A stretch of 64,000 bases of DNA. Origin: a virus. Taxonomy: Duplodnaviria > Caudoviricetes. The notes beneath the pieces were generated by a model. It did no database searches. It was not told where the DNA came from and worked only from the letters and a program-made list of their open reading frames with translations. The position numbers and the translations under genes were made by a program. This document shows, piece by piece, positions 1 through 64,000 of the stretch (positions are counted from its first letter, which is position 1; the number at the start of each line of letters is the position of its first letter). The stretch is from IMG/VR virus record IMGVR_UViG_3300029305_005280. One strand, 5' to 3'.

Positions 1-45
1 TACAGCGCCGGCGTCGACGGCGACTACGGGTTCCGGCCCTCTTTC
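1..45 (+). repeat. DGR variable repeat (VR), partial
   Basis: tac agc gcc ggc gtc gac ggc gac tac ggg ttc cgg ccc tct ttc vs TR aac aac gcc aac aac gac aac aac tac ggg ttc cgg ccc tat ttc: 10 mismatches, all at TR adenines. Confidence 0.95.
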
Positions 46-57
46 AATATCTGTTAA
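1..57 (+). CDS. 3' end of DGR target gene (variable region; C-terminal CLec-type domain of a probable tail fibre/adhesin), truncated by window start
   Basis: Frame 1 reads YSAGVDGDYGFRPSFNIC*; nt 1-45 align to TR 750-794 with mismatches only opposite TR adenines; GFRP-x-F terminus typical of DGR targets. Confidence 0.9.
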   Translation, partial: YSAGVDGDYGFRPSFNIC

Positions 58-60
58 TCT

Positions 61-81
61 CCATACCCTTTACGGGTATGG
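61..81 (+). promoter_or_regulatory. DGR target-recognition hairpin/cruciform downstream of VR
   Basis: Perfect 8-bp stem ccataccc / gggtatgg with 5-nt loop tttac, 3 nt after the target stop codon. Confidence 0.8.
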
Positions 82-138
82 GAACAGATGTAATATACTA
101 AAAGAAAACTAATGATTATATGATGGAGATAGAAAACA

Positions 139-687
139 TTGTCAAGAGTACATGCAAGTGAAAGAAAAGAATCAAAATTTGAAGTCATTGCACATTTCTA
201 CAAACTAAGAAAAGAAATTACAAATCTAACTCTACATAATTTTTCATATGATTACAATAAATCATTGAATAGATTGATTCGCGTATTTCATTGTGAAACT
301 TGGGACGATGTTACGAACTTATCACCGCAAGAGCAAGCAAGAATAAGAGGATATGTTGAAAAACATCAAGGTCTTGAAAATTGGTATCTTGAGGATGAAA
401 GGTATGCAATAATTCATATCTTAAGAGAAATTGGTTCTCACATCACATCGGCTAACAATATTTTTCCTTATTATAAGGAAGAGTTAATTGAGCGGAGATT
501 ATATCAAGACCGAGCAATTGCTGCTTGTAATAATCTATTACAGGAATTACAATATGTTATTGACATAATTCCTGTTAATGTAAATGCTTATACTGGTATT
601 GCAACAATGATTGAGCACGAAATAAAATTGCTCAAAGGTTGGAGAACAAGTGACAATCGTGTTTATAAGCATTTGATAGATGGGTAA
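139..687 (+). CDS. avd: DGR accessory variability determinant (Avd-like four-helix bundle)
   Basis: Helical basic protein between VR and TR; motifs ANNIFP, RRLYQDRAIAACNNLLQELQY, LLKGWRTSD typical of Avd-like proteins. Confidence 0.85.
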   Translation: MSRVHASERKESKFEVIAHFYKLRKEITNLTLHNFSYDYNKSLNRLIRVFHCETWDDVTNLSPQEQARIRGYVEKHQGLENWYLEDERYAIIHILREIGSHITSANNIFPYYKEELIERRLYQDRAIAACNNLLQELQYVIDIIPVNVNAYTGIATMIEHEIKLLKGWRTSDNRVYKHLIDG

Positions 688-696
688 GCTCTAAAG

Positions 697-800
697 CTTT
701 GCTGTACTACTTCGCCTACGTGAACACGAACAACGGTAATGCGAACTACAACAACGCCAACAACGACAACAACTACGGGTTCCGGCCCTATTTCTATTAC
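697..800 (+). ncRNA. DGR template repeat (TR); boundaries approximate
   Basis: AAC-codon-rich, more GC-rich segment between avd and RT; 750-794 matches VR. Confidence 0.9.
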
Positions 801-864
801 ATAACTAGGATGTTCCTATCATCAATAGGACGTTATTGCATAGAAAGGAGAGCTTGTCCAACTG

Positions 865-2091
865 ATGAAATATTCAGTGAACGAGTATTGCGACACAGCT
901 TCTTACGAGAATAGTTGTTATAAGCGCAATCTGGTGACAACACCAAATATTACAGATGCAAATCTCATATATCAAGCATTCCTTGATTCAAAAAAGCCAG
1001 TACCTTGGAAATATGACACACAATCATATCAAACAAAGTACTTATCTGAGATTGCAAAATTACAAAATGAAATAAAAACAAGAACTTATGAGTTTCTTCC
1101 GAGTAACGAATTCACTATAAATGAACGTGGTAAGACCCGTAGAATTACCGCCGATAAGATGCATGAAAAAGTAATGAAACATCTTATATGTGACAATGTA
1201 CTTACACCTGCAATTAAAAAATTCTTAATACATGATAATGGTTCAGTTATCAAAGGTAAAGGAATTTCTTTTACTCGGAAACGATTACAAACTCATATTA
1301 GAAAATTCTATAATAGGAATCAATCAAATGATGGCTACATTTTATTGATGGACTTTTCTAAATATTTTGATAACATACAACATAAAAGAATATATGACCT
1401 TATCTGTGAATATGTAAGAGATGAAGATACATTGTATCTTGTTGACAGAACTCTTGATAGATATAAAGTTGATGTGTCATATATGACTGATTCTGAATAT
1501 GAATGTTGTATGGAAACAATTTTCGATTATCTTGCTTATCAACAAATTGACAGAAGTGTTCTAACTGGCGACAAATTCATGCATAAACGATTGAACATTG
1601 GGGACCAGATATCTCAAATACTTGGAATATCTTATCTAATTCAATTTGATAATTTTGTTAAGATTGTTAATGGAATTGAATTTTATGGTAGATATATGGA
1701 TGATTGTTATATAATACATCGAGATAAGAAGTATCTAGAGGATTTACTTCAACAGCTTGTTGTGAAAGCTAATGAATGTGGTATCCATATCAATCTGAAT
1801 AAAACAAAAATTTGTAAACTTAGTGACCGCTGGAAATTTTGTCAATTGAAATATACAGTAACTAACAGTGGCAAGATTATTAAATATATGAATCATGATA
1901 AGATTCACAGTGTTAGAATAAGACTTAAAAAGTTATCAAAAATATTGAATGCTAAAGAATTTAGAGACCAATTTTATTCATGGTTTACAGCATACAAAAA
2001 ATTGATGACAAACAAGCAACGATTAAATATATTACAGTTATATAAAACTTTAAGTAAGGAGATAAAGTATGTACACAATCAAACTTGCTAA
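865..2091 (+). CDS. DGR reverse transcriptase
   Basis: Motifs ERGKTR, DFSKYFDNI, LNIGDQISQ (DGR-type SQ), YGRYMDD, LNKT. Confidence 0.95.
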   Translation: MKYSVNEYCDTASYENSCYKRNLVTTPNITDANLIYQAFLDSKKPVPWKYDTQSYQTKYLSEIAKLQNEIKTRTYEFLPSNEFTINERGKTRRITADKMHEKVMKHLICDNVLTPAIKKFLIHDNGSVIKGKGISFTRKRLQTHIRKFYNRNQSNDGYILLMDFSKYFDNIQHKRIYDLICEYVRDEDTLYLVDRTLDRYKVDVSYMTDSEYECCMETIFDYLAYQQIDRSVLTGDKFMHKRLNIGDQISQILGISYLIQFDNFVKIVNGIEFYGRYMDDCYIIHRDKKYLEDLLQQLVVKANECGIHINLNKTKICKLSDRWKFCQLKYTVTNSGKIIKYMNHDKIHSVRIRLKKLSKILNAKEFRDQFYSWFTAYKKLMTNKQRLNILQLYKTLSKEIKYVHNQTC

Positions 2092-2404
2092 TGGAACTGT
2101 TCTTGAAAATCTTGAACTAAATGGTAACAATTACATTTCTGATACAATCTTAGAAGACAGTGTATTTGAAGAGGGACTGAGTGAAGTTGTTATTACAAAT
2201 GACAAAGGTCACTCAATGACTTATAAAGATGTAATTCTTGTTCATAATGAAGTAGAAGATAACAAATCTTGGTTTGTTATTAGACCCAAAACTAAACAAG
2301 AAAAAGTTCTTGAATCTATAAATAATGCAATCAATTCTAGTGACAGTAATATTACTGACATTCAGCTTGCTCTTGCAGAAATTTATGAACTAATCGCACA
2401 ATAA
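2069..2404 (+). CDS. Phage protein, probable tail-fibre-associated (XkdW-like)
   Basis: C-terminal coil ending TDIQLALAEIYE, a pattern seen in genes following tail fibres in Firmicutes phages. Confidence 0.55.
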   Translation: MYTIKLANGTVLENLELNGNNYISDTILEDSVFEEGLSEVVITNDKGHSMTYKDVILVHNEVEDNKSWFVIRPKTKQEKVLESINNAINSSDSNITDIQLALAEIYELIAQ

Positions 2405-2423
2405 AGTAAAGGAGTATTTATCA

Positions 2424-2522
2424 ATGGTAAAAATTTATGTTGCATTAATCAACAAAGGATTAAAAACAATTGACGATGTTCCTGAAGCTTTGAAAGCTGC
2501 AGTTAAAGCTGCTCTTAAATAA
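2424..2522 (+). CDS. Small CD1375/XkdX-like protein (32 aa, absent from ORF track)
   Basis: AAGGAG RBS then MVKIYVALINKGLKTIDDVPEALKAAVKAALK*; KTIDDVP motif. Confidence 0.75.
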   Translation: MVKIYVALINKGLKTIDDVPEALKAAVKAALK

Positions 2523-2541
2523 TAAGGAATATTTTACTTGT

Positions 2542-2571
2542 AATCCCGTGGCACTTAGGCGCTGCGGGATT
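2542..2571 (+). terminator. Probable intrinsic terminator
   Basis: aatcccgtggc / gctgcgggatt stem with G-U pairs after the small ORF. Confidence 0.6.
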
Positions 2572-2621
2572 TAATTGTATAAGATAATATAAATATACTA
2601 GTTTGGAGGATTAAGCAAGCA

Positions 2622-4667
2622 ATGCTTGATAATCAATTGAATTATAAAGAGCTTGAAGGATTATCTGATGCGGAAAAGCAAGCAGTGCTAAAAATTCTTC
2701 AAGAATATTCAGATAATGGCAGCTCAGATACTTACAATGATATATTGTATTCAGATTATGATGAAATTCCTGTTAGCATTGATGAATTTTTACATAATCC
2801 TGTTTATCTTGGAAAAGGGTTGATAAATGAGGAAGGAAAATTCACTGTTTATCCATACTGGGTAGACACATTAAAGAAAATATTTCCTGACCCTTTACAA
2901 CCGTCAAAATACAATACACTAGCTCTAACAGGTGCTATTGGTCTTGGTAAGTCATTTGAAGCTGTTTTATGTTGTTTATACGAACTATATAGAATGTTAT
3001 GCTTAAAAGACCCATATCTATATTATGGGTTACAGCCAATTGATAAAATAACGTTCGCACTAATGAATATTACACTAGATGCAGCGCAAGGTGTTGCTTG
3101 GGATAAATTGCAACAGCTTGTGCAATCATCAGAATGGTTTATGAATCACGGAACAGTTTCAAAAGGAATGAATCCTGTTTGGAAACCTGAAAAGAAGATT
3201 GAACTTATTTGTGGTTCGCAGAGTAGACATATCATTGGTCGTGCTGTGTTCTTTGCATTTTTTGACGAAGTTTCATTTCAGCCAAATATGGATGTAGGTA
3301 AACAAAAAGAAAAAGCAAAAAACCTTGTTAATACAGCAGCTGCTCGTATGCAATCTCGTTTCATGAAGGGTGAATATAATCCAACATTGTTAGTTCTTGC
3401 TTCTTCAAAAAGAACTGAACAGTCATATATGGAAACATTCATTCAAGGTAAGAAGCAAAGAGAAAGTAAAACAACTTATATTGTGGATGAACCACAGTGG
3501 GTAATCAGAACTGATAAAGACAGTGAGCGTAAATTTAAAGTTGCAGTTGGTTCAAAATATCTTTCTTCAGAAGTATTACCGTTAGAATTAACCGATGCTG
3601 AATTAGATGCAGTTCGAAATAGAGGATATCAAATCATTGATGTCCCTATGGGATATTATGAAAACTTTATTGAAGATATTGACATTGCGTTAACGGATAT
3701 TGCAGGTATTTCAACTACAAGTTCAAACAGATATATTTCCGGTCCGAGACTTGCAGCAATAGAAAAAACAACATATCAAAATGCTTTTACAAAAGAAATC
3801 ATTGAAGTGGGTAATGCTACAGATGATAAAGCACAATATTCTGATTTCTTTGATGTATCAAGAATACCGCAAGAAGTAAAAAGTAAGCCTTTATATGTTC
3901 ACTTAGATATGTCTATAAATGGAGACAAAACAGGTATTGGCGGAGTATTTGTTATAGGTAAAAAACAACCAACACCAGAACAACCTGTATCAAAAGATTT
4001 GTTACTTAGAGCAGGATTTAATGTTTCTGTAAAAGCACCTAAAGGATATCAAGTATCTTTTGAAAAGAATAGACAATTTATCCGTTGGTTAAAACAACAA
4101 GGATTTAATATAAAAGGTGTATCAAGCGATACATTCCAATCTGCTGATTTTCAACAGATATTAAAAGCAGAAAAATTTAATGCTGAAATCATTTCAGTTG
4201 ACCGTGTGGATTCCGACCATATATGTAAACCTTATCAGTATTTAAGAAATGCTATATACGAAGAAAGATTTGAATGCTATGCAACAACTTTACTAAAGGA
4301 AGAGTTGATTGGTCTCGAAAGAGATAATAACAGTGGTAAAATTGACCATAGTACCAGTGGCATAAATAGTAAAGATAGTGCTGACGCAATTTGTGGTGCT
4401 GCTTGGAATGCGGCTCAACATGCAGAAGAGTTAAGTATTGATTTTGTTGAAGATATTGATACAACGCTTAATGTAAGTAATGCGCAAGGCACACCTGAAG
4501 TTGCACAAATAACTGTTGATTTTGAAAATGAATTAAAAAATGTGTTTAGTGGTATCGCTAAGAAAAATGAAAGTACAAGTGATGCTGCAAAACAACTTGA
4601 TTTTGGATTTGGTCCTGCTACTCCAATGCTTGGTGAATATGTTTCACAAGGCATTATGGTGTGGTAA
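2622..4667 (+). CDS. terL: Terminase large subunit
   Basis: Walker A TGAIGLGKS, Walker B FFDEV, nuclease HLDMS...KDSADA; directly upstream of portal. Confidence 0.9.
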   Translation: MLDNQLNYKELEGLSDAEKQAVLKILQEYSDNGSSDTYNDILYSDYDEIPVSIDEFLHNPVYLGKGLINEEGKFTVYPYWVDTLKKIFPDPLQPSKYNTLALTGAIGLGKSFEAVLCCLYELYRMLCLKDPYLYYGLQPIDKITFALMNITLDAAQGVAWDKLQQLVQSSEWFMNHGTVSKGMNPVWKPEKKIELICGSQSRHIIGRAVFFAFFDEVSFQPNMDVGKQKEKAKNLVNTAAARMQSRFMKGEYNPTLLVLASSKRTEQSYMETFIQGKKQRESKTTYIVDEPQWVIRTDKDSERKFKVAVGSKYLSSEVLPLELTDAELDAVRNRGYQIIDVPMGYYENFIEDIDIALTDIAGISTTSSNRYISGPRLAAIEKTTYQNAFTKEIIEVGNATDDKAQYSDFFDVSRIPQEVKSKPLYVHLDMSINGDKTGIGGVFVIGKKQPTPEQPVSKDLLLRAGFNVSVKAPKGYQVSFEKNRQFIRWLKQQGFNIKGVSSDTFQSADFQQILKAEKFNAEIISVDRVDSDHICKPYQYLRNAIYEERFECYATTLLKEELIGLERDNNSGKIDHSTSGINSKDSADAICGAAWNAAQHAEELSIDFVEDIDTTLNVSNAQGTPEVAQITVDFENELKNVFSGIAKKNESTSDAAKQLDFGFGPATPMLGEYVSQGIMVW

Positions 4668-4712
4668 GAATTGTATATATATAATATATGAATATAACTA
4701 GGGGGATAGATA

Positions 4713-6551
4713 ATGCCTGATATTACAAAAGACGATAGTGTATTTGTTAATGATGATTCTCAGTATAACAGACCTATAAAAACTATCGTTGCTCCTGAAA
4801 GAAAAAATGATATTGACTTAGATAATACTTTGTACAGCAATATCATTGAAGCAGGTATGTCTTCTCAACTCGATATAACTGCACTAAATACATTAAATCA
4901 AAAAGCAGAAAATCGTAATCAGATGTATAATGTTTTTGATGTTATGTGTGAAGATGGTTCAATCAGTGCTGTTGTTGAAACTTATGCAGAAGATGCTACT
5001 GAAAGAAATGACCAAGGTAATATTGTTTGGGTAGAAGCTCCTGATGATAAGATTGGTCAGATGGTTGAGTATCTATTAGATACTTTAAATGTAAATAAAA
5101 ATATTTATAAATGGTGCTATAGTTTATGTAAATATGGTGACCTATATCTTCGTTTGTATCGTGATTCTGAATACAATGATACTATCTTATTTGATAAAGA
5201 AGAGCCTGATAAAAAACAACTTAATGAAGATATAAAAATAAAAGCGTACAAAAATTCTGATAATTACGCTCATTATATGGAAATGATTGCAAATCCTGCT
5301 GAGATGTTTGAGCTCACAAGGTTTGGTAAAACTGTTGGATATGTTCAAGCGCCTGTAACAAATACAGTTGCAAAAAATGATAATACAACATATAACACTT
5401 TTACATTCCAGTATAAATTTAAAAAACAAGATGTTAACTTATATCCTCCTACTGAATTCGTTCATGCTGCATTAGAGGATAACATAAGTAGAGAAGAAGA
5501 AACTGTTAATATCTTTCTCACAGATAATGATTTTGAAACTGAAGAAAATGCTTACACATATAAAGTGCGTAAAGGACAATCTTTGCTATCAAATGTTTAT
5601 AGCATCTGGCGTCAGTTACAATTACTTGAAAATTCTGTTCTACTCAATCGTATAACAAAATCATCAATTGTTAGACTTATCAATGTTGAAGTTGGTGATA
5701 TGCCAAAAGAAAATGTTACTAAAACTTTACTCGGTATCAAACAGATGGTTGAACAGAAAAGTGCGTTGAAAGTTGGAAGCTCTTTAACTGAGTATACTAA
5801 CCCCGGACCTGTTGAAAACAATGTTTATGTTCCAACACACGAAGGTGTTGGTGCAATTTCAACAACTCAGATTGGGGGAGATGTTGATGTTAAATCATTA
5901 GCTGACCTTGATTACTATATGAATAAATTATATGGACAGTTAAGGGTACCTAAACAATATTTTTCACAGACTGATGATTCAACAGGATTCAATGGTGGCA
6001 CATCATTATCAATCATTTCTAGCAGATATGCTAAAATGATAAAAAGAATCCAGAATACACTAATACAAGCAATTACCGATGCAATCAATCTTATGCTTCT
6101 TGATAAAGGGCTTGACAGTTATGTAAATGAATTCACAATTCATATGCTGCCTCCAACTACACAAGAAGAAATCGATAGAAGAGATAACTTAAGTAGTAAA
6201 GTTCAGCTAACATCAGATATCATGAATATGTTATCTGATATTGAAGATGTCTCTGCAAGACTTAAGATTATGAAATCTTTACTTGCAAATGTTATTGATG
6301 ATAATGATATTATACAAGTGCTACAAGAACAAATTGACGCTTTAGAAAATGAGTTACCTCCTGAAGACATTCCTGTAGAAACAGAGGTGAGTGAAACACT
6401 TGCAGCAGGAGGAGAAATTTCTGATTTCAATGACACCTTTGGTGGTGATTTGAGTGGGGAAGCAGAAACTGGAGAGGAATCATCGAGTGAAGATGTTCTA
6501 CCTTCTCCAAGTGATTTAGGAATTGATTTAACAGATAGCGACAACGAATAA
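4713..6551 (+). CDS. Portal protein (T4 gp20-like)
   Basis: QLQLLENSVLLNRI, INVEVGDMP, DLDYYMNKLYGQLRVPK, RYAKMIKRIQ resemble gp20; position between terminase and protease. Confidence 0.85.
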   Translation: MPDITKDDSVFVNDDSQYNRPIKTIVAPERKNDIDLDNTLYSNIIEAGMSSQLDITALNTLNQKAENRNQMYNVFDVMCEDGSISAVVETYAEDATERNDQGNIVWVEAPDDKIGQMVEYLLDTLNVNKNIYKWCYSLCKYGDLYLRLYRDSEYNDTILFDKEEPDKKQLNEDIKIKAYKNSDNYAHYMEMIANPAEMFELTRFGKTVGYVQAPVTNTVAKNDNTTYNTFTFQYKFKKQDVNLYPPTEFVHAALEDNISREEETVNIFLTDNDFETEENAYTYKVRKGQSLLSNVYSIWRQLQLLENSVLLNRITKSSIVRLINVEVGDMPKENVTKTLLGIKQMVEQKSALKVGSSLTEYTNPGPVENNVYVPTHEGVGAISTTQIGGDVDVKSLADLDYYMNKLYGQLRVPKQYFSQTDDSTGFNGGTSLSIISSRYAKMIKRIQNTLIQAITDAINLMLLDKGLDSYVNEFTIHMLPPTTQEEIDRRDNLSSKVQLTSDIMNMLSDIEDVSARLKIMKSLLANVIDDNDIIQVLQEQIDALENELPPEDIPVETEVSETLAAGGEISDFNDTFGGDLSGEAETGEESSSEDVLPSPSDLGIDLTDSDNE

Positions 6552-6592
6552 TAGATTTAAACTAGTTGGTTATACCAAAAGGAGTTTTACAA

Positions 6593-7054
6593 ATGATTAC
6601 AAAAAATGATTGTATATTACTATTAAGTGAACTTTCCGACCAAGGAATTGATACGTCAAAAGAACTAAACAAAGTTGTTAAAAACACCTCTATTGATTTA
6701 GAGGTGTTAAAATTCATAAATGGTTATAAACCTTTAGAAGTTCTTGATTTCTATGATAGACTTAGAAAAAATTACAATGCAAAGAAATCAAAACTATACA
6801 AAGAAATTGTGCAAATTGATGAAAAAGAACCAAAGGATATTGTTGTTACATTATCGAGTCTGTTAACTCAGATATTGCTTTATAGTAACACATTGAAAGA
6901 AAGAACACTTTTCTTAAAACATTCAAGAGCTGAAGAAATAAGTAGAGTTCTAACTAATTATTTTAAAACATATGATTTAACAGTATGTATATCATTACTT
7001 AAATTAGTTAAAGCCGATTTAAAAGCATTGGAAAGTTTAAAAAGAGACATATAA
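6593..7054 (+). CDS. Hypothetical helical protein
   Basis: ORF; AGGAG RBS favours ATG 6593 over 6566. Confidence 0.6.
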   Translation: MITKNDCILLLSELSDQGIDTSKELNKVVKNTSIDLEVLKFINGYKPLEVLDFYDRLRKNYNAKKSKLYKEIVQIDEKEPKDIVVTLSSLLTQILLYSNTLKERTLFLKHSRAEEISRVLTNYFKTYDLTVCISLLKLVKADLKALESLKRDI

Positions 7055-7268
7055 ATATAATATTAAGTAATTATATAATTATTATTCTATAATATATTTA
7101 ATAAATTACATAACCCTTAACCTTACTTAATTACATTTATTATTATATTATAGAAATTCCGTAATTCAACTAACTTACAAGAAATTCATAAATTTCTTTA
7201 AAAATATTTCTGCTAAATATAATTGTATTATAATTTGAAATAATACTTAGAAAGGTGATAAAGTTTAA

Positions 7269-8801
7269 ATGCTAGAAAATTTTAGTAAAAATGATGAACT
7301 AAAGTTTAAAGAGTTATCACCCGAAGAGAAACAACAAAGGGGCATACTTGGTAGATTGTATGGTCCGATTGCAAGTATCATGACAGCTACTCGTAATGGT
7401 AGAAAGTATACTGAGTCCCTTTGGGAAAAAGTTTTCGATAATCCTTTAACAAAAGAAATGTTTGCTCAGGGTGGTGTTCCCGGCGAATTAGACCATCCGG
7501 TAGACAGAGAAGAAACTTGTTCTGAAAAAATTGCTATAATGATGCCTGAACCTCCAACAAAAGGTACTGATGGCAAGTTGATGGGATACTTTGACATTAT
7601 TGATACACCTTGTGGTCGTATTGCTTATGCATTAGCAAAGTATGGATTTAATCTTGGTATTTCAAGCAGAGGTTCTGGTGACACATATACCGATTATGAC
7701 GGACAAGAGACAGTCGATGAAGATACATATTCATTTAATGCATTTGATTTAGTTTTATTACCAGCTTGTAAAGATGCAAGATTACAGTTAGCTGAATCAC
7801 TTGATACAAATAAAGTTAATTTCAGAAGAGCTTTGCAAGAGTCACTTGAGACATCAAGTGTTGAAGACAGAAAGATAATGACTGAAGCACTTGATAATCT
7901 TAATATTGAATATGACAAACCTTCTGATGAAATAAAGGCAGAAGATGCGGTAAATGATAATAATGACGTAGCCGATGATAGCGGAACTGATTTAGTAAAT
8001 GAACTGCAAGAAGCTCTGAAAGACAATAGTCGCTTACAAAGAGAAGTTATTGCTCTAAACGAAAAGTTATCAGTTAGTTATACTAAAGAGACTAAATTAA
8101 GTGAAGAGATTACAAATCTTAAAGATGCAGTTAAGAGATTATCTGAGTCAGTAAGCAAGTCACATGCACTGAGTAATCAGTTGCAAACAATGAAAGCTCA
8201 ATTAGAAGAGCAAACAAGTTTAGCAAGTGAGAGAGCTCAAATTATTGAGTCTTATAAAAAGAGACTCAATACAAATAACAAAAATCGTGTTGCTCTAAAA
8301 GAAAATATTTCTAAACGTAACAATGAAGTTATTGAGTTAAATGAGACAATCTCAAAGTTAAACGAAAGTATTGAAGTTCTTAAGTCTGATAGTAATAGTA
8401 AGATTTCAAAACTTACTGGTGAGCTTGCAGAATTAAAAGCAGATTCACAGATTAAGAATTCTCAATATGCAGATAAGCTTAGTAGAAGTAACAAACTAGT
8501 GGAACACTACAAAAAACTTGCAAGTAATGCCCTTGAACGTTACATTCAGAGTAAAGCTACTAGCTTAGGAATCAATGCAAATGAAATCAAAAATAGATTG
8601 AGTGAAAGTTATTCATTTGATGATGTCGATTTAGTTTGCGAAGATTTAAGAAGTTACAAATTAAACATGAGTAAGTTACCCTTTAATATTGGTAACAAAA
8701 ATGTTAGTAAAGTAACATTAAAAGAAGACACATCCACACAAAGATTTACAAATCCTGATGATGTAGTTGATAAAAATTTATTTGATTTAATCAATAACTA
8801 A
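7269..8801 (+). CDS. Prohead protease (T4 gp21-like) fused to coiled-coil scaffold
   Basis: RNGRKY, GELDHP, LGISSRGSG, FDLVLLPA motifs; long C-terminal coiled coil. Confidence 0.9.
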   Translation: MLENFSKNDELKFKELSPEEKQQRGILGRLYGPIASIMTATRNGRKYTESLWEKVFDNPLTKEMFAQGGVPGELDHPVDREETCSEKIAIMMPEPPTKGTDGKLMGYFDIIDTPCGRIAYALAKYGFNLGISSRGSGDTYTDYDGQETVDEDTYSFNAFDLVLLPACKDARLQLAESLDTNKVNFRRALQESLETSSVEDRKIMTEALDNLNIEYDKPSDEIKAEDAVNDNNDVADDSGTDLVNELQEALKDNSRLQREVIALNEKLSVSYTKETKLSEEITNLKDAVKRLSESVSKSHALSNQLQTMKAQLEEQTSLASERAQIIESYKKRLNTNNKNRVALKENISKRNNEVIELNETISKLNESIEVLKSDSNSKISKLTGELAELKADSQIKNSQYADKLSRSNKLVEHYKKLASNALERYIQSKATSLGINANEIKNRLSESYSFDDVDLVCEDLRSYKLNMSKLPFNIGNKNVSKVTLKEDTSTQRFTNPDDVVDKNLFDLINN

Positions 8802-8821
8802 ACTACGAAAGGAAAGTCATA

Positions 8822-10231
8822 ATGAACTTACTAGAATCTTATAAAAATAGATTAGCGGTTAGTGAATCTGTTCATCAGAAATCACACAATGGTGCTCGTA
8901 TGAGCGCAGGTAAAAAGTTAATGATTGCTTCTGTTCTTAATAACACAAGCAGATTCATTAACGAAGCATTTGAAAACAGTGCAGCAACACAGAGAAGTGC
9001 TCTTGGCGATTATAAGAGATTTTGCTTAAATGTTTCTACTGTTGCACTTCCCAACCTAATTCTTCCTGAGTTAATGTTAACTCAACCTATGTCTTCTATT
9101 GCAGGTTATATCACATATTTAAGATATACTGCTGGTGTAAACAAAGGCGGAGTTGAAGCTGGCGATACTTTCAACAGTGTTTACAGACTTGGTAAGATGG
9201 ATGAAGACCGTGCTGGTTATACAGCTGATAAGATTGTTGAGACAATCACAGCAGAAACAGCAGGTGATACATTCACAGCAGCTTGGTCTCCTGTTTTAAG
9301 AGCACATGTTGTTAAGAAAGCAGACGGAAGCATTGTTGAGTTAGTTGTTGAAGATGGCAAAATCGTTGCAGAAGACAAAGACGGAAATGCTGTTACATTT
9401 GCAGAAGGTGATAAAGTTGCATACATTTATGACAACGTTATTATTCCTCAAGTTGGCGATGGCAAAAACGCTATTCCTACTCTTACAGCTGCAATGGATG
9501 TTATGGAACTTCATGCACACGCTCGTAGAATTGCTGTTTACTACAGCCAGATTGCTGCATTCCAAGCAAAAACCGATTATGGTTATGACATTGGTGAACA
9601 GTTAGCAACTCAGGCTCAAGGTGAACTTGCATACGAAATCGACACAGAAGGCGTATTCATGCTTTACAAAGGTGCTGAAGCTGATGACACACTTACATTC
9701 AATTCTTATGATGTTGAATTTGAGGGTGCTACAAACATCAACATTAGCCGTTCACAATACTACGAACAGTTCACTGAAATTCTTGCAAGAGCTAAGAAAG
9801 TTATTTACACAAGAACTCAGAAATTTGCTCCTAACTACATGGTATGCGGTGCAAATATTCTTACAATCCTTCCTTACTTACCAGGTTGGACAGCAGCTTC
9901 TGTTTCAACAGTAAACGGTCCTTACTTTGCAGGTACCGTTGATGGATTAAAAGTATTTGTTTCTCCTTCAATTGGTGAGAACGAATTCTTCTTCGGTGTT
10001 AATGGTTCTGACCTTCAGACTTCTGCAGGTGTATATGCTCCTTACATGGCAATTGTTCCTACACAGCTTCTTGGATTTGCTGATGGCACAATGAGCCAAG
10101 GTTTCTCAACAATGTATGATATGAAACTTCTTTCAACATACACTGGAAGCATTAAAGAAAACACTGCAAAAGATAGCAAAGATGGTACACATTCTTGGTT
10201 ACTTGTTGCAGGTAAACTTGTTACTGAATAA
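8822..10231 (+). CDS. Major capsid protein (T4 gp23-like)
   Basis: TQPMSSIAGYITYLRY, ELAYEIDTE, GVYAPYM motifs; follows protease; strong terminator downstream. Confidence 0.9.
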   Translation: MNLLESYKNRLAVSESVHQKSHNGARMSAGKKLMIASVLNNTSRFINEAFENSAATQRSALGDYKRFCLNVSTVALPNLILPELMLTQPMSSIAGYITYLRYTAGVNKGGVEAGDTFNSVYRLGKMDEDRAGYTADKIVETITAETAGDTFTAAWSPVLRAHVVKKADGSIVELVVEDGKIVAEDKDGNAVTFAEGDKVAYIYDNVIIPQVGDGKNAIPTLTAAMDVMELHAHARRIAVYYSQIAAFQAKTDYGYDIGEQLATQAQGELAYEIDTEGVFMLYKGAEADDTLTFNSYDVEFEGATNINISRSQYYEQFTEILARAKKVIYTRTQKFAPNYMVCGANILTILPYLPGWTAASVSTVNGPYFAGTVDGLKVFVSPSIGENEFFFGVNGSDLQTSAGVYAPYMAIVPTQLLGFADGTMSQGFSTMYDMKLLSTYTGSIKENTAKDSKDGTHSWLLVAGKLVTE

Positions 10232-10248
10232 GTATAACTAAATAATTC

Positions 10249-10285
10249 AATATTGCGTAGCTGAAATATGCTACGCAATATTTTT
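10249..10285 (+). terminator. Intrinsic terminator after capsid gene
   Basis: 13-bp stem aatattgcgtagc / gctacgcaatatt followed by T run. Confidence 0.85.
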
Positions 10286-10395
10286 GTATAATAAGGAAAG
10301 ATTTACAATGGTTATAGTTAATTGTATAAATGATTATATACGGTTATACTATAACCATTTTTATTTTATAATTCGCAAAGGAGAATGACACTAAA

Positions 10396-11106
10396 ATGAA
10401 TATGCGTGGTTATATTGATGAGATAAAATTAAGTGTTACTGGTGGCGTTCTCGAACTTGAAATTGGTGATGAAACACTAACACAGATTGTTAATTCAGCA
10501 ATGAGAGAAATGCAAAGATACATTTGTTCTACAAAAGTAGTCACTGTTCCTTATTCAAAATGCATTGATATGTCAAAACATAAAGTAAATGCAATTGCGA
10601 GAGTTTACAAGTCACAAGCAAATCAAAGCACTTCAGAAGTTAATCAATCAATAATCGACCCGATGATGGTTGGATTATGGCAACTAACATCAAGTGCAGG
10701 AAATATATATAATTTCAGTGACTATGTATCAAGATATGCCTCTTGGAGTACAATGCAACAAATTGGAAATACATTATCAACTGATTTAGCGTGGTATTAT
10801 GAAGACGCAGAAAAGCGCCTATATATAAATACTACATTAGATGAGGGTTCTGGTGTGACAATTGAGTATATTCCAAGATATGATAATGTAGAGGAAATAA
10901 CATCAGACTTCTGGATTGATGTTTTGATGCGATTATCAAAAGCATTAACTAAGATTACATTAGGTAGGATTAGAGGCAGATTTACGCAATCAAATGCTTT
11001 ATGGGCTCAAGATGCAGACACAATGCTTCAAGAAGGGCAAAGTGAACTTAATGAGTTAAGAGCATACTTGCAAAAAAATACGCAACTGCTATACCCACTT
11101 GATTAA
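10396..11106 (+). CDS. Neck/head-tail adaptor (T4 gp13-like)
   Basis: LELEI near N-terminus, KITLGRIRGRF...MLQEGQSEL near C-terminus; position after capsid. Confidence 0.6.
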   Translation: MNMRGYIDEIKLSVTGGVLELEIGDETLTQIVNSAMREMQRYICSTKVVTVPYSKCIDMSKHKVNAIARVYKSQANQSTSEVNQSIIDPMMVGLWQLTSSAGNIYNFSDYVSRYASWSTMQQIGNTLSTDLAWYYEDAEKRLYINTTLDEGSGVTIEYIPRYDNVEEITSDFWIDVLMRLSKALTKITLGRIRGRFTQSNALWAQDADTMLQEGQSELNELRAYLQKNTQLLYPLD

Positions 11107-11168
11107 AATTGTATTAACAAATGTTAGATAAAATGATATAAAATTTATGAGTAAGGAGAATTGTTCTT

Positions 11169-12491
11169 ATGAAGTTAACGGAAGCTTTTAAAGCACTTGA
11201 TGCTTTAAATGAAGATACTTTCTCAGTTTCTGATGACGGTATCTCTAAACTTGCAGCATTTGAGCAAAATGATGATTTGGTAGATGAAATATCAGTTATT
11301 GACCCTGAAGCAGAAACAGAAGAGGATATCAAAGATTCCTATGTAGGAAAAGTAATCCTTGATTGTAAAGTATGTCATTCAAAACTTTATAAAGATGCTG
11401 AAGAAATTGAATTAGATGAGGAACAAACATCAGCAAATGTTGGTGAAGAATGTCCTTATTGCTATACAACTGATGGCTTTGATATCATTGGACAAGTCGC
11501 AACATTTGGTGGCAAATTCGAAGAGGAAGAAGCACCTGTTGACGATGCAACTAAAACTAATGATAATGAAGATACCGATGATACTGCAGATAGTAAAGTA
11601 GATGAGAATCTAGTTGAAGGTATTGATGAAGCAGTTGCAACACTTGAAAGACCGATGTCTGCATTAGGTGGTACATTAAGTAATGTAATGACTGCTCACA
11701 AAGACGAGTTATCTCAAGTTTATGACAGACGTAGTGCAATTGAATTTCTTGATTCTATTGAGTCTGAAGTTAAGAATAAAGGATATCTTGCATCAATCAA
11801 AGATAAGGTTGCAAGAATTCCTGATAGCAGAGCTGTAATGTTCCTTTACAACATTATTTTAAAAGGTGATGGTATGGGAACTAAAATGGAATCTATCAAC
11901 GAAGATGTTAACAATGTAAATGTTGAAACTGATGATAGTGTTGTTAATGTTAATACAGATGACAACGGAAAAGTAACTGTTACAACACAACCAAAAGCAT
12001 CAGAAAATGAATCAAACAATGAAGTTATCGTTCCTGTAACTGACGAAACTCAAAATACTATTGAAAATGGTATTGAGCCTGTTGAGGACGAATTTGTTGA
12101 TGCTGAGTTTGATGGTTTTGATGAGGAAGCATTCGATGATTTAGGCGAAAGTTATCTAAAGAATGTTTATTCAAATGTTGACTCATATAAAACTGAAAAA
12201 GTAACAGTTAATGATTCAAATGTAATTGTTGAAGGTATGATTAAATTTGCTTCAGGAAATGAAAAGAAAACATCATTTATGTTTGAAGCAAAAGATTGTA
12301 CAAAGAGTGGTAAATATAGATTTATTGGTGAAAATCAACAACTAACTCGTGGTAAAAAAGCATTTACAATTACTGGTGGATTGAAAGATAAAAAGTTTAT
12401 TACTGAGTCGTTCAACTACAATTACAAGTCAAAGGATACCGACGGTAAATCTACTCGTATCTATGGTACATTAAAAAATAGAAAGGGTTGA
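11169..12491 (+). CDS. Acidic virion protein with Zn-ribbon (CKVC...CPYC); putative internal head protein
   Basis: ORF with RBS; repeated L/I-x-E motifs. Confidence 0.5.
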   Translation: MKLTEAFKALDALNEDTFSVSDDGISKLAAFEQNDDLVDEISVIDPEAETEEDIKDSYVGKVILDCKVCHSKLYKDAEEIELDEEQTSANVGEECPYCYTTDGFDIIGQVATFGGKFEEEEAPVDDATKTNDNEDTDDTADSKVDENLVEGIDEAVATLERPMSALGGTLSNVMTAHKDELSQVYDRRSAIEFLDSIESEVKNKGYLASIKDKVARIPDSRAVMFLYNIILKGDGMGTKMESINEDVNNVNVETDDSVVNVNTDDNGKVTVTTQPKASENESNNEVIVPVTDETQNTIENGIEPVEDEFVDAEFDGFDEEAFDDLGESYLKNVYSNVDSYKTEKVTVNDSNVIVEGMIKFASGNEKKTSFMFEAKDCTKSGKYRFIGENQQLTRGKKAFTITGGLKDKKFITESFNYNYKSKDTDGKSTRIYGTLKNRKG

Positions 12492-12498
12492 TTTAACA

Positions 12499-13932
12499 AT
12501 GAATCTAAAAAGAATAAATGAATCCTTTAAAAAGTTATATGAAGATAGCAAACCTTTTGCTGCAATCTATGATGGTGACTTAAAAACCGCACTTATGGAT
12601 GCAATGTATGGTTTACAAATGAAAGGCAACAATAATATTAAATCGTATGAAGTTGCTTTTCAAGATGTTATTGAGAAATTCTATCCTGAAAAATCATGGT
12701 GGGATGTTACGGACGTAAATATTTTCTGGAGTTTATTTGAAGGCAGAGACCCTGAAGCAACAATAAATGAAATTGTTAATAGCATCAAAGTTGAAGAAAC
12801 TCTTGATTTTGATGAAGAAGATTATGTTGGATGTGAAAAAGCATTACAAGAAGTCCTTGACCGTATGAACGAGGATACAATGTCTGATGAAGATAAAGCT
12901 GATAGTGATTTAATTAGAGGTATGCTTCAAAAGATGAAAGCTCGTTCAAATGCTGCATTTACTCCAGAAGAAAAAGCAGTTATGAATAAGTATGGTATCA
13001 CAAGAAATAACTGGGATAGAACTCTCAATGTTGATGGAAGACCTTTGAATAGAGATGTTGATACTATCTCGAGAGACAGCTATTATAGTACTGGATTTAG
13101 TAATGGGACTCCATCAAAGATTAACTATGCGGATAGAGCTCGTAAATTACCTCAAAGAAAAAGAACTCAAATATTTGATGGTCCTTGGACCGCAGATAAT
13201 GATGACATAAATGCTCATGGCGGTGGAAGAACTCGTCTTAACGGTTTACAAGATGCAGAAAGATATTCTCAAGAAATTCCTATGCGTGATAAAATCACTA
13301 ATATGAAGAATGCATTAAGAGACCGCAAGTGGGCTCAGTCAAAGATTGATAATGCTGATGCTGAAAGAGAAAGAAGAATGGCAGCAGCTCAAGCAGTCTT
13401 TGATAAAGCAAAAAGAGATGCCGACAGAAGTTATGAATATGACACAGTTGATTCTGCAAAAAGTAGAGACAGAGCACAAGCAGAAATTGATAATATGTTA
13501 AAGAGAAAGAAAGAATCTTTAACTGAAGATTTAACATCTATTATTGATGAATTGAAAACTGCTCTTGATGCAAAGGGTATTGTGTTAAATCCTGCAGAGT
13601 GCTCACTTGAAGATGCAGCTGAGTATATTGAAATCAGCCGAGAAGCATTGGGTGAATATACTGTTGAAGATTGGATTAAAGACACACAAGATAATTATCC
13701 GGAAACTTTTACTGAGTCAATGAATGAGTCTGTGGATAAACATTTTAAAGTTACTTATGATAGCAATGGTGTTTATTCCGCCGTGATGGTTAAAGCTAAC
13801 TCTGAGGATGAAGCAAAAGAAATCTACATGCAGATAAAAGGTCAAAAATATCCAAAAGTAGCAGGAGTTGTTCCAATGAGCGAATGGGAAGTAAAAGACT
13901 ACACAAAGCGTGGAATGAGCTGCTTGAATTAA
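12499..13932 (+). CDS. Multi-segment hypothetical protein; putative internal head protein
   Basis: ORF; segments separated by INE, LYE, MNE, LTE motifs. Confidence 0.45.
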   Translation: MNLKRINESFKKLYEDSKPFAAIYDGDLKTALMDAMYGLQMKGNNNIKSYEVAFQDVIEKFYPEKSWWDVTDVNIFWSLFEGRDPEATINEIVNSIKVEETLDFDEEDYVGCEKALQEVLDRMNEDTMSDEDKADSDLIRGMLQKMKARSNAAFTPEEKAVMNKYGITRNNWDRTLNVDGRPLNRDVDTISRDSYYSTGFSNGTPSKINYADRARKLPQRKRTQIFDGPWTADNDDINAHGGGRTRLNGLQDAERYSQEIPMRDKITNMKNALRDRKWAQSKIDNADAERERRMAAAQAVFDKAKRDADRSYEYDTVDSAKSRDRAQAEIDNMLKRKKESLTEDLTSIIDELKTALDAKGIVLNPAECSLEDAAEYIEISREALGEYTVEDWIKDTQDNYPETFTESMNESVDKHFKVTYDSNGVYSAVMVKANSEDEAKEIYMQIKGQKYPKVAGVVPMSEWEVKDYTKRGMSCLN

Positions 13933-13954
13933 GCAATTTGTTAGGAGGTATCAT

Positions 13955-14458
13955 ATGAATACAGAAAATAAATATGGTATACTTCTTACACCTGATATAA
14001 AATTACATAGATTATATTTCAAAGAAATGGTTAAGCTGCTTGGTATAAATGTTATATATCGAGCAGTTAAGCCAGGTAAGAAATATACGACATATAGTGA
14101 AATTGATGCAAATTTTGAAGCACCTTTATTAGAAGGTTGCATATTTGATGAGCACCCAACACAGCAAACACTTAAAAAGATTGGTTGGGTAAGTGAGTTA
14201 CAACAAAATTCTTCAATAATTCATGTTAGGTATGACCTGCCTGGATTAGAACAAGGAGCATTGTTTATTGTACCAAGCGGTATTGATGATGCTAAAGGAA
14301 GATTATTTAGAGTTGTGAGACTTACAAATAGCATTGTTTATCCTGCATCAATTACTTGTGAGATAGTTCCTGAGTATGAAAATACTTATGAAGAATCTCT
14401 AAATAATTTCAAAGACACATCATTCAATTTATTAAATGAGGAGGATTATCGGCTATGA
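13955..14458 (+). CDS. Head completion/neck protein (gp14-like)
   Basis: FKEMVKLLGINVIY, LKKIGW, GRLFRVV pattern; position. Confidence 0.5.
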   Translation: MNTENKYGILLTPDIKLHRLYFKEMVKLLGINVIYRAVKPGKKYTTYSEIDANFEAPLLEGCIFDEHPTQQTLKKIGWVSELQQNSSIIHVRYDLPGLEQGALFIVPSGIDDAKGRLFRVVRLTNSIVYPASITCEIVPEYENTYEESLNNFKDTSFNLLNEEDYRL

Positions 14459-15276
14459 GATTTCTAATGTTTGAAGATTTTCCTCAAATAACTGATAAAG
14501 ATATTGAAAAATGGAAAACTGCTGATGATAAGCAGCGTGGTAAGATGGTAAGTAATATTCTTAAATCTTACAATCAAGAAGAATTAAATAACATTAGACC
14601 ATCAATAAGAAAGAGTTTCTATCGTTATGGTATTGACCCCGATAAAAATCCTTTCATTCCGTTTTTTGATGCTTTAGCAGAAACAAACAATATTACAAAG
14701 GATTATGATAACCTTGTATCTGTAATGATTGATTTAGTAGAGAAGGGTGAAATCAAGGTTGACCCTAATTATCAGTATGAGTATCAATTAAATCCTTCCT
14801 TATGGAATAGAACAAAAGAAGATTTTATCTACACCCTTAGGGCTTTTGATATTGTTCTCGATAAAAATAAGATAAAAAAGTATTTCAAAGATACTGAATT
14901 TATTGATGTTTCTGAATTTTTTCTTAAAGACGGTTCAATCAAACCCGCAGGGTCCGAAGCAACTTCATTTGATGAAGGTACAATCTTTGGAACAATCGAA
15001 TCTTGGAGTTTAGGCGGTGGCAATGACAAAGACCCCGAAGACAGTAAGTCCAAAGAAAAGATTGATGATGTAGAAAAAAGAAAAATCATGAAAAAACATC
15101 GTTATGGTTCACTAGACGAAATAAAGAATCCAAATAAAGGTATGAGAGTTTTTGTTAACGCAGCTTCTCATATCAGTGATGGTCCTAACAACTCGGACGA
15201 ATGGATGACAAGAGGTCAAGGTTTTTATGAGTGGGATGGCAAAAAGTGGGTCAAGATTGGAGAGCCGTTACGGTGA
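14455..15276 (+). CDS. Hypothetical protein
   Basis: ORF overlapping upstream stop (ATGA). Confidence 0.5.
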   Translation: MRFLMFEDFPQITDKDIEKWKTADDKQRGKMVSNILKSYNQEELNNIRPSIRKSFYRYGIDPDKNPFIPFFDALAETNNITKDYDNLVSVMIDLVEKGEIKVDPNYQYEYQLNPSLWNRTKEDFIYTLRAFDIVLDKNKIKKYFKDTEFIDVSEFFLKDGSIKPAGSEATSFDEGTIFGTIESWSLGGGNDKDPEDSKSKEKIDDVEKRKIMKKHRYGSLDEIKNPNKGMRVFVNAASHISDGPNNSDEWMTRGQGFYEWDGKKWVKIGEPLR

Positions 15277-15710
15277 CATTCAGTATTGATAAGAATATTG
15301 ATTTTACTGATGATTTTGTTGAATGGCTTTTAGAGCATATTCGTTATAGATTGTTATCTTATGTAAAACCAAGAAAATTACAAAGATTAAAACAGCATAT
15401 TATCAATGATAATCCTTTTGAATTAAGTCAAAAAGAGTTAAATGCATTGAATGTTGATAGTGTATTGATTTATGGTATTAAGCATTTGAGGTATAAAGAA
15501 GTTAAGTCGCATTATATTTTTTATATTGATGATAATCTTATTGTAAAGAATACAAATAATTTAAAGGTTTGCACTTTATGTAAACTTATAAATTACGGCG
15601 ATTTAAAGGTTAGAGGGTACCCAATATTTAGTAATACATTCAAATTTGTTGCAGCCAATGTGACAAGGTATTACACCCAATATATTGAACAGTTGTTAGG
15701 AGGTATATAA
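15273..15710 (+). CDS. Hypothetical protein (neck region)
   Basis: GTG start overlapping upstream TGA with GGAG RBS (track start 15231). Confidence 0.5.
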   Translation: MTFSIDKNIDFTDDFVEWLLEHIRYRLLSYVKPRKLQRLKQHIINDNPFELSQKELNALNVDSVLIYGIKHLRYKEVKSHYIFYIDDNLIVKNTNNLKVCTLCKLINYGDLKVRGYPIFSNTFKFVAANVTRYYTQYIEQLLGGI

Positions 15711-16336
15711 TGTCCGTTGGTTTATACGATGATGCATTTTTAAAGAAATTGCAAGCGTGGACGAAAGATACCGCTGTCACAATTGTAAGCCCTAGTGACT
15801 CAAGACGTTTGTTTGAAACTATCGCAGATAACACAAACGATAAACCCATACAGTTGCCTCTTATTTCATTGAAAAGACCCGGTGGATTCACAATATTGAA
15901 CACAGGTAAGAGACCGTTAACTTTTGATGGTGCAACTTTGGATGCAACATATGAGCGAGCAAGTCAATTAAATGCTATACCCATTAGTATTCCTTATCAA
16001 TTAGATGTATATACTCGATATCAGCAGGAAGCTGATGAATATATTAGAAACCTTGTATTTAATATTATAAATTATCCAAAACTTGATATTGTTATTCCTT
16101 ATAATAATGAGAACTACGTTCATCATTCAAATATAAGATTAGCGGGAGAAGTGGACGATAATTCAGATATACCAGAGCGTTTAATTTCTGGGCAGTTTGT
16201 GAGAATGTCAATGAGAATAGATATTGATGATGCATACCTATTCGATGTAAGGTACAGAGATGTTTATGCTATTGAATTAGCAACCGAAGTACGAGAAGAC
16301 ATTGTTGAGGATTCAAAGACAATAAAAATAGTTTAA
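15710..16336 (+). CDS. Tail terminator/sheath stabiliser (T4 gp15-like)
   Basis: LPLISL...PISIPYQLDVYT...EADEYIRNL pattern; immediately before sheath. Confidence 0.65.
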   Translation: MSVGLYDDAFLKKLQAWTKDTAVTIVSPSDSRRLFETIADNTNDKPIQLPLISLKRPGGFTILNTGKRPLTFDGATLDATYERASQLNAIPISIPYQLDVYTRYQQEADEYIRNLVFNIINYPKLDIVIPYNNENYVHHSNIRLAGEVDDNSDIPERLISGQFVRMSMRIDIDDAYLFDVRYRDVYAIELATEVREDIVEDSKTIKIV

Positions 16337-16349
16337 AGGAGTTATTTAG

Positions 16350-18332
16350 ATGCCTAAGATTGTAATTACAGAAATTGATAATACTACTCCTGGCGTGTTA
16401 GATGAAGACTTTGACGTTGTTTATATCCCTGGTTTTGTTGATACAACTCAATCATGTTTATACAACAACAATGGTGATTATGTAGGTCTTGAACCTCGTG
16501 TTCCTACTTTATTCACTTCTGTTTCAACATTTACATCAAGATGTGGTACTGCTCCTGCAAAGTTCTCAAGTAGACAAGATTACAGAAGTTTAAATACTGC
16601 AGCAACTCAGGGATTTGCTTCCGACGCAGTTCCTTATGATTATGTAATGTTTGAAGCCGGTGAATATGACCCTTCATACATCATGGCAAAAGAACTTCTT
16701 TCCGCAGGATTAAATGTTGTTTATGAAAGAATCAATCCTGACGAATTAACAACAGACGTTACAGTAAATGGTGACGCCCTTGTTCCTGCATTTGATTCAA
16801 CTGCAACATATAAAGTTGAAAAAGTTATCTATAAAACAATTAGCGGTGCAATTGCACCTAGTTTATATACACACTTTGACGAGCGTGTAGCATTTAATAC
16901 AAGTGCTACTTATTATGTTCTTGTTGAAGGTGCTTATGTTGAGAAGACTGGTCAAGCAATTGTTGATGAATATACAGAGCAACACGGTGGAGAGATGCAA
17001 GGCTTTGATGCATTCTATGCACTTGATGCAGAGGTTGATGGCGACACAACAACATATTATGTTGATGCAGAGTCAGAGCTGTATACATTAGCAAAATTCT
17101 ATGCTTTAACTGCACTTGAAGGTGTAACCGGTTCATCAATCAATGGTGATGTTTTAACACTTGTAGATGGAATTGAAACCGTTAAGCAGATGTCACTCTA
17201 TCCATTAACTAAATTACCTGATGATTGGAACACACAATACTACTTAACTTATTATGAGCCAGTTAAAACTCTTACAGCGGTTAAAGAGGAAAGTGGTAAA
17301 ACTATTCAGGAACAAGTTAAATCTGCAATTACTGCGGGAAATAAAGTTACTGTAAATGTTCCAACTGTTTCTATTGCAGTTATGTACAATACTTTACCAA
17401 GTGTATTTGATACATCAGCAAGAGATGGTTTAGCTGATAAAGGTAACTACAGCATCAAGTATTTAACATCAGGCGGATATCCTGTTTACGAATACAACAA
17501 TGGTTCACTTGTTACTGCAATGTTAAATCTTGCAGAGAATAGAGGAGATTGCGTTGCAATCATTGACCACACAGATAATCTTTACAGAGAGTCAAATATT
17601 GACCTACCTGGCAGCGTTTACTATGCAGTTAAGAATGATGTTTCTCTTGAGGGTAAAGGCGATTTTGGTACAATGTTTACTCCCTGGGCTCTTTATAATA
17701 GAACCACATCAGATAAAAATGGTAATGAAGTTATTCCAAGTACTTCAATTAGAATGAGCGGTGGATATGCTTATCTTGTTGCATTAGCCGATTCAATCAA
17801 AACTAATGCACCTTGGTTAGCAGTCGCTGGTTCCGCAAGAGGTTCTGTTCAAAATCTTGCACAGAATGGAATGACAACAAATATTCCAAATGGTGCAGCA
17901 GATGCAATGCAGCCTCGTTCCGATGGAATTGCAATAAATGCAATTACAAATATTAAACCTTATGGATACACAATCTGGGGCAATAGAACACTTAAAAAGA
18001 ATGAAGAAAATCTTGTTGCTACATCATTCTTAAATGTTAGAAACCTCGTTAGTGATGTTAAGAAAGTATGTTATAGAGCAGCTCGTAAGTTGACCTTTGA
18101 GCAGAACAATGATATTCTTTGGATTAACTTTAAAGCAGAAATTGCTCCTACACTTGACAGAATGGTATCAGGCTATGGTTTAAGTGGTTATAAGCTAGTA
18201 AGAGATACTGAACACGAAAGAGCAGCTGAAAAAGCAACTTTATGTGCAAAGATTTTCTTATATCCTGTATATCCTGTAGAAGATTTCTACGTAACAATCA
18301 TTCTACAAGATGACGAAATAAGCGTAGAATAA
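16350..18332 (+). CDS. Tail sheath protein
   Basis: RGDCVAIID, PWLAVAGSARG, INAI, IWGNRTL, LNVRNL, FEQNN sheath motifs. Confidence 0.92.
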   Translation: MPKIVITEIDNTTPGVLDEDFDVVYIPGFVDTTQSCLYNNNGDYVGLEPRVPTLFTSVSTFTSRCGTAPAKFSSRQDYRSLNTAATQGFASDAVPYDYVMFEAGEYDPSYIMAKELLSAGLNVVYERINPDELTTDVTVNGDALVPAFDSTATYKVEKVIYKTISGAIAPSLYTHFDERVAFNTSATYYVLVEGAYVEKTGQAIVDEYTEQHGGEMQGFDAFYALDAEVDGDTTTYYVDAESELYTLAKFYALTALEGVTGSSINGDVLTLVDGIETVKQMSLYPLTKLPDDWNTQYYLTYYEPVKTLTAVKEESGKTIQEQVKSAITAGNKVTVNVPTVSIAVMYNTLPSVFDTSARDGLADKGNYSIKYLTSGGYPVYEYNNGSLVTAMLNLAENRGDCVAIIDHTDNLYRESNIDLPGSVYYAVKNDVSLEGKGDFGTMFTPWALYNRTTSDKNGNEVIPSTSIRMSGGYAYLVALADSIKTNAPWLAVAGSARGSVQNLAQNGMTTNIPNGAADAMQPRSDGIAINAITNIKPYGYTIWGNRTLKKNEENLVATSFLNVRNLVSDVKKVCYRAARKLTFEQNNDILWINFKAEIAPTLDRMVSGYGLSGYKLVRDTEHERAAEKATLCAKIFLYPVYPVEDFYVTIILQDDEISVE

Positions 18333-18351
18333 TTAGAAGGGAGATTATACA

Positions 18352-18936
18352 ATGGCTTCAACACAAATTGGTACTTATCATTTAGCTGACAATCCTCAGT
18401 TATTTGAAGTTCAAAGACAAAATAACTTTGAGTTTGTTGTTACTGACATTGATGGTATTATTAGGGCAGGTGCTCTTGGTACTGAGTCAAATGCAAAAAT
18501 CAACAATGCTCAAGAGATGCTTAGATTATCAGTTACTAAAGCATTTGTTCCTCACTTCACACAGGAAGTTGTTAATATCAAGCGTGGTAACAGCACATTA
18601 AAGTATGCAGGTGTTCCTTCATTCCCTGAAGGCTCAATTGACTTCAATGACTATATTGGTGCTGATATCAAGTCAATTCTTAAAGCTTGGCAGAACCTTT
18701 CTTATAATGTAAGAACTGAAAAAGTTGGTTCACTTGATGTTACAAATTACAAGAAAGATTGTTACTTAATTGAGTACACACCTGATTACAGAAAAGTAAG
18801 AACCTGGAGATTTTATGGTTGTTGGATTTCTTCTTTAAGTGAAGGAGAGTACACATCAGATAGCGGTGACAAGCATCAAATTTCTTGTACTATTCAGTAT
18901 GATAGAGCTGAAATTGATTTAAGTGAAGTTATCTAA
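18352..18936 (+). CDS. Tail tube protein (T4 gp19-like)
   Basis: RQNNFEF, KYAG, YKKD, W-x-FYGCW, TIQYD motifs; follows sheath. Confidence 0.88.
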   Translation: MASTQIGTYHLADNPQLFEVQRQNNFEFVVTDIDGIIRAGALGTESNAKINNAQEMLRLSVTKAFVPHFTQEVVNIKRGNSTLKYAGVPSFPEGSIDFNDYIGADIKSILKAWQNLSYNVRTEKVGSLDVTNYKKDCYLIEYTPDYRKVRTWRFYGCWISSLSEGEYTSDSGDKHQISCTIQYDRAEIDLSEVI

Positions 18937-18959
18937 GACAACTTAATATAATTGTATTT

Positions 18960-18995
18960 AATAGTGAAGAGATGTTTTGTCTCTTCACTATTTTA
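18960..18995 (+). terminator. Intrinsic terminator after tail tube gene
   Basis: 13-bp stem aatagtgaagaga / tctcttcactatt plus T run. Confidence 0.8.
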
Positions 18996-19015
18996 GTTTA
19001 TAACGAGGTGACGGT

Positions 19016-19843
19016 TTGAATAGGTTATATGAAGATAATAGACGTAAATTGATTTCTAAATCAAAATCGTCACAAAAAGGTAGAGAAAGATTTAATAAAA
19101 GAAATAAATCAAAAGTAGCAAATACTGTTAAAGCAATGAATTCAATTGATATGAATAAATTGTTTAAAGATGATATTTTAACTGTTAATATTCCTGTTCA
19201 TGGTGAAACAGATGATTATGTTGTTAGAATGACTTTTGGTGGATTTCTTGCAATCCTTAGAGACCAGATAGGAGATAAGGATACAATTGATTTTAGAGAT
19301 ATATCAAGAGCTGCTATTATTGGTTTTAATAAAGATGATGTATTCATAAACTGTACTTGTCCTGATTGGCAGTATAGATTTGCATATTATGCAACACGTA
19401 ACGATATAAACAGTGGTGCACCTGAAACAAGACCCTCTGATATCACAAATCCTGATGACAGTTTAGGCAGTGCTTGCAAACATGTTTTACTTGTTCTAAA
19501 TAATACAAGTTGGATAATTCGTGTTGCTAGAGTTATTAGTAACTATATAAAATATATGGAAAAGCACTATCAAAAATTATATGCAGATATTATATATCCT
19601 GCAGTATTTGGAAGAGCTTATCAAGAACCTGTTCAGTTGTCATTTGACGACATCGATTCAACAGATGAACTTGCCACAGATAATGATATTGACACATTAG
19701 ATAAAGCAAATAAATACAATCAAGATAGAACGAAATTCCAAAAAGGTAATACAAAAGGTGTTCGTTTTGCGTCTAACGAAGAGGAAGATGATTCGCAATT
19801 AAAGTTAGACATTGAAGACGAAAACCCTGATGACCAATTTTAA
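19016..19843 (+). CDS. SWIM zinc-finger protein
   Basis: CTCPD...CKH SWIM signature. Confidence 0.7.
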   Translation: MNRLYEDNRRKLISKSKSSQKGRERFNKRNKSKVANTVKAMNSIDMNKLFKDDILTVNIPVHGETDDYVVRMTFGGFLAILRDQIGDKDTIDFRDISRAAIIGFNKDDVFINCTCPDWQYRFAYYATRNDINSGAPETRPSDITNPDDSLGSACKHVLLVLNNTSWIIRVARVISNYIKYMEKHYQKLYADIIYPAVFGRAYQEPVQLSFDDIDSTDELATDNDIDTLDKANKYNQDRTKFQKGNTKGVRFASNEEEDDSQLKLDIEDENPDDQF

Positions 19844-19924
19844 TCTATAAATTAAGCACCTTTACAACAAGTTATAATTGTATTTATTATGTGTATAAAT
19901 AACTTGCTATAAAGGAGATTAAAA

Positions 19925-20686
19925 ATGGCTAACTATAGCATTGCTGAAGAATATACTTTACCATCAAAAGGAGAAGTATATTCTGAGAATGTAAATCCTG
20001 TTGTTAAAATCAGAAGTATGACAACAGAAGAAGAAATGAAGAGACTTGCTCCCTCTGATAGAGCATATAAGAACCTTTGTGAAATCATTGATGACTGTTT
20101 AGTAGAAAACCCAGGCATATCTTCATATGATATGTGTCTGGCTGATTATCAGTTTTTGTTACATAAGTTACGCGTTGTTACTTATGGGCCTAGTTATAAT
20201 ACCTCTTCTATGTGTCCTCATTGCGGCACTGAGAATGAAGGTAAAATTGATTTAAACAGTCTTGAAGTTGTAGAGTACAATAGCGATGATTTTGCAAAAT
20301 ATCTGGAATTTGTTCTTCCCGTCACTAAAAAGAAAATTACTATTAGAATGCAGACTCCTCGCATGATTGATGACATTAACCAGAGCACCAGAGAGCTCCG
20401 TAAGAAGTCAAAGAATACAGCATCCGGGGATTCTGCATTTTTGTTTACTTTACAAAAACTTATTGACACAATTGATGGTCAGAAAATTGACCCTATCAAA
20501 AAGGAAGATTTTGTTAGACAACTACCTATGATGGACACTAACTACATCATGAAACATGCACAAAAGTTAGTAGAAAGTTTCGGAATAAAGACTGCAATCA
20601 GTCAAGAGTGTTCCGTTTGTGGGTTAGATTATACTAGCTCCTTTCGCATCACATCGGAGTTTTTTGGACCCTCAATTGACATTTGA
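19925..20686 (+). CDS. Baseplate hub assembly/tail chaperone (T4 gp26-like)
   Basis: YTLPSKG, IRSMTTEEE, CPHCG, C-terminal CSVCG...FF. Confidence 0.75.
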   Translation: MANYSIAEEYTLPSKGEVYSENVNPVVKIRSMTTEEEMKRLAPSDRAYKNLCEIIDDCLVENPGISSYDMCLADYQFLLHKLRVVTYGPSYNTSSMCPHCGTENEGKIDLNSLEVVEYNSDDFAKYLEFVLPVTKKKITIRMQTPRMIDDINQSTRELRKKSKNTASGDSAFLFTLQKLIDTIDGQKIDPIKKEDFVRQLPMMDTNYIMKHAQKLVESFGIKTAISQECSVCGLDYTSSFRITSEFFGPSIDI

Positions 20687-20888
20687 TGGTAGGCCATATG
20701 CCCCTGAGAGATACCAGCAGATAGTTGAAGAAAGATATATAATCTCTAAACATATTCATACTTCCTATCAGGATATTGGAGATATTTCTCCTACTGAAAG
20801 AAAGTATTTACTTGAATTTATAAGAAAAGATTTAGAGAGAGAGCAAGAAGTTAGAGAGAAAAATATGCAGATGTTGGGACTAAAATAA
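20664..20888 (+). CDS. Small tail chaperone (gp51-like), possibly a frameshift extension of the upstream gene
   Basis: SYQDIGDISPTERKYLL pattern; overlaps upstream gene at a T6 run; precedes tape measure. Confidence 0.6.
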   Translation: MDPQLTFDGRPYAPERYQQIVEERYIISKHIHTSYQDIGDISPTERKYLLEFIRKDLEREQEVREKNMQMLGLK

Positions 20889-20906
20889 TAAGCGAGGTGA
20901 GATACG

Positions 20907-23903
20907 ATGGCTAATAGTATGAATAGTGGCTTAAGAAATAGTACTGAACAGTCACAAGAAACTCAGTTTAATTCAAAAGTTTCTGAAATGTCGTCTGTCA
21001 GTAAGCGCTACGATGCTCTTGTAGGTGAATTTAAAAAATATCAATCTTTATTGAAAGAAATTTCTAAGAATTCATCAATTGAAAGATTAAAAGAAGAATT
21101 ACAGCAGGAAAATCTTTCTGTTCGTGACAAACTTGCAATCAGGCAGCAGATTGCTGATGAAGAAGCCCGTATCCAACAACTTGCGTTAGATGCAACTTTA
21201 GCCTATACAGTAAACACTTACAAAAAAGCAACAGTTGCACGTAAGCTTGAAATAAAGAAAGAACACGCCGACGCTCTAGCAGCTCATCGTGTATCACTTG
21301 ATAAGGAGTATCAAGAGAAATGGGCAGCAGCTCAGGGTGATGCAAAAGAGCGTCGTAGATTAACAAATCAACATAAAAAAGATGTGTTTAAAAATATTCA
21401 GTTGGAACGAGAAGCAAGGGCCCAAGTTTTTAAACTTGAAGAGTCTGAATCTCACCAACAGTATAAGAATGTTCAAAAACATATTGATAATTTCAAGAAA
21501 GATAAATCTTTTAAAAATGGATTAAAGATAGCTGTTAGTGTTGGTCAACTTAATATTGATTCTTTGAAAAAGATGGCTGAAGAATCAAAAAAAGCATATC
21601 AAGATTCAAAAAAAGAAACTGAAAGAAGAGCACAAGACCTTGAGGATTTAAAGGCACAAGGTTTCGGCGAACACACTGACGAGTACAAGGAAGCATTAGC
21701 AGCTTACGAACAATCCAGAATGGATGAAAATAATGCTGCATTAAAGAAAGTTCTAGAAGATGAATTATCAAAAGTTGCAGATGCTCTGATGACTTCATTT
21801 GCCGAAGTTGAGAGTATGATAACTGATTACAAAGGCCATGTTGATGCTCGTCTTCAAGGTTCAGATAAATCATATAATAAGATAAATGATTTGATTTCAT
21901 CAAATCTATCAACAAGTCCTTTTGTTAAAACACAGAAAGTTCTTGAAAATATGAGAGAACTTGTTGATAAAGGTGTTGCTTACAATGTGGAGCAACGAGC
22001 CTTTTTACAGACTGTTAGTGATAAGATTGCTAACACATTTGATGCATTTGATGCTAACCTATTAAGACTTATTAGATTACAACAAGCAGATACAACCGCA
22101 GCTCGTTTAGGAATGGAAGCAAGTTTGACTAAATTCCTAAACGGAATGTTCCAAGACACCAGCTATCTATCGGATGTATATGATAGTGTATCTGCAGCAA
22201 TAATTGATGCAAATGCAACAATGACTCGTAATATGTCAGCTGAATTTGAATATATTGTTCAAAAATGGTTAGGTGCTCTAAGTTCAGTTGGTATGTCATC
22301 TGAAACTATAAATCAGATTGCTACAGGTATCAATTATCTTGCAACAGGCGATGTTCAAAGTCTTGCAAGTAATACTCAACTACAAACATTATTTGCAATG
22401 AGTGCTTCAAATGCAGGATTAAGTTATTCAGATTTATTATTGAAGGGACTAGACTCTTCAAGCACAAATAAATTACTTGAAAGTATGGTTTCATACTTAA
22501 AACAGATTGCAGAAAATTCAGATAATCAAGTTGTAAGAGCAGCTTATGGTGATATATTTAACTTGTCAATGTCTGATATGAAAGCTATAAGTAACTTGTC
22601 TTCAGGTGATATTTCAAGTATTGCAGGTAACAAGTTATCTTACGGTGGTATGCAATCTGAACTAACAAATCAGTTTGCACAGTTGCTCACAAGAACAAGC
22701 CTCACTGAAATGATGAGCAATGTTTACAATAATGCAGTATTTGGCGTTGCAGAAGATTTGATATCAAATCCTGTTTCTTATGCAATGTATAAGATGCTGA
22801 ATTATATGCGTGAGCAAGAAGTTGATATAAATATCCCGTTCATCAATGCTATGGGATTCGGTCTTGACTTGAATGCAAGTGTTGGTGACTTAATGAATAT
22901 GGGGCTCCAGATTGGTGGAGCAATGTCTCTTATTAGTAATATTCTTAGCGGTTTAGGCTCAATGGGTGGTTTAAATCTTAATGCTTGGGAAGCGCAAGAA
23001 TATACAAAACGTGGTTCAGGAATGTCATTCTCAATGGGTGGTGTTCAGGGTGGAACTTCAGGTAGTACTTACATATCAACAAGTAACAGTACTGATATGA
23101 AGAACTCTACATTGAATAGTTCAACAGATGACGCTGAAGAGACAAAAGAGATAACAAATAAAAATACAAAGTCTGAGCATACTTTTGATGATTTTTATAA
23201 AGTTACCGTTACAGGTTCAGAAGGCTCAGGTTATATCAGAACATTTGACTCAAATCTTGCAGTTGTTTTCGGAACTGAATCATTAAGAATTGATGATAAA
23301 CTTAAGGTATATGATTATCATCTTGATGATTACAGATATGCAGACGGTACTTTAGGTGTATATGATAAATCAATTGACAAGTATAAATATAGCTTAGGCA
23401 GTGTATATAAACTTGGAGTTGTTGATTCAGGACTTGCTGAAATATTCAATAAGTTTAAGTTTAATACTGAAGAAGAGTTAAAAGTACATGATGAAGGTAT
23501 CTTAAGTTTACCTTCCGCTGATAACATTGCTTCAAAGATTGCAGATAAGCAGTTAAAAGTAGTACCAAACAATACAACAACAATAACAACAGCAATTAGT
23601 ACTGCTGCTGCTACTATAAAAGCAGCATCAAGTTCAGTTACTATTACTGGTGCTCCCAAAGTCACATTAGATAAAGCAACTTTAGTTACAGCATTCAAAG
23701 AAGCACTTGGTCATAAAGAAGGCACAAAGACTGATGCAGATTATAAAACAATTTCTGATTTATATAAATTGTTGATTGGAACTGTTGAAGATGAACAGGC
23801 ACATGTAAGAATTCAAAATGAAGATGGTCAAAGACTACAAGTTGACACTGAAACAGGTGGTACTGCAATGTATGCTTTGAATCCGGCTAATCTTAAGTGG
23901 TAA
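20907..23903 (+). CDS. Tape measure protein
   Basis: 998 aa, long helical/coiled coil, Ala/Ser-rich; position after chaperones. Confidence 0.75.
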   Translation: MANSMNSGLRNSTEQSQETQFNSKVSEMSSVSKRYDALVGEFKKYQSLLKEISKNSSIERLKEELQQENLSVRDKLAIRQQIADEEARIQQLALDATLAYTVNTYKKATVARKLEIKKEHADALAAHRVSLDKEYQEKWAAAQGDAKERRRLTNQHKKDVFKNIQLEREARAQVFKLEESESHQQYKNVQKHIDNFKKDKSFKNGLKIAVSVGQLNIDSLKKMAEESKKAYQDSKKETERRAQDLEDLKAQGFGEHTDEYKEALAAYEQSRMDENNAALKKVLEDELSKVADALMTSFAEVESMITDYKGHVDARLQGSDKSYNKINDLISSNLSTSPFVKTQKVLENMRELVDKGVAYNVEQRAFLQTVSDKIANTFDAFDANLLRLIRLQQADTTAARLGMEASLTKFLNGMFQDTSYLSDVYDSVSAAIIDANATMTRNMSAEFEYIVQKWLGALSSVGMSSETINQIATGINYLATGDVQSLASNTQLQTLFAMSASNAGLSYSDLLLKGLDSSSTNKLLESMVSYLKQIAENSDNQVVRAAYGDIFNLSMSDMKAISNLSSGDISSIAGNKLSYGGMQSELTNQFAQLLTRTSLTEMMSNVYNNAVFGVAEDLISNPVSYAMYKMLNYMREQEVDINIPFINAMGFGLDLNASVGDLMNMGLQIGGAMSLISNILSGLGSMGGLNLNAWEAQEYTKRGSGMSFSMGGVQGGTSGSTYISTSNSTDMKNSTLNSSTDDAEETKEITNKNTKSEHTFDDFYKVTVTGSEGSGYIRTFDSNLAVVFGTESLRIDDKLKVYDYHLDDYRYADGTLGVYDKSIDKYKYSLGSVYKLGVVDSGLAEIFNKFKFNTEEELKVHDEGILSLPSADNIASKIADKQLKVVPNNTTTITTAISTAAATIKAASSSVTITGAPKVTLDKATLVTAFKEALGHKEGTKTDADYKTISDLYKLLIGTVEDEQAHVRIQNEDGQRLQVDTETGGTAMYALNPANLKW

Positions 23904-23914
23904 GGAGTGATTTA

Positions 23915-25264
23915 ATGAAACAAGAGTTTTTTAAAACAACACTTATTTCAAAATTTATAAAACAGCTACTTGCAAAAACTCCATTACCAGTATACAAGCT
24001 CATATATGATAATGATGAGATGGTTGCGGGTTGTTTATATACTTACAAAGATAAAGTTTTAAGATGTACTAAGAGTGGTAGATTTACTGGTGTTCGTGGC
24101 ACAGTTAATAAACTTGATTACCTCACTGTTCAAGAACCTTTGTTCGTGAATGAAGGAAACATGAATGTTTACACTTTTAACGAAAATAAGAATGAATTCC
24201 AGTTTGAGGAAGTACCATTTGCAGTCACAGATGATGTTGTAAGTATTCAATTATATACTCCTGCAGAGTTTGAAGTTGTTTCAAGATTTGTACCTGATAC
24301 ATATGTGCCGGGCATAACTCAAAATTACATATCAAATATGAGTTATTATGATGAAGATACACATCGTAAGTTAGGTGAATATTTAAGATATATAAAGAAT
24401 ATGTATGACTTAAATCTAATGCCACTTTATAATTGTTTTACATATAAGCTTGTGGATAATTTAACACTAGATGTAAATTCTGAGAATAATTTAACTCAAA
24501 CATCGAACACAAAATATAAAACATTTCTTATTCCTATTAAGTTTGATAAAACATATACAATCGCGCTTGATAGTGATTTTCCTGTAATGATGAAAGCTGT
24601 TTTTTATAATAATAGACTTGTAAAAGATAGAGACAATCAGTTCTATCTGTCAAACTATCTTGATGAGAGTATTATTGTTCATAATAATACACAGTTTTCA
24701 AGACCTTTTACATACGTATTACCAAATACAAAAGCAGTCGATAGTTCAGGTAAGTCTTGTTATCAAATGCTGCATAACTATGAAAAATATCTCTATCTTG
24801 CAATACAAATTAGTGCAGATAATGATTCTTCTCTTGTAGTTCTTGAAGGTGATTACTCGAGGAACGGAACAAGTTCTATAACTGATGTTTATGGCTTAAG
24901 AAGAGATGTGAATACAACTGATGCAATTTCTGCAATGTTAACAAGTAGATTAAGTTTACTTGATAAAAATGATGGTATTCATCATCCTTTTGCAGATAAG
25001 CTAATCCAATACTTGCTTCGTAACACAATTGACACAAGAGAAGATATTGATGACAATGTTGCTAATGTTGAAAAAGCAGTTGGATATATGCCTGAGTATC
25101 AAGGAATGTGGGATGATAATCTTCGCTATCTATTGTTCTTTAATTATATGAAATTAACGAACAGAGAAGAATTGAATTTTCTTGATATACTAGGCTATGT
25201 GGATAGTGATATTGAGGAAGCTGTTAGAAAGGGGTATATAGATGCCAACACCTCCAGTATTTAG
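23915..25264 (+). CDS. Hypothetical baseplate-region protein
   Basis: ORF with AAGGAG RBS before ATG 23915. Confidence 0.5.
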   Translation: MKQEFFKTTLISKFIKQLLAKTPLPVYKLIYDNDEMVAGCLYTYKDKVLRCTKSGRFTGVRGTVNKLDYLTVQEPLFVNEGNMNVYTFNENKNEFQFEEVPFAVTDDVVSIQLYTPAEFEVVSRFVPDTYVPGITQNYISNMSYYDEDTHRKLGEYLRYIKNMYDLNLMPLYNCFTYKLVDNLTLDVNSENNLTQTSNTKYKTFLIPIKFDKTYTIALDSDFPVMMKAVFYNNRLVKDRDNQFYLSNYLDESIIVHNNTQFSRPFTYVLPNTKAVDSSGKSCYQMLHNYEKYLYLAIQISADNDSSLVVLEGDYSRNGTSSITDVYGLRRDVNTTDAISAMLTSRLSLLDKNDGIHHPFADKLIQYLLRNTIDTREDIDDNVANVEKAVGYMPEYQGMWDDNLRYLLFFNYMKLTNREELNFLDILGYVDSDIEEAVRKGYIDANTSSI

Positions 25265-25820
25265 AATGATAGATAACTATATCTATCTATATCATTTAGA
25301 TGAGTTTATAGTTATTCCTTCATTTCCTGATAGCTTAAATGACCAGATGTCAGTGACATATAATAGTAGTACCCCGATGTCAAGAAGTGCTCCTATTTAT
25401 TCATACAGTCATTCTGGTCCTAGAAGTTTACAAATAAATCTTGATTTACATAGAGATATGATGAAACAGATAAACTGGCAAGTAAGTAATGCAACTGTTG
25501 CTACAGGTGACGATTATGTCGACACACTTATAAAATTAGTTCAGGCAGCTGCTTTACCTACATATGGTGCATCTGAAAAGATGGTAGACCCTCCGATGGT
25601 TGCCGTTAGATTTGGTAACGATGTTTTCATAAAAGGTGTTGTGACAGGAACTGTTGGAGTAACTTATCAGCTTCCGTTACTAGAAAATGAAAAGTATGCT
25701 CATGTTTCTGTTTCATTCAATGTGGAAGAAATTGACCCATATGATGCACAAACTGTTTTTGCAGCAGGTAGCTTTAGAGGTGTCGATACAACTCTCGAAA
25801 GAACATATTGGAGGGCCTAA
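25242..25820 (+). CDS. Tail tube initiator/baseplate protein (gp48/gp54-like)
   Basis: PMSRSAPIYSYSHSGPRSL, PPMVAVRFG pattern. Confidence 0.65.
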   Translation: MPTPPVFRMIDNYIYLYHLDEFIVIPSFPDSLNDQMSVTYNSSTPMSRSAPIYSYSHSGPRSLQINLDLHRDMMKQINWQVSNATVATGDDYVDTLIKLVQAAALPTYGASEKMVDPPMVAVRFGNDVFIKGVVTGTVGVTYQLPLLENEKYAHVSVSFNVEEIDPYDAQTVFAAGSFRGVDTTLERTYWRA

Positions 25821-26143
25821 TGATGGATGCATTGTCTAAGAAACAATATAAGAATTATGACAGAGTATCAAGGTACTCTGTTTTTCCGTATTACTATAAT
25901 AGGTTTGATGATAAGTATATCTACGGTACTACTGCACATTTAAATACTGATGGCAAGTCATATGTTAACCATAAAGTTGTGCCCGGAGATACTTTTGATA
26001 CTTTGGCGCTGCATTATTATAATAATCCTACTTATTACTGGGTAATTGCTGATTTTAACAAAGTGCAAGACCCTTTTGTGACGCCTGTAGAGGGTAGTAT
26101 CTTAAAGATACCTACATTTAGTAATATTGAATTTAATTTATAA
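25820..26143 (+). CDS. LysM-domain baseplate wedge protein (gp53-like)
   Basis: HKVVPGDTFDTLALHYYNNPTYYWVIADFN...LKIP LysM signature. Confidence 0.85.
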   Translation: MMDALSKKQYKNYDRVSRYSVFPYYYNRFDDKYIYGTTAHLNTDGKSYVNHKVVPGDTFDTLALHYYNNPTYYWVIADFNKVQDPFVTPVEGSILKIPTFSNIEFNL

Positions 26144-26156
26144 GGAGTGAAACATA

Positions 26157-27398
26157 GTGGCAACAAAAGCAAATCTTGTTAGTGTCCCTACTCTTGTTGA
26201 ATCTCCATTTATAATTGCCACTATTGGTGGTTATACTTTCGGTTCTTATGCAGCCAAAGGTTCTTCAAATGCGTATGGTGCAGCTGTTAAAGTTACATAT
26301 CCAAATTTCATGGATAGTATTCAGATTGTGAAAGTTAATGGCACAGTTAATACATATACTTTGAATTTTTCATATCAAGTTAGAGCGGGAGAAGACCCAA
26401 ACCTACTTGACAAGATATTTAGTACTGCAACAAATGATAGGCAAATTATATTGCAGTATGGTGACTGGAACTCTCCTACATATATTTATAAAGAAGAAAA
26501 GTGTATTATTACAAACATAACAAGTAATCTTGATATGAACAATTCTTGTATCAAATACACATTAAACTGTACAAGCGATGCTATTGGTTTAGCATCATTA
26601 TCGTATAATTTTCCTGCTAGAGAAGCAAAACCCAGTGATGTATTGAAAGAGATGCTTAATAGTCCTAAGTATGGACTCAAGCAAGTTTTCACAGGAATGA
26701 GAACACAAGAGATAACAAGTTTGATTGCTTCCAATGATAAGAAAGTACAGTTGTTAGCTCAAAATGGTGTAACTCCATTAGCATATATGAATTACCTTGT
26801 TAGTTCAATGGTAAGTTACAATAATACCACAACAACTCCAATTCAATCTTCAGGCTACTACTTGACAATACATGATGATTGGAGTAATAATTATGGTGGA
26901 ACTTATTTCAAAGTCACTGAAGTTTGTGCTAATGCAAGTACGAAAGCAACAATGGGTACTTATGAACTTGATGTTAACTACCCAGATGATAATTTCGTAA
27001 CACAGTTCTCGCTTAACAATGACCAATCATGGGCAATACTATATGATTATTCACAAAAGATTGGTCAGGAAGAATACACTTATTATATTGATGATGAAGG
27101 TCGAGTTATAACTGAATATGTTCCTTCGTTGGTTAGGTCAGATAATAATTCATTTTCAAATGCAAAGAGCTCATGGTGGACCAAGATGACACAGTTTCCC
27201 ATTCAAGCTACATTGACAATTAAAGGATTGACAAGACCTTCGATACTTATGACATATGTTAAGTTAAATGTGTGGTTTGCAGGTGGGCAGAAACATATTT
27301 CAAGCGGTCTATATATAATTACCAAGCAAGTAGATTCAATTAGTGCTGCGGGATATAAGACCACTTTAACATTATTGAGGGTAGGCGGTGACATTTAA
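26157..27398 (+). CDS. Baseplate hub protein (gp27/gpD-like)
   Basis: C-terminal ATLTIKG...SGLYIITKQVDSISAAGYKTTLTLLR. Confidence 0.7.
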   Translation: MATKANLVSVPTLVESPFIIATIGGYTFGSYAAKGSSNAYGAAVKVTYPNFMDSIQIVKVNGTVNTYTLNFSYQVRAGEDPNLLDKIFSTATNDRQIILQYGDWNSPTYIYKEEKCIITNITSNLDMNNSCIKYTLNCTSDAIGLASLSYNFPAREAKPSDVLKEMLNSPKYGLKQVFTGMRTQEITSLIASNDKKVQLLAQNGVTPLAYMNYLVSSMVSYNNTTTTPIQSSGYYLTIHDDWSNNYGGTYFKVTEVCANASTKATMGTYELDVNYPDDNFVTQFSLNNDQSWAILYDYSQKIGQEEYTYYIDDEGRVITEYVPSLVRSDNNSFSNAKSSWWTKMTQFPIQATLTIKGLTRPSILMTYVKLNVWFAGGQKHISSGLYIITKQVDSISAAGYKTTLTLLRVGGDI

Positions 27399-28198
27399 TG
27401 CTAGAAAGGGCAATCATTGAGCAAAAAGTTGATGATTATCATTATAGAGTTAGGGTACCTTCTTTTAATAAATCATTAGCTGCAGTTGGTGCAACACCGG
27501 AAAAAGAATTGTACGTTGCAACTTTATCAGTAACTCCGGGTGTAGCACCAAAATTTAAACCAGGTACCGCCGTTTGTGTATCATTTGAAAGTAATGATTT
27601 AAGTTCTCCTGTTATTGTAGGATTATTATTTAACAACACTTTTAGAAAAACAGAAGCAGATGCTATGTTTGCAAGTTTGGATGTATCAGTGAATACAACT
27701 TTGTCACGCGACACTACAATAGGTGCTGTTAAACCTGATAGTATTGCTTCTCTTGAGAATAATACTCAAAACATTGCTGATAAATTTCAAAAAATTGATT
27801 TATTTGAGCAGAGTACATCAGGTAAACTTGATAAGCTATCAAGTGATATTACTGTATTAGATGCACGGCTAACACAAGCTCAAATAGATATATTGAAAGA
27901 AATGGAAGAATCAGATGAGCAATTAGCAGACAGATTATCTACTGCGGAAAACGATATTGATTCTAATTACGCACAAATTATTGAAACAAATAGTAATCTA
28001 AGTACACATACAAATAATAAAACAATACATGTTACATCATCAGATAAGTCAAACTGGAATAGTAAGGCTGCAGGAAATCACAACCACCCTTCTTTGTCTG
28101 GTGTTCAAAAAATAATTTTTACAACTGATTCCTATGGGGCTGAACTTCCTGCATCAGGAACCACAGGACAGATATTTTTTAAATTAGAAAGTGAGTGA
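27398..28198 (+). CDS. Baseplate central spike (gp5/gpV-like OB fold, coiled coil, His-containing tip)
   Basis: YRVRVP...PGTAVCVSFE..DLSSPVIVGLL; HNH near C-terminus. Confidence 0.7.
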   Translation: MLERAIIEQKVDDYHYRVRVPSFNKSLAAVGATPEKELYVATLSVTPGVAPKFKPGTAVCVSFESNDLSSPVIVGLLFNNTFRKTEADAMFASLDVSVNTTLSRDTTIGAVKPDSIASLENNTQNIADKFQKIDLFEQSTSGKLDKLSSDITVLDARLTQAQIDILKEMEESDEQLADRLSTAENDIDSNYAQIIETNSNLSTHTNNKTIHVTSSDKSNWNSKAAGNHNHPSLSGVQKIIFTTDSYGAELPASGTTGQIFFKLESE

Positions 28199-28569
28199 TG
28201 CATATGTATTCAATAGCATTTCCTGATATGTTTTCAACTGCAAGAACCAATCTTGTTAAGGATGCAGATGCTACAATGTCAAACATGAAATTGTTGCTTG
28301 CTTCGTGGAAAAAATCTTTGATTGGTGACCCTTACTTTGGTACAAATTTAAAGAAATTTATACATGAGCAAAACAATGTTGTGTTAAGAGATTTGATTAT
28401 TGATGAAATATATGTGTCTTTACAAATATTTATGCCCCAAGTATATTTGAAACGAAAAGATATTACAATAACCCAAGATAAAACTGATGTATATGCCACT
28501 ATCAATTGTATAAATAAATTAGATAATGAAGTAAATATGTATCAGATAAAGTTAACAACTGATATTTAA
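28198..28569 (+). CDS. Baseplate wedge protein (gp25/gpW-like)
   Basis: GDPYFGTNLKKFIHE motif. Confidence 0.8.
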   Translation: MHMYSIAFPDMFSTARTNLVKDADATMSNMKLLLASWKKSLIGDPYFGTNLKKFIHEQNNVVLRDLIIDEIYVSLQIFMPQVYLKRKDITITQDKTDVYATINCINKLDNEVNMYQIKLTTDI

Positions 28570-28593
28570 TGAATAGTTGGAGGTTGAAAATTA

Positions 28594-31500
28594 GTGGCTA
28601 AAAATCCTTTATCTTCATTAAGTTACACAAATAAAGATTTTACTTCGATATATGTTGAGTTACTTGACATTGTTAAAGAACTAAGCTCAAAGTGGGACCC
28701 AACTATTTCAAATGAATCAGACCCTGGTGTAATCTTATTGAAAGCTGATGCAATTATTGCAGATAAGAATAATTACAATATTGATAAAAATATTCTTGAA
28801 ATATATCCTGAGACTGTAACTCAGGAACTAAATGCAAGGAACAATTATAAACAACTTGCTTATAGTATGCCTTGGTATAAATCTGCAACTACTACCCTAA
28901 CCTTTAAGTGGGTGGGCAGAGATTTTAATCTTGGTGAATCCGCAACAATCAAAAAGTATACAATGGTAACAAATGAAACAGGAGATGTTGTTTATACTAC
29001 TCTTGCTGATGTGACACTAAATGCAGATACACTTGTTGCTACTGCACCTGCTATTGAGGGTACACTTAATACTTTAACAATTAACGGTTCAAGTGTCATT
29101 GATATTGTTAATCTTGACGAAAATAATAGAATATATCTACCTGATTATTCAGTTGCAGAAAATGGCGTCTTTGTTACTAATGTAGGTTCTCAAGCATTGT
29201 GGGAACAAGTGGACAATTTACAAGTCAGAACTCAAGGTAATATGTATTATGAGTTTGGTGTTGATAGCAGAAACTCAGTTTGTTATATTGAATTTCCTCA
29301 AGATATTGATACTTTGATTGGCTCAGGTATCGAGATTAGATATATGTTATCACAAGGTGCCAGCGGTAATATGTCAGCTGCAACTGTAGATAGATTCTAT
29401 AGCGACGAAAGTATCACAGTTGGTAATGACAGTTTTGTTTTGAATGAGGAAATTATCACACTTTACAATGCGTCTGCAAGTACAGATGGTGCTAATCCTG
29501 AATCATTACAACAAGCTTATAGAAGCTATAGAAAGACAGCTGGAACTTTTAAAACGTTAGTTACGCTTAGAGATTATATCAACTCAATATATAATAGTGG
29601 ATTAGTATCAAACGCTATTGTCAGTGATAGATTGAATGACATACAAAGTTCATATACTATCAAAACTGAAGATACAGTTAATCCATTTGTAACACAATTT
29701 CATAAATCAAGTACTGGAGTAGTTAGTTATTTTATTGATACTCCTCAAAGCGCTGATGAAGATGGTTGGTTTAAATATCAAAATAGAGAAATGATTTCTC
29801 ATACTCCAACTGAGTCTGAAATAGAAGCAAAAGCACAATTTTACAGAAGATTATCTGATAATTATGAAGTAGATATGAATGCTTTTGATTTGAAATTATA
29901 TCTATTGCACACACCAGGAATCATCAATAGCATTGATGATTATGAATCAACCTTTAATCTTGAATCACCAAGTAGTGTTGTGGAAACAGAAGTTAAAGGT
30001 TATATCTATGACCAACAGTGTGTACAGCATGATTTTGTATCAATTGTGGAAAATCTTCCTTGTTTGTACAAAAACTCGTATCCTATTGGAGTTAAGATTG
30101 TTCCGCAACATTATTTGACACCAATCCAGATAGACCAAGTTAAACAAAACATTGTTACTGCATTGTGGGATGTGTGTAATTCAAGAGCTATTGAATTTGG
30201 TGAAGAACCAGATTATGATATTATATATGATGCAATTCAAAATGCTGACGAACGTATTAAAGTGGTTATACTTGATGAATTTAAGTATACAACATATGCA
30301 ACTTACTGGGATGCTGCAAAAAAAGAGTTCAAAGATGTTCCCATTTCAAAAACAGAATCACAGCTTGTTATTGCAGTTGATGATGAAACGGATTTAGCTT
30401 ATCATAAGAAACATCTAACAACAGTAAGATTGAATTCTGCATATTTTGTTACAACTGATACATTTACCTACAGTGGTGAAAACATTGAAAAAGGTTCAGT
30501 GCTAAAGTATAATTCAAGAAATAACAAGTTTGAATTATATTCTGATAAGAGAAATGAATTTCAATTGGATGTTATTGCAAAAAGTGTTCTCGCAGGCACA
30601 ACTCCATTATACAAAGAAGATAGCTCTTTCGTTAATCAGTTAAATCATACATATGTTGATGATTTGACAACTGAGAGAATAACAACAGCACTGATTCTTT
30701 CACCTTTTTCAAATGGTAGAGCGGAAGCAAAAATTGTTGATATAAACGACGATGATATCAATGAAACCATTGTATATCCAGTTACTGACAATACACAGTT
30801 AAATGCAGAATACAAGTTAAAAGCAAATGAGACATTAAGATTACTTGCACCTGCTTTTGAAACTGAGACAAATTATTCTAACTATGTTAAGTTTGAGCTG
30901 GTGTTAAATCATAGCACCGGTACACAAGAGACATCTGTAGAGTACAACGAATCAATTCCTGATGATACAGGCGATTCTTATCATCTTGTTTATGCATCAG
31001 AATATGATGAACAGCTGTACAATGCAGTCAAAACAAGCTTATTCAATCTTGTTGACCGCGAAGGTAAGGACATTCTTTCATTCTCAGCAGCTGAGCTAGA
31101 AGAAACTCATGAAGTTAGAATTCTGACAGAAGCAAATACAAGATGCTTACAAACGGATACATACGGAAATGTTACAAGTGAAGCATTATCTTTTCAGGAT
31201 AATGCAATATGGAGTGCAAGTATCACAAAAGTAACTGATGGTTACAATGTTAACTTAAAACAAGGAGACAAGTATTTAACAGTTGATAGTGGTAAGGTTG
31301 TTTGTAAAGCAACACCTAAGTGTTTCTGGCGTGTAACACCGGTTAAGTTACCATTGTTTGTTCAGCTGGATTCAGACATTGATAATGATTATTCATGTAC
31401 ATTCCATTTCAATGCAGATAATCAGCAATTATTAACAGTCAACTCATTACAGAAAGCAAGTAAGGTTGTATATGCAGATGGACAACAATGGTTTGACCCT

Positions 31501-33534
31501 GCACAGATTGCAGTAAGATTCACTGAAAACATGAGTGATACTGAATATAAACAAGGAGACCTTTGGTTAAGGTATAAGTATGTAAAGAGTGGAGCTAGTG
31601 CAGAATTTAAGAATGAAAAAGTTATTATTTTTAATTCTTGGGCAGCTGGCGATATTTTACTATATGAATTAAAAAATCTATACACAATCCCTGCAAATAC
31701 TGATTATCAGTTATGCGAGAATGATTATATAACATTTTTCTGGCGAACAGAAGATTCAGAAGATGCACCATACAAGTATATTAAGTATACAGGCATATCT
31801 TCAACAGATATGACTTCTACAAAGCAGTCACCCATTATTAGACCTACATTTACAGTTAATGGTGTGGGAATTGATGAAGCACAAGTTAATCCTACAACTT
31901 TGAACTCAGAAGGTGAGATTGCATACGGTTCAAAAGAGTATACTAAAGTATATGGCTTCTATGGTGATAACGATTTGTCAGGAACAAAAGCAATCGAGAT
32001 TCGTAAAATGAATCAGGTTGTTTTGAACTCAGGTAAGAATAATTACTATTTTATTACAAATAAGATTGTTCAAGAAAATGATACTGACCATTACAAGATG
32101 GTTATGAAATCATTGAAAGAGCCTAGTGAATTTGTTAGAGATGAACAGGGCAATATAATTGGCTCATATAGATATACTTTACAGTCTGATGAGTATTTCA
32201 TCAACACAAACAAGACACTAACTGAATATGAAATTCTTGGTCCGGGTTCTCTAATAGGATTGAACGTAACATTCAATCCAAGTGAAGAACAAGATATAAC
32301 GAATACTTTTGAGCTTGATGTTCAAGCTGTTCTATATCAAGATGTTATTATTTTAGGAATCAAAGCATTTGGTGACTATTGTAAATCCATTCCTGCTACA
32401 TATGAAATGTACTGTAGAGAACAACAAATCTATAATATTGTTGCAAATGATACTTTGATGATAAAAATGAATGATTCAAATAGTGTTAAATCAAGACCTA
32501 TTTTTACATCTTGGAATGATACATTGATTGATAAGGATTTTGAAATAAGTTATAAATCTTCATCAGGTGAAATCATCACACTACCTCAGATAAACATTCA
32601 GAGTGATGAGTGCTCATGGTCAGGTAGGGCATGTTTAAACTTGAATATTTCTAGTGAAGAGCCACAATTGATTGAAGGAATTTCAAAAGATTCAAATAAT
32701 AGCTATGATTACAAATCAATACAGATGCTAATGTTAGAGTCTACCAACGATATTGGAGACAGTGCATATCGTATCTATCCTGATTTTAATACAACTAATT
32801 TTAGCGTAGAACCAGAACAACTTTACATCCAAAGTGATGTTTTTGTAAATAAAGTTGGCGGAACTAACATTGACATTTCCTATGTTGATTTGCTGGGTGA
32901 TAGAAAAGCAGTTGATTTATATTTATATGCTTTAAATGATGTATTTACTACTTCACCTTTCTCAATCCGTGATGATGGCGCTATTATTTGTAATATGATT
33001 GATATGACAAACCAAACTGTAACAGTTGAAGTTATGCTTGATACTGATGGTAAGTATATGTTATCTATTGATAATCTGTCTGAGGAAATCAAGTTGTCAG
33101 TGGAAGTAAACAATGTTCCTGCATTGTCATTGAGTAGTAAGTCACAATTTGTAGGAGCAGGTATGTCTTATTACATACTTGAGCCAGCTGAGAAACATAC
33201 AATCAAGTTTTCAATTGATAAAGCAGCCGACACTAATTCAGACCATTTCATAATAAACTCATTATTCAAATTCATTGATAATACTTTATTTGAGACAGAG
33301 TATGGTATTACAACAGATAATATTCTGAATAGAATTAGAACCCTCGATGTTGATTCTATCTTTAAGTACAACAATGTTGTAACAGATAAAGATGAGATTT
33401 ATATAGAGGACCCACTTGATGGTAAATCATTCTTCAACTCAAATCACGTTATGAATCAATTTACTATTGGTAAGGCAGAGCTAAGATTATCTGATTCTAC
33501 CGATGCATATATTTTACCGATAAATAATAGGTGA
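28594..33534 (+). CDS. Large baseplate wedge protein (gp6/gpJ-like) with long C-terminal extension
   Basis: SYTNKDF, ESDPGVILL, GANPES, LVTLRDY motifs in N-terminal 350 aa. Confidence 0.8.
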   Translation: MAKNPLSSLSYTNKDFTSIYVELLDIVKELSSKWDPTISNESDPGVILLKADAIIADKNNYNIDKNILEIYPETVTQELNARNNYKQLAYSMPWYKSATTTLTFKWVGRDFNLGESATIKKYTMVTNETGDVVYTTLADVTLNADTLVATAPAIEGTLNTLTINGSSVIDIVNLDENNRIYLPDYSVAENGVFVTNVGSQALWEQVDNLQVRTQGNMYYEFGVDSRNSVCYIEFPQDIDTLIGSGIEIRYMLSQGASGNMSAATVDRFYSDESITVGNDSFVLNEEIITLYNASASTDGANPESLQQAYRSYRKTAGTFKTLVTLRDYINSIYNSGLVSNAIVSDRLNDIQSSYTIKTEDTVNPFVTQFHKSSTGVVSYFIDTPQSADEDGWFKYQNREMISHTPTESEIEAKAQFYRRLSDNYEVDMNAFDLKLYLLHTPGIINSIDDYESTFNLESPSSVVETEVKGYIYDQQCVQHDFVSIVENLPCLYKNSYPIGVKIVPQHYLTPIQIDQVKQNIVTALWDVCNSRAIEFGEEPDYDIIYDAIQNADERIKVVILDEFKYTTYATYWDAAKKEFKDVPISKTESQLVIAVDDETDLAYHKKHLTTVRLNSAYFVTTDTFTYSGENIEKGSVLKYNSRNNKFELYSDKRNEFQLDVIAKSVLAGTTPLYKEDSSFVNQLNHTYVDDLTTERITTALILSPFSNGRAEAKIVDINDDDINETIVYPVTDNTQLNAEYKLKANETLRLLAPAFETETNYSNYVKFELVLNHSTGTQETSVEYNESIPDDTGDSYHLVYASEYDEQLYNAVKTSLFNLVDREGKDILSFSAAELEETHEVRILTEANTRCLQTDTYGNVTSEALSFQDNAIWSASITKVTDGYNVNLKQGDKYLTVDSGKVVCKATPKCFWRVTPVKLPLFVQLDSDIDNDYSCTFHFNADNQQLLTVNSLQKASKVVYADGQQWFDPAQIAVRFTENMSDTEYKQGDLWLRYKYVKSGASAEFKNEKVIIFNSWAAGDILLYELKNLYTIPANTDYQLCENDYITFFWRTEDSEDAPYKYIKYTGISSTDMTSTKQSPIIRPTFTVNGVGIDEAQVNPTTLNSEGEIAYGSKEYTKVYGFYGDNDLSGTKAIEIRKMNQVVLNSGKNNYYFITNKIVQENDTDHYKMVMKSLKEPSEFVRDEQGNIIGSYRYTLQSDEYFINTNKTLTEYEILGPGSLIGLNVTFNPSEEQDITNTFELDVQAVLYQDVIILGIKAFGDYCKSIPATYEMYCREQQIYNIVANDTLMIKMNDSNSVKSRPIFTSWNDTLIDKDFEISYKSSSGEIITLPQINIQSDECSWSGRACLNLNISSEEPQLIEGISKDSNNSYDYKSIQMLMLESTNDIGDSAYRIYPDFNTTNFSVEPEQLYIQSDVFVNKVGGTNIDISYVDLLGDRKAVDLYLYALNDVFTTSPFSIRDDGAIICNMIDMTNQTVTVEVMLDTDGKYMLSIDNLSEEIKLSVEVNNVPALSLSSKSQFVGAGMSYYILEPAEKHTIKFSIDKAADTNSDHFIINSLFKFIDNTLFETEYGITTDNILNRIRTLDVDSIFKYNNVVTDKDEIYIEDPLDGKSFFNSNHVMNQFTIGKAELRLSDSTDAYILPINNR

Positions 33535-33538
33535 TAAG

Positions 33539-34828
33539 ATGGCAGTATTTAGATTACAAGAAAATATGCCTGATGTTTATGTAAGGAAATCAAGAGATTT
33601 TCAACTTCTTTGTAATAGCTTTGATGCTGTTTTTAATAGTGTAAAAAATGATATTGATAGTATTACAAATGTAGTTGATACAAGATTATGTAGCGAAAGA
33701 TTACTTCCTTTGTTGCAAACTAAACTTGGTTTCTTTACAAATAAACATTTAACTGCAACAGAATTAAGAACCGTTCTTCAAGCTTTCAAATACATTGTTA
33801 GGGATAAAGGTTCAAGAACAGGTATAAGAGAAGCTATTGAAGTATTTTTGAAAGTTGCAAATGCTTCAAACAAATCAAGAATACAGATTGTTGATAATTT
33901 TGTTTCAATTGATGGACACACTAGTGAAACTAGACCTGGTAACACATACATTGTAGAAGTTGCTATTGAAGGACAGCAAATGGATACAACTTTACTTACA
34001 GAGTTGTTAAAGTATGTACTGCCTGCAGGTTATCAACTAAAATATAGTTTCTATAACGCAACTCAAACAGTAACACAAATACATGATAAGGATACTGTTC
34101 ACATCATATTTGTTGATAAGAGTGATAATAATGGAATTAGACTCACTACATCAAATGATTCTGATGATAGATATCCATATGAATTAACTTGGGTTGATTT
34201 TGAGTCAGCTGATGAAAGTTATTATTATATCAAAGAAAATAATGCATATATTAAATTGCATTCAATTCCTAATGATTGGCCAAATGGAGAATATTATAGA
34301 GCTAAGTATATCTATGAATATGAGAATAATGCTGTTGAGGTAAAAGAGATACTGTTACCTCAATATGAACCCAGTAAGTATTACAGAAGTATTGGTATTG
34401 AAGATGAGATTGTTCTAATTACAACTCCAGAAGCTCCTGAAGATTGGGGAAGTAGCGAAACAACATTTTACTATGATAGTGACGGTTCTGAGCCTATTGA
34501 GTTTGAAGCAGAATATAGACCATTGGTTGATGGCGTCTATGTTCCATTTGAAGAGAACAAATATTATGCAAAAACTAGTAGTGGTACTTATGAACTTGTT
34601 ACTGGTAAATTTGTTGAGGCGGGAACATATTATACACAAACAATTGACACTAGATATTACAAAGTTGTACTTCCTTATAACAGCATAAACGGAGTAGGTA
34701 CAACAACGACATTTAAGTTTACAAGTAATGATATTTCAGAAACATCATTTGATAATGCAAAGAAAGCAGAACTACCGAGTGATGAATCCGGTGTTGATTG
34801 GATGAAAGATTTGGAGGATTCTGAATAA
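33539..34828 (+). CDS. Baseplate wedge protein (gp7/gpI-like)
   Basis: LLPLL...KGSRTGIREAI...YVLPAG pattern. Confidence 0.7.
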   Translation: MAVFRLQENMPDVYVRKSRDFQLLCNSFDAVFNSVKNDIDSITNVVDTRLCSERLLPLLQTKLGFFTNKHLTATELRTVLQAFKYIVRDKGSRTGIREAIEVFLKVANASNKSRIQIVDNFVSIDGHTSETRPGNTYIVEVAIEGQQMDTTLLTELLKYVLPAGYQLKYSFYNATQTVTQIHDKDTVHIIFVDKSDNNGIRLTTSNDSDDRYPYELTWVDFESADESYYYIKENNAYIKLHSIPNDWPNGEYYRAKYIYEYENNAVEVKEILLPQYEPSKYYRSIGIEDEIVLITTPEAPEDWGSSETTFYYDSDGSEPIEFEAEYRPLVDGVYVPFEENKYYAKTSSGTYELVTGKFVEAGTYYTQTIDTRYYKVVLPYNSINGVGTTTTFKFTSNDISETSFDNAKKAELPSDESGVDWMKDLEDSE

Positions 34829-34829
34829 T

Positions 34830-35327
34830 ATGAAAGATTTGAAAGCTATTATTGGCAATTCAATTTCATACAGAGGTAACCTTTCAGTTACGCTAAATGT
34901 AAAGGGACATAAATATCCCTTTACATTTAATAATCATGGAACAAAACATTTGTTAGACACAATTACACGGGCTCTGGCGGGTTATTCAATAACAGGTGCT
35001 ACCCCTCGTTATATTGATTTTCAACATACTCTCGATGGAACTCAATATCAGTCGGTGTTAAAAAATCTGGTTCCATTTACAGGTATTGTTTATGGAGAAG
35101 CTGCCGATGCTGAAGAAAATGAAGGAAGAGTTCTTCTAAATGCAACTTTAACATATGAAGATAAACAGTATATTACCACATTGTATAGCCCTAGACTTGT
35201 TATACTTGATGATGAGAAACGAGTCCTTGCGGAAATCACAGAAGGTGACTTCCAAACATTGTGGAATTCAATTACAGATGCAACTGATGCACTAATTGAA
35301 TGGAAAATGATATTCACAACAGTTTAA
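34830..35327 (+). CDS. Hypothetical tail/baseplate protein
   Basis: ORF in tail operon. Confidence 0.45.
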   Translation: MKDLKAIIGNSISYRGNLSVTLNVKGHKYPFTFNNHGTKHLLDTITRALAGYSITGATPRYIDFQHTLDGTQYQSVLKNLVPFTGIVYGEAADAEENEGRVLLNATLTYEDKQYITTLYSPRLVILDDEKRVLAEITEGDFQTLWNSITDATDALIEWKMIFTTV

Positions 35328-35337
35328 GGAGATTATT

Positions 35338-35967
35338 ATGTCATATATTAACAAAGATGCAATTAGTGTATTCCCACTTGCAAAAAATAGGCCGTCTGAT
35401 AGAAGTGCACGCTTATTCTATGAAAATAATGTTGCAAATATTATTAGGCAGTTGGTAGATACTGAAGGTTTTATTATCCTACCCGAAGCAGGAACAGATG
35501 CAACACAGGACTTATTTATATTAAACAATGATTCTTCAAAGACTGTTCTTGATGGCGCTGAGGATTTACTTAAGATAACATTTAGTATAAATGCACCTCT
35601 TGTATTTAATCTTTATGGTTATTATTTTAATATCTGGAACGAGTCAACTGGTTCTGTTGATATTTTCAATCAGCAGAAGTTAAGTCAAGATGAAGTTAAT
35701 AATGGATTTGAAGTTTGGGCTTATATTGATATTGACTCAGTTGCAAAAGAAATTCTTGGTCAAGATGTTAATAATTTCTATGAAGGGCTTGTGTTCTGTA
35801 CCGGAGCAACTGCACTTGACACAGAAGGTAGACATAAGTTAAAGATTGCAGATTGTTGGATTGATTCTGATGGAAATTTGAAATCAACGATTGCAAATAA
35901 CAGTTATATGAAATTAAATTCAAAAAGTCTGGATGTTACCATCAGCAGAATTGATGGTAAGCACTAA
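35338..35967 (+). CDS. Hypothetical tail protein
   Basis: ORF with AAGGAG RBS; last gene of the tail cluster. Confidence 0.45.
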   Translation: MSYINKDAISVFPLAKNRPSDRSARLFYENNVANIIRQLVDTEGFIILPEAGTDATQDLFILNNDSSKTVLDGAEDLLKITFSINAPLVFNLYGYYFNIWNESTGSVDIFNQQKLSQDEVNNGFEVWAYIDIDSVAKEILGQDVNNFYEGLVFCTGATALDTEGRHKLKIADCWIDSDGNLKSTIANNSYMKLNSKSLDVTISRIDGKH

Positions 35968-36016
35968 GAGACAATTGTATATATTATTATAAATCTAAGA
36001 ATGTATAGAGGTTAAT

Positions 36017-36322
36017 ATGAGTAGAAAATTAAATGTTATCACTTGTCCTAAATGTGGCAGAGAATACATGCCCGCGGAAATTTTCATACCAAAAAATCTT
36101 TTAGGAGCTCCTTCAGTTATTAAAAGAAATGCTGATGGAAAAATTGAAGATTTTATTGGAACAGATATGGACCTAAATGAAAGATATTGTTGTGATTCAT
36201 GTAACACAGTATTTGGAGTTGTTGCTGATATTTCTTTCAGAAGTAATGTTGATGCAAGATTCGATATCATGAATGATTATTCTTCAGAAATGGGTCCAAA
36301 ATTTACACTGGTTGAGTACTAA
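36017..36322 (+). CDS. Zn-ribbon protein
   Basis: CPKC...CDSC. Confidence 0.6.
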   Translation: MSRKLNVITCPKCGREYMPAEIFIPKNLLGAPSVIKRNADGKIEDFIGTDMDLNERYCCDSCNTVFGVVADISFRSNVDARFDIMNDYSSEMGPKFTLVEY

Positions 36323-37995
36323 TGATAAAAATAAAAGAATTGACACCAAAGAAGATACCTGGACTATCTTCTTTGTTTGTTACTTTTGACTACTGTAAGG
36401 AAATTGTTGCAGTTATTAAAACTTGTACTCCTGCATATTTTGATAAGAAAACTTCGGTGTGGGAGATACCTACAACAAGGCTTGCAAAGTTCATAAATGG
36501 TGTTAATCAATTTGATGATATTGAGTTTTATCCTCAGCACAAGAAACGACTAGAAGATAAAGTATTTAAACTAAGTAATTATAAAACAACACCCTATGAT
36601 TATCAGTATGAGGGCATACAATATGGTTTAAATCATGATAAGTGGTTACTTCTTGATGCACCCGGCCTTGGAAAAACCCTACAGTTAATCTATCTTGCTC
36701 AAGAGTTAAAAAAACGTGATAACATTGAACATTGTTTGATACTATGTGGTATAAACACATTAAAAACAAACTGGAAAAAGGAAATACAAAAACATTCAAA
36801 CTTATCCTGCACGATACTTGGAGAAAGAGTAAACAAGAAAGGTAAAGTTGTTTATGAAGGCGTATCTCAGCGGTTAGCTCAATTAAAACATAAGATAAAA
36901 GAGTTTTTTGTTATTACTAATATAGAAACCTTACGAGATGATGAAATCGTTGCAGCGCTAAAGCAAGGCAAGAATAAATTTGATATGATTGTGGTGGATG
37001 AGATACACACTTGTAAGTCGCATCAATCTCAACAAGGAAAAAATTTACTGAAGTTAAACAACGCAAAATACAAAGTTGGTTTAACAGGAACATTGCTCTT
37101 GAATAATCCACTTGATGCATACATTCCTCTAAAGTGGACTGAAAATGAACGAGCTCCATATACTAATTTCAGATATCAGTATTGTCAGTATGGTGGTCCT
37201 TTTGGTAATGATTTTATCGGGTATAAAAACATTGATGTTTTAAAAGAGCAGATAAATACTTGCTCACTGCGCAGAACGAAAGATTTGCTTGATTTGCCAC
37301 CAAAAACAATCATTGATGAATATCTTGATATGTCCGATAGACAAGCACAATTTTATCAAAATATTGTTGATGGTGTTCTTGATGAAGTGGATAAAGTTCA
37401 TATTTCAACAGCAAATCTACTCGCAATGGTGGGACGATTAAGACAGGCAACTGCTTGTCCATCAATATTAACAACAGAAAATATTCCGTCTGCAAAGATG
37501 GATAGATGCTGTGAATTGATTGAAGAGATAACTGGAAATGGAAACAAAGTTGTTGTTTTTTCTACATTTAAGCAAACATTGAATGAGCTAGAACAAAGGT
37601 TACAGCAATATAATCCTTTGCTTTGTCATGGCGATGTCCCCGATGATGTAATATCTAAAAACATTGATACTTTTCAATCATCAGATTTTAACAAAGTTAT
37701 GCTTTGTACACATCAAAAGATGGGAACCGGTGTAACATTAACAGCCGCAAGTTATGCTATATTCATTGATTCACCTTGGACCGATGGACAAGCAGAACAA
37801 GCGGAGGATAGAATACATCGTATTGGTAGTAAAGACCCAGTGTTTATCTACTATCTATGGTGCAACGATACCTTTGATTTAAGAACACAAGAGATAGTCA
37901 GAGATAAAGCGTTACTGGGTGATTGGATAATTGACAACAAGTGTTCGCCGGGAATGTCTGAACGGTTACATCAGATGATATTAGATTTAAAATAA
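36322..37995 (+). CDS. SNF2-family helicase
   Basis: DAPGLGKT, DEIH, LTGT, GTGVTLTAAS, QAEDRIHRIG. Confidence 0.92.
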   Translation: MIKIKELTPKKIPGLSSLFVTFDYCKEIVAVIKTCTPAYFDKKTSVWEIPTTRLAKFINGVNQFDDIEFYPQHKKRLEDKVFKLSNYKTTPYDYQYEGIQYGLNHDKWLLLDAPGLGKTLQLIYLAQELKKRDNIEHCLILCGINTLKTNWKKEIQKHSNLSCTILGERVNKKGKVVYEGVSQRLAQLKHKIKEFFVITNIETLRDDEIVAALKQGKNKFDMIVVDEIHTCKSHQSQQGKNLLKLNNAKYKVGLTGTLLLNNPLDAYIPLKWTENERAPYTNFRYQYCQYGGPFGNDFIGYKNIDVLKEQINTCSLRRTKDLLDLPPKTIIDEYLDMSDRQAQFYQNIVDGVLDEVDKVHISTANLLAMVGRLRQATACPSILTTENIPSAKMDRCCELIEEITGNGNKVVVFSTFKQTLNELEQRLQQYNPLLCHGDVPDDVISKNIDTFQSSDFNKVMLCTHQKMGTGVTLTAASYAIFIDSPWTDGQAEQAEDRIHRIGSKDPVFIYYLWCNDTFDLRTQEIVRDKALLGDWIIDNKCSPGMSERLHQMILDLK

Positions 37996-38021
37996 GCCGC
38001 AAATGCGACTTATTTTTTTTT
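37991..38021 (+). terminator. Intrinsic terminator
   Basis: aataagccgc...gcgacttatt imperfect stem followed by long T tract. Confidence 0.75.
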
Positions 38022-38036
38022 GTTTTTCTATTGATT

Positions 38037-38068
38037 TAGTTGTATTTTTATATTATATTATTTATAAT
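38037..38068 (+). promoter_or_regulatory. SigmaA-type early/middle promoter
   Basis: TAG-TTGTAT-17 bp-TATAAT. Confidence 0.75.
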
Positions 38069-38144
38069 ATAATTGATAATAATATTACTGTTAATATGTT
38101 ATTATTAAGTTTTACATATAAGGATTTTTAATTTAGGTGATTAG

Positions 38145-38924
38145 TTGATAAAAGAGTATAGAGAGGTGTTTCAACAATCTGCAAGTGTTATACCCGATTA
38201 TAAAAAAATATCTCAAATTGAGTTAGCAGAAAAATATCTTGAAAAAGGGCCCAATTCTGATGCTTATTTGTCGGCATTGATTCTAAGATACTGGAATATT
38301 ATCGAAAAGATGCTATATAAAGATTATGGGTTGTACGATGAAAAAGAAGCATATGATTGGTTTATGGATTCTTTGTTATATGCAATAACATATAAACCGT
38401 GGCAGGACCCAAAAAGTGGAGTCTATCAAGACCCTAAAGCAATTGAAAAAGTTCTGAACACATGTATCAAATGTAGTAGAGCAAACTGGTTTCAAGCGTC
38501 CAATAGACATAAAAGAAAAATAAATCATAATACAAGTAGTTTAGAAGCATTGTCTGAAGAGTTTAAAGATTCCTATCTACCTCGAGAATTAACAGTTGAT
38601 TTAAATCAAGACGGATATACATATTTGATTGAAGAAGCATTCAATAAACAACAATATCTATTTGCATTGATTGTGGACGTAATTGTTCACGATATTTCGT
38701 TAGACAAAGTTACTGATACAAAGAGTTTGATATTAGTAATCAAGAGGTCAATTAGAACATTGCCTGTTGATTATTATAAGATTTTTGCAAAAAATTATGG
38801 ATTCGACCCACAGCAAGTTGAAAAATCATTTTCGTTCATTTACAATATGAGTGACCAAAAATTAAAACAGTCAATTGAGAATTACATATACAAGTTAAGA
38901 AATATTCTGAAAAGAGAGGATTAG
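38145..38924 (+). CDS. Putative divergent RNA polymerase sigma factor
   Basis: LILRYWNIIEKM...EAYDWFMDSLLYAI resembles sigma70 region 2; SSLEAL resembles the region-3 linker. Confidence 0.5.
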   Translation: MIKEYREVFQQSASVIPDYKKISQIELAEKYLEKGPNSDAYLSALILRYWNIIEKMLYKDYGLYDEKEAYDWFMDSLLYAITYKPWQDPKSGVYQDPKAIEKVLNTCIKCSRANWFQASNRHKRKINHNTSSLEALSEEFKDSYLPRELTVDLNQDGYTYLIEEAFNKQQYLFALIVDVIVHDISLDKVTDTKSLILVIKRSIRTLPVDYYKIFAKNYGFDPQQVEKSFSFIYNMSDQKLKQSIENYIYKLRNILKRED

Positions 38925-38928
38925 TTAT

Positions 38929-39642
38929 TTGTTAGTTGACCTTCTCAGTATGGATAATTATGTTAACTTTAATATAAAACTTGCTGAAATTCTTGGGCTG
39001 CACCCTGCAATCTATATTAGTGAATTGCTTAACATAAATGAAAAAGCTGTTCGTAAAGATAAGGTAGCCGATAATTGTTTTAAAGTAGTTAGAAGTTATA
39101 TCACAAAGAGAACAACATTATCCATCGAAGAACAAAAAGAAATTGATGCTTTACTTGTTAGTATTGGTGTACTAAAAGTAAACCCAGAAAGTAGCGATGC
39201 ATTGACATTGGACCTGACAATATTAACATCACTTGTATCTGCGGAACCGACAGATATTGAAAAACTTAAAAAGATTGTAAATACAACTAAGCCAAAGAAG
39301 AGAACAAAGGCTCAAGTAATAATTGAACAACTAAAAACACTTGTTGTAGTTGAGAATGAAGAGTTGCGTCAAGCATATTATGATTGGATTGATGCTGTTA
39401 ACGCAAAACAAGGATGGATGTCAGCAAAGTCTGTTACGGTAGGGCAAAAAACTATTGATGCATATTGCAATCATAATCTCGATTTAGCTTTGCAACTTCT
39501 TGAGATAGCATCAATGGGTGGATATAGAGATATACAGTGGGCCATAAATACATACGAAAAAGATTATAAATTAAATTATAGAATACCCGCTGCACCTGTT
39601 AAACAAAGAGTCACTACGGCATTAAGTGAGGAGGTATTCTAA
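38929..39642 (+). CDS. Putative replication initiator/replisome organiser
   Basis: N-terminal winged-helix-like pattern (LAEILGLHPAIYISELL...RTTLSIEEQ); directly upstream of DnaC-like loader. Confidence 0.55.
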   Translation: MLVDLLSMDNYVNFNIKLAEILGLHPAIYISELLNINEKAVRKDKVADNCFKVVRSYITKRTTLSIEEQKEIDALLVSIGVLKVNPESSDALTLDLTILTSLVSAEPTDIEKLKKIVNTTKPKKRTKAQVIIEQLKTLVVVENEELRQAYYDWIDAVNAKQGWMSAKSVTVGQKTIDAYCNHNLDLALQLLEIASMGGYRDIQWAINTYEKDYKLNYRIPAAPVKQRVTTALSEEVF

Positions 39643-40330
39643 TTTGATATTGAGTAATGATTGTTTTACAAAAGATATTTGTGCAAAGTTTAAAAAAGGT
39701 CATTGTGTCGATGGTGAGTTTTGCATCAAATTATTCAAACTCAATGCTTTATATGACCAGGCATTGATTAGTGACAAGCAACGTCAAAGAATCAACTTGA
39801 GGATTGACGCAGATGGTACGGATAGGAATGAATTTCAAAGATTACAAAATATTGAAAACGATATTTTGAATTTTGTGAATGAAGGATGTAACCTATATCT
39901 CTATTCTACAACATGTGGTAATGGAAAATCGTCTTGGGCCCTCAGGCTAATTCAATCATATTTCAATAAAATATGGCCTTCCGCAACAATTGAATGTAAA
40001 GCATTGTTTGTAAATGTTCCAAAATTTTTTCTTGCACTTAAAGATAATATTAGTGTAAAAAGTGATTATATACAACATATAAAAGATAATGTTGCAGAGT
40101 GTGATATTGTTGTCTGGGACGATATCGGAACTAAGGTTGGAACTGAATTTGAAGTTGAAAATTTGTTGAATATCATAAATAATAGAATTGATAACGGTAA
40201 ATCAAATATTTACACATCAAATATAACTCCTGTTCAATTGCAGGAAAGAGTGGGAGAGAGACTGTATTCCCGTATTATAAATCTTTCTACAAATATTGAA
40301 CTTAGAGGAATGGATAAAAGAGGTTTATAA
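39626..40330 (+). CDS. DnaC/IstB-like helicase loader ATPase
   Basis: YSTTCGNGKS, VWDDIG, IINNR, IYTSN, RLYSRI. Confidence 0.85.
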   Translation: MRRYSNLILSNDCFTKDICAKFKKGHCVDGEFCIKLFKLNALYDQALISDKQRQRINLRIDADGTDRNEFQRLQNIENDILNFVNEGCNLYLYSTTCGNGKSSWALRLIQSYFNKIWPSATIECKALFVNVPKFFLALKDNISVKSDYIQHIKDNVAECDIVVWDDIGTKVGTEFEVENLLNIINNRIDNGKSNIYTSNITPVQLQERVGERLYSRIINLSTNIELRGMDKRGL

Positions 40331-41595
40331 TGGTTCAGTTACAATTTATCAATAAACTTATTAGTACTGGTGACACATCATTATTACTAATGAATAATCT
40401 TACTGATGAGTTTTTTAGCGATTATAAGAAAGAGTATCATTGGATAAAGGAACATATAAATAAATATGGCAATTGTCCTGATATGCACTCTTTTATAGAT
40501 AGGTTTCCTGATTTTGATGTTGTTGATGTGAAAGAGACAACATCTTATCTTATAGATGAATTGTATCAGGATTATAACAAAAGAAAACTTGCAGGTGTTT
40601 TTAATCGTGTTAGAGAGTTAATCAATCAAGATAAGATTGATGAAGCAATGGCTGTATATACAACTGCTGCATCTGATGTTGTTCAATCAACTCATCTTGA
40701 GACAGTTGACATATTTCATAACACTTCACGATATAATGATTATGTTGATAAATGTACAGCATTTGATAAGTTCTATGTAAAAACAGGATTCAAAGAATTG
40801 GATGAACTTATTGGCGGTTGGGACCGCTTGGAAGAATTGGGTACAATCGTTGCAAGACCCGGTATCGGTAAATCGTGGGTTCTACATAAAGTTGCGTTAG
40901 CAGCTGCAGAACAAGGGCTTACAGTTGGAATCTATTCTGGTGAGATGAGCGAAAATAAGGTCGGATATCGTATTGACACTCTTATCTCACATATTTCAAA
41001 TAGTGCTATTATGCGTGGCAATGATTCTGTTCAGCTTGATTACAAGCGGTATATGGAAGAACTTCCAAACAAGTTTAAAGGTACAATCAAAGTTTTAACT
41101 CCAGCAATGATAAATGGAGCCGCAAGTGTTACAGCTTTAAGAGCATTTATTGAAAAAGAGAAGCTTGATATATTGTGTGTTGACCAACATTCATTGCTTG
41201 AAGATGATAGACGAGCACGAAACCCTGTTGAGAAAGCAGCTAATATTTCACGAGACCTTAAAAATTTACAGGTATTGAAAAAGATTCCTATTATTGCGGT
41301 ATCTCAGCAAAATAGAGATGCAACAGAAAATGGTCCTAGTACTGCAAATGTAGCTCAGTCTGATAGAATTTCACAGGATAGTACAGTAATTGTTTTTCTT
41401 GAACAGAAAGATAATGTTTTAACACTTAATCTCGTAAAAGCAAGAGATAGTGGTAATGGTAAAAAATTACAGTATGCTGTTGATTTTAATAAAGGTATCT
41501 TTACTTTTATACCAACGGAAGAAAGTGTTCAGTCACCACAAGCTGTTGCTGATTTGATTGATGAATATGAAGGTGAAGGCGTGGACGCATTTTAA
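40330..41595 (+). CDS. dnaB: Replicative helicase
   Basis: TGFKELD, ARPGIGKS, SGEM, VSQQNR, KARD. Confidence 0.92.
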   Translation: MVQLQFINKLISTGDTSLLLMNNLTDEFFSDYKKEYHWIKEHINKYGNCPDMHSFIDRFPDFDVVDVKETTSYLIDELYQDYNKRKLAGVFNRVRELINQDKIDEAMAVYTTAASDVVQSTHLETVDIFHNTSRYNDYVDKCTAFDKFYVKTGFKELDELIGGWDRLEELGTIVARPGIGKSWVLHKVALAAAEQGLTVGIYSGEMSENKVGYRIDTLISHISNSAIMRGNDSVQLDYKRYMEELPNKFKGTIKVLTPAMINGAASVTALRAFIEKEKLDILCVDQHSLLEDDRRARNPVEKAANISRDLKNLQVLKKIPIIAVSQQNRDATENGPSTANVAQSDRISQDSTVIVFLEQKDNVLTLNLVKARDSGNGKKLQYAVDFNKGIFTFIPTEESVQSPQAVADLIDEYEGEGVDAF

Positions 41596-42545
41596 TGTAT
41601 TTGACAATTGGAAATAAAGTTATAACAACCGAAATAAAAGATATACTTAATATATTAAAGAGCGAATTAACTAATGGAAAACTAAAAGATATAGGTAGTG
41701 CAAAGGGCGATAATATTCCTTGTACGTGCCCAAGACATAAAGATGGTATGGAACGCCATCCTTCATGCATGATATTCACAAAACAAGATGACGATAAAAC
41801 TCAATATGGTTTCGCTCATTGTTTTACTTGTGGTTATGCAGAACCTTTACCAAGATTTGTAGCTGATTGTTTTGATGAAGAAGATATTGGATTTGGAGAA
41901 GAATGGTTATTAACTAGATGTGATACGGCTTTCATGTCTCAAGTTCAATATCTACCTCCTATTGAGTTAGATAAGAAACAAGAGTCAAAAGTATTTCTTG
42001 ACGAAAGTATCTTAAAAAACTACGAATACTATCATGACTATATGTGGCATCGTAAACTCAGTAAGTGGGTTGTTGACACGTTCGAAGTTGGATATGACCC
42101 AACAAAGCAAATGCTAACATTTCCTGTCAGAGACGATAAAGGTCGTCTTCTTTTTATAACAGGCAGATATGTTAATTTTAAAAGGTTTGAAATTCCTGAA
42201 AAGGTCGAAAAACCAGTTTATTTATTGTATTACATACTACAGCAGAACATAAAAACAGTTGCTGTGTGTGAAAGTCAGATAAATTGTTTATATCTTTGGT
42301 CACTTGGAATTCCCGCAGTGTGCTTATTTGGTACGGGTACACCAATGCAGTATGAATTATTAAAGAAGAGTGGTATAAGGTCTTTCAACCTATTCTTCGA
42401 TGGTGACTGGGGTGGTAGAAAAGGTGCAGAGAGATTTAAAAAATATATGCCAAAGGATAGAATCGTTACTGACTATCTATTGCCACCTGAAAAGGATGTA
42501 AATAATCTAACGCTTGAAGAAATTAACAACTTGGAATACTGTTAG
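41595..42545 (+). CDS. dnaG: DNA primase
   Basis: CPRH...HCFTC Zn finger; TOPRIM CES...FDGDWGG...KDVN. Confidence 0.9.
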   Translation: MYLTIGNKVITTEIKDILNILKSELTNGKLKDIGSAKGDNIPCTCPRHKDGMERHPSCMIFTKQDDDKTQYGFAHCFTCGYAEPLPRFVADCFDEEDIGFGEEWLLTRCDTAFMSQVQYLPPIELDKKQESKVFLDESILKNYEYYHDYMWHRKLSKWVVDTFEVGYDPTKQMLTFPVRDDKGRLLFITGRYVNFKRFEIPEKVEKPVYLLYYILQQNIKTVAVCESQINCLYLWSLGIPAVCLFGTGTPMQYELLKKSGIRSFNLFFDGDWGGRKGAERFKKYMPKDRIVTDYLLPPEKDVNNLTLEEINNLEYC

Positions 42546-42574
42546 TTGTATTTTAAGTTGATTTATCATATAAT
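42543..42574 (+). promoter_or_regulatory. SigmaA-type promoter within hairpin
   Basis: TAG-TTGTAT-17 bp-TATAAT. Confidence 0.75.
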
Positions 42575-42607
42575 TAAATTATCAATAAAAGAAAAGGAGT
42601 CAAATAA

Positions 42608-43477
42608 ATGGCACAAGTTTCGTTTGATGCTGTTCCTGCTGAAAATCAGGGCGGCGGTAATTTTAATTCTGTTGAGTTTTTTACTCTAAGAAATGATGGA
42701 GATGAAGCGCTTGTAAGAATTCTTCATGACAGTACAGACTCATTCAATATCTTTACTGTCCATGATAATCTTTCCGTAAATGGCAAACGCAGAAAGGTAA
42801 ATTGTTTAAGAAGTCCAAAGGACCCTGTTGAAATGTGTCCGCTTTGTGCAAGTGGTAATAATATTGTAAATAGAATTTATATCAATATGCTTGTATATGG
42901 AAAAGATGCAAATGGTCAGATGACTATCACACCTGTGGTTTGGGAGCGTAGTTTTGCTTATGCATCAAGACTTAAAGTACTTATTGATGAATATGGTCCT
43001 CTTTCACAGTCAATTTTTAAGATTAAGAGAAGTGGCGCTGCAGGAAGTATGGAAACAAAATATGATATTCTATACTGTAACCCCAAAATTTATCCTGATA
43101 ATCTGTATCCAATTGCAAATACAGAAAAGTTTGAAGGATATTCCGCACTTGGCAGCGTGATTATGAATAAAACTGCTGCTGATATGAATGTGTTCTTAAA
43201 TACTGGTGCATTCCCTGCAGCACCTCAGAATGAAAATGCAAATGCAGCACCTCAGCAGATGAGTTATCAGCCAAAAGTTGAAACAAACGCACCTGTTTAT
43301 TCGGAGGTTCCGCCTGCAATTCCTGTAAATCCTACACCAGCAACAGGTGGTTATGTTCCTCAGGGAACTGGTACACCGAGCGCAGCACCACAGAGATGGA
43401 ACACAACCGGAGCACCTGCTCCTGTGGTTGAGAGTCCTTCAACCACAGGAAATGGGCCTGGACCTAGATATTATTGA
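42608..43477 (+). CDS. Single-stranded DNA-binding protein (gp32-like)
   Basis: H...C...CPLC Zn site, FKIKRSG...TKY; between primase and polymerase. Confidence 0.75.
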   Translation: MAQVSFDAVPAENQGGGNFNSVEFFTLRNDGDEALVRILHDSTDSFNIFTVHDNLSVNGKRRKVNCLRSPKDPVEMCPLCASGNNIVNRIYINMLVYGKDANGQMTITPVVWERSFAYASRLKVLIDEYGPLSQSIFKIKRSGAAGSMETKYDILYCNPKIYPDNLYPIANTEKFEGYSALGSVIMNKTAADMNVFLNTGAFPAAPQNENANAAPQQMSYQPKVETNAPVYSEVPPAIPVNPTPATGGYVPQGTGTPSAAPQRWNTTGAPAPVVESPSTTGNGPGPRYY

Positions 43478-45954
43478 TGGCAGGGTCTTTATGGGGCGAA
43501 GAGTTTGTTATTCCTAAAACTCCTCCAAAGAAAGTTATAAACAAGGTTAATAACCCCAAAGATGCAACTAAAGTTGTAACAAAAGCATTGAAATCTAATA
43601 GCCTCCCACTTGAGTTTAGGTTGGAGGCTATTAGGACTAATGTACTTAAGATACTTGGAAGATATGCAGACCGTACTCAGGTAATCAGGACAAGAGAAGA
43701 GTTAACTGCATATATTGATGCTGCAATTCAAAATGGCGTTATAGCTGTCGACACGGAGACAAATAATAGTCTTGACCCTATAACTTGTAAGTTGATGGGC
43801 CCGTGTATTTATACCCCAGGTCAAAAGAATGCTTACATACCACTAAATCACATACATCCTGTTACTCGTGTTAGGCTTGAAAATCAGCTTACTGAACAGG
43901 ATATCATTGAAGAATTTAGTAGGTTGACTGATATCAAGATTATCATGCACAATGGTAAGTTCGATTATCAGGTTATAAAATGTACTTGTGGTTTAGCATT
44001 GAAATGTTACTGGGATACAATGATAGCTGTTCGTATTCTCGACGAGAATGAAAAACGGGCAGGATTGAAGGAACAATATATAGATAAGATTGATTCTTCA
44101 ATTGAAAAGTACTCAATTGAGCACTTGTTTAAAGATGTTGAATATGCAGTTGTTGACCCTGAAATATTTGCTTTGTATGCTGCTACTGATGCTTTCATGA
44201 CCTATGAATTATACAAATGGCAAGAAGCACAGTTTAATAGAGCGGGGCATGAAAGAATAAAAGAATTATTCTTTGGTATTGAGATGCCTGTTATGGAAGT
44301 TGCAGCAGAAATGGAGCTAACAGGAGTTTGCATCGATAAAGAGTATGCAAGTAGATTAAGTAAAAAATATCATAAATTTATTGATGATGTTGATATTAGA
44401 ATTGCTGAACAACTTGAACAGTATCGCGATGTGATTTCTGAATGGAGAAAAACACCGGAAGCAAACTTTAAAGCACAGAAGGAAAATAAAAAGGGCGAAT
44501 TAACTTATGCAAAATCAAAAAGTGAACAGTTGAAGGACCCACCTGAGTTAACAAGTCCGACTCAGTTTGCTATACTATTATATGATGTTCTAGGAACAAA
44601 AGTTGTTGATAAGAAAAAGCCCAGAGGCACTGGTGAAGACATTCTTGTTCATATTGATAATCCATTATGTAAATTAGTATTAGAAAAAAGAGGACTTGAA
44701 AAATTAGTTGGTACATATATTGATAAGATACCAGGTTGTGTAAATGATGCAGATGGACGATTACATGCACATTTTAATCAGCTTGGTACGGATACGGGTC
44801 GATTTAGTTCTTCGGACCCTAACTTACAAAACATTCCCTCAAAGAATAAAGAAATTCGTTTGATGTTTGTTCCGTCACCCGGTTATGTGATGGTAGGCGG
44901 TGACTTTAGTCAACAGGAGCCCCGACTTTTGAGCAACTATGCAATGGATGAAAACATGATGAATGCATACCGTCAAGGAAAAGATTTGTATGCAACTATT
45001 GCAACTCAGATTCATAATAATACATACTGGGATAATATGGAGCATTTTGAAGACGGAACTCCTAACCCTGCTGGTAAGAAGCGTAGAAGTGGAGTTAAGA
45101 GTTTGATGCTGGGCATTATGTACGGTATGGGCTCTGCATCTTTAGCAGAAGCTATCGGAGGCACTATCAAAGATGCTCAGAAAATCATTGATGATTTCTA
45201 TGCAGGTTTTCCAAAAGTAAAGAAATGGATTGATGAGACTGACAGTAATGCCAAAAAGTATGGCTATGTTGAAGACTTCTGGGGAAGACGCAGAAGGTTA
45301 CCTGATATTCAACTTCCTAAATACAAGATTGTAGAAAAGAGTGCTTCAAAGAATTCAGTGGATATAAATCCTCTTCTTGGTGCAAAAGGAATTGTTAAAA
45401 AGACTGTTAATCCTTTGATTGCTCAGTATCAAAAACAACTTGAAGAAGCAAGAGGATGGCAGCAAGTAAGCAAGATTAAATCAGATGCATTACTTAATGG
45501 CATTGAAATACATGATAATGGTGGATTTATTGCATACGCAGAAAGACAATGTGTAAATGCTCGTGTTCAAGGTGGGGCTGCAACAATGTCAAAACTTGCA
45601 ATGAGGAAAGTATATGACAATCCTGAGTTGCGTAGACTTGGATTCCGGATGCTATTACAGGTGCACGATGAACTTATTGGAGAGTGCCCCATTGAAAATG
45701 CTGATGAGGTAGCTGCTTTGCTTTCTGACATCATGAAGCATTCAGCAGAACCCGTTGTTACAATTCCATTCAAATGTGACACTGAAGTCAGTGCTTGCTG
45801 GTATTATGATGATTATAGTAATACACTTAAAGCAGAATTCAATAAGCTCCTTGACAAAGGAATGTTGAAAAATGATGCATACAATACTATTCTAAACGAG
45901 CACACTGAGTGTACCGAAGAACAAATCAAAGATTTCTTATCAGATATATTGTAA
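43477..45954 (+). CDS. polA: Family A DNA polymerase with 3'-5' exonuclease
   Basis: VDTET, HNGKFD, YAATD, TGRFSSSDPNLQNIP, DFSQQEPR, KSLMLGIMYG, VQGGAA, QVHDEL. Confidence 0.95.
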   Translation: MAGSLWGEEFVIPKTPPKKVINKVNNPKDATKVVTKALKSNSLPLEFRLEAIRTNVLKILGRYADRTQVIRTREELTAYIDAAIQNGVIAVDTETNNSLDPITCKLMGPCIYTPGQKNAYIPLNHIHPVTRVRLENQLTEQDIIEEFSRLTDIKIIMHNGKFDYQVIKCTCGLALKCYWDTMIAVRILDENEKRAGLKEQYIDKIDSSIEKYSIEHLFKDVEYAVVDPEIFALYAATDAFMTYELYKWQEAQFNRAGHERIKELFFGIEMPVMEVAAEMELTGVCIDKEYASRLSKKYHKFIDDVDIRIAEQLEQYRDVISEWRKTPEANFKAQKENKKGELTYAKSKSEQLKDPPELTSPTQFAILLYDVLGTKVVDKKKPRGTGEDILVHIDNPLCKLVLEKRGLEKLVGTYIDKIPGCVNDADGRLHAHFNQLGTDTGRFSSSDPNLQNIPSKNKEIRLMFVPSPGYVMVGGDFSQQEPRLLSNYAMDENMMNAYRQGKDLYATIATQIHNNTYWDNMEHFEDGTPNPAGKKRRSGVKSLMLGIMYGMGSASLAEAIGGTIKDAQKIIDDFYAGFPKVKKWIDETDSNAKKYGYVEDFWGRRRRLPDIQLPKYKIVEKSASKNSVDINPLLGAKGIVKKTVNPLIAQYQKQLEEARGWQQVSKIKSDALLNGIEIHDNGGFIAYAERQCVNARVQGGAATMSKLAMRKVYDNPELRRLGFRMLLQVHDELIGECPIENADEVAALLSDIMKHSAEPVVTIPFKCDTEVSACWYYDDYSNTLKAEFNKLLDKGMLKNDAYNTILNEHTECTEEQIKDFLSDIL

Positions 45955-45958
45955 GATA

Positions 45959-46007
45959 TACTTGAGTTCAAATACCTTAATCCTCAAGTAAAATAAAAAA
46001 TTAGGAG
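45959..46007 (+). ncRNA. preQ1 class I riboswitch-like aptamer overlapping RBS
   Basis: P1 tacttgag/ctcaagta, loop UUCAAAUACCUUAAUC, A-rich tail AAAUAAAAAA then UUAGGAG; directly upstream of a preQ transporter. Confidence 0.75.
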
Positions 46008-46017
46008 TTTTAAAAAA

Positions 46018-46725
46018 ATGTTAACAAAAGTAAAAAATGAATTAAAGGAATACAGCAGACTTCTACATACAATTCCTTCATGGGTATTAACTTTGTTTGT
46101 CCTTAGTGTAGTTGCAATGAATCTTTTTGCCAATAAATCAATCAATCTTCCGGTCAGCTGGTTAGCTCTTGATTGTGGAATGATTTTTGCTTGGGCTCCA
46201 TTTCTTTGTATGGATATTGTTGTAAAACATTTCGGACCAAAAGCAGCTGTTAGATTAACAATTATTGCAACACTTGTCAATGTTTTGGTTTCAGTTATGT
46301 TTTTCTTTGGTGCACTTATTCCAGGCACATGGGGAGAATCATTCAATGGTGACATGAATATGATAAACACAGCTCTCAACAACACATTGAAGGGAAATTG
46401 GTATATTGTATTTGGTAGTACACTTGCATTCATTGTTGCAGGAATTGTTAATAGTATTACAAATCATGCAACAGGTAAGTTATGTAAAAATGACAATTTT
46501 CGTACATTTGCTCTAAGAACATATGTGTCAACGTTCATTGGTCAATTTGTAGATAACATGGTTTTCTCACTTGTAGTAAGTCAAGTATTGTTCGGGTGGA
46601 CCCTTTTACAGTGTGTCACTTGTTCTCTTACTGGAGCTCTGTGTGAACTGCTTTGTGAAACAGTATTCAGTCCTGTCGGTTGGAGAATTGTTAAGAAATG
46701 GAAAAAAGATAACCTTACAGTGTAA
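46018..46725 (+). CDS. yhhQ: VUT/YhhQ-family queuosine-precursor (preQ0/preQ1) transporter
   Basis: Multi-TM; NLFANK, FLCMDIVVKHFG, GSTLAF, RTYVSTFIGQFVDNMVF match the VUT family. Confidence 0.85.
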   Translation: MLTKVKNELKEYSRLLHTIPSWVLTLFVLSVVAMNLFANKSINLPVSWLALDCGMIFAWAPFLCMDIVVKHFGPKAAVRLTIIATLVNVLVSVMFFFGALIPGTWGESFNGDMNMINTALNNTLKGNWYIVFGSTLAFIVAGIVNSITNHATGKLCKNDNFRTFALRTYVSTFIGQFVDNMVFSLVVSQVLFGWTLLQCVTCSLTGALCELLCETVFSPVGWRIVKKWKKDNLTV

Positions 46726-46742
46726 GGATAGAATATGTGGGA

Positions 46743-46774
46743 TAGTTGAATTACTTTCAGCTATCCCTTATAAT
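46743..46774 (+). promoter_or_regulatory. SigmaA-type promoter within hairpin, driving the modification operon
   Basis: TAG-TTGAAT-17 bp-TATAAT. Confidence 0.8.
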
Positions 46775-46808
46775 ATAACTATAAACAATGAAACGGAGTT
46801 AAAAATAA

Positions 46809-47756
46809 ATGAGTGTTGTGTATTTCTTTAGCGGGGCTTACAAGCAGCCTTTAAAAAGAGAACTAAACATTGACCAGTTGTTTTCTGTTTATCATGAAAA
46901 AACATTGATTAAGAAAACAATTCAATATAAGAAAGAACATCCTGAATATACAGCAAAGATTATGGTCGATAGTGGTGCGTTCTCTTTATATCAGAAATTT
47001 AAAAAGAATGGTGAAATTCTTACTGATGAAGAATTAACTGCTTATACTGACGATTACATAGAGTTTTTGAATGAAGTAGGAGATGACTTATATTCATTTG
47101 TTGGAGTGGATACTGTTCCTAATCCCGATGACGTTGACCAAAGTTTTGCACAGAAGACTTGGGACAATTACCTTTATATGTATGAAAGACTAAGACCAGA
47201 GATTCGAGATAAACTAATGCCTGTTTTCCACTTTGGAGAAGATTTTAAGTGGTTAAGAAATATGTTGGAACACAAACACTCTACAGGTAAAGGTCTTGAG
47301 TGGGTTGGACTTGCTATCTCACTTGAAGGTAATCAGAAAGTAAGAATTAGTTGGGCAAATGAATGTCGTCGTATTATCAATGAAAGTAGCAACCCTAATG
47401 TTAAGACACATGCTTTTGGTGTAGGTGTTAAATCAGTTCTTGACCACATTGAAGTTACTTCGACAGATGCAACTTCTTGGTTAAAGCGTGCTGCTTACGG
47501 TATGGTAAGTATTCATGACAAAACAATTTACATAAGTGAACTTCAACAGCAAAAATTTGATGGAAGACATCTCACTGAAAAATCTGTGGCAATGCAAGGT
47601 GATGTTGAAAAGATTGTAAATGACCGAGGATTTACGCTTGAAGAGTTAGCAACTGACCCTTATGCAAGAGCAAAATTTAATATACTTGATACAATTGATT
47701 GGGTGAATAACTTAAATCAGAATAAGTTTTTAACCGCAAAGAAGGAACTATGGTAA
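46809..47756 (+). CDS. dpdA: TGT-fold base-exchange transglycosylase (DpdA-like)
   Basis: MVDSGAFS, MPVFH, THAFG, STDATSW motifs; lacks the C-terminal CxCxxC Zn site of bacterial tRNA TGT. Confidence 0.75.
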   Translation: MSVVYFFSGAYKQPLKRELNIDQLFSVYHEKTLIKKTIQYKKEHPEYTAKIMVDSGAFSLYQKFKKNGEILTDEELTAYTDDYIEFLNEVGDDLYSFVGVDTVPNPDDVDQSFAQKTWDNYLYMYERLRPEIRDKLMPVFHFGEDFKWLRNMLEHKHSTGKGLEWVGLAISLEGNQKVRISWANECRRIINESSNPNVKTHAFGVGVKSVLDHIEVTSTDATSWLKRAAYGMVSIHDKTIYISELQQQKFDGRHLTEKSVAMQGDVEKIVNDRGFTLEELATDPYARAKFNILDTIDWVNNLNQNKFLTAKKELW

Positions 47757-47757
47757 T

Positions 47758-48468
47758 ATGGAAAGAGCATTGATAACAGGAACAAGTTGTGGTGTAGGTA
47801 GGGCTGCAGCAGTTAAGTTTCTAGATGAAGGATATGAGGTTTATGGACTTGATATCAAAGAACCTACTATTGTACATAAGAATTATCATCATGTTATTTG
47901 TGATGTAAGTAAGAAAGAACAACTTCCTTATATCAAAGACCTTGAATACATTGTTAACAATGCAGGCATTGTAACTCCACAGGTAGATGCAATTGATGTT
48001 AATCTTTATGGTTACATCAATATTCTTGAAGAATATGGTGACTGTCCTTCTCTTAAAAGTATTGTCCAAGTAGGCAGCACTGCTTCATACAAAGGTTACG
48101 ATAATATAAGGTATTGTGCCTCTCAGGGCGGAAGAGACGCACTAACAAAGTGGGCTGCAAACAATTTTGGTAACGATAAGAGACATGTTATTGTTAATTC
48201 TCTTAATCTTGATGGTATCGTAGCAGCTGACCCTGAAAAAGGAATTCAAGGTACATCGCTTGAACCTGAGTTATATGCACAGCCCCATTTGATGGAAACT
48301 ATTAAGAACCTCAGCGTGTTAAAGAAATTAGCAACTGTCGAGGAAATTGCGGAATGGATTTATTTCTTACTTGTTAAGAATACAGTGATGACTGGTCAAA
48401 TTCTGTCAATTGATGGAGAACTTATTGGTGCTTATAGATTTATTCAGTATCCGGGGTGGAACGATTAA
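47758..48468 (+). CDS. Short-chain dehydrogenase/reductase, atypical (YxxxQ)
   Basis: TGTSCGVG, VNNAG, VGSTAS, YCASQ, TGQILSIDG. Confidence 0.85.
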   Translation: MERALITGTSCGVGRAAAVKFLDEGYEVYGLDIKEPTIVHKNYHHVICDVSKKEQLPYIKDLEYIVNNAGIVTPQVDAIDVNLYGYINILEEYGDCPSLKSIVQVGSTASYKGYDNIRYCASQGGRDALTKWAANNFGNDKRHVIVNSLNLDGIVAADPEKGIQGTSLEPELYAQPHLMETIKNLSVLKKLATVEEIAEWIYFLLVKNTVMTGQILSIDGELIGAYRFIQYPGWND

Positions 48469-49352
48469 TGAATAAGATTTGTGCATTGATTCCTTGCTTA
48501 ATGCTGGATAATAACAGAGAGATAAATAAAAAATCAATAACCTCAAATCAAGAGCATCTAAAACTAGATGCTTATGTAATATATGACCAATGTTTCACAG
48601 AAAATGATTTCATTCCCGATTGTGAATATATTGGTCACGCTGATAAGCGTATGGGATGGGTTGAACCACGAAATGCACTTTTAAGATGGTTTTACAACTC
48701 AGACTATGACTATGCTTTTTGGATTGATGCAAATTCAACAGTGTCAAAACCTACACTAAATGATTTAACTACAATCATCGATAATATTAGAAATGGTACA
48801 TTAGATGATTGTGATTCTATATTTGCTACTTTAGGGATGTGGGTATCTCAAGAAAGGATTCAGTGTAAATCAGCTGAAGACTTCTATGATAATGTAAGAT
48901 TACTTCCATCAAGAATGGATAGAAGTTATAATTGGATGCACGGCATGTTTCATAAGAATTTTAAAAAATACTATAATCAAGAGTTCTATATTGATGAAAG
49001 ATGTGATACACGTAAAGGAACTCCTGATGATGTTTATTTTGCAAGATTGCTGAGAAAGTATACTAACTGCTGGGTAGCCCCCACTGTTGTAGTAAATAAG
49101 CCCTCATCTAAGATGTCTTGTACGTGGGCAAATGAAAAAGGAACATACGATTATCCTCCTGTTCTATTTGATATTGTGGATGATTATATCCTTGAAGAGT
49201 CAGAAAAGAATAGTTATCATATATGCAATAAAAATGTGCAGTTAAAGGAAATTGTAATTCCAAGAAATGATTATCTGCGTGAACATATTAAACATTATGT
49301 ACCACGAGGTAAAAAGAAAGAAACTTTAAATTCAAGAATGACATTGTTTTAA
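48468..49352 (+). CDS. GT-A-fold glycosyltransferase-like protein
   Basis: PRNALLRWF..SDYDYAFWIDAN, IDE...DDVYF pattern. Confidence 0.55.
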   Translation: MNKICALIPCLMLDNNREINKKSITSNQEHLKLDAYVIYDQCFTENDFIPDCEYIGHADKRMGWVEPRNALLRWFYNSDYDYAFWIDANSTVSKPTLNDLTTIIDNIRNGTLDDCDSIFATLGMWVSQERIQCKSAEDFYDNVRLLPSRMDRSYNWMHGMFHKNFKKYYNQEFYIDERCDTRKGTPDDVYFARLLRKYTNCWVAPTVVVNKPSSKMSCTWANEKGTYDYPPVLFDIVDDYILEESEKNSYHICNKNVQLKEIVIPRNDYLREHIKHYVPRGKKKETLNSRMTLF

Positions 49353-49365
49353 AGGAAGTGAACTG

Positions 49366-51090
49366 ATGAACCTTTTAGTACTATCAGGTGGTAGTGGAAA
49401 TGATTCATTGATTAGAGGACTTAAAAAGTTATATCCCTCAATCAACGTAAAGGTACTTGTTAATGCATATGATGCAGGTAAATCAACAGGTATTTGTAGA
49501 AAAGTGACTGATACATTAGGAGTGTCAGATATTAGAAAAAATCATATTAGAATGTATGAATCAATGACAAAGTATCCTAACAAATGTATTCTTGAATTCT
49601 ATAATGATAGATATGATTTTACAAAAGGGCACGAATGTGAAGAAATTCTACAAAAGTTATCAGAATGGAATCTGAGTCAATTTGGTGATTTTGTTCAAGC
49701 ATTCTTTTCCCGAACTAAATCAAAAGAGTATACATATAATGATTTTAATGTGTCCAATATTGTTTATGCAGAGATGTATGCTGCATTTGGATATAAGAAA
49801 ACAAATTCTATTTTTTGTGGTTTACTGGGCATTGACGATTTCTTACTATTAAATTCATTTGACAACGTTTACATTCAAGCAAGAACAAAATCCAATCATC
49901 TAATCGAAGATGAAGGGGATATTGTGGAATATTGTAATCCCTCTGACCCTATTGTTGGTATTGAGTATATCGGTGATTATAACAATGAGTTGAATCAAGA
50001 AGCAGTTAACGCAATCCAGTGGGCTGATTATATTGTTATTTCAACTGGAACATTCTGGAGCTCAATCTATCCTACATTACAGTATGGTGATTTGTATAAG
50101 TATATAAATGCATCTACTGCAAAGAAAGTGTGGGCAATAAACAACGAATGTGACAAAGATTCTTATGGTGTTGGAAGTAATCAATTTATCGAGTTTTTTG
50201 AAGAACTCGGGTTGAACTTAAATGATTTTCTTATTCTTGAGAATACTGATGCAGTACAAATTTTGAAAGAAGAAAATCCCACAAAGAACATTGTTTTCAA
50301 ATCAATGGATTCTTACAACGGGAAGCATAACCCCGATAAGTATGCTGCAGAAATTTTAAGATTGTATTATGGTATTGATTCTGCTGATTCATATGATACA
50401 ATATTGTTTGATTTTGATGATACACTGTGGGCAAGAGATGCCACTACCATAAATCCTCAGTCTTTATACTATTCTATTGATAATCTTAAACTGATGAATC
50501 AAAATTTAAGCAACAAGAGTGCAATTATTTCAGGTAACTCTTACAAAAGTATTCATAATAAGTTAGTCACAGTTTATGGTGCTCACTTTGATTCATTTGA
50601 TGTGGATGTGTGGGCTGATGCAAATACTAATTGCTATCGTAAAGGTGAGTTAGTTGATTCAATTTCTGATTTTATCATGGACAATGAAACTACAAAACTT
50701 ATTGTTGATTATCTATCAAGAAGATACAATGTTATTCCTGATGGAATTAAATTTGAAAATGATACTACTTATTTAAAGATAAAGCCTCTTGATGGTTTTA
50801 CAAGGAGAATTCTTGCCGATTACCTAAATAACTATGTATTTAAAAACATTGGATGCAGCCAATGCAAGGCAGTCACAACAGGTAATACGACATTAGATAT
50901 CATACATATAAACAACACTAAGGCAAAACTTCTGGATGTTTTAGATTGTAAGAATAAGAAAGTTCTTTATATTGGAGACGAAGTTAACTTTGGTAATGAT
51001 GCAGACATTGCAAGTAAATGTACTGCATATGTAAACACAAGTGGTGTTGAAGAAACACATTGTATATTGGAGTTGTTAAGTAAAAAATGA
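49366..51090 (+). CDS. CofD/YvcK (UPF0052)-like transferase fused to HAD phosphatase/mutase domain
   Basis: LSGGSG, NAYDAGKSTG, SDIRK, AIQWADYIVISTGTFWSSIYPTL; C-terminal DFDDTL, ISG, YIGDE...GND. Confidence 0.8.
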   Translation: MNLLVLSGGSGNDSLIRGLKKLYPSINVKVLVNAYDAGKSTGICRKVTDTLGVSDIRKNHIRMYESMTKYPNKCILEFYNDRYDFTKGHECEEILQKLSEWNLSQFGDFVQAFFSRTKSKEYTYNDFNVSNIVYAEMYAAFGYKKTNSIFCGLLGIDDFLLLNSFDNVYIQARTKSNHLIEDEGDIVEYCNPSDPIVGIEYIGDYNNELNQEAVNAIQWADYIVISTGTFWSSIYPTLQYGDLYKYINASTAKKVWAINNECDKDSYGVGSNQFIEFFEELGLNLNDFLILENTDAVQILKEENPTKNIVFKSMDSYNGKHNPDKYAAEILRLYYGIDSADSYDTILFDFDDTLWARDATTINPQSLYYSIDNLKLMNQNLSNKSAIISGNSYKSIHNKLVTVYGAHFDSFDVDVWADANTNCYRKGELVDSISDFIMDNETTKLIVDYLSRRYNVIPDGIKFENDTTYLKIKPLDGFTRRILADYLNNYVFKNIGCSQCKAVTTGNTTLDIIHINNTKAKLLDVLDCKNKKVLYIGDEVNFGNDADIASKCTAYVNTSGVEETHCILELLSKK

Positions 51091-51791
51091 TTTATGGATT
51101 AATCATAAGCGCGGGAAATCAAAAAAGATTTGCTAGTGAGAAACCAAAGGCGTTGCTTGACACACCCATTGGAGAAACGTTGCTTGATTTGAATATGGCA
51201 AATATGCATGAAGTGTGTGACCTTGTTTATGTTGTTTGTTCAACTCAGAATCAATCATGGTTTGACACTTCTGATAAGATTATTATTGATTCAGGTAAAG
51301 GTTGTGGAGACGCTGTAATGAAAGCATTACAGCAACTATCCTTGAAAGCTGATGATAAGGTCTTCATTCAATGGGGCGATTCATATCATAAGGTAAGCTT
51401 GTACAGATTACTTCAAGATAGATATATAGGTAAATTTTTAATTCCTTGTCAAAAAGAAGATAATCCATATGTTTGGATTATTCCTGAACGTAGGGGCGTG
51501 AAAGTATATTTTTCAAAATATGGCGAAACTTGTACTTCGGGATATCATGACCTAAGTTTGTTCTATGGTAATGCTTTAGAGTTGCTCTCATATCTTGAAG
51601 AATTTCGTGACCAAATTGAAAAAGATGGCAACTATATACATAAGCACGGTAATGAAATGCAATTCCTTGATGTGTTTAATGAAACAGTAATGCCCGCAGC
51701 TATTATAGAGGTATCAGATTATCAAGGTTTTTCATTCAACACAATAGATGAATTTCAAAAAATTATAGATAAGTTTGATTTTTCAAACTAA
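51087..51791 (+). CDS. Nucleotidyltransferase (NTP_transferase/MobA-GlmU-like)
   Basis: IISAGNQKRF...PKALL, GCGDAV, WGD, FNTIDE. Confidence 0.8.
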   Translation: MIYGLIISAGNQKRFASEKPKALLDTPIGETLLDLNMANMHEVCDLVYVVCSTQNQSWFDTSDKIIIDSGKGCGDAVMKALQQLSLKADDKVFIQWGDSYHKVSLYRLLQDRYIGKFLIPCQKEDNPYVWIIPERRGVKVYFSKYGETCTSGYHDLSLFYGNALELLSYLEEFRDQIEKDGNYIHKHGNEMQFLDVFNETVMPAAIIEVSDYQGFSFNTIDEFQKIIDKFDFSN

Positions 51792-51802
51792 CATATTATA
51801 AT
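51772..51802 (+). promoter_or_regulatory. SigmaA-type promoter within short hairpin
   Basis: TTGATT-16 bp-TATAAT; agtttga/tcaaact stem. Confidence 0.55.
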
Positions 51803-51834
51803 AAAAATAAAAAAGATATAATGGAGATGACTCA

Positions 51835-52959
51835 ATGATTATTAGAACAGAATTGCTACAGGATTCCTGTGCAAAAATTCTTAGCGCAGTTGACTCGAAT
51901 GTTCTTTCTGCAGTAACTGAAACTCTTGAGATTAGTGCTTCCGACGGTGTATTTACAATGGCAGTAACTAACAGAGAATATTTTGTGGAAATTAAGATGG
52001 ACATCGAAGTTGCTGAAACATTCCACGCAACCGTTAATGCAAATCTTTTCCTAAAACTTATTGCAAAGGTAACCTCTGAAACAATTGAATTGAATACAAA
52101 TGGTAATTCTTTACATATCAAGTGTAATGGTGATTATAAGATTCCTCTTATCTATGATGGAGAAGCACTTATGGAATTACCTCGCATTAGCATTGAAGAA
52201 GTAAACGAAACTATTGACGTCGATAGTTCTATTCTTCGTTCTCTTGTGAATTACAATAGCAAGGAATTAGGTAAAGGGACAATTTCTAAACCAATTCAAC
52301 GTCTCTATTATGTTGATAAAGAGGGAGCTATTACTTTTACAACTGGTGCGTGTGTTAATAAGTTTGATATTCCGATGACTTCAAAACTTCTTCTTAATGA
52401 TAAACTTGTTAAGTTGTTTAAGTTGTTTAAGGATACAAAAGTTAAGATGACTGTTGGTCATAATAAGATTAACAATGATACTTTCGCAACTGTTGTTTCA
52501 TTTGAAGCACCTGGTGTGTATATTACAGCAGCCCTTAGTTGTGACGATAGTATGTTTGTATCATATCCTGTTGACCCTGTTAGAGGTCGTGCAAATTCAG
52601 TATATCCTTACGCTGTTGCAGTTAACAAAGATACCCTACTTCAGACCATTGATAGATTGATGCTATTCAATCAGACTTCAAGTAAAGCCGATTTCTCACA
52701 GGCAATTGTAAAACTTGAATTTGGAAGTGATGCAGTTGTTGTGTCAGACCGTATGGGAATCAACAAAGAAGAAATCCCATATAGCAAATCAATTGAAGGA
52801 ATTGATACATATAGCGCACTTATTGACAGTGGCGACCTAACCAAAACACTTGCAAGTTGCGTAAATCAGTTTGTAAATATTGCTTTTGGCAATAGTCAAG
52901 CATTTGTACTATCAGAGGGAATGATTAAGTGGGTAATTCCCGAATGCACTGAGGCCTAA
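51835..52959 (+). CDS. dnaN: Sliding clamp, DNA Pol III beta-like
   Basis: 374 aa three-domain length; TNRE, VNANLFLKLIAKV, YP, LLQTIDRL patterns; clamp loader genes nearby. Confidence 0.75.
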   Translation: MIIRTELLQDSCAKILSAVDSNVLSAVTETLEISASDGVFTMAVTNREYFVEIKMDIEVAETFHATVNANLFLKLIAKVTSETIELNTNGNSLHIKCNGDYKIPLIYDGEALMELPRISIEEVNETIDVDSSILRSLVNYNSKELGKGTISKPIQRLYYVDKEGAITFTTGACVNKFDIPMTSKLLLNDKLVKLFKLFKDTKVKMTVGHNKINNDTFATVVSFEAPGVYITAALSCDDSMFVSYPVDPVRGRANSVYPYAVAVNKDTLLQTIDRLMLFNQTSSKADFSQAIVKLEFGSDAVVVSDRMGINKEEIPYSKSIEGIDTYSALIDSGDLTKTLASCVNQFVNIAFGNSQAFVLSEGMIKWVIPECTEA

Positions 52960-53430
52960 GTGGCTCAAAATAGAGGAAAGGTGTTTGAGGAGAAAGTAAA
53001 ACAGGACCTCCTCAAACTGCCTGATATTTGTGTTGAACGACTTCCAGACCAGATGTCAGGATTTAAAGGTTCAAAAAATGTATGTGATTTTGAAGCTTAT
53101 TGGTACCCACATCTATATTATCTTGAATGTAAAACAACACACGAAAATACATTTGCTCTGTCAGCTTTAACTCAATATGATAAGCTACTTGAGAGAAAAG
53201 GTAAAAAAGGTGTTAGGTCTGGAGTTATGCTATGGTTCATAAAACATGATAAAGTTTGTTATGTTCCAATAGCAACATTTGAAAAGTTAAAAAATGATGG
53301 TAAGAAATCTGTAAACATTAAGATGTTGGGAACGGATGAATACCGAATAATTGAGATACCCGCTGTAAAGAAAAGAGTTTTTCTTGACTGCGATTTTAAT
53401 ATATTAAAACAATTGCAGGAGGGTGATTGA
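52960..53430 (+). CDS. recU: Holliday junction resolvase RecU-like
   Basis: NRGKVFE, CDF, LECKT motifs. Confidence 0.75.
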   Translation: MAQNRGKVFEEKVKQDLLKLPDICVERLPDQMSGFKGSKNVCDFEAYWYPHLYYLECKTTHENTFALSALTQYDKLLERKGKKGVRSGVMLWFIKHDKVCYVPIATFEKLKNDGKKSVNIKMLGTDEYRIIEIPAVKKRVFLDCDFNILKQLQEGD

Positions 53431-53984
53431 TGTACATAAATTCAGAATTTGATTCTTGGGTTAAGCAGAATGTAAATAATATGGATTATGCTGTAATTGA
53501 ACCTCCTTGTTTAAATAGGGGTCAGTATTCTTACATATGGTCAAACATAGGGCTTATTGATATTTTTCAGACATTTGATATTAAGTATCTATTTATGTGG
53601 GTAGATGTTAATACGCTACCAAGGCTGTTTACCGTTTATCAAGAATCGGATTATGAGTTCAAAGCATTACTTCCGTGGGTAAAGATTACAAAAACTGATA
53701 ATCTTTTTTATACTTTAACCAACACACTTAAAAGTAATGTTGAATATCTTGCAGTATTTCAGAAACCGAATGTTCCAAAGTTAAAATTTAATGATAAGAA
53801 CATTATTGTTGATGAACAAGATTCATACACTCATAAACCAAAAAAGTGGGAAGAATACTTACAGAAGCAATTATCTTATAGCGGTTTAGAAGGAATCTAT
53901 ATCCATTCAAATGGTGACTATGAGAGGTTGATTTCAATTAACCAGGACGATGAACCTAAAGTTCATAAAACCGAATTATTTTAG
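53430..53984 (+). CDS. Degenerate MT-A70-like methyltransferase fold protein
   Basis: DYAVIEPPC, LFMWV, PWVK, KSNVEYL, HKP occur in MT-A70 motif order; DPPW replaced by EPPC. Confidence 0.55.
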   Translation: MYINSEFDSWVKQNVNNMDYAVIEPPCLNRGQYSYIWSNIGLIDIFQTFDIKYLFMWVDVNTLPRLFTVYQESDYEFKALLPWVKITKTDNLFYTLTNTLKSNVEYLAVFQKPNVPKLKFNDKNIIVDEQDSYTHKPKKWEEYLQKQLSYSGLEGIYIHSNGDYERLISINQDDEPKVHKTELF

Positions 53985-53995
53985 GAGAATGAAGA

Positions 53996-54481
53996 ATGAA
54001 AGCAAATGTTGAAGCTGCTCTATCAAACATTGATACAACTTATGCAGAGTTGATTGAAATTGCAAATGATGTTTTTGCAAACACAACTGCAGAATTAGAC
54101 GTAATTCTTGAACAAGCGTACAATGATATTGAGACAATGACAAATGATAAGTTGCGTGATTATATGACTCGTTTGTCATTGAAAGCATATTCATTTAGTG
54201 AAGTAAAAGAAAAATCTGCATTTAAAGCTGCCTTAGCCGAAACAATTAGAAAGCAAGCTTATGCAGTTCAGTTTAATGAAGCTGCAGGCACTGTTGGTGC
54301 AAAAGAAAATGCAGCTATTTTAAATACATCTGCTGAAATACTTGCAGATGAAATTCATACCCTTATTTCTAATATGTTGAAAACAAAATTAGATGAAGCA
54401 CATAGAGTTGTAAATACTTTACAAACAGTGTTGATGACTCGTATGCAGGAAGCTAAGATGGTTTCCGAAGTAATTTCGTAA
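53996..54481 (+). CDS. Helical hypothetical protein (possible recombination mediator)
   Basis: All-helical ORF immediately upstream of recA. Confidence 0.4.
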   Translation: MKANVEAALSNIDTTYAELIEIANDVFANTTAELDVILEQAYNDIETMTNDKLRDYMTRLSLKAYSFSEVKEKSAFKAALAETIRKQAYAVQFNEAAGTVGAKENAAILNTSAEILADEIHTLISNMLKTKLDEAHRVVNTLQTVLMTRMQEAKMVSEVIS

Positions 54482-54493
54482 AGGACAGATTAT

Positions 54494-55666
54494 ATGGCAA
54501 GTGTACTTGAAGTAGCAAAAAAGCTTAATCGTGCATATAAGAATGATAAGTTAGCAATTACAGCTGATGTAATGCCATCTTATCGTAGATTACCTTGTAA
54601 TGACCTCGGTGTAGATTTTCCGTTATATGGTGGTCTTCCTTATGGCAGAATTGTAACTGTGTCAGGAAAAGAGCACTCGGGAAAAACAACAGCAGCTTGT
54701 GTATTTCTTGCAGCATATCAGAGAGCTAATCCTGATAAAACAAGTGTATTTGTTGATGTTGAACACTCACTTGATAAAACATTCCAAGCTGCAATGACAG
54801 GTTTAGATTTGACAAAACTCCTATATGTTAATCCTGATGGTATGTCAGGTGAACAGATTATGGAGACAATTATTGAGCTGCAGGATTCTGATGACATTGG
54901 AATGATTGTTATGGACTCAATTGCAGCACTTGTATCTTCACGAGATTATGACTCAGATATGGAAAAAGATAATGGTATGGCTGCAAGTATCGCAAAACCT
55001 CTTGCAAAGTTTATTCGTAAAATGCTGGACACCTTATCAACAAAAGAGAATATTTTGTTATTGATTAATCAGGTAAGACAGGTGGGCACAACATTTACAG
55101 GGGCTGCTATCTATGATGAACCTGGTGGTCATGCACCTAAATACTATGCATCAATCAAGTTAAGATTTGGAACACGAACATTCACACAGGGCGATAAAGT
55201 GGATTGTCGTGATGGTGAAAATGCAGATGGATTTAGACTTTCATTTGCAACAACAAAGAATAAAACTGCTTCTACTCAAAGGGGTGGCGGTTTCTTAACA
55301 TTTAGATACGATACTGGTCTTGATTGGGCATTTGATTTGCTTGAAGTTGCAATCAAATATGAGTTTATTAGTAGACCTAACTCCATGACTTATATTCTTA
55401 TGAATTTGGAAACGGGTGAGCCTTATACCGACGAAAATGATAATCCGCTAAAATTTGTTGGAAAGCAAAAACTAAAAGACTTTCTTGCAGAAAATCCTGA
55501 TTTTCAAGTAAAATATCTTGAGATGTTAAATAGACATATTCAGGCTACAGCTAATGATTATGGAAGTCTTCTTGATGCAAGAGTACTCGCAGAAATCAAA
55601 GCAGAAGAATCAGCAGTTAAGAATAATGATATTGATGAGGAGTCAAATACTAATGCCCCAGCGTAG
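54494..55666 (+). CDS. recA: RecA/UvsX recombinase
   Basis: GGLPYGRI, GKEHSGKTT, DVEH, DSIAAL, INQVR, PGG. Confidence 0.93.
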   Translation: MASVLEVAKKLNRAYKNDKLAITADVMPSYRRLPCNDLGVDFPLYGGLPYGRIVTVSGKEHSGKTTAACVFLAAYQRANPDKTSVFVDVEHSLDKTFQAAMTGLDLTKLLYVNPDGMSGEQIMETIIELQDSDDIGMIVMDSIAALVSSRDYDSDMEKDNGMAASIAKPLAKFIRKMLDTLSTKENILLLINQVRQVGTTFTGAAIYDEPGGHAPKYYASIKLRFGTRTFTQGDKVDCRDGENADGFRLSFATTKNKTASTQRGGGFLTFRYDTGLDWAFDLLEVAIKYEFISRPNSMTYILMNLETGEPYTDENDNPLKFVGKQKLKDFLAENPDFQVKYLEMLNRHIQATANDYGSLLDARVLAEIKAEESAVKNNDIDEESNTNAPA

Positions 55667-56003
55667 GCAAAGAATAGATAAAGTAGGTCCTACAAGACAA
55701 TATTCAAAAAAACAAGAAAGTAAGGTAGCTTCACGGTTCAATGGTGATAGAACTCTAAATAGTGGAGCTACCCCCATTCAAAAGGGCGACGTATTATTAG
55801 ATAAGTTTCTTCTTGAGTGTAAAACCAAAGTTAAGCCTTCAACATCAATTGGCATACAAAAAGAATGGCTTGAAAAGAATGAAAAAGAAGCACTATTTAT
55901 GGGAAAACCTTATTCAGCTCTTGTTTTTAATTTTGGGCCTGATGAAAAGAATTATTATGTAATTGACGAGTATCTATTTGAAACACTTGTTAATTCACTT
56001 TAG
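55653..56003 (+). CDS. PD-(D/E)xK nuclease/resolvase-like protein
   Basis: QE...SGA...KGDV...LECKT; GAGGAG RBS before ATG 55653. Confidence 0.7.
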   Translation: MPQRRQRIDKVGPTRQYSKKQESKVASRFNGDRTLNSGATPIQKGDVLLDKFLLECKTKVKPSTSIGIQKEWLEKNEKEALFMGKPYSALVFNFGPDEKNYYVIDEYLFETLVNSL

Positions 56004-56013
56004 AGGTGTGGTA

Positions 56014-56811
56014 ATGGATATTGATTCAATTTTAATATGGCAGAAGTTTAATTGCTATAATTTTGTTGAGAGTACTCATTCATATTATTATAACGGAAAT
56101 AAAGTTAAACATTCTGTCACAGGATTTATTGACAGATTTTTTGAGCCTTTTGATTCTGAAACTATTAGTAAAAAATATGCTGCAAAACATGGTCTCGAGC
56201 AAAAAGATGTGTTAGATGAGTGGAAAAGAAAAGGTGATATTTCCGCTACAGCAGGTACTATTATTCATAGTTTTATGGAAAATGCAAAAAGAGGTAAAAC
56301 CTTTGATATTGATTATTCTCAAGCAGTAAAGCAAGGTATCTATGAAGAAGTAAAGGAAAGAGTTGAAATTCTACTTCCACAGGCAAAAGCATTTCACGAA
56401 GATACTGTTGGTAAGTTATATCCTATTCATCTTGAATATACAGTTGGTATCAAAGATATAATAGCTGGCAATATTGATATGTTGTGTTGGAATGCTTATG
56501 CTCAAGAATTTCAAATCTGGGACTATAAAAATCTAAAAGAATTTACAACAACAAATTATTTTAATAAGTGGGCGAAAGAATCATTTGCTCATTTACCTGA
56601 CTCAAGTTTAACACACTATTCAATTCAGTTGAATATGTATAAAGCAATAATTCAAAGAGAGTTAGGAATACCTATTGGTGGATGTTATCTTGTGCATTTC
56701 GATTATGTTAATCCTGATGCACAGTTTAAAGTATATAATTGTTTAGATTTACAAAAACAATGTAATGTTGAACTTGACAAGTTGATTCAGGAGGAAACTG
56801 TTAATGGATGA
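56014..56811 (+). CDS. PD-(D/E)xK exonuclease
   Basis: SVTGFI, GTIIH, AGNID, DYK, YSIQLNMY. Confidence 0.8.
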   Translation: MDIDSILIWQKFNCYNFVESTHSYYYNGNKVKHSVTGFIDRFFEPFDSETISKKYAAKHGLEQKDVLDEWKRKGDISATAGTIIHSFMENAKRGKTFDIDYSQAVKQGIYEEVKERVEILLPQAKAFHEDTVGKLYPIHLEYTVGIKDIIAGNIDMLCWNAYAQEFQIWDYKNLKEFTTTNYFNKWAKESFAHLPDSSLTHYSIQLNMYKAIIQRELGIPIGGCYLVHFDYVNPDAQFKVYNCLDLQKQCNVELDKLIQEETVNG

Positions 56812-57331
56812 TAAAATGCGTGATGATTATAATGAGTATTTAACACAACATATTGGAAATGTTAAAATAGGATTTGATTGGTTATGCAAGAATCTCTCAG
56901 AATTATTTGATGGATATGATGCTGATTATTTAGGTAGTATCATTTCAAATCATGATGCATCTAAATATGATGATGAAGAATACTATGCATATTGTGAGTA
57001 TTTTTATGGAAAGAAAACAAAAGAGGTAAATGATGAATTTGATGTTGCTTGGTTGCATCATCAACATTGTAATCCACATCACTGGCAGCATTGGTTGCTT
57101 AGAGAAGATGACGGTGGTAATAAGGCTCTTGAAATGCCATATGAGTACATCATTGAAATGGTTTGTGACCATTGGGCCTTTAGTTGGGCAAAAAATGATT
57201 TGTATGAAATTTTTAATTGGTACAAGAATAATAAATCTAAGATGCTTCTTCACAAAAATACTCAATCAACCTATGAGGATATTTTACATAAGTTAAAAAC
57301 AAAACTGGATGAAATTCATAGTCAGAAGTAA
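56804..57331 (+). CDS. HD-like DUF5662-type protein
   Basis: HDASK, WLHHQHCNPHHWQHW, EMVCDH. Confidence 0.7.
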   Translation: MDDKMRDDYNEYLTQHIGNVKIGFDWLCKNLSELFDGYDADYLGSIISNHDASKYDDEEYYAYCEYFYGKKTKEVNDEFDVAWLHHQHCNPHHWQHWLLREDDGGNKALEMPYEYIIEMVCDHWAFSWAKNDLYEIFNWYKNNKSKMLLHKNTQSTYEDILHKLKTKLDEIHSQK

Positions 57332-57335
57332 GGGA

Positions 57336-57367
57336 TAGTTGAAATAATCTTACTTCTACTATATAAT
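57336..57367 (+). promoter_or_regulatory. SigmaA-type promoter within hairpin
   Basis: TAG-TTGAAA-17 bp-TATAAT. Confidence 0.8.
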
Positions 57368-57421
57368 ATAAATGTAAAGAAAATAAACTTTACGGAATAC
57401 ATAATGAAAGAGGATTCAAAG

Positions 57422-57772
57422 ATGGCAAAGAAGATTACTGACAAAAGAAAAATTGAACTGCTCACAATGACTGATGACGCATTGGATGCAACAGTTAAGA
57501 TTCAGGGAACTGAATTTGACCGTAAGAGAAAAGTTGCTCCTGCAACCCTCAAGAAAATGGCTTCAATGTATAAAAAGAAGTCAAGCATTTCTGAAATTGC
57601 AAATAAGCTGGGACTTAATTATCTAACAGTTCGTTATAACGTTGACCCTGTGTTTAAGGCAGAGTTCAATGCAAAGCGTGATGGTAAGCATACAGGAAAA
57701 GATAATATTACTATTAAGGACCGCGTAGCTTATAAGCGTTCTTTGGTTGCTGCTGGCAAAGTAACAGCGTAA
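57422..57772 (+). CDS. Basic HTH DNA-binding protein (monocistronic)
   Basis: SISEIANKLGLNYLTVRY HTH; own promoter and terminator. Confidence 0.7.
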   Translation: MAKKITDKRKIELLTMTDDALDATVKIQGTEFDRKRKVAPATLKKMASMYKKKSSISEIANKLGLNYLTVRYNVDPVFKAEFNAKRDGKHTGKDNITIKDRVAYKRSLVAAGKVTA

Positions 57773-57787
57773 TATACATATAAGATA

Positions 57788-57830
57788 TAAGCTATGAGCC
57801 TTGTGCTAAGGCTCATAGCTTAGTTATTTT
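57788..57830 (+). terminator. Intrinsic terminator
   Basis: 15-bp stem taagctatgagcctt / aaggctcatagctta. Confidence 0.8.
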
Positions 57831-57844
57831 AAGGAGATAGCTAT

Positions 57845-58492
57845 ATGGCTTTAACTGAACAAGAAGTTCTTTCAAACAAAGATGAATTTATTACTTTACT
57901 CAAATCAATCAAGCGTGAAAATGCACTTATTGCTGAGTTAATCGAAAAACTTGAAAATTCTGACTTTTTTGTAGCACCTGCTTCAACAAAATATCATTCA
58001 AATTTTGAAGGTGGACTCTGTCAACATTCTTTGAATGTTTACTATAACCTCCTTCATCTTGTTGAAAAGAAACAAGGGCTTGATGCTGCTTGTTACGATG
58101 ATGATTCATTGAAAATTGTTGGTTTATTACATGATATCAGTAAGATGAACACATATGAAAGATATGTTAAGAATAATAAAGTTTACAAACCCGACGGCAA
58201 GCAGTATGATAATCTTGGAAGATATGAATGGATTCCTTCACTGGAATGGAAGCGTAAAGAAAAAACATTTGTATATGGTTCTCATGAATGTTCCTCAGAA
58301 TTTATTACACGCCAGTATATCCCTCTAACTTTAGATGAAAGTGTAGCTATTCTTCATCATATGGGAAGTATGTCCTGGGATAGTGCAAAGGACAATATTG
58401 GAGAAGTGTTTAATCAATATCCTTTAGCGTTGATGTTATACATGGCTGATATGATGAGTTCATATATCGACGAAGGAACACGTAATGAATGA
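57845..58492 (+). CDS. HD-domain hydrolase
   Basis: FFVAPASTKYH..GGLCQHSLNV, LLHDISK, AILHHMG, AD. Confidence 0.85.
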   Translation: MALTEQEVLSNKDEFITLLKSIKRENALIAELIEKLENSDFFVAPASTKYHSNFEGGLCQHSLNVYYNLLHLVEKKQGLDAACYDDDSLKIVGLLHDISKMNTYERYVKNNKVYKPDGKQYDNLGRYEWIPSLEWKRKEKTFVYGSHECSSEFITRQYIPLTLDESVAILHHMGSMSWDSAKDNIGEVFNQYPLALMLYMADMMSSYIDEGTRNE

Positions 58493-58859
58493 TGTAGTAA
58501 AAAGGGAGTTAGAGAAAGTTAGGGCTCCTTTGCCCGATTATAACGACGACACATCTGTTATAAAAATTCCTAAACATAGCAATATCATTGAAGACCCATA
58601 TGTAAAAGGGTTGTGTTGTATTCTTCAACTTGCTCCCTATATTCTTAAGGAACCTCCAAATTTTTCATTGTCTTCAAATTGGAATAAAGGAATTGTTCCT
58701 GTTAGTGAGTATCTAAAGATTGAAATAGTTGATGTTTATGGTAACATGATAAAGGTGGATGGTATTGGGTTTGAGTATGAAACTCAAACAGACAAACAGG
58801 ATTCATATCTAGGTCTATGGTTACCAAAAGAAGGAACTCATATTGTTGCAAAATTATAG
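58485..58859 (+). CDS. Hypothetical protein
   Basis: ORF overlapping upstream gene. Confidence 0.5.
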   Translation: MNDVVKRELEKVRAPLPDYNDDTSVIKIPKHSNIIEDPYVKGLCCILQLAPYILKEPPNFSLSSNWNKGIVPVSEYLKIEIVDVYGNMIKVDGIGFEYETQTDKQDSYLGLWLPKEGTHIVAKL

Positions 58860-58862
58860 GGT

Positions 58863-58894
58863 TAGTTGAATTTCCGACTAACCCTATTTATAAT
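58863..58894 (+). promoter_or_regulatory. SigmaA-type promoter within hairpin
   Basis: TAG-TTGAAT-17 bp-TATAAT. Confidence 0.8.
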
Positions 58895-58928
58895 ATAATA
58901 AAGAATAACTGTAAAGGAAAGATAATTG

Positions 58929-59948
58929 ATGGCTGAATCATTAGCAGTTCGTTATCGTCCTAAAGATTTTACGGATGTTTGCGGACAAAGTTCAATCATA
59001 AAGATTCTTGAGCGACAAACACAGCTGCAAGAATACAAGCATACATATTTATTTACAGGGCCCTCAGGAACTGGTAAAACTACAATTGCAAGAATATTAG
59101 CAAGTAAAATAAATGGTAGTTTAGCAGGACTTGAGGAACTTGACGCTGCATCAAACAATGGTGTTGAGAATGTAAGAACGATTATCAAAGGAGCTCAGGA
59201 ACGGTCAATTAGTAGTAAGTATAAGATTTATATTATCGACGAATGTCACGCTCTAAGTAATCAGGCTTGGCAAGCATTTCTTAAATGCATTGAGGAACCT
59301 CCTGAGTTTACAATATTCATGTTTTGTACAACGGACCCTCAAAAAATTCCAAGTACTATTGTAAATAGATGCCAGCGTTATAATTTAAGTAAGATTAGTA
59401 CTGAGCAGATTAGAAGTCGTCTTGCATTTATCTGCCAGAAAGAGGGTTTTACTAATTATCAAGAAAGTATTGACTACATTGCAAAAATAAGTGATGGTGG
59501 TGCCCGTGATGCAATTTCAACTCTTGAAAAGGTAGCATCTTTGAGTACTGATATTAGTATCCAGAATACACTTGATGCTCTGGGTACGTATTCTTATGAT
59601 ATGTTTTTTGAATTGGTGAATAATATTATTGACAGTAATCAGGTAGAAGTAGCAAAAACAATTTCTACAATCTATCATAAAGGTAATGACTTGAAACTTT
59701 TTGTTGACCAATTCTTTAATTTTTGTTTGGATGTTACAAAATACTGTTTGTTTAAATCAACTGATATGATTGGTATTCCTTCAAGTCTTGAGGACAAACT
59801 ACAAGCAAGTGTAAATTTTGAGAATCCTGAAAAATATTACATGCACATTGTTGATAAACTTCTCGAGTTAAAAAATAGAATTAAAAATGACACATCAGTT
59901 AGAACAACAGTTGAAACAACATTCTTACATATATCAAGGTGGGAATAA
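58929..59948 (+). CDS. dnaX: Clamp loader gamma/tau-like subunit
   Basis: LAVRYRP, GPSGTGKTT, ELDAASNNGV, IIDECH, LKCIEEPP, NRCQ, GGARDAIS. Confidence 0.92.
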   Translation: MAESLAVRYRPKDFTDVCGQSSIIKILERQTQLQEYKHTYLFTGPSGTGKTTIARILASKINGSLAGLEELDAASNNGVENVRTIIKGAQERSISSKYKIYIIDECHALSNQAWQAFLKCIEEPPEFTIFMFCTTDPQKIPSTIVNRCQRYNLSKISTEQIRSRLAFICQKEGFTNYQESIDYIAKISDGGARDAISTLEKVASLSTDISIQNTLDALGTYSYDMFFELVNNIIDSNQVEVAKTISTIYHKGNDLKLFVDQFFNFCLDVTKYCLFKSTDMIGIPSSLEDKLQASVNFENPEKYYMHIVDKLLELKNRIKNDTSVRTTVETTFLHISRWE

Positions 59949-60740
59949 ATGGTTGGTCAGGTAAAATTATTACAGCTTATAGATAGATATATTGATACAG
60001 GAACATTACCAAGAACTTTACTCTTTGAGGGTGACTATGGTTGTGGTAAGCATACTGTGACTTCATACATTTCGGAAAAATTAGGTCTTCCTGTTTTAGA
60101 CATAACGGAAACATTATCATTGGAAGTGTTGGAGCAGATTACTCTGAAACCGGTTCCTCAAATATATTTAATCAATAGCAGCAGCATATCTGTAAAAGAG
60201 CAAAATATGATATTGAAGTTTCTTGAGGAACCATTAAAAAATTCATATATCATTATACTTGCTGAAACGAAAACACAATTGTTAAACACTGTAATCAATA
60301 GATGTGTCAGTCTAAGTTTCGAGAAGTATACAAAGGAAGAGCTTCTTGAATTTTGCACAAGCTCCAATACAGATATACTAGAGTTTGCAGATACACCCGG
60401 TCGTGTTAGGTTGTTTGAACAGCATCCTGTGACTGAAATGAAATCATTTTGTGAGAAGATATTTTTACAAATTAGTATTGCAAATTATTCAAATATACTA
60501 ACAATTCCTAATCGTATTAACTTCAAGGACAATGATAAGTTGTTTGATTTCAATGTTTTTGTTTTCGTGCTTATTCATGTTGCCATGAATCTATATATTA
60601 AAGGAATGATTCCATATAAAGCATATCTAGTGACTGATGAGTTTTACAATGATACAAAGATTCCGCATATAAATAAACTACAGCTGTTTGAGCATTATTT
60701 GTTTAGGCTTAAACTGGTTTATGAGGAGGCTAGTAAATGA
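59949..60740 (+). CDS. holB: Clamp loader delta-prime-like subunit
   Basis: LLFEGDYGCGK, QNMILKFLEEP, LLNTVINRC. Confidence 0.8.
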   Translation: MVGQVKLLQLIDRYIDTGTLPRTLLFEGDYGCGKHTVTSYISEKLGLPVLDITETLSLEVLEQITLKPVPQIYLINSSSISVKEQNMILKFLEEPLKNSYIIILAETKTQLLNTVINRCVSLSFEKYTKEELLEFCTSSNTDILEFADTPGRVRLFEQHPVTEMKSFCEKIFLQISIANYSNILTIPNRINFKDNDKLFDFNVFVFVLIHVAMNLYIKGMIPYKAYLVTDEFYNDTKIPHINKLQLFEHYLFRLKLVYEEASK

Positions 60741-61651
60741 CACTTGAGGAATTTAAAACTTCGATAGAACAAAAAACAGTGGGTAATCAGCTGGTTATAT
60801 TTGTATATGAAGATGTGCCATTTGTAGCTGACCAGTATATTCGTGAAATTGCAAAAATCAAAGAACAAAAAATACAATATCTTGAATCAATTGATAGTTT
60901 ATCAAGTGGAGTTGCAGATATATTTGGAATGTCCGATGTAAAAGACGGTATAAGAGTATACCGAACAAAAGAAATTGAAACGCTATCAGATAAGTTAAGA
61001 TATGAAACAGACTTATATATAGTAGTTAACAAGATAAAAGATAAGGACATTTTATCCATATACTCGGAGTATATTATCAATATTCCTAAACTTGAAGGCT
61101 GGCAATTGAAAGATTATATGTATTCAGTTGCCGAGGGTGTAGACCACAAATCCTTGGATTGGCTTATTAGTGCAAGTGGTGAAGATATTTATAGACTTGA
61201 AAATGAACTTGATAAATTTAGGTTGTTTGGTGTGAATGAACAAAAGTATTTATTCAATGATATGCTTCATGATGGAGCCTTTGTTGATTTATCAAGTTTC
61301 AATGTATTTAACATAACAAATGCAGTCACAAGTAGGGACTATAATACCTTAAAAAATGCATTAAAAGAAATAAAAAGTTTTGATGCTGAACCCTTAGGTG
61401 TTGTGACTTTACTTTATCAAGGTTTTAAAAAACTTATACAAGTGTGGTTAGCAAAACAAGCAACACCTGATAATACAGGACTCAAGTCAAATGTGATATA
61501 CGCACTCAATAAACAGCCGAGGGTGTATACTAAGGAACAATTGATTGCTGCATTTCAACTTTTAAACAATATTGACAAAGAATTAAAAAGCGGTAATATT
61601 GAAATCAAATGGTTGATTGATTATGTCATATGCAGAGTGATGACATATTAA
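60737..61651 (+). CDS. holA: Clamp loader delta-like subunit
   Basis: DIF, LENELDKF, NVFNITNA, EPLGVVTLL, IDKELKSG patterns; third gene of loader cluster. Confidence 0.75.
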   Translation: MTLEEFKTSIEQKTVGNQLVIFVYEDVPFVADQYIREIAKIKEQKIQYLESIDSLSSGVADIFGMSDVKDGIRVYRTKEIETLSDKLRYETDLYIVVNKIKDKDILSIYSEYIINIPKLEGWQLKDYMYSVAEGVDHKSLDWLISASGEDIYRLENELDKFRLFGVNEQKYLFNDMLHDGAFVDLSSFNVFNITNAVTSRDYNTLKNALKEIKSFDAEPLGVVTLLYQGFKKLIQVWLAKQATPDNTGLKSNVIYALNKQPRVYTKEQLIAAFQLLNNIDKELKSGNIEIKWLIDYVICRVMTY

Positions 61652-61663
61652 GGAGGTTCAAGA

Positions 61664-62719
61664 ATGAGACTACTTGTTTATGCGGACCCACATTGGTGTT
61701 CATACTCAAGTATTGTTAGAAGCCGAGGTTCAAAGTATTCAACTAGATTAGAGAATCTAATTCAATCAATTAACTGGGCTGAATCATTAGCCGAGCAGCT
61801 ACAATGCGACAGGATAGTGTGCTTAGGAGATTTTTTTGACAGGGCTGAATTGAATAGTGAAGAAATTACAGCACTTCAAGAAGTTATATGGGCAAGTATG
61901 CCCCATACATTCTTAGTTGGTAATCATGAAATGGGAAGAAGTAATTTACAATTTAGCTCAGCCCATTTGTTTGATATGCCGATTGACCATACAGTTGTTG
62001 ATTCAACAGGTGTATATGATACAGGTGATGGAACACAATTGTGTTTTCTGCCATACATTTTAGAATCAAATAGGAAACCTTTGTCTGAATATTTTCCTCA
62101 GACCAACAAAAATCGAATTATCTTTTCTCATAATGATATAAAAGATATACAGATGGGAAAATTTTTATCAACTGAAGGTTTTTCTGTCAGTGAAATCGAA
62201 GAAAATTGTGACTTGTTTGTAAATGGTCATCTGCATAACTCTTCACAAGTAGGAAACAAGATTATTAACTTAGGAAATGTAACTGGACAAAATTTCAGTG
62301 AAGATGCTTCAATCTATAGACATTATGTATTACTACTTGATACTGTGGAGCATAAAATTGAATGGATTGAGAATCCTTATGCATTGAATTTCTATAAATT
62401 AGATTTTTCCACATATAGAGACAATGAAGCAGATGCAAGAGTTATATGTGAAACTATTGACAGTCTCGGGAATAATGCAGTAGTAACTATTAAAGTTTTA
62501 CCAGAGAATGATTTCTTGATAAAAGACCTTGCTGCAAACTCACCGAATTTGATTGAATATAGAATAATTATTGATATGGTTTCCGATATAAACATTCCTG
62601 TAGAGAATACACCACAAGTAACAGTGGACCATCTATCACAATTTGTTGATTATATCAAGAGTGAAGTTGGGTCATCAAAAGAAATCATTGAAGAATTAGA
62701 TAAGATTGTCGAGGGATAG
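61664..62719 (+). CDS. sbcD: Mre11/SbcD-like metallophosphoesterase nuclease
   Basis: ADPH, LGDFFD, GNHE, SH, GHLH. Confidence 0.88.
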   Translation: MRLLVYADPHWCSYSSIVRSRGSKYSTRLENLIQSINWAESLAEQLQCDRIVCLGDFFDRAELNSEEITALQEVIWASMPHTFLVGNHEMGRSNLQFSSAHLFDMPIDHTVVDSTGVYDTGDGTQLCFLPYILESNRKPLSEYFPQTNKNRIIFSHNDIKDIQMGKFLSTEGFSVSEIEENCDLFVNGHLHNSSQVGNKIINLGNVTGQNFSEDASIYRHYVLLLDTVEHKIEWIENPYALNFYKLDFSTYRDNEADARVICETIDSLGNNAVVTIKVLPENDFLIKDLAANSPNLIEYRIIIDMVSDINIPVENTPQVTVDHLSQFVDYIKSEVGSSKEIIEELDKIVEG

Positions 62720-62720
62720 T

Positions 62721-64000
62721 ATGAAGTTAAATTTTAAGAATATTAAGATTGAAAACTTTCTCTCTTTAGGTAAAGTCGAAGTTAATCTTGCAGATAACGG
62801 ATACACTTTTGTTACTGGTGTGAATGAAAATCCATCTGATAATGCGTTAAGTAATGGTAGCGGAAAAAGTTCTATCTGGGAAGCAATATCGTGGTGTTTG
62901 TGTGGAGAGACAATTCGTGGTAACTGTAAAGATATTGTTAATCTAAATACTGACGGTGGAGCTCTTGTGGAGCTCAATTTCAATGTTGACGCTAAAGAAT
63001 ATAAGATTATTCGGACAAAAGAACATAAAGAATATAAAACAACCTTAAAGATTTTCATTGATGGTGAAGATGTGTCAGGAAAAGGTATTCGTGACAGTGA
63101 AAAATTGCTAAATGAATATTTACCTGATTTAACAAGTTCATTGATTGGTTCAGTTATCATTCTTGGTCAAGGAATGCCTCAACGATTTTCTAATAATACT
63201 CCGTCAGGACGTAAGGAAGTTTTAGAGAAACTTTCAAAATCTGATTTCATGATTCAAGACTTAAAGAATAGGATTTCAAACAGAAAGTCAAAACTGTCAG
63301 AAGATTTGAGAACAGTTGAAGATAACATATTGAAGCAAACAACAACTCTCAGTATTTGTGAGCAGAATAAATCAAAAGATGAAAATCTGTTAGATTCCTT
63401 TAAGAATGTTGTTGATTATGTTGCATTATTGGAGGAAGCTAAGAAAGCACTTTTTCAATCAAAAGAGGAGGAAACTCAATTAAATTCTTCTTTGGTCTTA
63501 ATAAATGAAACTATTGAAAGATGCTATACTGAAAGTAGAAATTTATCCGCTCAACGAGATGCGGAACTTACTGCAATTGATACAAAATATAGAGAGCCGT
63601 TGCAAGAGTACATAAATACATGTAATGACTTATATACATCGTATCAAATTGCGGAAACAAAGTTGAGAGAACTTGAAAAGATTACTGATATATGTCCGAC
63701 ATGTAAACAAAAATTACCTGATGTTCATAAACCCAACACCGACGAGGTTAAGCATCAAGTTGAATTTTTGAATCAACAATATCTTGCACAGAAACAACTT
63801 AGAAATACATTGCAGGAAGAATACTTCTCTGAACGTAAGAGAGTTGAGGAAGAGTTCAAATCAAAAGATTCAAGTATAACTATAGAGCTCAATAGTTTAA
63901 AGCAACAAAAATTACAGCTTGAAAAATCAATAAGTTCAGTTGTTTCAACTATTCAGTCACAGAATAATTCAATCAATTCAATTCAGAATAACATAGATAA
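62721..64000 (+). CDS. sbcC: Rad50/SbcC-like ATPase, truncated by window end (absent from ORF track)
   Basis: MKLNFKNIKIENFLSLG...SNGSGKSSIWEAI, Q-loop ILGQG, coiled coil, CPTC Zn hook. Confidence 0.9.
   Translation, partial: MKLNFKNIKIENFLSLGKVEVNLADNGYTFVTGVNENPSDNALSNGSGKSSIWEAISWCLCGETIRGNCKDIVNLNTDGGALVELNFNVDAKEYKIIRTKEHKEYKTTLKIFIDGEDVSGKGIRDSEKLLNEYLPDLTSSLIGSVIILGQGMPQRFSNNTPSGRKEVLEKLSKSDFMIQDLKNRISNRKSKLSEDLRTVEDNILKQTTTLSICEQNKSKDENLLDSFKNVVDYVALLEEAKKALFQSKEEETQLNSSLVLINETIERCYTESRNLSAQRDAELTAIDTKYREPLQEYINTCNDLYTSYQIAETKLRELEKITDICPTCKQKLPDVHKPNTDEVKHQVEFLNQQYLAQKQLRNTLQEEYFSERKRVEEEFKSKDSSITIELNSLKQQKLQLEKSISSVVSTIQSQNNSINSIQNNID

Follow-up and report, generated by a model that had tools for sequence, protein, structure and literature searches.

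The locus lies in a 64,000-nucleotide stretch of DNA (the window) from the genome of a ruminant-gut phage, which is 156 kb long and has a CheckV completeness rating of 97%. Between polA and the gene for the beta sliding clamp, the following features were located.

43474–45954, polA, the 5' boundary of the locus
45958–46021 (+), structured leader RNA: hairpin CUUGAG-16 nt-CUCAAG, A-rich tail, SD of the transporter gene
46018–46725 (+), Vut/YhhQ-family transporter, 235 aa (PF02592, Vut_1, 2.9e-21)
46740–46775 (+), promoter-like site before dpdA: hairpin GGGATAG/CTATCCC enclosing TTGAAT, then TATAAT (consensus match only)
46809–47756 (+), DpdA-family DNA guanine transglycosylase, 315 aa (phrog_887, 2.8e-36; TGT fold)
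47758–48468 (+), classical SDR, 236 aa (adh_short match; constant partner of the transporter)
48456–49352 (+), predicted GT-A-fold glycosyltransferase, 298 aa (AF2 model and Foldseek; alternative start 48468)
49366–51090 (+), YvcK/CofD-like + HAD-IIB fusion (PF01933, 3.5e-21; HAD motifs)
51087–51791 (+), sugar-1-phosphate nucleotidyltransferase-like enzyme (NTase), 234 aa (PF12804, NTP_transf_3, 2.5e-6; GlmU-like profile)
51775–51802 (+), promoter-like site before the clamp gene: TTGATT-16-TATAAT, 10/12 (consensus match only)
51835–52959 (+), beta sliding clamp (PF00712; genomic context)

The ORF coordinates bear out the original prediction of a tight five-gene operon in this interval. The DpdA and SDR genes are separated by 1 nt, the SDR and GT-A genes overlap, a gap of 13 nt precedes the fusion gene, and the latter overlaps the NTase gene by 4 nt. 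The promoters proposed at 46746 and 51775 are indeed present as sites matching 10 of 12 consensus positions, but the number of promoter-like sites in the region is no different from that expected from shuffled sequence. Profile searches agreed with the domain calls for the transporter, SDR, CofD-like domain and NTase (E-values as listed), and a synteny survey showed that the gene set recurs with conserved order in many contigs, at approximately 50% protein identity.

QueC, QueD, FolE and QueF were not found anywhere in the 156-kb genome. The absence of folE, queC and queD that had been claimed for the window therefore extends to the whole genome and includes queF, which supports salvage without de novo synthesis. 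The phage genome also lacks hydroxymethyl-pyrimidine genes, and BGT-like, TAGT, thymidylate-synthase-like, dNMP-kinase-like, dUTPase and dCMP-deaminase genes. By comparative genomics, the five-gene operon splits into three modules, which are considered in turn below.

Leader RNA, transporter and SDR

The leader had been described as preQ1-riboswitch-like. Its architecture does resemble preQ1-I, but searches against Rfam matched no family, including PreQ1 even at E<=10. A covariance model (CM R1) was built from 17 related phage leaders, with the window leader excluded; the leader was its sole match in the window (33.3 bits, E 0.0016). Helix P1 of the leader family covaries, being 94% paired versus 64% in shuffles, with 0 of 500 shuffles scoring as high. 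In a search of the window and approximately 1.17 Mb of phage loci, the motif was found nowhere but before Vut or queF. Complementarity between the loop and the SD was no better than in shuffles. The leader is a divergent member of this covarying, mostly phage-borne Vut/queF motif, and may sense a ligand. The phage model matches only 1 of 80 bacterial loci. For the single bacterial ortholog leader that was tested (L137), the best Rfam family was PreQ1 (RF00522), with a score of 25.9 bits (E 0.0011) that does not reach the gathering threshold. The leader hairpin and TAAAAT also resemble hairpin-embedded promoters of the same phage, an observation that, like the failure to match Rfam PreQ1 and the loop-SD result, counts against a riboswitch.

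The transporter scored 41.4 bits with TIGR00697 ('queuosine precursor transporter'), under the cut-off of 50.95, and its homologs adjoin que genes in phages. It is probably an importer of a 7-deazaguanine precursor, the imported base presumably being of the preQ1 type.

Vut and SDR genes are adjacent in 69 of 80 phage loci and in 71 of 80 gut-Firmicute loci. In 18 phage loci, Vut-SDR-QueF-QueC-QueD-QueE-FolE operons begin with the pair, and DpdA is encoded elsewhere in those genomes. Ten gut-Firmicute genomes with the pair were surveyed; TGT was found in nine and QueA in seven, a strong QueC or QueF in none, and by gene content these bacteria look like preQ1 salvagers. Since the phage Vut-SDR pair copies the Firmicute operon and heads que operons in related phages, we place the SDR on the deazaguanine side and not, as originally proposed, in a sugar or polyol module, although its family assignment was correct. 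Its reaction may be a redox step. In the phage lineage the SDR has Gln123 instead of the catalytic Lys and has gained Arg126; the loss of the Lys is a point against the explanation favoured here. As part of the explanation that we favour, which as a whole we hold with middling confidence, the leader, transporter and SDR (module 1) would have been acquired from gut Firmicutes, where they form an operon of two genes and its leader.

DNA guanine transglycosylase and glycosyltransferase

The call of a TGT-fold, DpdA-like protein was confirmed by its phrog_887 match and by an AF2 model (pLDDT 86) for which all of the top Foldseek matches were TGT structures. The motifs DSGAF and STDATS are invariant in the family. 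The closest annotated relatives are the phage DpdAs of Dp-1, Seuratvirus/Nonagvirus and Pseudomonas NP1-like phages, with 34% identity (E 5e-46) to gp7 (DpdA) of Streptococcus phage Dp-1, the DNA of which carries dPreQ1 (PMC6884629).

These features bear on whether the system is directed at RNA, with a salvaged queuosine precursor and a TGT-fold enzyme that remodels tRNA or feeds the host TGT, thereby tuning translation. The Vut-SDR pair derives from bacterial tRNA-queuosine salvage, and complete 42-kb phages carry it without any DpdA, so it can serve another purpose. However, the enzyme groups with phage DpdAs shown to modify DNA (PMC6884629) and not with tRNA TGTs, it has no match to the Pfam TGT models, and no Cys able to form the TGT zinc site is conserved in its family. 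Moreover, its gene is in the replication block and its tail resembles a clamp motif. We consider an RNA-directed system very unlikely.

The GT-A ORF opens at GTG 48456, with homologs beginning at ATG 48468. Searches of Pfam, PHROG and NCBIfam gave no match to the protein. As had been suggested, it is nevertheless predicted to fold as a GT-A enzyme: the AF2 model (pLDDT 92.7) has TarP, TarS, RmlT and AvpGT as top Foldseek matches (E 6e-9), and the sequence contains D83-x-D85 and finishes in a basic tail with LF at its C terminus. Of the operon's enzymes, only DpdA (...KKELW) and GT-A have L[FW] tails of this kind, which are conserved and flexible; the three metabolic enzymes have none. Complex prediction of the clamp with the GT-A tail scored 0.49 against 0.00 for the best control, which weakly supports docking of that tail; the clamp is a possible docking partner for the DpdA tail as well.

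Structurally, GT-A comes closest to glycosyltransferases of wall teichoic acid, among them TarP, which a prophage encodes; this counts against DNA as the acceptor. It also counts against glycosylation of the base that preQ1 offers only an amine and no acceptor hydroxyl. Two unrelated systems could lie side by side, DpdA, transporter and SDR giving plain dPreQ1/dPreQ0-type DNA modification while GT-A and its sugar-supply pair glycosylate a different target. This could be another DNA base, a protein of the phage, or host wall teichoic acid, the last serving superinfection exclusion in the manner of prophage TarP. The structural matches to TarP, TarS and RmlT fit such an arrangement, as do 19 loci of lineages that have DpdA and SDR without GT-A. 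Against this, co-occurrence is nested: in the flanks searched, GT-A was seen only in lineages carrying both DpdA and SDR (one partner was not seen in three short or edge-limited loci), and here it sits in the same tight operon of the replication gene block. It has the basic LF-ending tail, like that of DpdA, in place of the C-terminal oligomerisation and binding domains of TarP and TarS, and hydroxymethyl-pyrimidine genes that could offer another acceptor are absent from the genome. We regard two separate systems as unlikely, and infer that DNA, and the deazaguanine within it, is the GT-A acceptor.

Proposed sugar supply and pathway

The fusion protein comprises a YvcK/CofD-like domain (approximately residues 1–330) and a HAD-IIB domain (approximately 345–574) with HAD motifs I–IV intact (DFDDT, SGN, K471/K473, GDE..GND), as originally called. 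It is paired with the NTase in 32 of 33 loci; in locus L014 the HAD domain is fused to the NTase. Elsewhere the pair adjoins T4-BGT-like genes (20 loci) and lies near TAGT, thymidylate-synthase-like, dNMP-kinase-like, dUTPase and dCMP-deaminase genes. It is a portable module that hydroxymethyl-pyrimidine-glycosylating phages also carry. That it works with several glycosyltransferases would suit a separate surface- or protein-modifying system, but its companions in other phages are DNA glycosyltransferases and hydroxymethylase-type genes, not surface-modifying genes.

The pair had been read as CofC/CofD-type. On such a reading, the NTase would activate a small molecule that carries a phosphate, and the CofD-like domain would pass the phospho-linked group to a hydroxyl, either on the base or on its sugar, to give a phosphodiester-linked decoration; the HAD domain would be a phosphatase. 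Phospho-transfer from an NDP-activated donor is, to our knowledge, the only firmly established catalysis of the CofD family (F420 biosynthesis), and both the PF01933 match and the invariable pairing with a MobA/IspD-like NTase are in keeping with it. However, the N-domain fits YvcK (TIGR01826, 1.5e-14) far better than CofD (TIGR01819, 0.003), and the PDB matches of the fusion profile (2ppv 4e-14, 4bnd 4.5e-6, 7myv 0.004) include YvcK-type proteins for this domain and place the HAD domain closest to phosphomannomutase/alpha-phosphoglucomutase, not phosphatases. The NTase profile is closest to the GlmU uridylyltransferase domain (1.1e-13), with sugar-1-phosphate NTases ahead of IspD and MobA. 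These three affinities indicate NDP-sugar supply, and YvcK/GlmR binds UDP-GlcNAc and is reported as a uridyltransferase (PMC7525490 and PMC10128056). The CofC/CofD reading is thus weakened, and we judge it improbable.

We favour, with moderate confidence, riboswitch-gated salvage of a preQ1-type base, its insertion by DpdA, and glycosylation with a phage-made NDP-sugar. The transporter would import the preQ1-type 7-deazaguanine precursor, the SDR would process it in one redox step, and plentiful ligand would cause the leader to shut off translation. In module 2, the Dp-1-like DpdA would swap guanine in phage DNA for the imported base after replication. In module 3, GT-A would attach a sugar to the inserted base; the phosphomannomutase-like HAD domain would convert sugar-6-phosphate to sugar-1-phosphate, the GlmU-like NTase would produce the NDP-sugar, and the YvcK/CofD-like domain would bind, or also process, the nucleotide sugar. 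The modified base itself would then be a glycosylated deazaguanine. This putative three-module DNA hypermodification operon belongs to a large clade of animal-gut phages. In line with the original prediction, our literature search found no published description of a pathway with this enzyme set; if the favoured explanation is true, a deazaguanine swapped into DNA and then glycosylated would be new among the described modifications of DNA bases.

Comparison with known systems

Like the preQ1-I riboswitch (RF00522), the phage leaders have a short hairpin, a loop ending in C and an A-rich tail that leads into the SD, and they precede YhhQ-type transporter and queF operons. They differ in giving no score with the Rfam model, in a loop of 16–21 nt rather than approximately 11 nt that has a conserved UUUUGUAA..CCUUGACACC sequence, and in a longer tail.

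In the supply pair, as in the CofC/CofD pair that acts in coenzyme F420 biosynthesis, a PF01933 domain has a MobA-like NTase as its partner. The score with the equivalog model is far too low, however (TIGR01819, 16.6 bits versus a cut-off of 257), other F420 genes are absent, and the context is one of DNA glycosylation. As in the YvcK/GlmR-GlmM-GlmU route to UDP-GlcNAc in Firmicutes, a YvcK-like domain is combined with a phosphohexomutase function and with a uridylyltransferase domain like that of GlmU. The phage mutase, however, is of the HAD (PMM/alpha-PGM) type rather than GlmM and is fused to the YvcK-like domain, and the phage NTase has no acetyltransferase domain.

In T4-type and TET-associated 5-hydroxymethylpyrimidine glycosylation (beta-glucosyltransferase, TAGT), a nucleotide sugar likewise decorates a modified base after replication, and in other phages the genes flanking those for BGT-like enzymes and TAGT include the same YvcK/CofD-HAD and NTase pair. 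Here the enzyme is instead a GT-A of a separate small family, with DpdA as the base-modifying partner where those systems have a hydroxymethylase or TET, in a genome free of hydroxymethyl-pyrimidine genes.

In Dp-1, which has dPreQ1 in its DNA, the deazaguanine cluster is QueF-QueC-QueD-QueE-FolE-QueT-DpdA (PMC6884629). The two phages share a homologous DpdA, a precursor transporter gene adjoining that of DpdA, a Firmicute host and the same que...DpdA...DnaN-RecU-RecA layout, in which the cluster precedes the last three genes. The ruminant-gut phage differs in having no de novo pathway and a transporter of the Vut/YhhQ type rather than QueT, and it adds the SDR, GT-A, YvcK/CofD-HAD and NTase genes and a structured leader.

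Gene content and the leader RNA

The window is taken from the minus strand of an IMG/VR viral contig of 156,472 bp, with an estimated completeness of 97% (CheckV). Open reading frames were re-called, and their positions and junctions agree with those of the original prediction.

Genes of the operon and its flanks (window coordinates)
43474-45954, polA
46018-46725, Vut-family transporter (63-nt gap after polA)
46809-47756, DpdA-like protein, 315 aa (83-nt gap after the transporter gene)
47758-48468, SDR (1-nt gap after the DpdA-like gene)
48456/48468-49352, GT-A protein, 298 aa (overlaps the SDR gene)
49366-51090, CofD-HAD fusion, 574 aa (13-nt gap after the GT-A gene)
51087-51791, NTase, 234 aa (4-nt overlap with the fusion gene)
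51835-52959, clamp

Within the operon, Pfam matches were obtained to Vut_1, adh_short, CofD and NTP_transf_3, and the 315-aa and 298-aa proteins gave none at all. The promoters proposed at 46746 and 51775 are present as sites, each agreeing with the consensus at 10 of 12 positions, but shuffled sequence gives at least as many sites of this kind for the region. A promoter-like design recurs in this phage, in which a 7-9-bp hairpin surrounds a TTGAAT-like -35 element and TATAAT follows directly.

Hairpin-promoter-like sites
46740-46775, window
58857-58895, window
102727, genome (window-strand coordinates)
104450, genome (window-strand coordinates)
125089, genome (window-strand coordinates)

QueC, QueD, FolE and QueF are all missing from the whole 156,472-bp genome, so that the absence of que genes first claimed for the window holds in the rest of the genome too. 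The sole radical-SAM match in the genome is a small protein encoded beside a 748-aa ORF, and this is probably an NrdG-type activase. The transporter matches PF02592 (2.9e-21) and scores 41.4 bits against TIGR00697, under the cut-off of 50.95. Its homologs show a strong genomic association with que genes, and YhhQ homologs have been mentioned in phages (PMC6884629).

The region preceding the transporter had been described as a preQ1-riboswitch-like leader. The window leader is matched by none of the Rfam models preQ1-I, -II and -III even with the threshold relaxed to E<=10, and the related phage leaders are likewise unmatched; by Rfam score the window leader is thus not a member of RF00522. The architecture, on the other hand, is conserved: in leaders of homologous transporters a common hairpin with a conserved loop (UUUUGUAA..CCUUGACACC) is followed by an A-rich tail and the SD. 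Across 17 leaders both sides have changed in five pairs of the six-pair stem, and stem cells pair in 94% of cases compared with 64% in shuffles. For covariation the stem scores 0.705, with 0.175 in shuffles, and 0 of 500 shuffles came as high; the signal was lost when partner columns were slid.

A covariance model from which the window leader had been left out finds a single match in the window, at 45958-46021 (33.3 bits, E 0.0016). Over 0.8 Mb from other phage loci the same model gave 43 matches, every one on the coding strand; each either precedes Vut or is a second copy in the SDR–QueF gap. This second copy lies at about 7395-7492 in phage loci L063, L065, L066, L067, L080, L082, L087 and L091, which have the complete queF-C-D-E-folE operon, and its position between the SDR and queF suggests that the motif controls both transporter and biosynthesis genes. 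We conclude that a conserved structured RNA, a putative aptamer, stands 5' of queuosine-precursor genes, since P1 covaries and copies are found before both Vut and queF.

The window leader also resembles the hairpin-plus-TATAAT promoters of this phage, and an explanation as a mere hairpin promoter fits the window copy. It was rejected because related leaders are without a properly spaced -10 and the queF copies would go unexplained. Sub-threshold RF00522 matches in two 42-kb phages lie elsewhere, in the structural-gene region, and look like chance hairpins. Among bacteria, the one leader tested, that of locus L137, scores better with Rfam PreQ1 than with any other family (25.9 bits, E 0.0011, under the gathering score), and other bacterial Vut–SDR leaders resemble it by eye; the phage covariance model matched only 1 of 80 bacterial loci. 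In our reading, the phage leader is a putative regulator of preQ1-I-like type that has diverged and has a larger loop and tail. Pairing of the loop CCU(U) with the SD is possible, with complementarity not above that of shuffles, and an H-type pseudoknot over the SD is a candidate without statistical support from this complementarity.

The SDR and the DpdA-like protein

The window SDR belongs to the classical type and keeps the Rossmann motifs (TGxxxGxG, NNAG) together with N82, S107 and Y119. The catalytic Lys has become Gln123 in this lineage, with Arg126 gained three residues later, and the classical N-S-Y-K tetrad is therefore incomplete. The Lys is retained in the SDRs of que operons and of bacteria, and the Gln123/Arg126 variant is confined to exactly those lineages in which the SDR stands beside DpdA, including all GT-A lineages. 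A transporter scan returned 80 phage loci of nested gene content.

Gene content of the 80 phage loci
Vut with adjacent SDR: 69/80
Vut–SDR also with DpdA nearby: 27/80
Any GT-A: 10/80
GT-A, DpdA and SDR: 8/80
GT-A, DpdA, SDR and fusion: 2/80 (NTase seen in 1)

In 18 loci from genomes of 148-165 kb the order is Vut–SDR–QueF–QueC–QueD–QueE–FolE, with DpdA elsewhere in those genomes. HNH endonuclease genes interrupt que operons in L067 (9781-10440) and its relatives, and the polA region of another related phage carries a group I intron (L117, 3900-4133; Rfam, 73 bits). Phages of about 42 kb have Vut and the SDR and are without DpdA or any phrog_887 homolog (L046, L047, L060, L061, L068, L069, L072, L078, L079, L081, L083-L085, L088-L090, L092, L093 and L110); the two checked for completeness reach 99-100%, one with terminal repeats, and some have a short leader of the form GCCGG-UACCAGAGAAC-CCGGC-AGAAAGGAG.

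The 80 bacterial loci that best match the transporter come from gut Firmicutes (L129-L208, e.g. L137 2444-3890; Clostridia, Holdemanella and Bacilli MAGs), and the same SDR lies directly 3' in 71 of them. Ten Vut–SDR bacterial genomes encode TGT (9/10) and QueA (7/10), and a convincing QueC or QueF was found in none of the ten, making them probable preQ1 salvagers. Since Vut and the SDR are adjacent in phages and Firmicutes alike, and the SDR heads que operons, this enzyme would act on the deazaguanine salvage side and not in a sugar pathway. The original prediction had counted it among the enzymes making a sugar or polyol decoration, an assignment at odds with its being the constant neighbour of the transporter (69/80 phage and 71/80 bacterial loci). 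The yhhQ–SDR operon of gut Firmicutes implies a redox step in queuosine-precursor salvage that appears undescribed.

The proposal of a TGT-fold, DpdA-like protein is upheld. The 315-aa protein matches phrog_887, 'queuine tRNA-ribosyltransferase', at 2.8e-36; it has no match to the Pfam TGT family PF01702, and none of the 253 clusters of its family has a Pfam domain. Its AlphaFold (AF2) model (pLDDT 86.3) is predicted to adopt the TGT (beta/alpha)8 fold, every top Foldseek match being TGT or ArcTGT (E 5e-8 to 1e-5). The best annotated relatives found by tblastn are the phage DpdAs of Dp-1 (gp7; 34% identity, E 5e-46), Bacillus phage Flasso, the Seuratvirus/Nonagvirus coliphages and the Pseudomonas NP1-like phages (1e-13 to 1e-15 for the last two groups), which points to homology with phage DpdAs of proven DNA modification. 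Dp-1 DNA contains dPreQ1 (PMC6884629), and its gene order matches that found here, with que genes–transporter–DpdA ... DnaN–RecU–RecA.

DSGAF (54-58) and STDATS (218-223) do not vary among 19 sequences, and Dp-1 has both. They are candidate catalytic Asp motifs, the putative counterparts of TGT Asp102 and Asp280. The family alignment has no conserved Cys for a Zn site. In many relatives about 85 extra residues separate the catalytic core from the last helix near the C-terminus, an insertion absent from the window protein (46809-47756); with it the proteins of L004, L006 and L011 reach 401-406 aa. Profiles of the DpdA and GT-A families returned nothing meaningful from PDB sequences, and the fold assignments of both therefore rest on predicted structures.

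The glycosyltransferase and the fusion–NTase pair

The GT-A family is small: a search of 1.84 billion proteins gave 27 representative clusters at E<1e-30. The model of the 298-aa protein (pLDDT 92.7) has TarP, TarS, RmlT and AvpGT as its nearest structures, and D83-x-D85 is nearly invariant in the family, consistent with a predicted GT-A fold and DxD motif. GT-A is confined to lineages with DpdA and the SDR (one of the two was unseen in three short or edge-limited loci). In L035 and L036 the order Vut–DpdA–SDR–GT-A is followed directly by the clamp, the fusion and NTase being missing.

DpdA (…ELW, DLGW or SLF) and GT-A (basic linker plus LF) have conserved C-terminal tails of clamp-binding type, modelled at low confidence; the three metabolic enzymes are without them. 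A 185-aa ORF 3' of RecU (53427-53984) ends in ...KTELF, a tail of the same type. Complex prediction for the clamp and residues 262-298 of GT-A, its tail, gave weak support, with a score of 0.49 against 0.00 for the best of three controls (agreement between runs of 44% or more, partner pLDDT of 42 or more), but this was not counted as evidence: passes at <=0.60 comprised 7 of 80 solved complexes and also both mismatched pairs that passed.

The two genes that follow had been interpreted as a CofC/CofD pair transferring a phosphorylated metabolite, a reading that the profiles do not favour. The N-terminal domain of the fusion is YvcK/CofD-like and much nearer YvcK; it scores 16.6 bits against TIGR01819 (CofD; cut-off 257) and 54 against the YvcK model, better but also under its cut-off of 196, and would not qualify as CofD (2-phospho-L-lactate transferase) at equivalog level. 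In the C-terminal HAD domain DFDDT, SGN, K471/K473 and GDE..GND are invariant and motifs I-IV are intact; alpha-phosphoglucomutase and phosphomannomutase are nearest (PDB 4bnd, 4.5e-6; 7myv, 0.004), and a HAD phosphomutase of PMM or alpha-PGM type is predicted. The NTase profile is nearest the GlmU uridylyltransferase domain and archaeal sugar-1-phosphate nucleotidyltransferases, with IspD and MobA behind.

A single-protein IMG/VR scan for the fusion returned nothing, an alignment-based search being needed, and no megablast match to the operon was found in 50,697 phage records. Full-length fusion relatives number 509. Contigs of the phage's own clade (110-410 kb) keep the order polA–Vut–DpdA–SDR–GT-A–fusion–NTase–clamp–RecU–RecA, and in these contigs the synteny survey suggested with the original prediction finds the five enzymes together. 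A pair survey covering 27 IMG/VR loci and the Ralstonia jumbo phage RsoM2USA found fusion and NTase together in 32 of 33 loci. L014 (3924-6288) shows a shuffled domain arrangement: its CofD/YvcK-like domain is a separate protein, and its HAD domain and NTase form one chain, a fusion that ties the HAD step to the NTase step.

Outside its own clade the pair is not beside DpdA. It is found beside T4 beta-glucosyltransferase-like genes in 20 loci, and other neighbours are TET-associated glycosyltransferases and thymidylate-synthase-like, dNMP-kinase-like, dUTPase and dCMP-deaminase genes, a neighbourhood that by its gene content is the setting of hydroxymethyl-pyrimidine glycosylation. None of those hydroxymethyl-pyrimidine-type genes occurs in the present genome. 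In L001 (RsoM2USA gp1-gp6, an isolated phage whose genes here are annotated as hypothetical) and L012-L033 the pair lies beside BGT-like, thymidylate-synthase-like, dNMP-kinase-like, dUTPase, deaminase and methyltransferase genes, and sugar-modified pyrimidines are predicted for these phages.

We infer that DNA is the likely acceptor of GT-A, because the gene is confined to DpdA/SDR lineages and lies inside the replication block, because the supply pair elsewhere serves DNA glycosyltransferases, and because, among the five enzymes, tails of clamp-binding type are found only on DpdA and GT-A. Against this, the nearest GT-A structures are teichoic-acid glycosyltransferases, and preQ1 offers no obvious acceptor hydroxyl.

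Proposed pathway and known DNA modifications

The observation behind the original prediction is confirmed, and part of its interpretation is supported. We propose as most likely a mechanism of four steps: a preQ1-type base would be imported under riboswitch control and undergo redox processing, DpdA would insert it into DNA, GT-A would glycosylate the inserted base, and the portable phosphomutase/nucleotidyltransferase/YvcK-like module would supply the sugar donor. A more specific version, which we put forward tentatively and consider rather improbable as a whole, is an O-glycosylated 7-deazaguanine as a new hypermodified base of the phage DNA: a clamp-tethered DpdA would insert the base at the replication fork and GT-A would glycosylate it, with the transporter-linked SDR yielding or keeping a hydroxyl-bearing precursor and a new, largely phage-specific preQ1-I variant as the gate; the sugar nucleotide would come from a previously unrecognised YvcK/CofD-PMM fusion plus NTase module.

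The phage clade is abundant in ruminant gut metagenomes. Metagenomes of the gut or faeces of cattle, sheep, goats and other sources, drawn from 14 studies, contain near-identical sequence; the weakest matches rest on few sampled words. Contigs from two metatranscriptome runs span the greater part of this operon in a 95-97% relative; this is not proof of transcription, as DNA carry-over is possible and contigs do not show strand or transcript ends.

If the mechanism is true, the modification would probably defeat restriction enzymes plus the glycosylases or type IV systems aimed at either chemistry alone. The portable YvcK/CofD–phosphomutase and NTase pair goes together with DNA glycosyltransferases both in RsoM2USA and in a large number of uncultured phages, and the covarying, mostly phage-borne leader before the transporter and queF is a candidate riboswitch variant.

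The literature search found nothing linking CofD/YvcK, SDR or glycosyltransferase with phage 7-deazaguanine systems, or preQ1 riboswitches with DpdA, in line with the initial statement that no described deazaguanine pathway with this enzyme set was known. Phage DNA is known to carry sugars on its pyrimidines. The described 7-deazaguanine DNA modifications all carry small groups at position 7 (PMC6884629, PMC10516641), and the recent arabinosyl-5-hydroxycytosine pathway uses different enzymes (PMC13326640). A glycosylated deazaguanine would, if true, join the deazaguanine and DNA-sugar chemistries.

Follow-up and report, generated by a model that had tools for sequence, protein, structure and literature searches.

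A diverged preQ1-I-like leader between polA and a VUT/YhhQ-type transporter gene in a phage genome

The polA–transporter gap and the genes around it

The window analyzed here, a 64,000-nt stretch of DNA, belongs to a phage record of 156 kb that is estimated to be 97% complete. Metagenomes of animal faeces and of the sheep, goat and bovine gut contain the stretch (at least 10 studies), and it also occurs in three gut metatranscriptome assemblies. Within the window, polA ends with a stop codon at 45952–45954 and is separated from a transporter gene by an intergenic gap of 63 nt (45955–46017). A hairpin begins 5 nt past the stop codon, with 4 nt lying between the two, and an A-rich stretch leads from the hairpin to the Shine-Dalgarno (SD) sequence of the transporter gene. 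The features of the region are as follows.

43474–45954, plus strand: polA, encoding a family A DNA polymerase (Pfam DNA_pol_A, E 1.6e-86; DNA_pol_A_exo1, E 1.7e-15)
45959–45966, plus strand: 5' arm of stem P1, assigned from the sequence, the MFE fold and P1 covariation; G45966 is the closing G and the equivalent of preQ1-I G5
45967–45982, plus strand: 16-nt loop; U45967 and U45968 correspond to the L1 'UU', U45981 and C45982 to the 'UC'
45976–45981, plus strand: loop segment, candidate anti-SD strand of P2
45982, plus strand: C45982, the last loop base and candidate specificity base
45983–45990, plus strand: 3' arm of P1, pairing with 45959–45966 over 8 bp; the closing pair is G45966–C45983
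45991–45999, plus strand: A-rich linker, a candidate for L3 along the P1 groove, assigned from the sequence and kept in relatives
46000–46007, plus strand: candidate 3' strand of P2 (46000–46005) and the overlapping SD sequence AGGAG (46003–46007)
46008–46017, plus strand: 10-nt spacer between the SD and the ATG, which varies in every relative
46018–46725, plus strand: VUT/YhhQ-type transporter gene, 235 aa, with its ATG at 46018 (Pfam Vut_1, E 2.9e-21)
46809–47756, plus strand: DpdA-like transglycosylase gene, 315 aa (phrog_887 'queuine tRNA-ribosyltransferase', E 2.8e-36)

The loop begins with UUC, contains ACC and ends in UC. The A-rich run spans 45991–46000 and is followed by AGGAG at 46003–46007; the tail between them reads UUA (46001–46003), with U46001 in place of the C that is conserved in type I preQ1-I leaders (CUA). 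A sequence-only reading of this DNA had described a 63-nt gap containing an 8-bp P1, a 16-nt loop of the form UUC...C and an A-rich tail that ends in the SD of the transporter gene, with the ATG 10 nt farther on, and every one of these features is present. The MFE fold of the single sequence has an energy of -7.4 kcal/mol (z = -0.53), and 54 of 200 shuffled sequences fold equally well. Judged from the sequence, then, the fold taken singly is not beyond chance, and the reality of the element rests on comparison.

A stem-loop directly after the polA stop codon might be taken for the transcription terminator of that gene. However, the stem is AT-rich, with G-C at only 3 of its 8 pairs, it is followed by a run of A rather than of U residues, and a terminator scan was empty at the site on both strands. 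A contig from an RNA library spans polA, the gap and the transporter gene (45904–46128), which argues against termination only weakly; such contigs cannot show transcription, strand or ends. The conservation described below also continues through the SD, and a terminator has no need of that. We regard a terminator as very improbable indeed, and the hairpin is not simply a polA terminator, one of the outcomes that the sequence-only reading had listed as counting against its proposal.

The gene downstream belongs to a family that would be expected behind a preQ1-responsive leader. The transporter scores 76.9 bits with Pfam Vut_1 (cut-off 27.2), although its score with the NCBIfam equivalog TIGR00697 ('queuosine precursor transporter'), 41.4 bits, lies below the cut-off of 50.95, and preQ1 riboswitches are known to regulate yhhQ (PMC5372724, PMC10622847). 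A DNA-modification context, also proposed from the sequence, is supported by the next gene. Besides its match to phrog_887, the DpdA-like protein has an AlphaFold (AF2) model, built from 25 homologues, with a pLDDT of 85 and a pTM of 0.81, whose best structure matches in the PDB are archaeosine, bacterial and human tRNA-guanine transglycosylases (E 9e-7 and below, probability 1.00, TM 0.5–0.56). The protein has no match in Pfam (TGT included), in PADLOC or in a sequence search of the PDB. The predicted structure identifies the gene at 46809–47756 as encoding a DpdA-like enzyme with the TGT fold.

Searches of the phage genome with Pfam TGT, QueC, PTPS (QueD) and QueF returned no match, although divergent forms could escape such searches, as the DpdA-like gene itself does. 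With a DpdA-like enzyme present and queC, queD and queF not found, the importer would supply DNA modification with precursor, which is consistent with scavenging of a 7-deazaguanine base by the phage in place of synthesis. Hutinet et al. proposed scavenging for phages that have DpdA and lack synthesis genes, and reported YhhQ homologues in some phages (PMC6884629); in that work, phage 7-deazaguanine DNA-modification systems are described without RNA control.

Two further observations concern the surrounding genes. The region that follows the DpdA-like gene (47758–51090) encodes an SDR (236 aa), a 298-aa protein without a family and a 574-aa CofD/YvcK-like protein, which may act together as a module that tailors or salvages the imported base; an SDR gene follows the VUT gene in other phages too (L024:2230–2910). 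The interval between the transporter and DpdA-like genes contains a 7-bp inverted repeat at about 46740–46768 and a promoter-like site at 46746–46774 (10/12 matches), and the DpdA-like operon may therefore have a promoter of its own.

Conservation, covariation and the candidate pseudoknot

DNA was compared for 12 of 1173 transporter homologues (E ≤ 1e-30), and six of these 12 relatives, with transporters that are 67–90% identical in protein sequence, carry the same element. Over its 49 nt (45959–46007) the element is 46/50 to 49/49 identical (92–100%) in the six, compared with 52–86% for the 3' end of polA and 68–85% for the first 300 nt of the transporter gene. The nucleotides immediately 5' of the hairpin and the spacer between the SD and the ATG are different in each. 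Changes inside the element are few. One substitution converts an A-U pair of P1 to G-U, one relative has an extra A after 45994 in the linker, and the loop is the same or nearly the same in L076, L078, L081, L082 and L083, with L075, changed at four positions, as the sole loop variant. In public runs the spacer has substitutions at 46008 and 46010 and a deletion at 46012.

A more distant relative from a metatranscriptome assembly can be aligned to the window only over 45960–46007 (48 nt), the sequence on both sides being unalignable. The alignable stretch coincides with the exact limits of the element, which indicates selection on the loop, the linker and the SD jointly and not on the stem alone. 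These sequence comparisons demonstrate strong purifying selection on the whole element. Because the window-type copies are all close relatives, they demonstrate conservation and not covariation. No relative of the locus was found among the INPHARED phages. DNA pattern scans for further window-type copies gave five matches in viral contigs and 15 in metagenome contigs, which lack A-rich tails and were rejected as chance matches.

Variation in the stem is provided by sister lineages that have the same order of polA, transporter and DpdA genes but carry other P1 sequences, and loops of 10, 11, 13 or 16 nt, in the same gap.

L001/L004 and L171: 16-nt loop, different P1
L077, L080, L169 and L170: loops of 10, 10, 11 and 13 nt
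L079: 13-nt loop, perfect 6-bp anti-SD

All of the sister forms agree in the upper part of P1, in the final bases of the loop and in the tail, and L001 retains the conserved tail C, unlike the window. An alignment of all variants made with MAFFT misaligned the loops, and models were therefore built from clean subsets. In 27 type-I-like leaders, aligned by fitting them to one of our own models (R1, below), P1 is paired in 100% of 156 cells, with changes on both sides at four of six pairs. The covariation of P1 is 0.69 compared with 0.15 in shuffles, none of 500 of which reaches the observed value, and sliding the partner strand leaves only 30–44% of the cells paired. The sequence-only reading had looked to related phages for covariation; P1 does covary across the sister lineages, whereas the window-type copies by themselves are only conserved.

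The positions that do not vary are equally informative as to family. Among 79 distinct parsed leaders, the closing pair is G-C and the first loop base is U in all 29 from phages and all 50 from bacteria, and the last loop base is C in 28/29 and 50/50, respectively; the parser had not required any of these features beforehand. Loop length, on the other hand, ranges from 9 to 21 nt overall (9–15 nt in the bacterial and 10–21 nt in the phage leaders). The alpha-site residues of solved preQ1-I structures are G5, U6, C17 and C18 (PMC8752633), to which G45966, U45967, C45982 and C45983 correspond in the window, and the equivalent of the L3 adenines is the A-run at 45991–46000. At the level of sequence, this correspondence shows that the window element has retained the preQ1-I alpha-site core.

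The evidence for a pseudoknot is of a different kind. The strongest loop–tail pairing in the window joins 45976–45981 with 46000–46005 (6 bp, one of them G-U), covers the first three bases of AGGAG and leaves C45982 alone between P2 and P1. The loop strand of this candidate P2 comes from the inserted 3' half; the canonical type I register, which starts from the 5' half, is not kept. The duplex has an energy of -3.6 to -3.8 kcal/mol, no better than that of shuffled loops (p ~0.5); no leader was significant in this comparison, a classic type I leader giving p = 0.96, and the test is powerless because U-rich loops always find A-rich tails. In the L075 loop variant, one candidate pair is broken and two are gained at the other end. 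Thus, of the RBS-sequestering pseudoknot that the sequence-only reading had envisaged, a plausible 6-bp pairing is there, but it is indistinguishable from chance (p ~0.5), and P2 in the window stays a candidate.

Relation to preQ1-I riboswitches and to other phage leaders

A check with the Rfam PreQ1 covariance model, which the sequence-only reading had suggested, went against it. RF00522 gave no match at the site at the gathering level (39 bits) or at E ≤ 10 on 181 nt, and none across the 156-kb phage record; relatives L003, L006, L075, L077 and L079–L081 had no Rfam PreQ1 match either. The closest sister, L001, scores 10.8 bits with RF00522 against the cut-off of 39. Formal membership in preQ1-I fails because RF00522 gives no score at the site. 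The cut-off is a strict one, given that classic-looking type I leaders of bacterial orthologues score merely 20–30 bits. Matches to RF00522 of 21 bits elsewhere in two viral records were rejected as a long unrelated hairpin.

Our model R1 was trained on 13 type-I-like leaders from which the window type was excluded, and it picks up 45960–46014 at 20.0 bits, with an E-value of ~0.001 for the 64-kb window (128 kb searched) that is rough, as are all E-values from our shortened calibration. Over 221 kb of loci, R1 gave 21 matches of at least 19.6 bits; four belong to the training set, and 16 of the 17 others are VUT or queF leaders. The remaining one, in the window at 16419–16458 on the minus strand (20.6 bits), was rejected as a chance match that lies antisense inside ORF 16350–18332, its score being driven by a tail-like A-rich run and GGGA. 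When R1 was run on the whole genome, this match alone was returned and the element was not. Since a spurious match scores as high as the element, model scores alone do not discriminate, and position is needed as well.

The closest cellular relatives of the phage transporter are found in Firmicutes. At 80 Firmicutes loci the transporters are 49–57% identical to the phage protein, and most of the Firmicutes transporter loci carry preQ1-I leaders upstream. In the type I leaders among them, the loop measures 12 nt, the 3' arm is preceded by UC and the tail contains CUA, and a terminator often follows; others resemble type II and have AC at the position of this UC. At 16 nt, the window loop is longer than the 9–15 nt of the bacterial leaders examined. 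Type-I-like leaders with 15-nt loops occur in bacterial MAGs (L087:285–336, L109:70–121 and L121:342–398), and loop expansion is therefore not confined to phages. A fluoride riboswitch (L121:187–262, minus strand; 44.7 bits, above the cut-off) and two tRNA genes (L084:76–283) were found beside bacterial VUT loci.

Compared with preQ1-I type I (RF00522; Carnobacterium antarcticum, Haemophilus and Neisseria; PMC8752633, PMC11625349), the window element has the same G-C-closed hairpin, the same UU(C) loop start, UC before the 3' arm, an A-rich linker running into the SD and a 7-deazaguanine salvage gene behind it; translational control, as we propose here, would be a further likeness. It differs in its loop of 16 nt (12 in type I) and its P1 of 7–8 bp (5–6 in type I), both of which the sequence-only reading had correctly noted as longer than usual. 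Relative to the Rfam consensus, the loop is the same apart from a 4-nt insertion between CC and the final UC. In addition, the tail has U where the beta-site C is conserved in type I, the P2 register is no longer the canonical one, and Rfam gives no score; in the RNA of Carnobacterium, binding is weakened by the substitution C31U (PMC8752633). The claim of preQ1-I architecture accordingly survives in part: the hairpin, the UUC, the final C and the A-rich tail into the SD stand, whereas there is no Rfam score and the tail has U for the conserved C. Type III, which lies before gamma-proteobacterial yhhQ (PMC10622847), precedes the same YhhQ/VUT gene family as the window element, and there a pyrimidine-rich loop segment hides the whole SD through Watson-Crick pairing, a translational mechanism that we propose likewise for the window. 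However, the aptamer of type III is very small and stringent and carries AC ahead of its 3' arm, whereas the window element has UC and a long loop, and its transporter is closest, among cellular proteins, to those of Firmicutes.

The loop insertion, the lost P2 register and the C-to-U change at the beta site resemble decay, and together with the nil Rfam score they could describe a preQ1-I relic that arrived with the transporter gene, in which P1 folds and no ligand is bound, the remainder being kept for the SD and its spacing. Such a relic would be expected to drift. Instead, the loop and linker are 92–100% conserved while the coding flanks have diverged by 14–48%, and the distant relative keeps these 48 nt alone. 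We consider a relic quite improbable.

Most phage VUT genes in IMG/VR are preceded by a second motif, which we call group A (for example L006:1449–1505, and L024:2920–2977 as a queF leader). Its P1 covaries. In the loop, of 19–21 nt, P1 is followed by a U-rich block that is invariant, then by an anti-SD segment and by GA(C/A)A, a conserved block that precedes the final C; beyond the hairpin come an A-rich linker and the SD. No Rfam family matches the motif. The group A model, R2, matches 27 sites at 36–76 bits, spread over 23 of 40 viral records, with no match elsewhere in those genomes and none in the genome of the window. At least four contiguous anti-SD pairs are found in 25 of 28 distinct group A leaders, and three have changes on both strands; permuting the anti-SD and tail segments across group A sequences gave no significant result.

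Group A and the window element occupy the same site before orthologous phage VUT genes, and they have in common the closing G-C pair, the first loop U, the last loop C, the A-rich linker and an anti-SD in the loop. R1 matches both, and the group A loop is the longer of the two (19–21 versus 16 nt). Group A is found upstream of VUT, queF and queF-queC genes. Because these make up the classic preQ1 regulon, the clade of phage leaders that includes group A very likely senses a preQ-type base, and group A, from its sequence features, looks like an undescribed structural type of preQ1-I.

Some group A copies have additional elements between the motif and the gene. In L185 (minus strand), the motif lies ~60 nt before a mini-ORF that is followed by queF and queC, and in L188:1507–1645 and L186:1507–1600 an ORF of 6–18 codons or a U-run hairpin precedes the VUT or queF start. 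These arrangements suggest transcriptional as well as translational expression platforms.

A proposed translational switch and its alternatives

On the comparative evidence, the element very probably works like preQ1-I and derives from it, without being a member by the curated model. The specific reading that we favor, and think reasonably probable, is that 45959–46007, a diverged descendant of preQ1-I, derives from type I and switches translation OFF in response to preQ1 or preQ0. In the absence of ligand, P1 would form alone, the SD would be free and translation would be ON. When preQ1 or preQ0 is bound, it would pair with C45982 and stack on G45966–C45983, and U45967 and a linker adenine would contact the 7-deazaguanine ligand. 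The linker would then lie along P1 and the loop would dock on 46000–46005, forming an H-type pseudoknot that buries part of AGGAG (46003–46007) and reduces initiation at the ATG at 46018. Control would act on translation of the importer within a polA–transporter message, and the importer would be throttled once the precursor pool is full. By such a mechanism the phage would probably adjust import of a modified-guanine precursor to the cellular pool. What we infer in this scheme is that a ligand binds, which ligand it is, the precise register of P2 and the polarity (OFF).

The window type and group A might represent a phage-borne radiation of preQ1-I, with a rebuilt aptamer that holds one ligand in a new geometry, and hence a fourth, phage-specific type of shifted specificity. 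The P2 of such an aptamer would come from the 4-nt insertion in the 3' part of the loop, C45982 would be the sole P2/P1 junction, and the beta-site (second-ligand) C would have been replaced by U. Rather than preQ1, its preferred ligand might be the base inserted into DNA by DpdA-type enzymes, preQ0 or another 7-deazaguanine. This extension is tentative, and we put it forward as possible but rather less than likely.

Neither of these accounts would apply if the leader were a conserved hairpin that is blind to metabolites, either an operator for an RNA-binding protein of phage or host origin or a stability or processing element that sets translation of the transporter. Conservation of the loop and tail suits a protein site as well as it suits an aptamer, and the missing Rfam PreQ1 score and a P2 that is not above chance also speak for such a hairpin. 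Moreover, the stem starts 5 nt past the polA stop codon, so terminating ribosomes should melt P1 momentarily, which would suit a role in coupling or processing. However, the invariant residues coincide with exactly those of the core that contacts the ligand in preQ1-I (PMC8752633), classic preQ1-I leaders occur at the same place in bacterial orthologues, the sister phage variants track three gene families of the preQ pathway, and no candidate binding protein is evident. We judge a metabolite-blind hairpin unlikely, and the translational preQ1 or preQ0 switch remains our preferred reading.

Riboswitches have rarely been found in phages, in agreement with what the sequence-only reading had stated. 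McCown et al. list c-di-GMP-I riboswitches in prophages and glutamine aptamers in cyanophages (PMC5473149), and glutamine riboswitches in marine myophages were added later (PMC9004378). The c-di-GMP-I riboswitches of C. difficile prophages and the glutamine riboswitches of cyanophages and marine myophages (PMC5473149, PMC9004378) resemble the window element as phage-borne leaders on phage genes, but they have another ligand class and fold, and they match curated families, whereas the window element does not. A full-text literature search found no paper that combines a riboswitch, DpdA and a phage. The Dp-1 genome paper is said to mention, perhaps, a preQ1-type riboswitch.

If the leader senses preQ1 or preQ0, phages would be metering the import of a scavenged base for anti-restriction DNA modification by means of a remodelled, host-inherited RNA of 49 nt. 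Remodelled forms of this kind escape the curated Rfam model, and phage riboswitches may therefore be under-counted. With loop lengths between 10 and 21 nt around a single invariant core, the variants also amount to a mutational series, made by nature, of an aptamer that is among the smallest known.

A third leader form occurs before phage VUT genes. It is a GC-rich hairpin of 5–6 bp with an 11-nt loop ending in AAC, has no Rfam match, and is found in L020, L021, L026 and L036 (~40 nt before the VUT start) and in L030/L038–L049. Its members fall into two sets, with either a very short purine linker to the SD or a longer A-rich linker to GGAGG. In one of the group A records, a truncated IS605 OrfB/TnpB-like ORF (L024:55–549; Cas12f1-like TNB domain, E 8.5e-24) lies upstream of the VUT-SDR-queF cluster.
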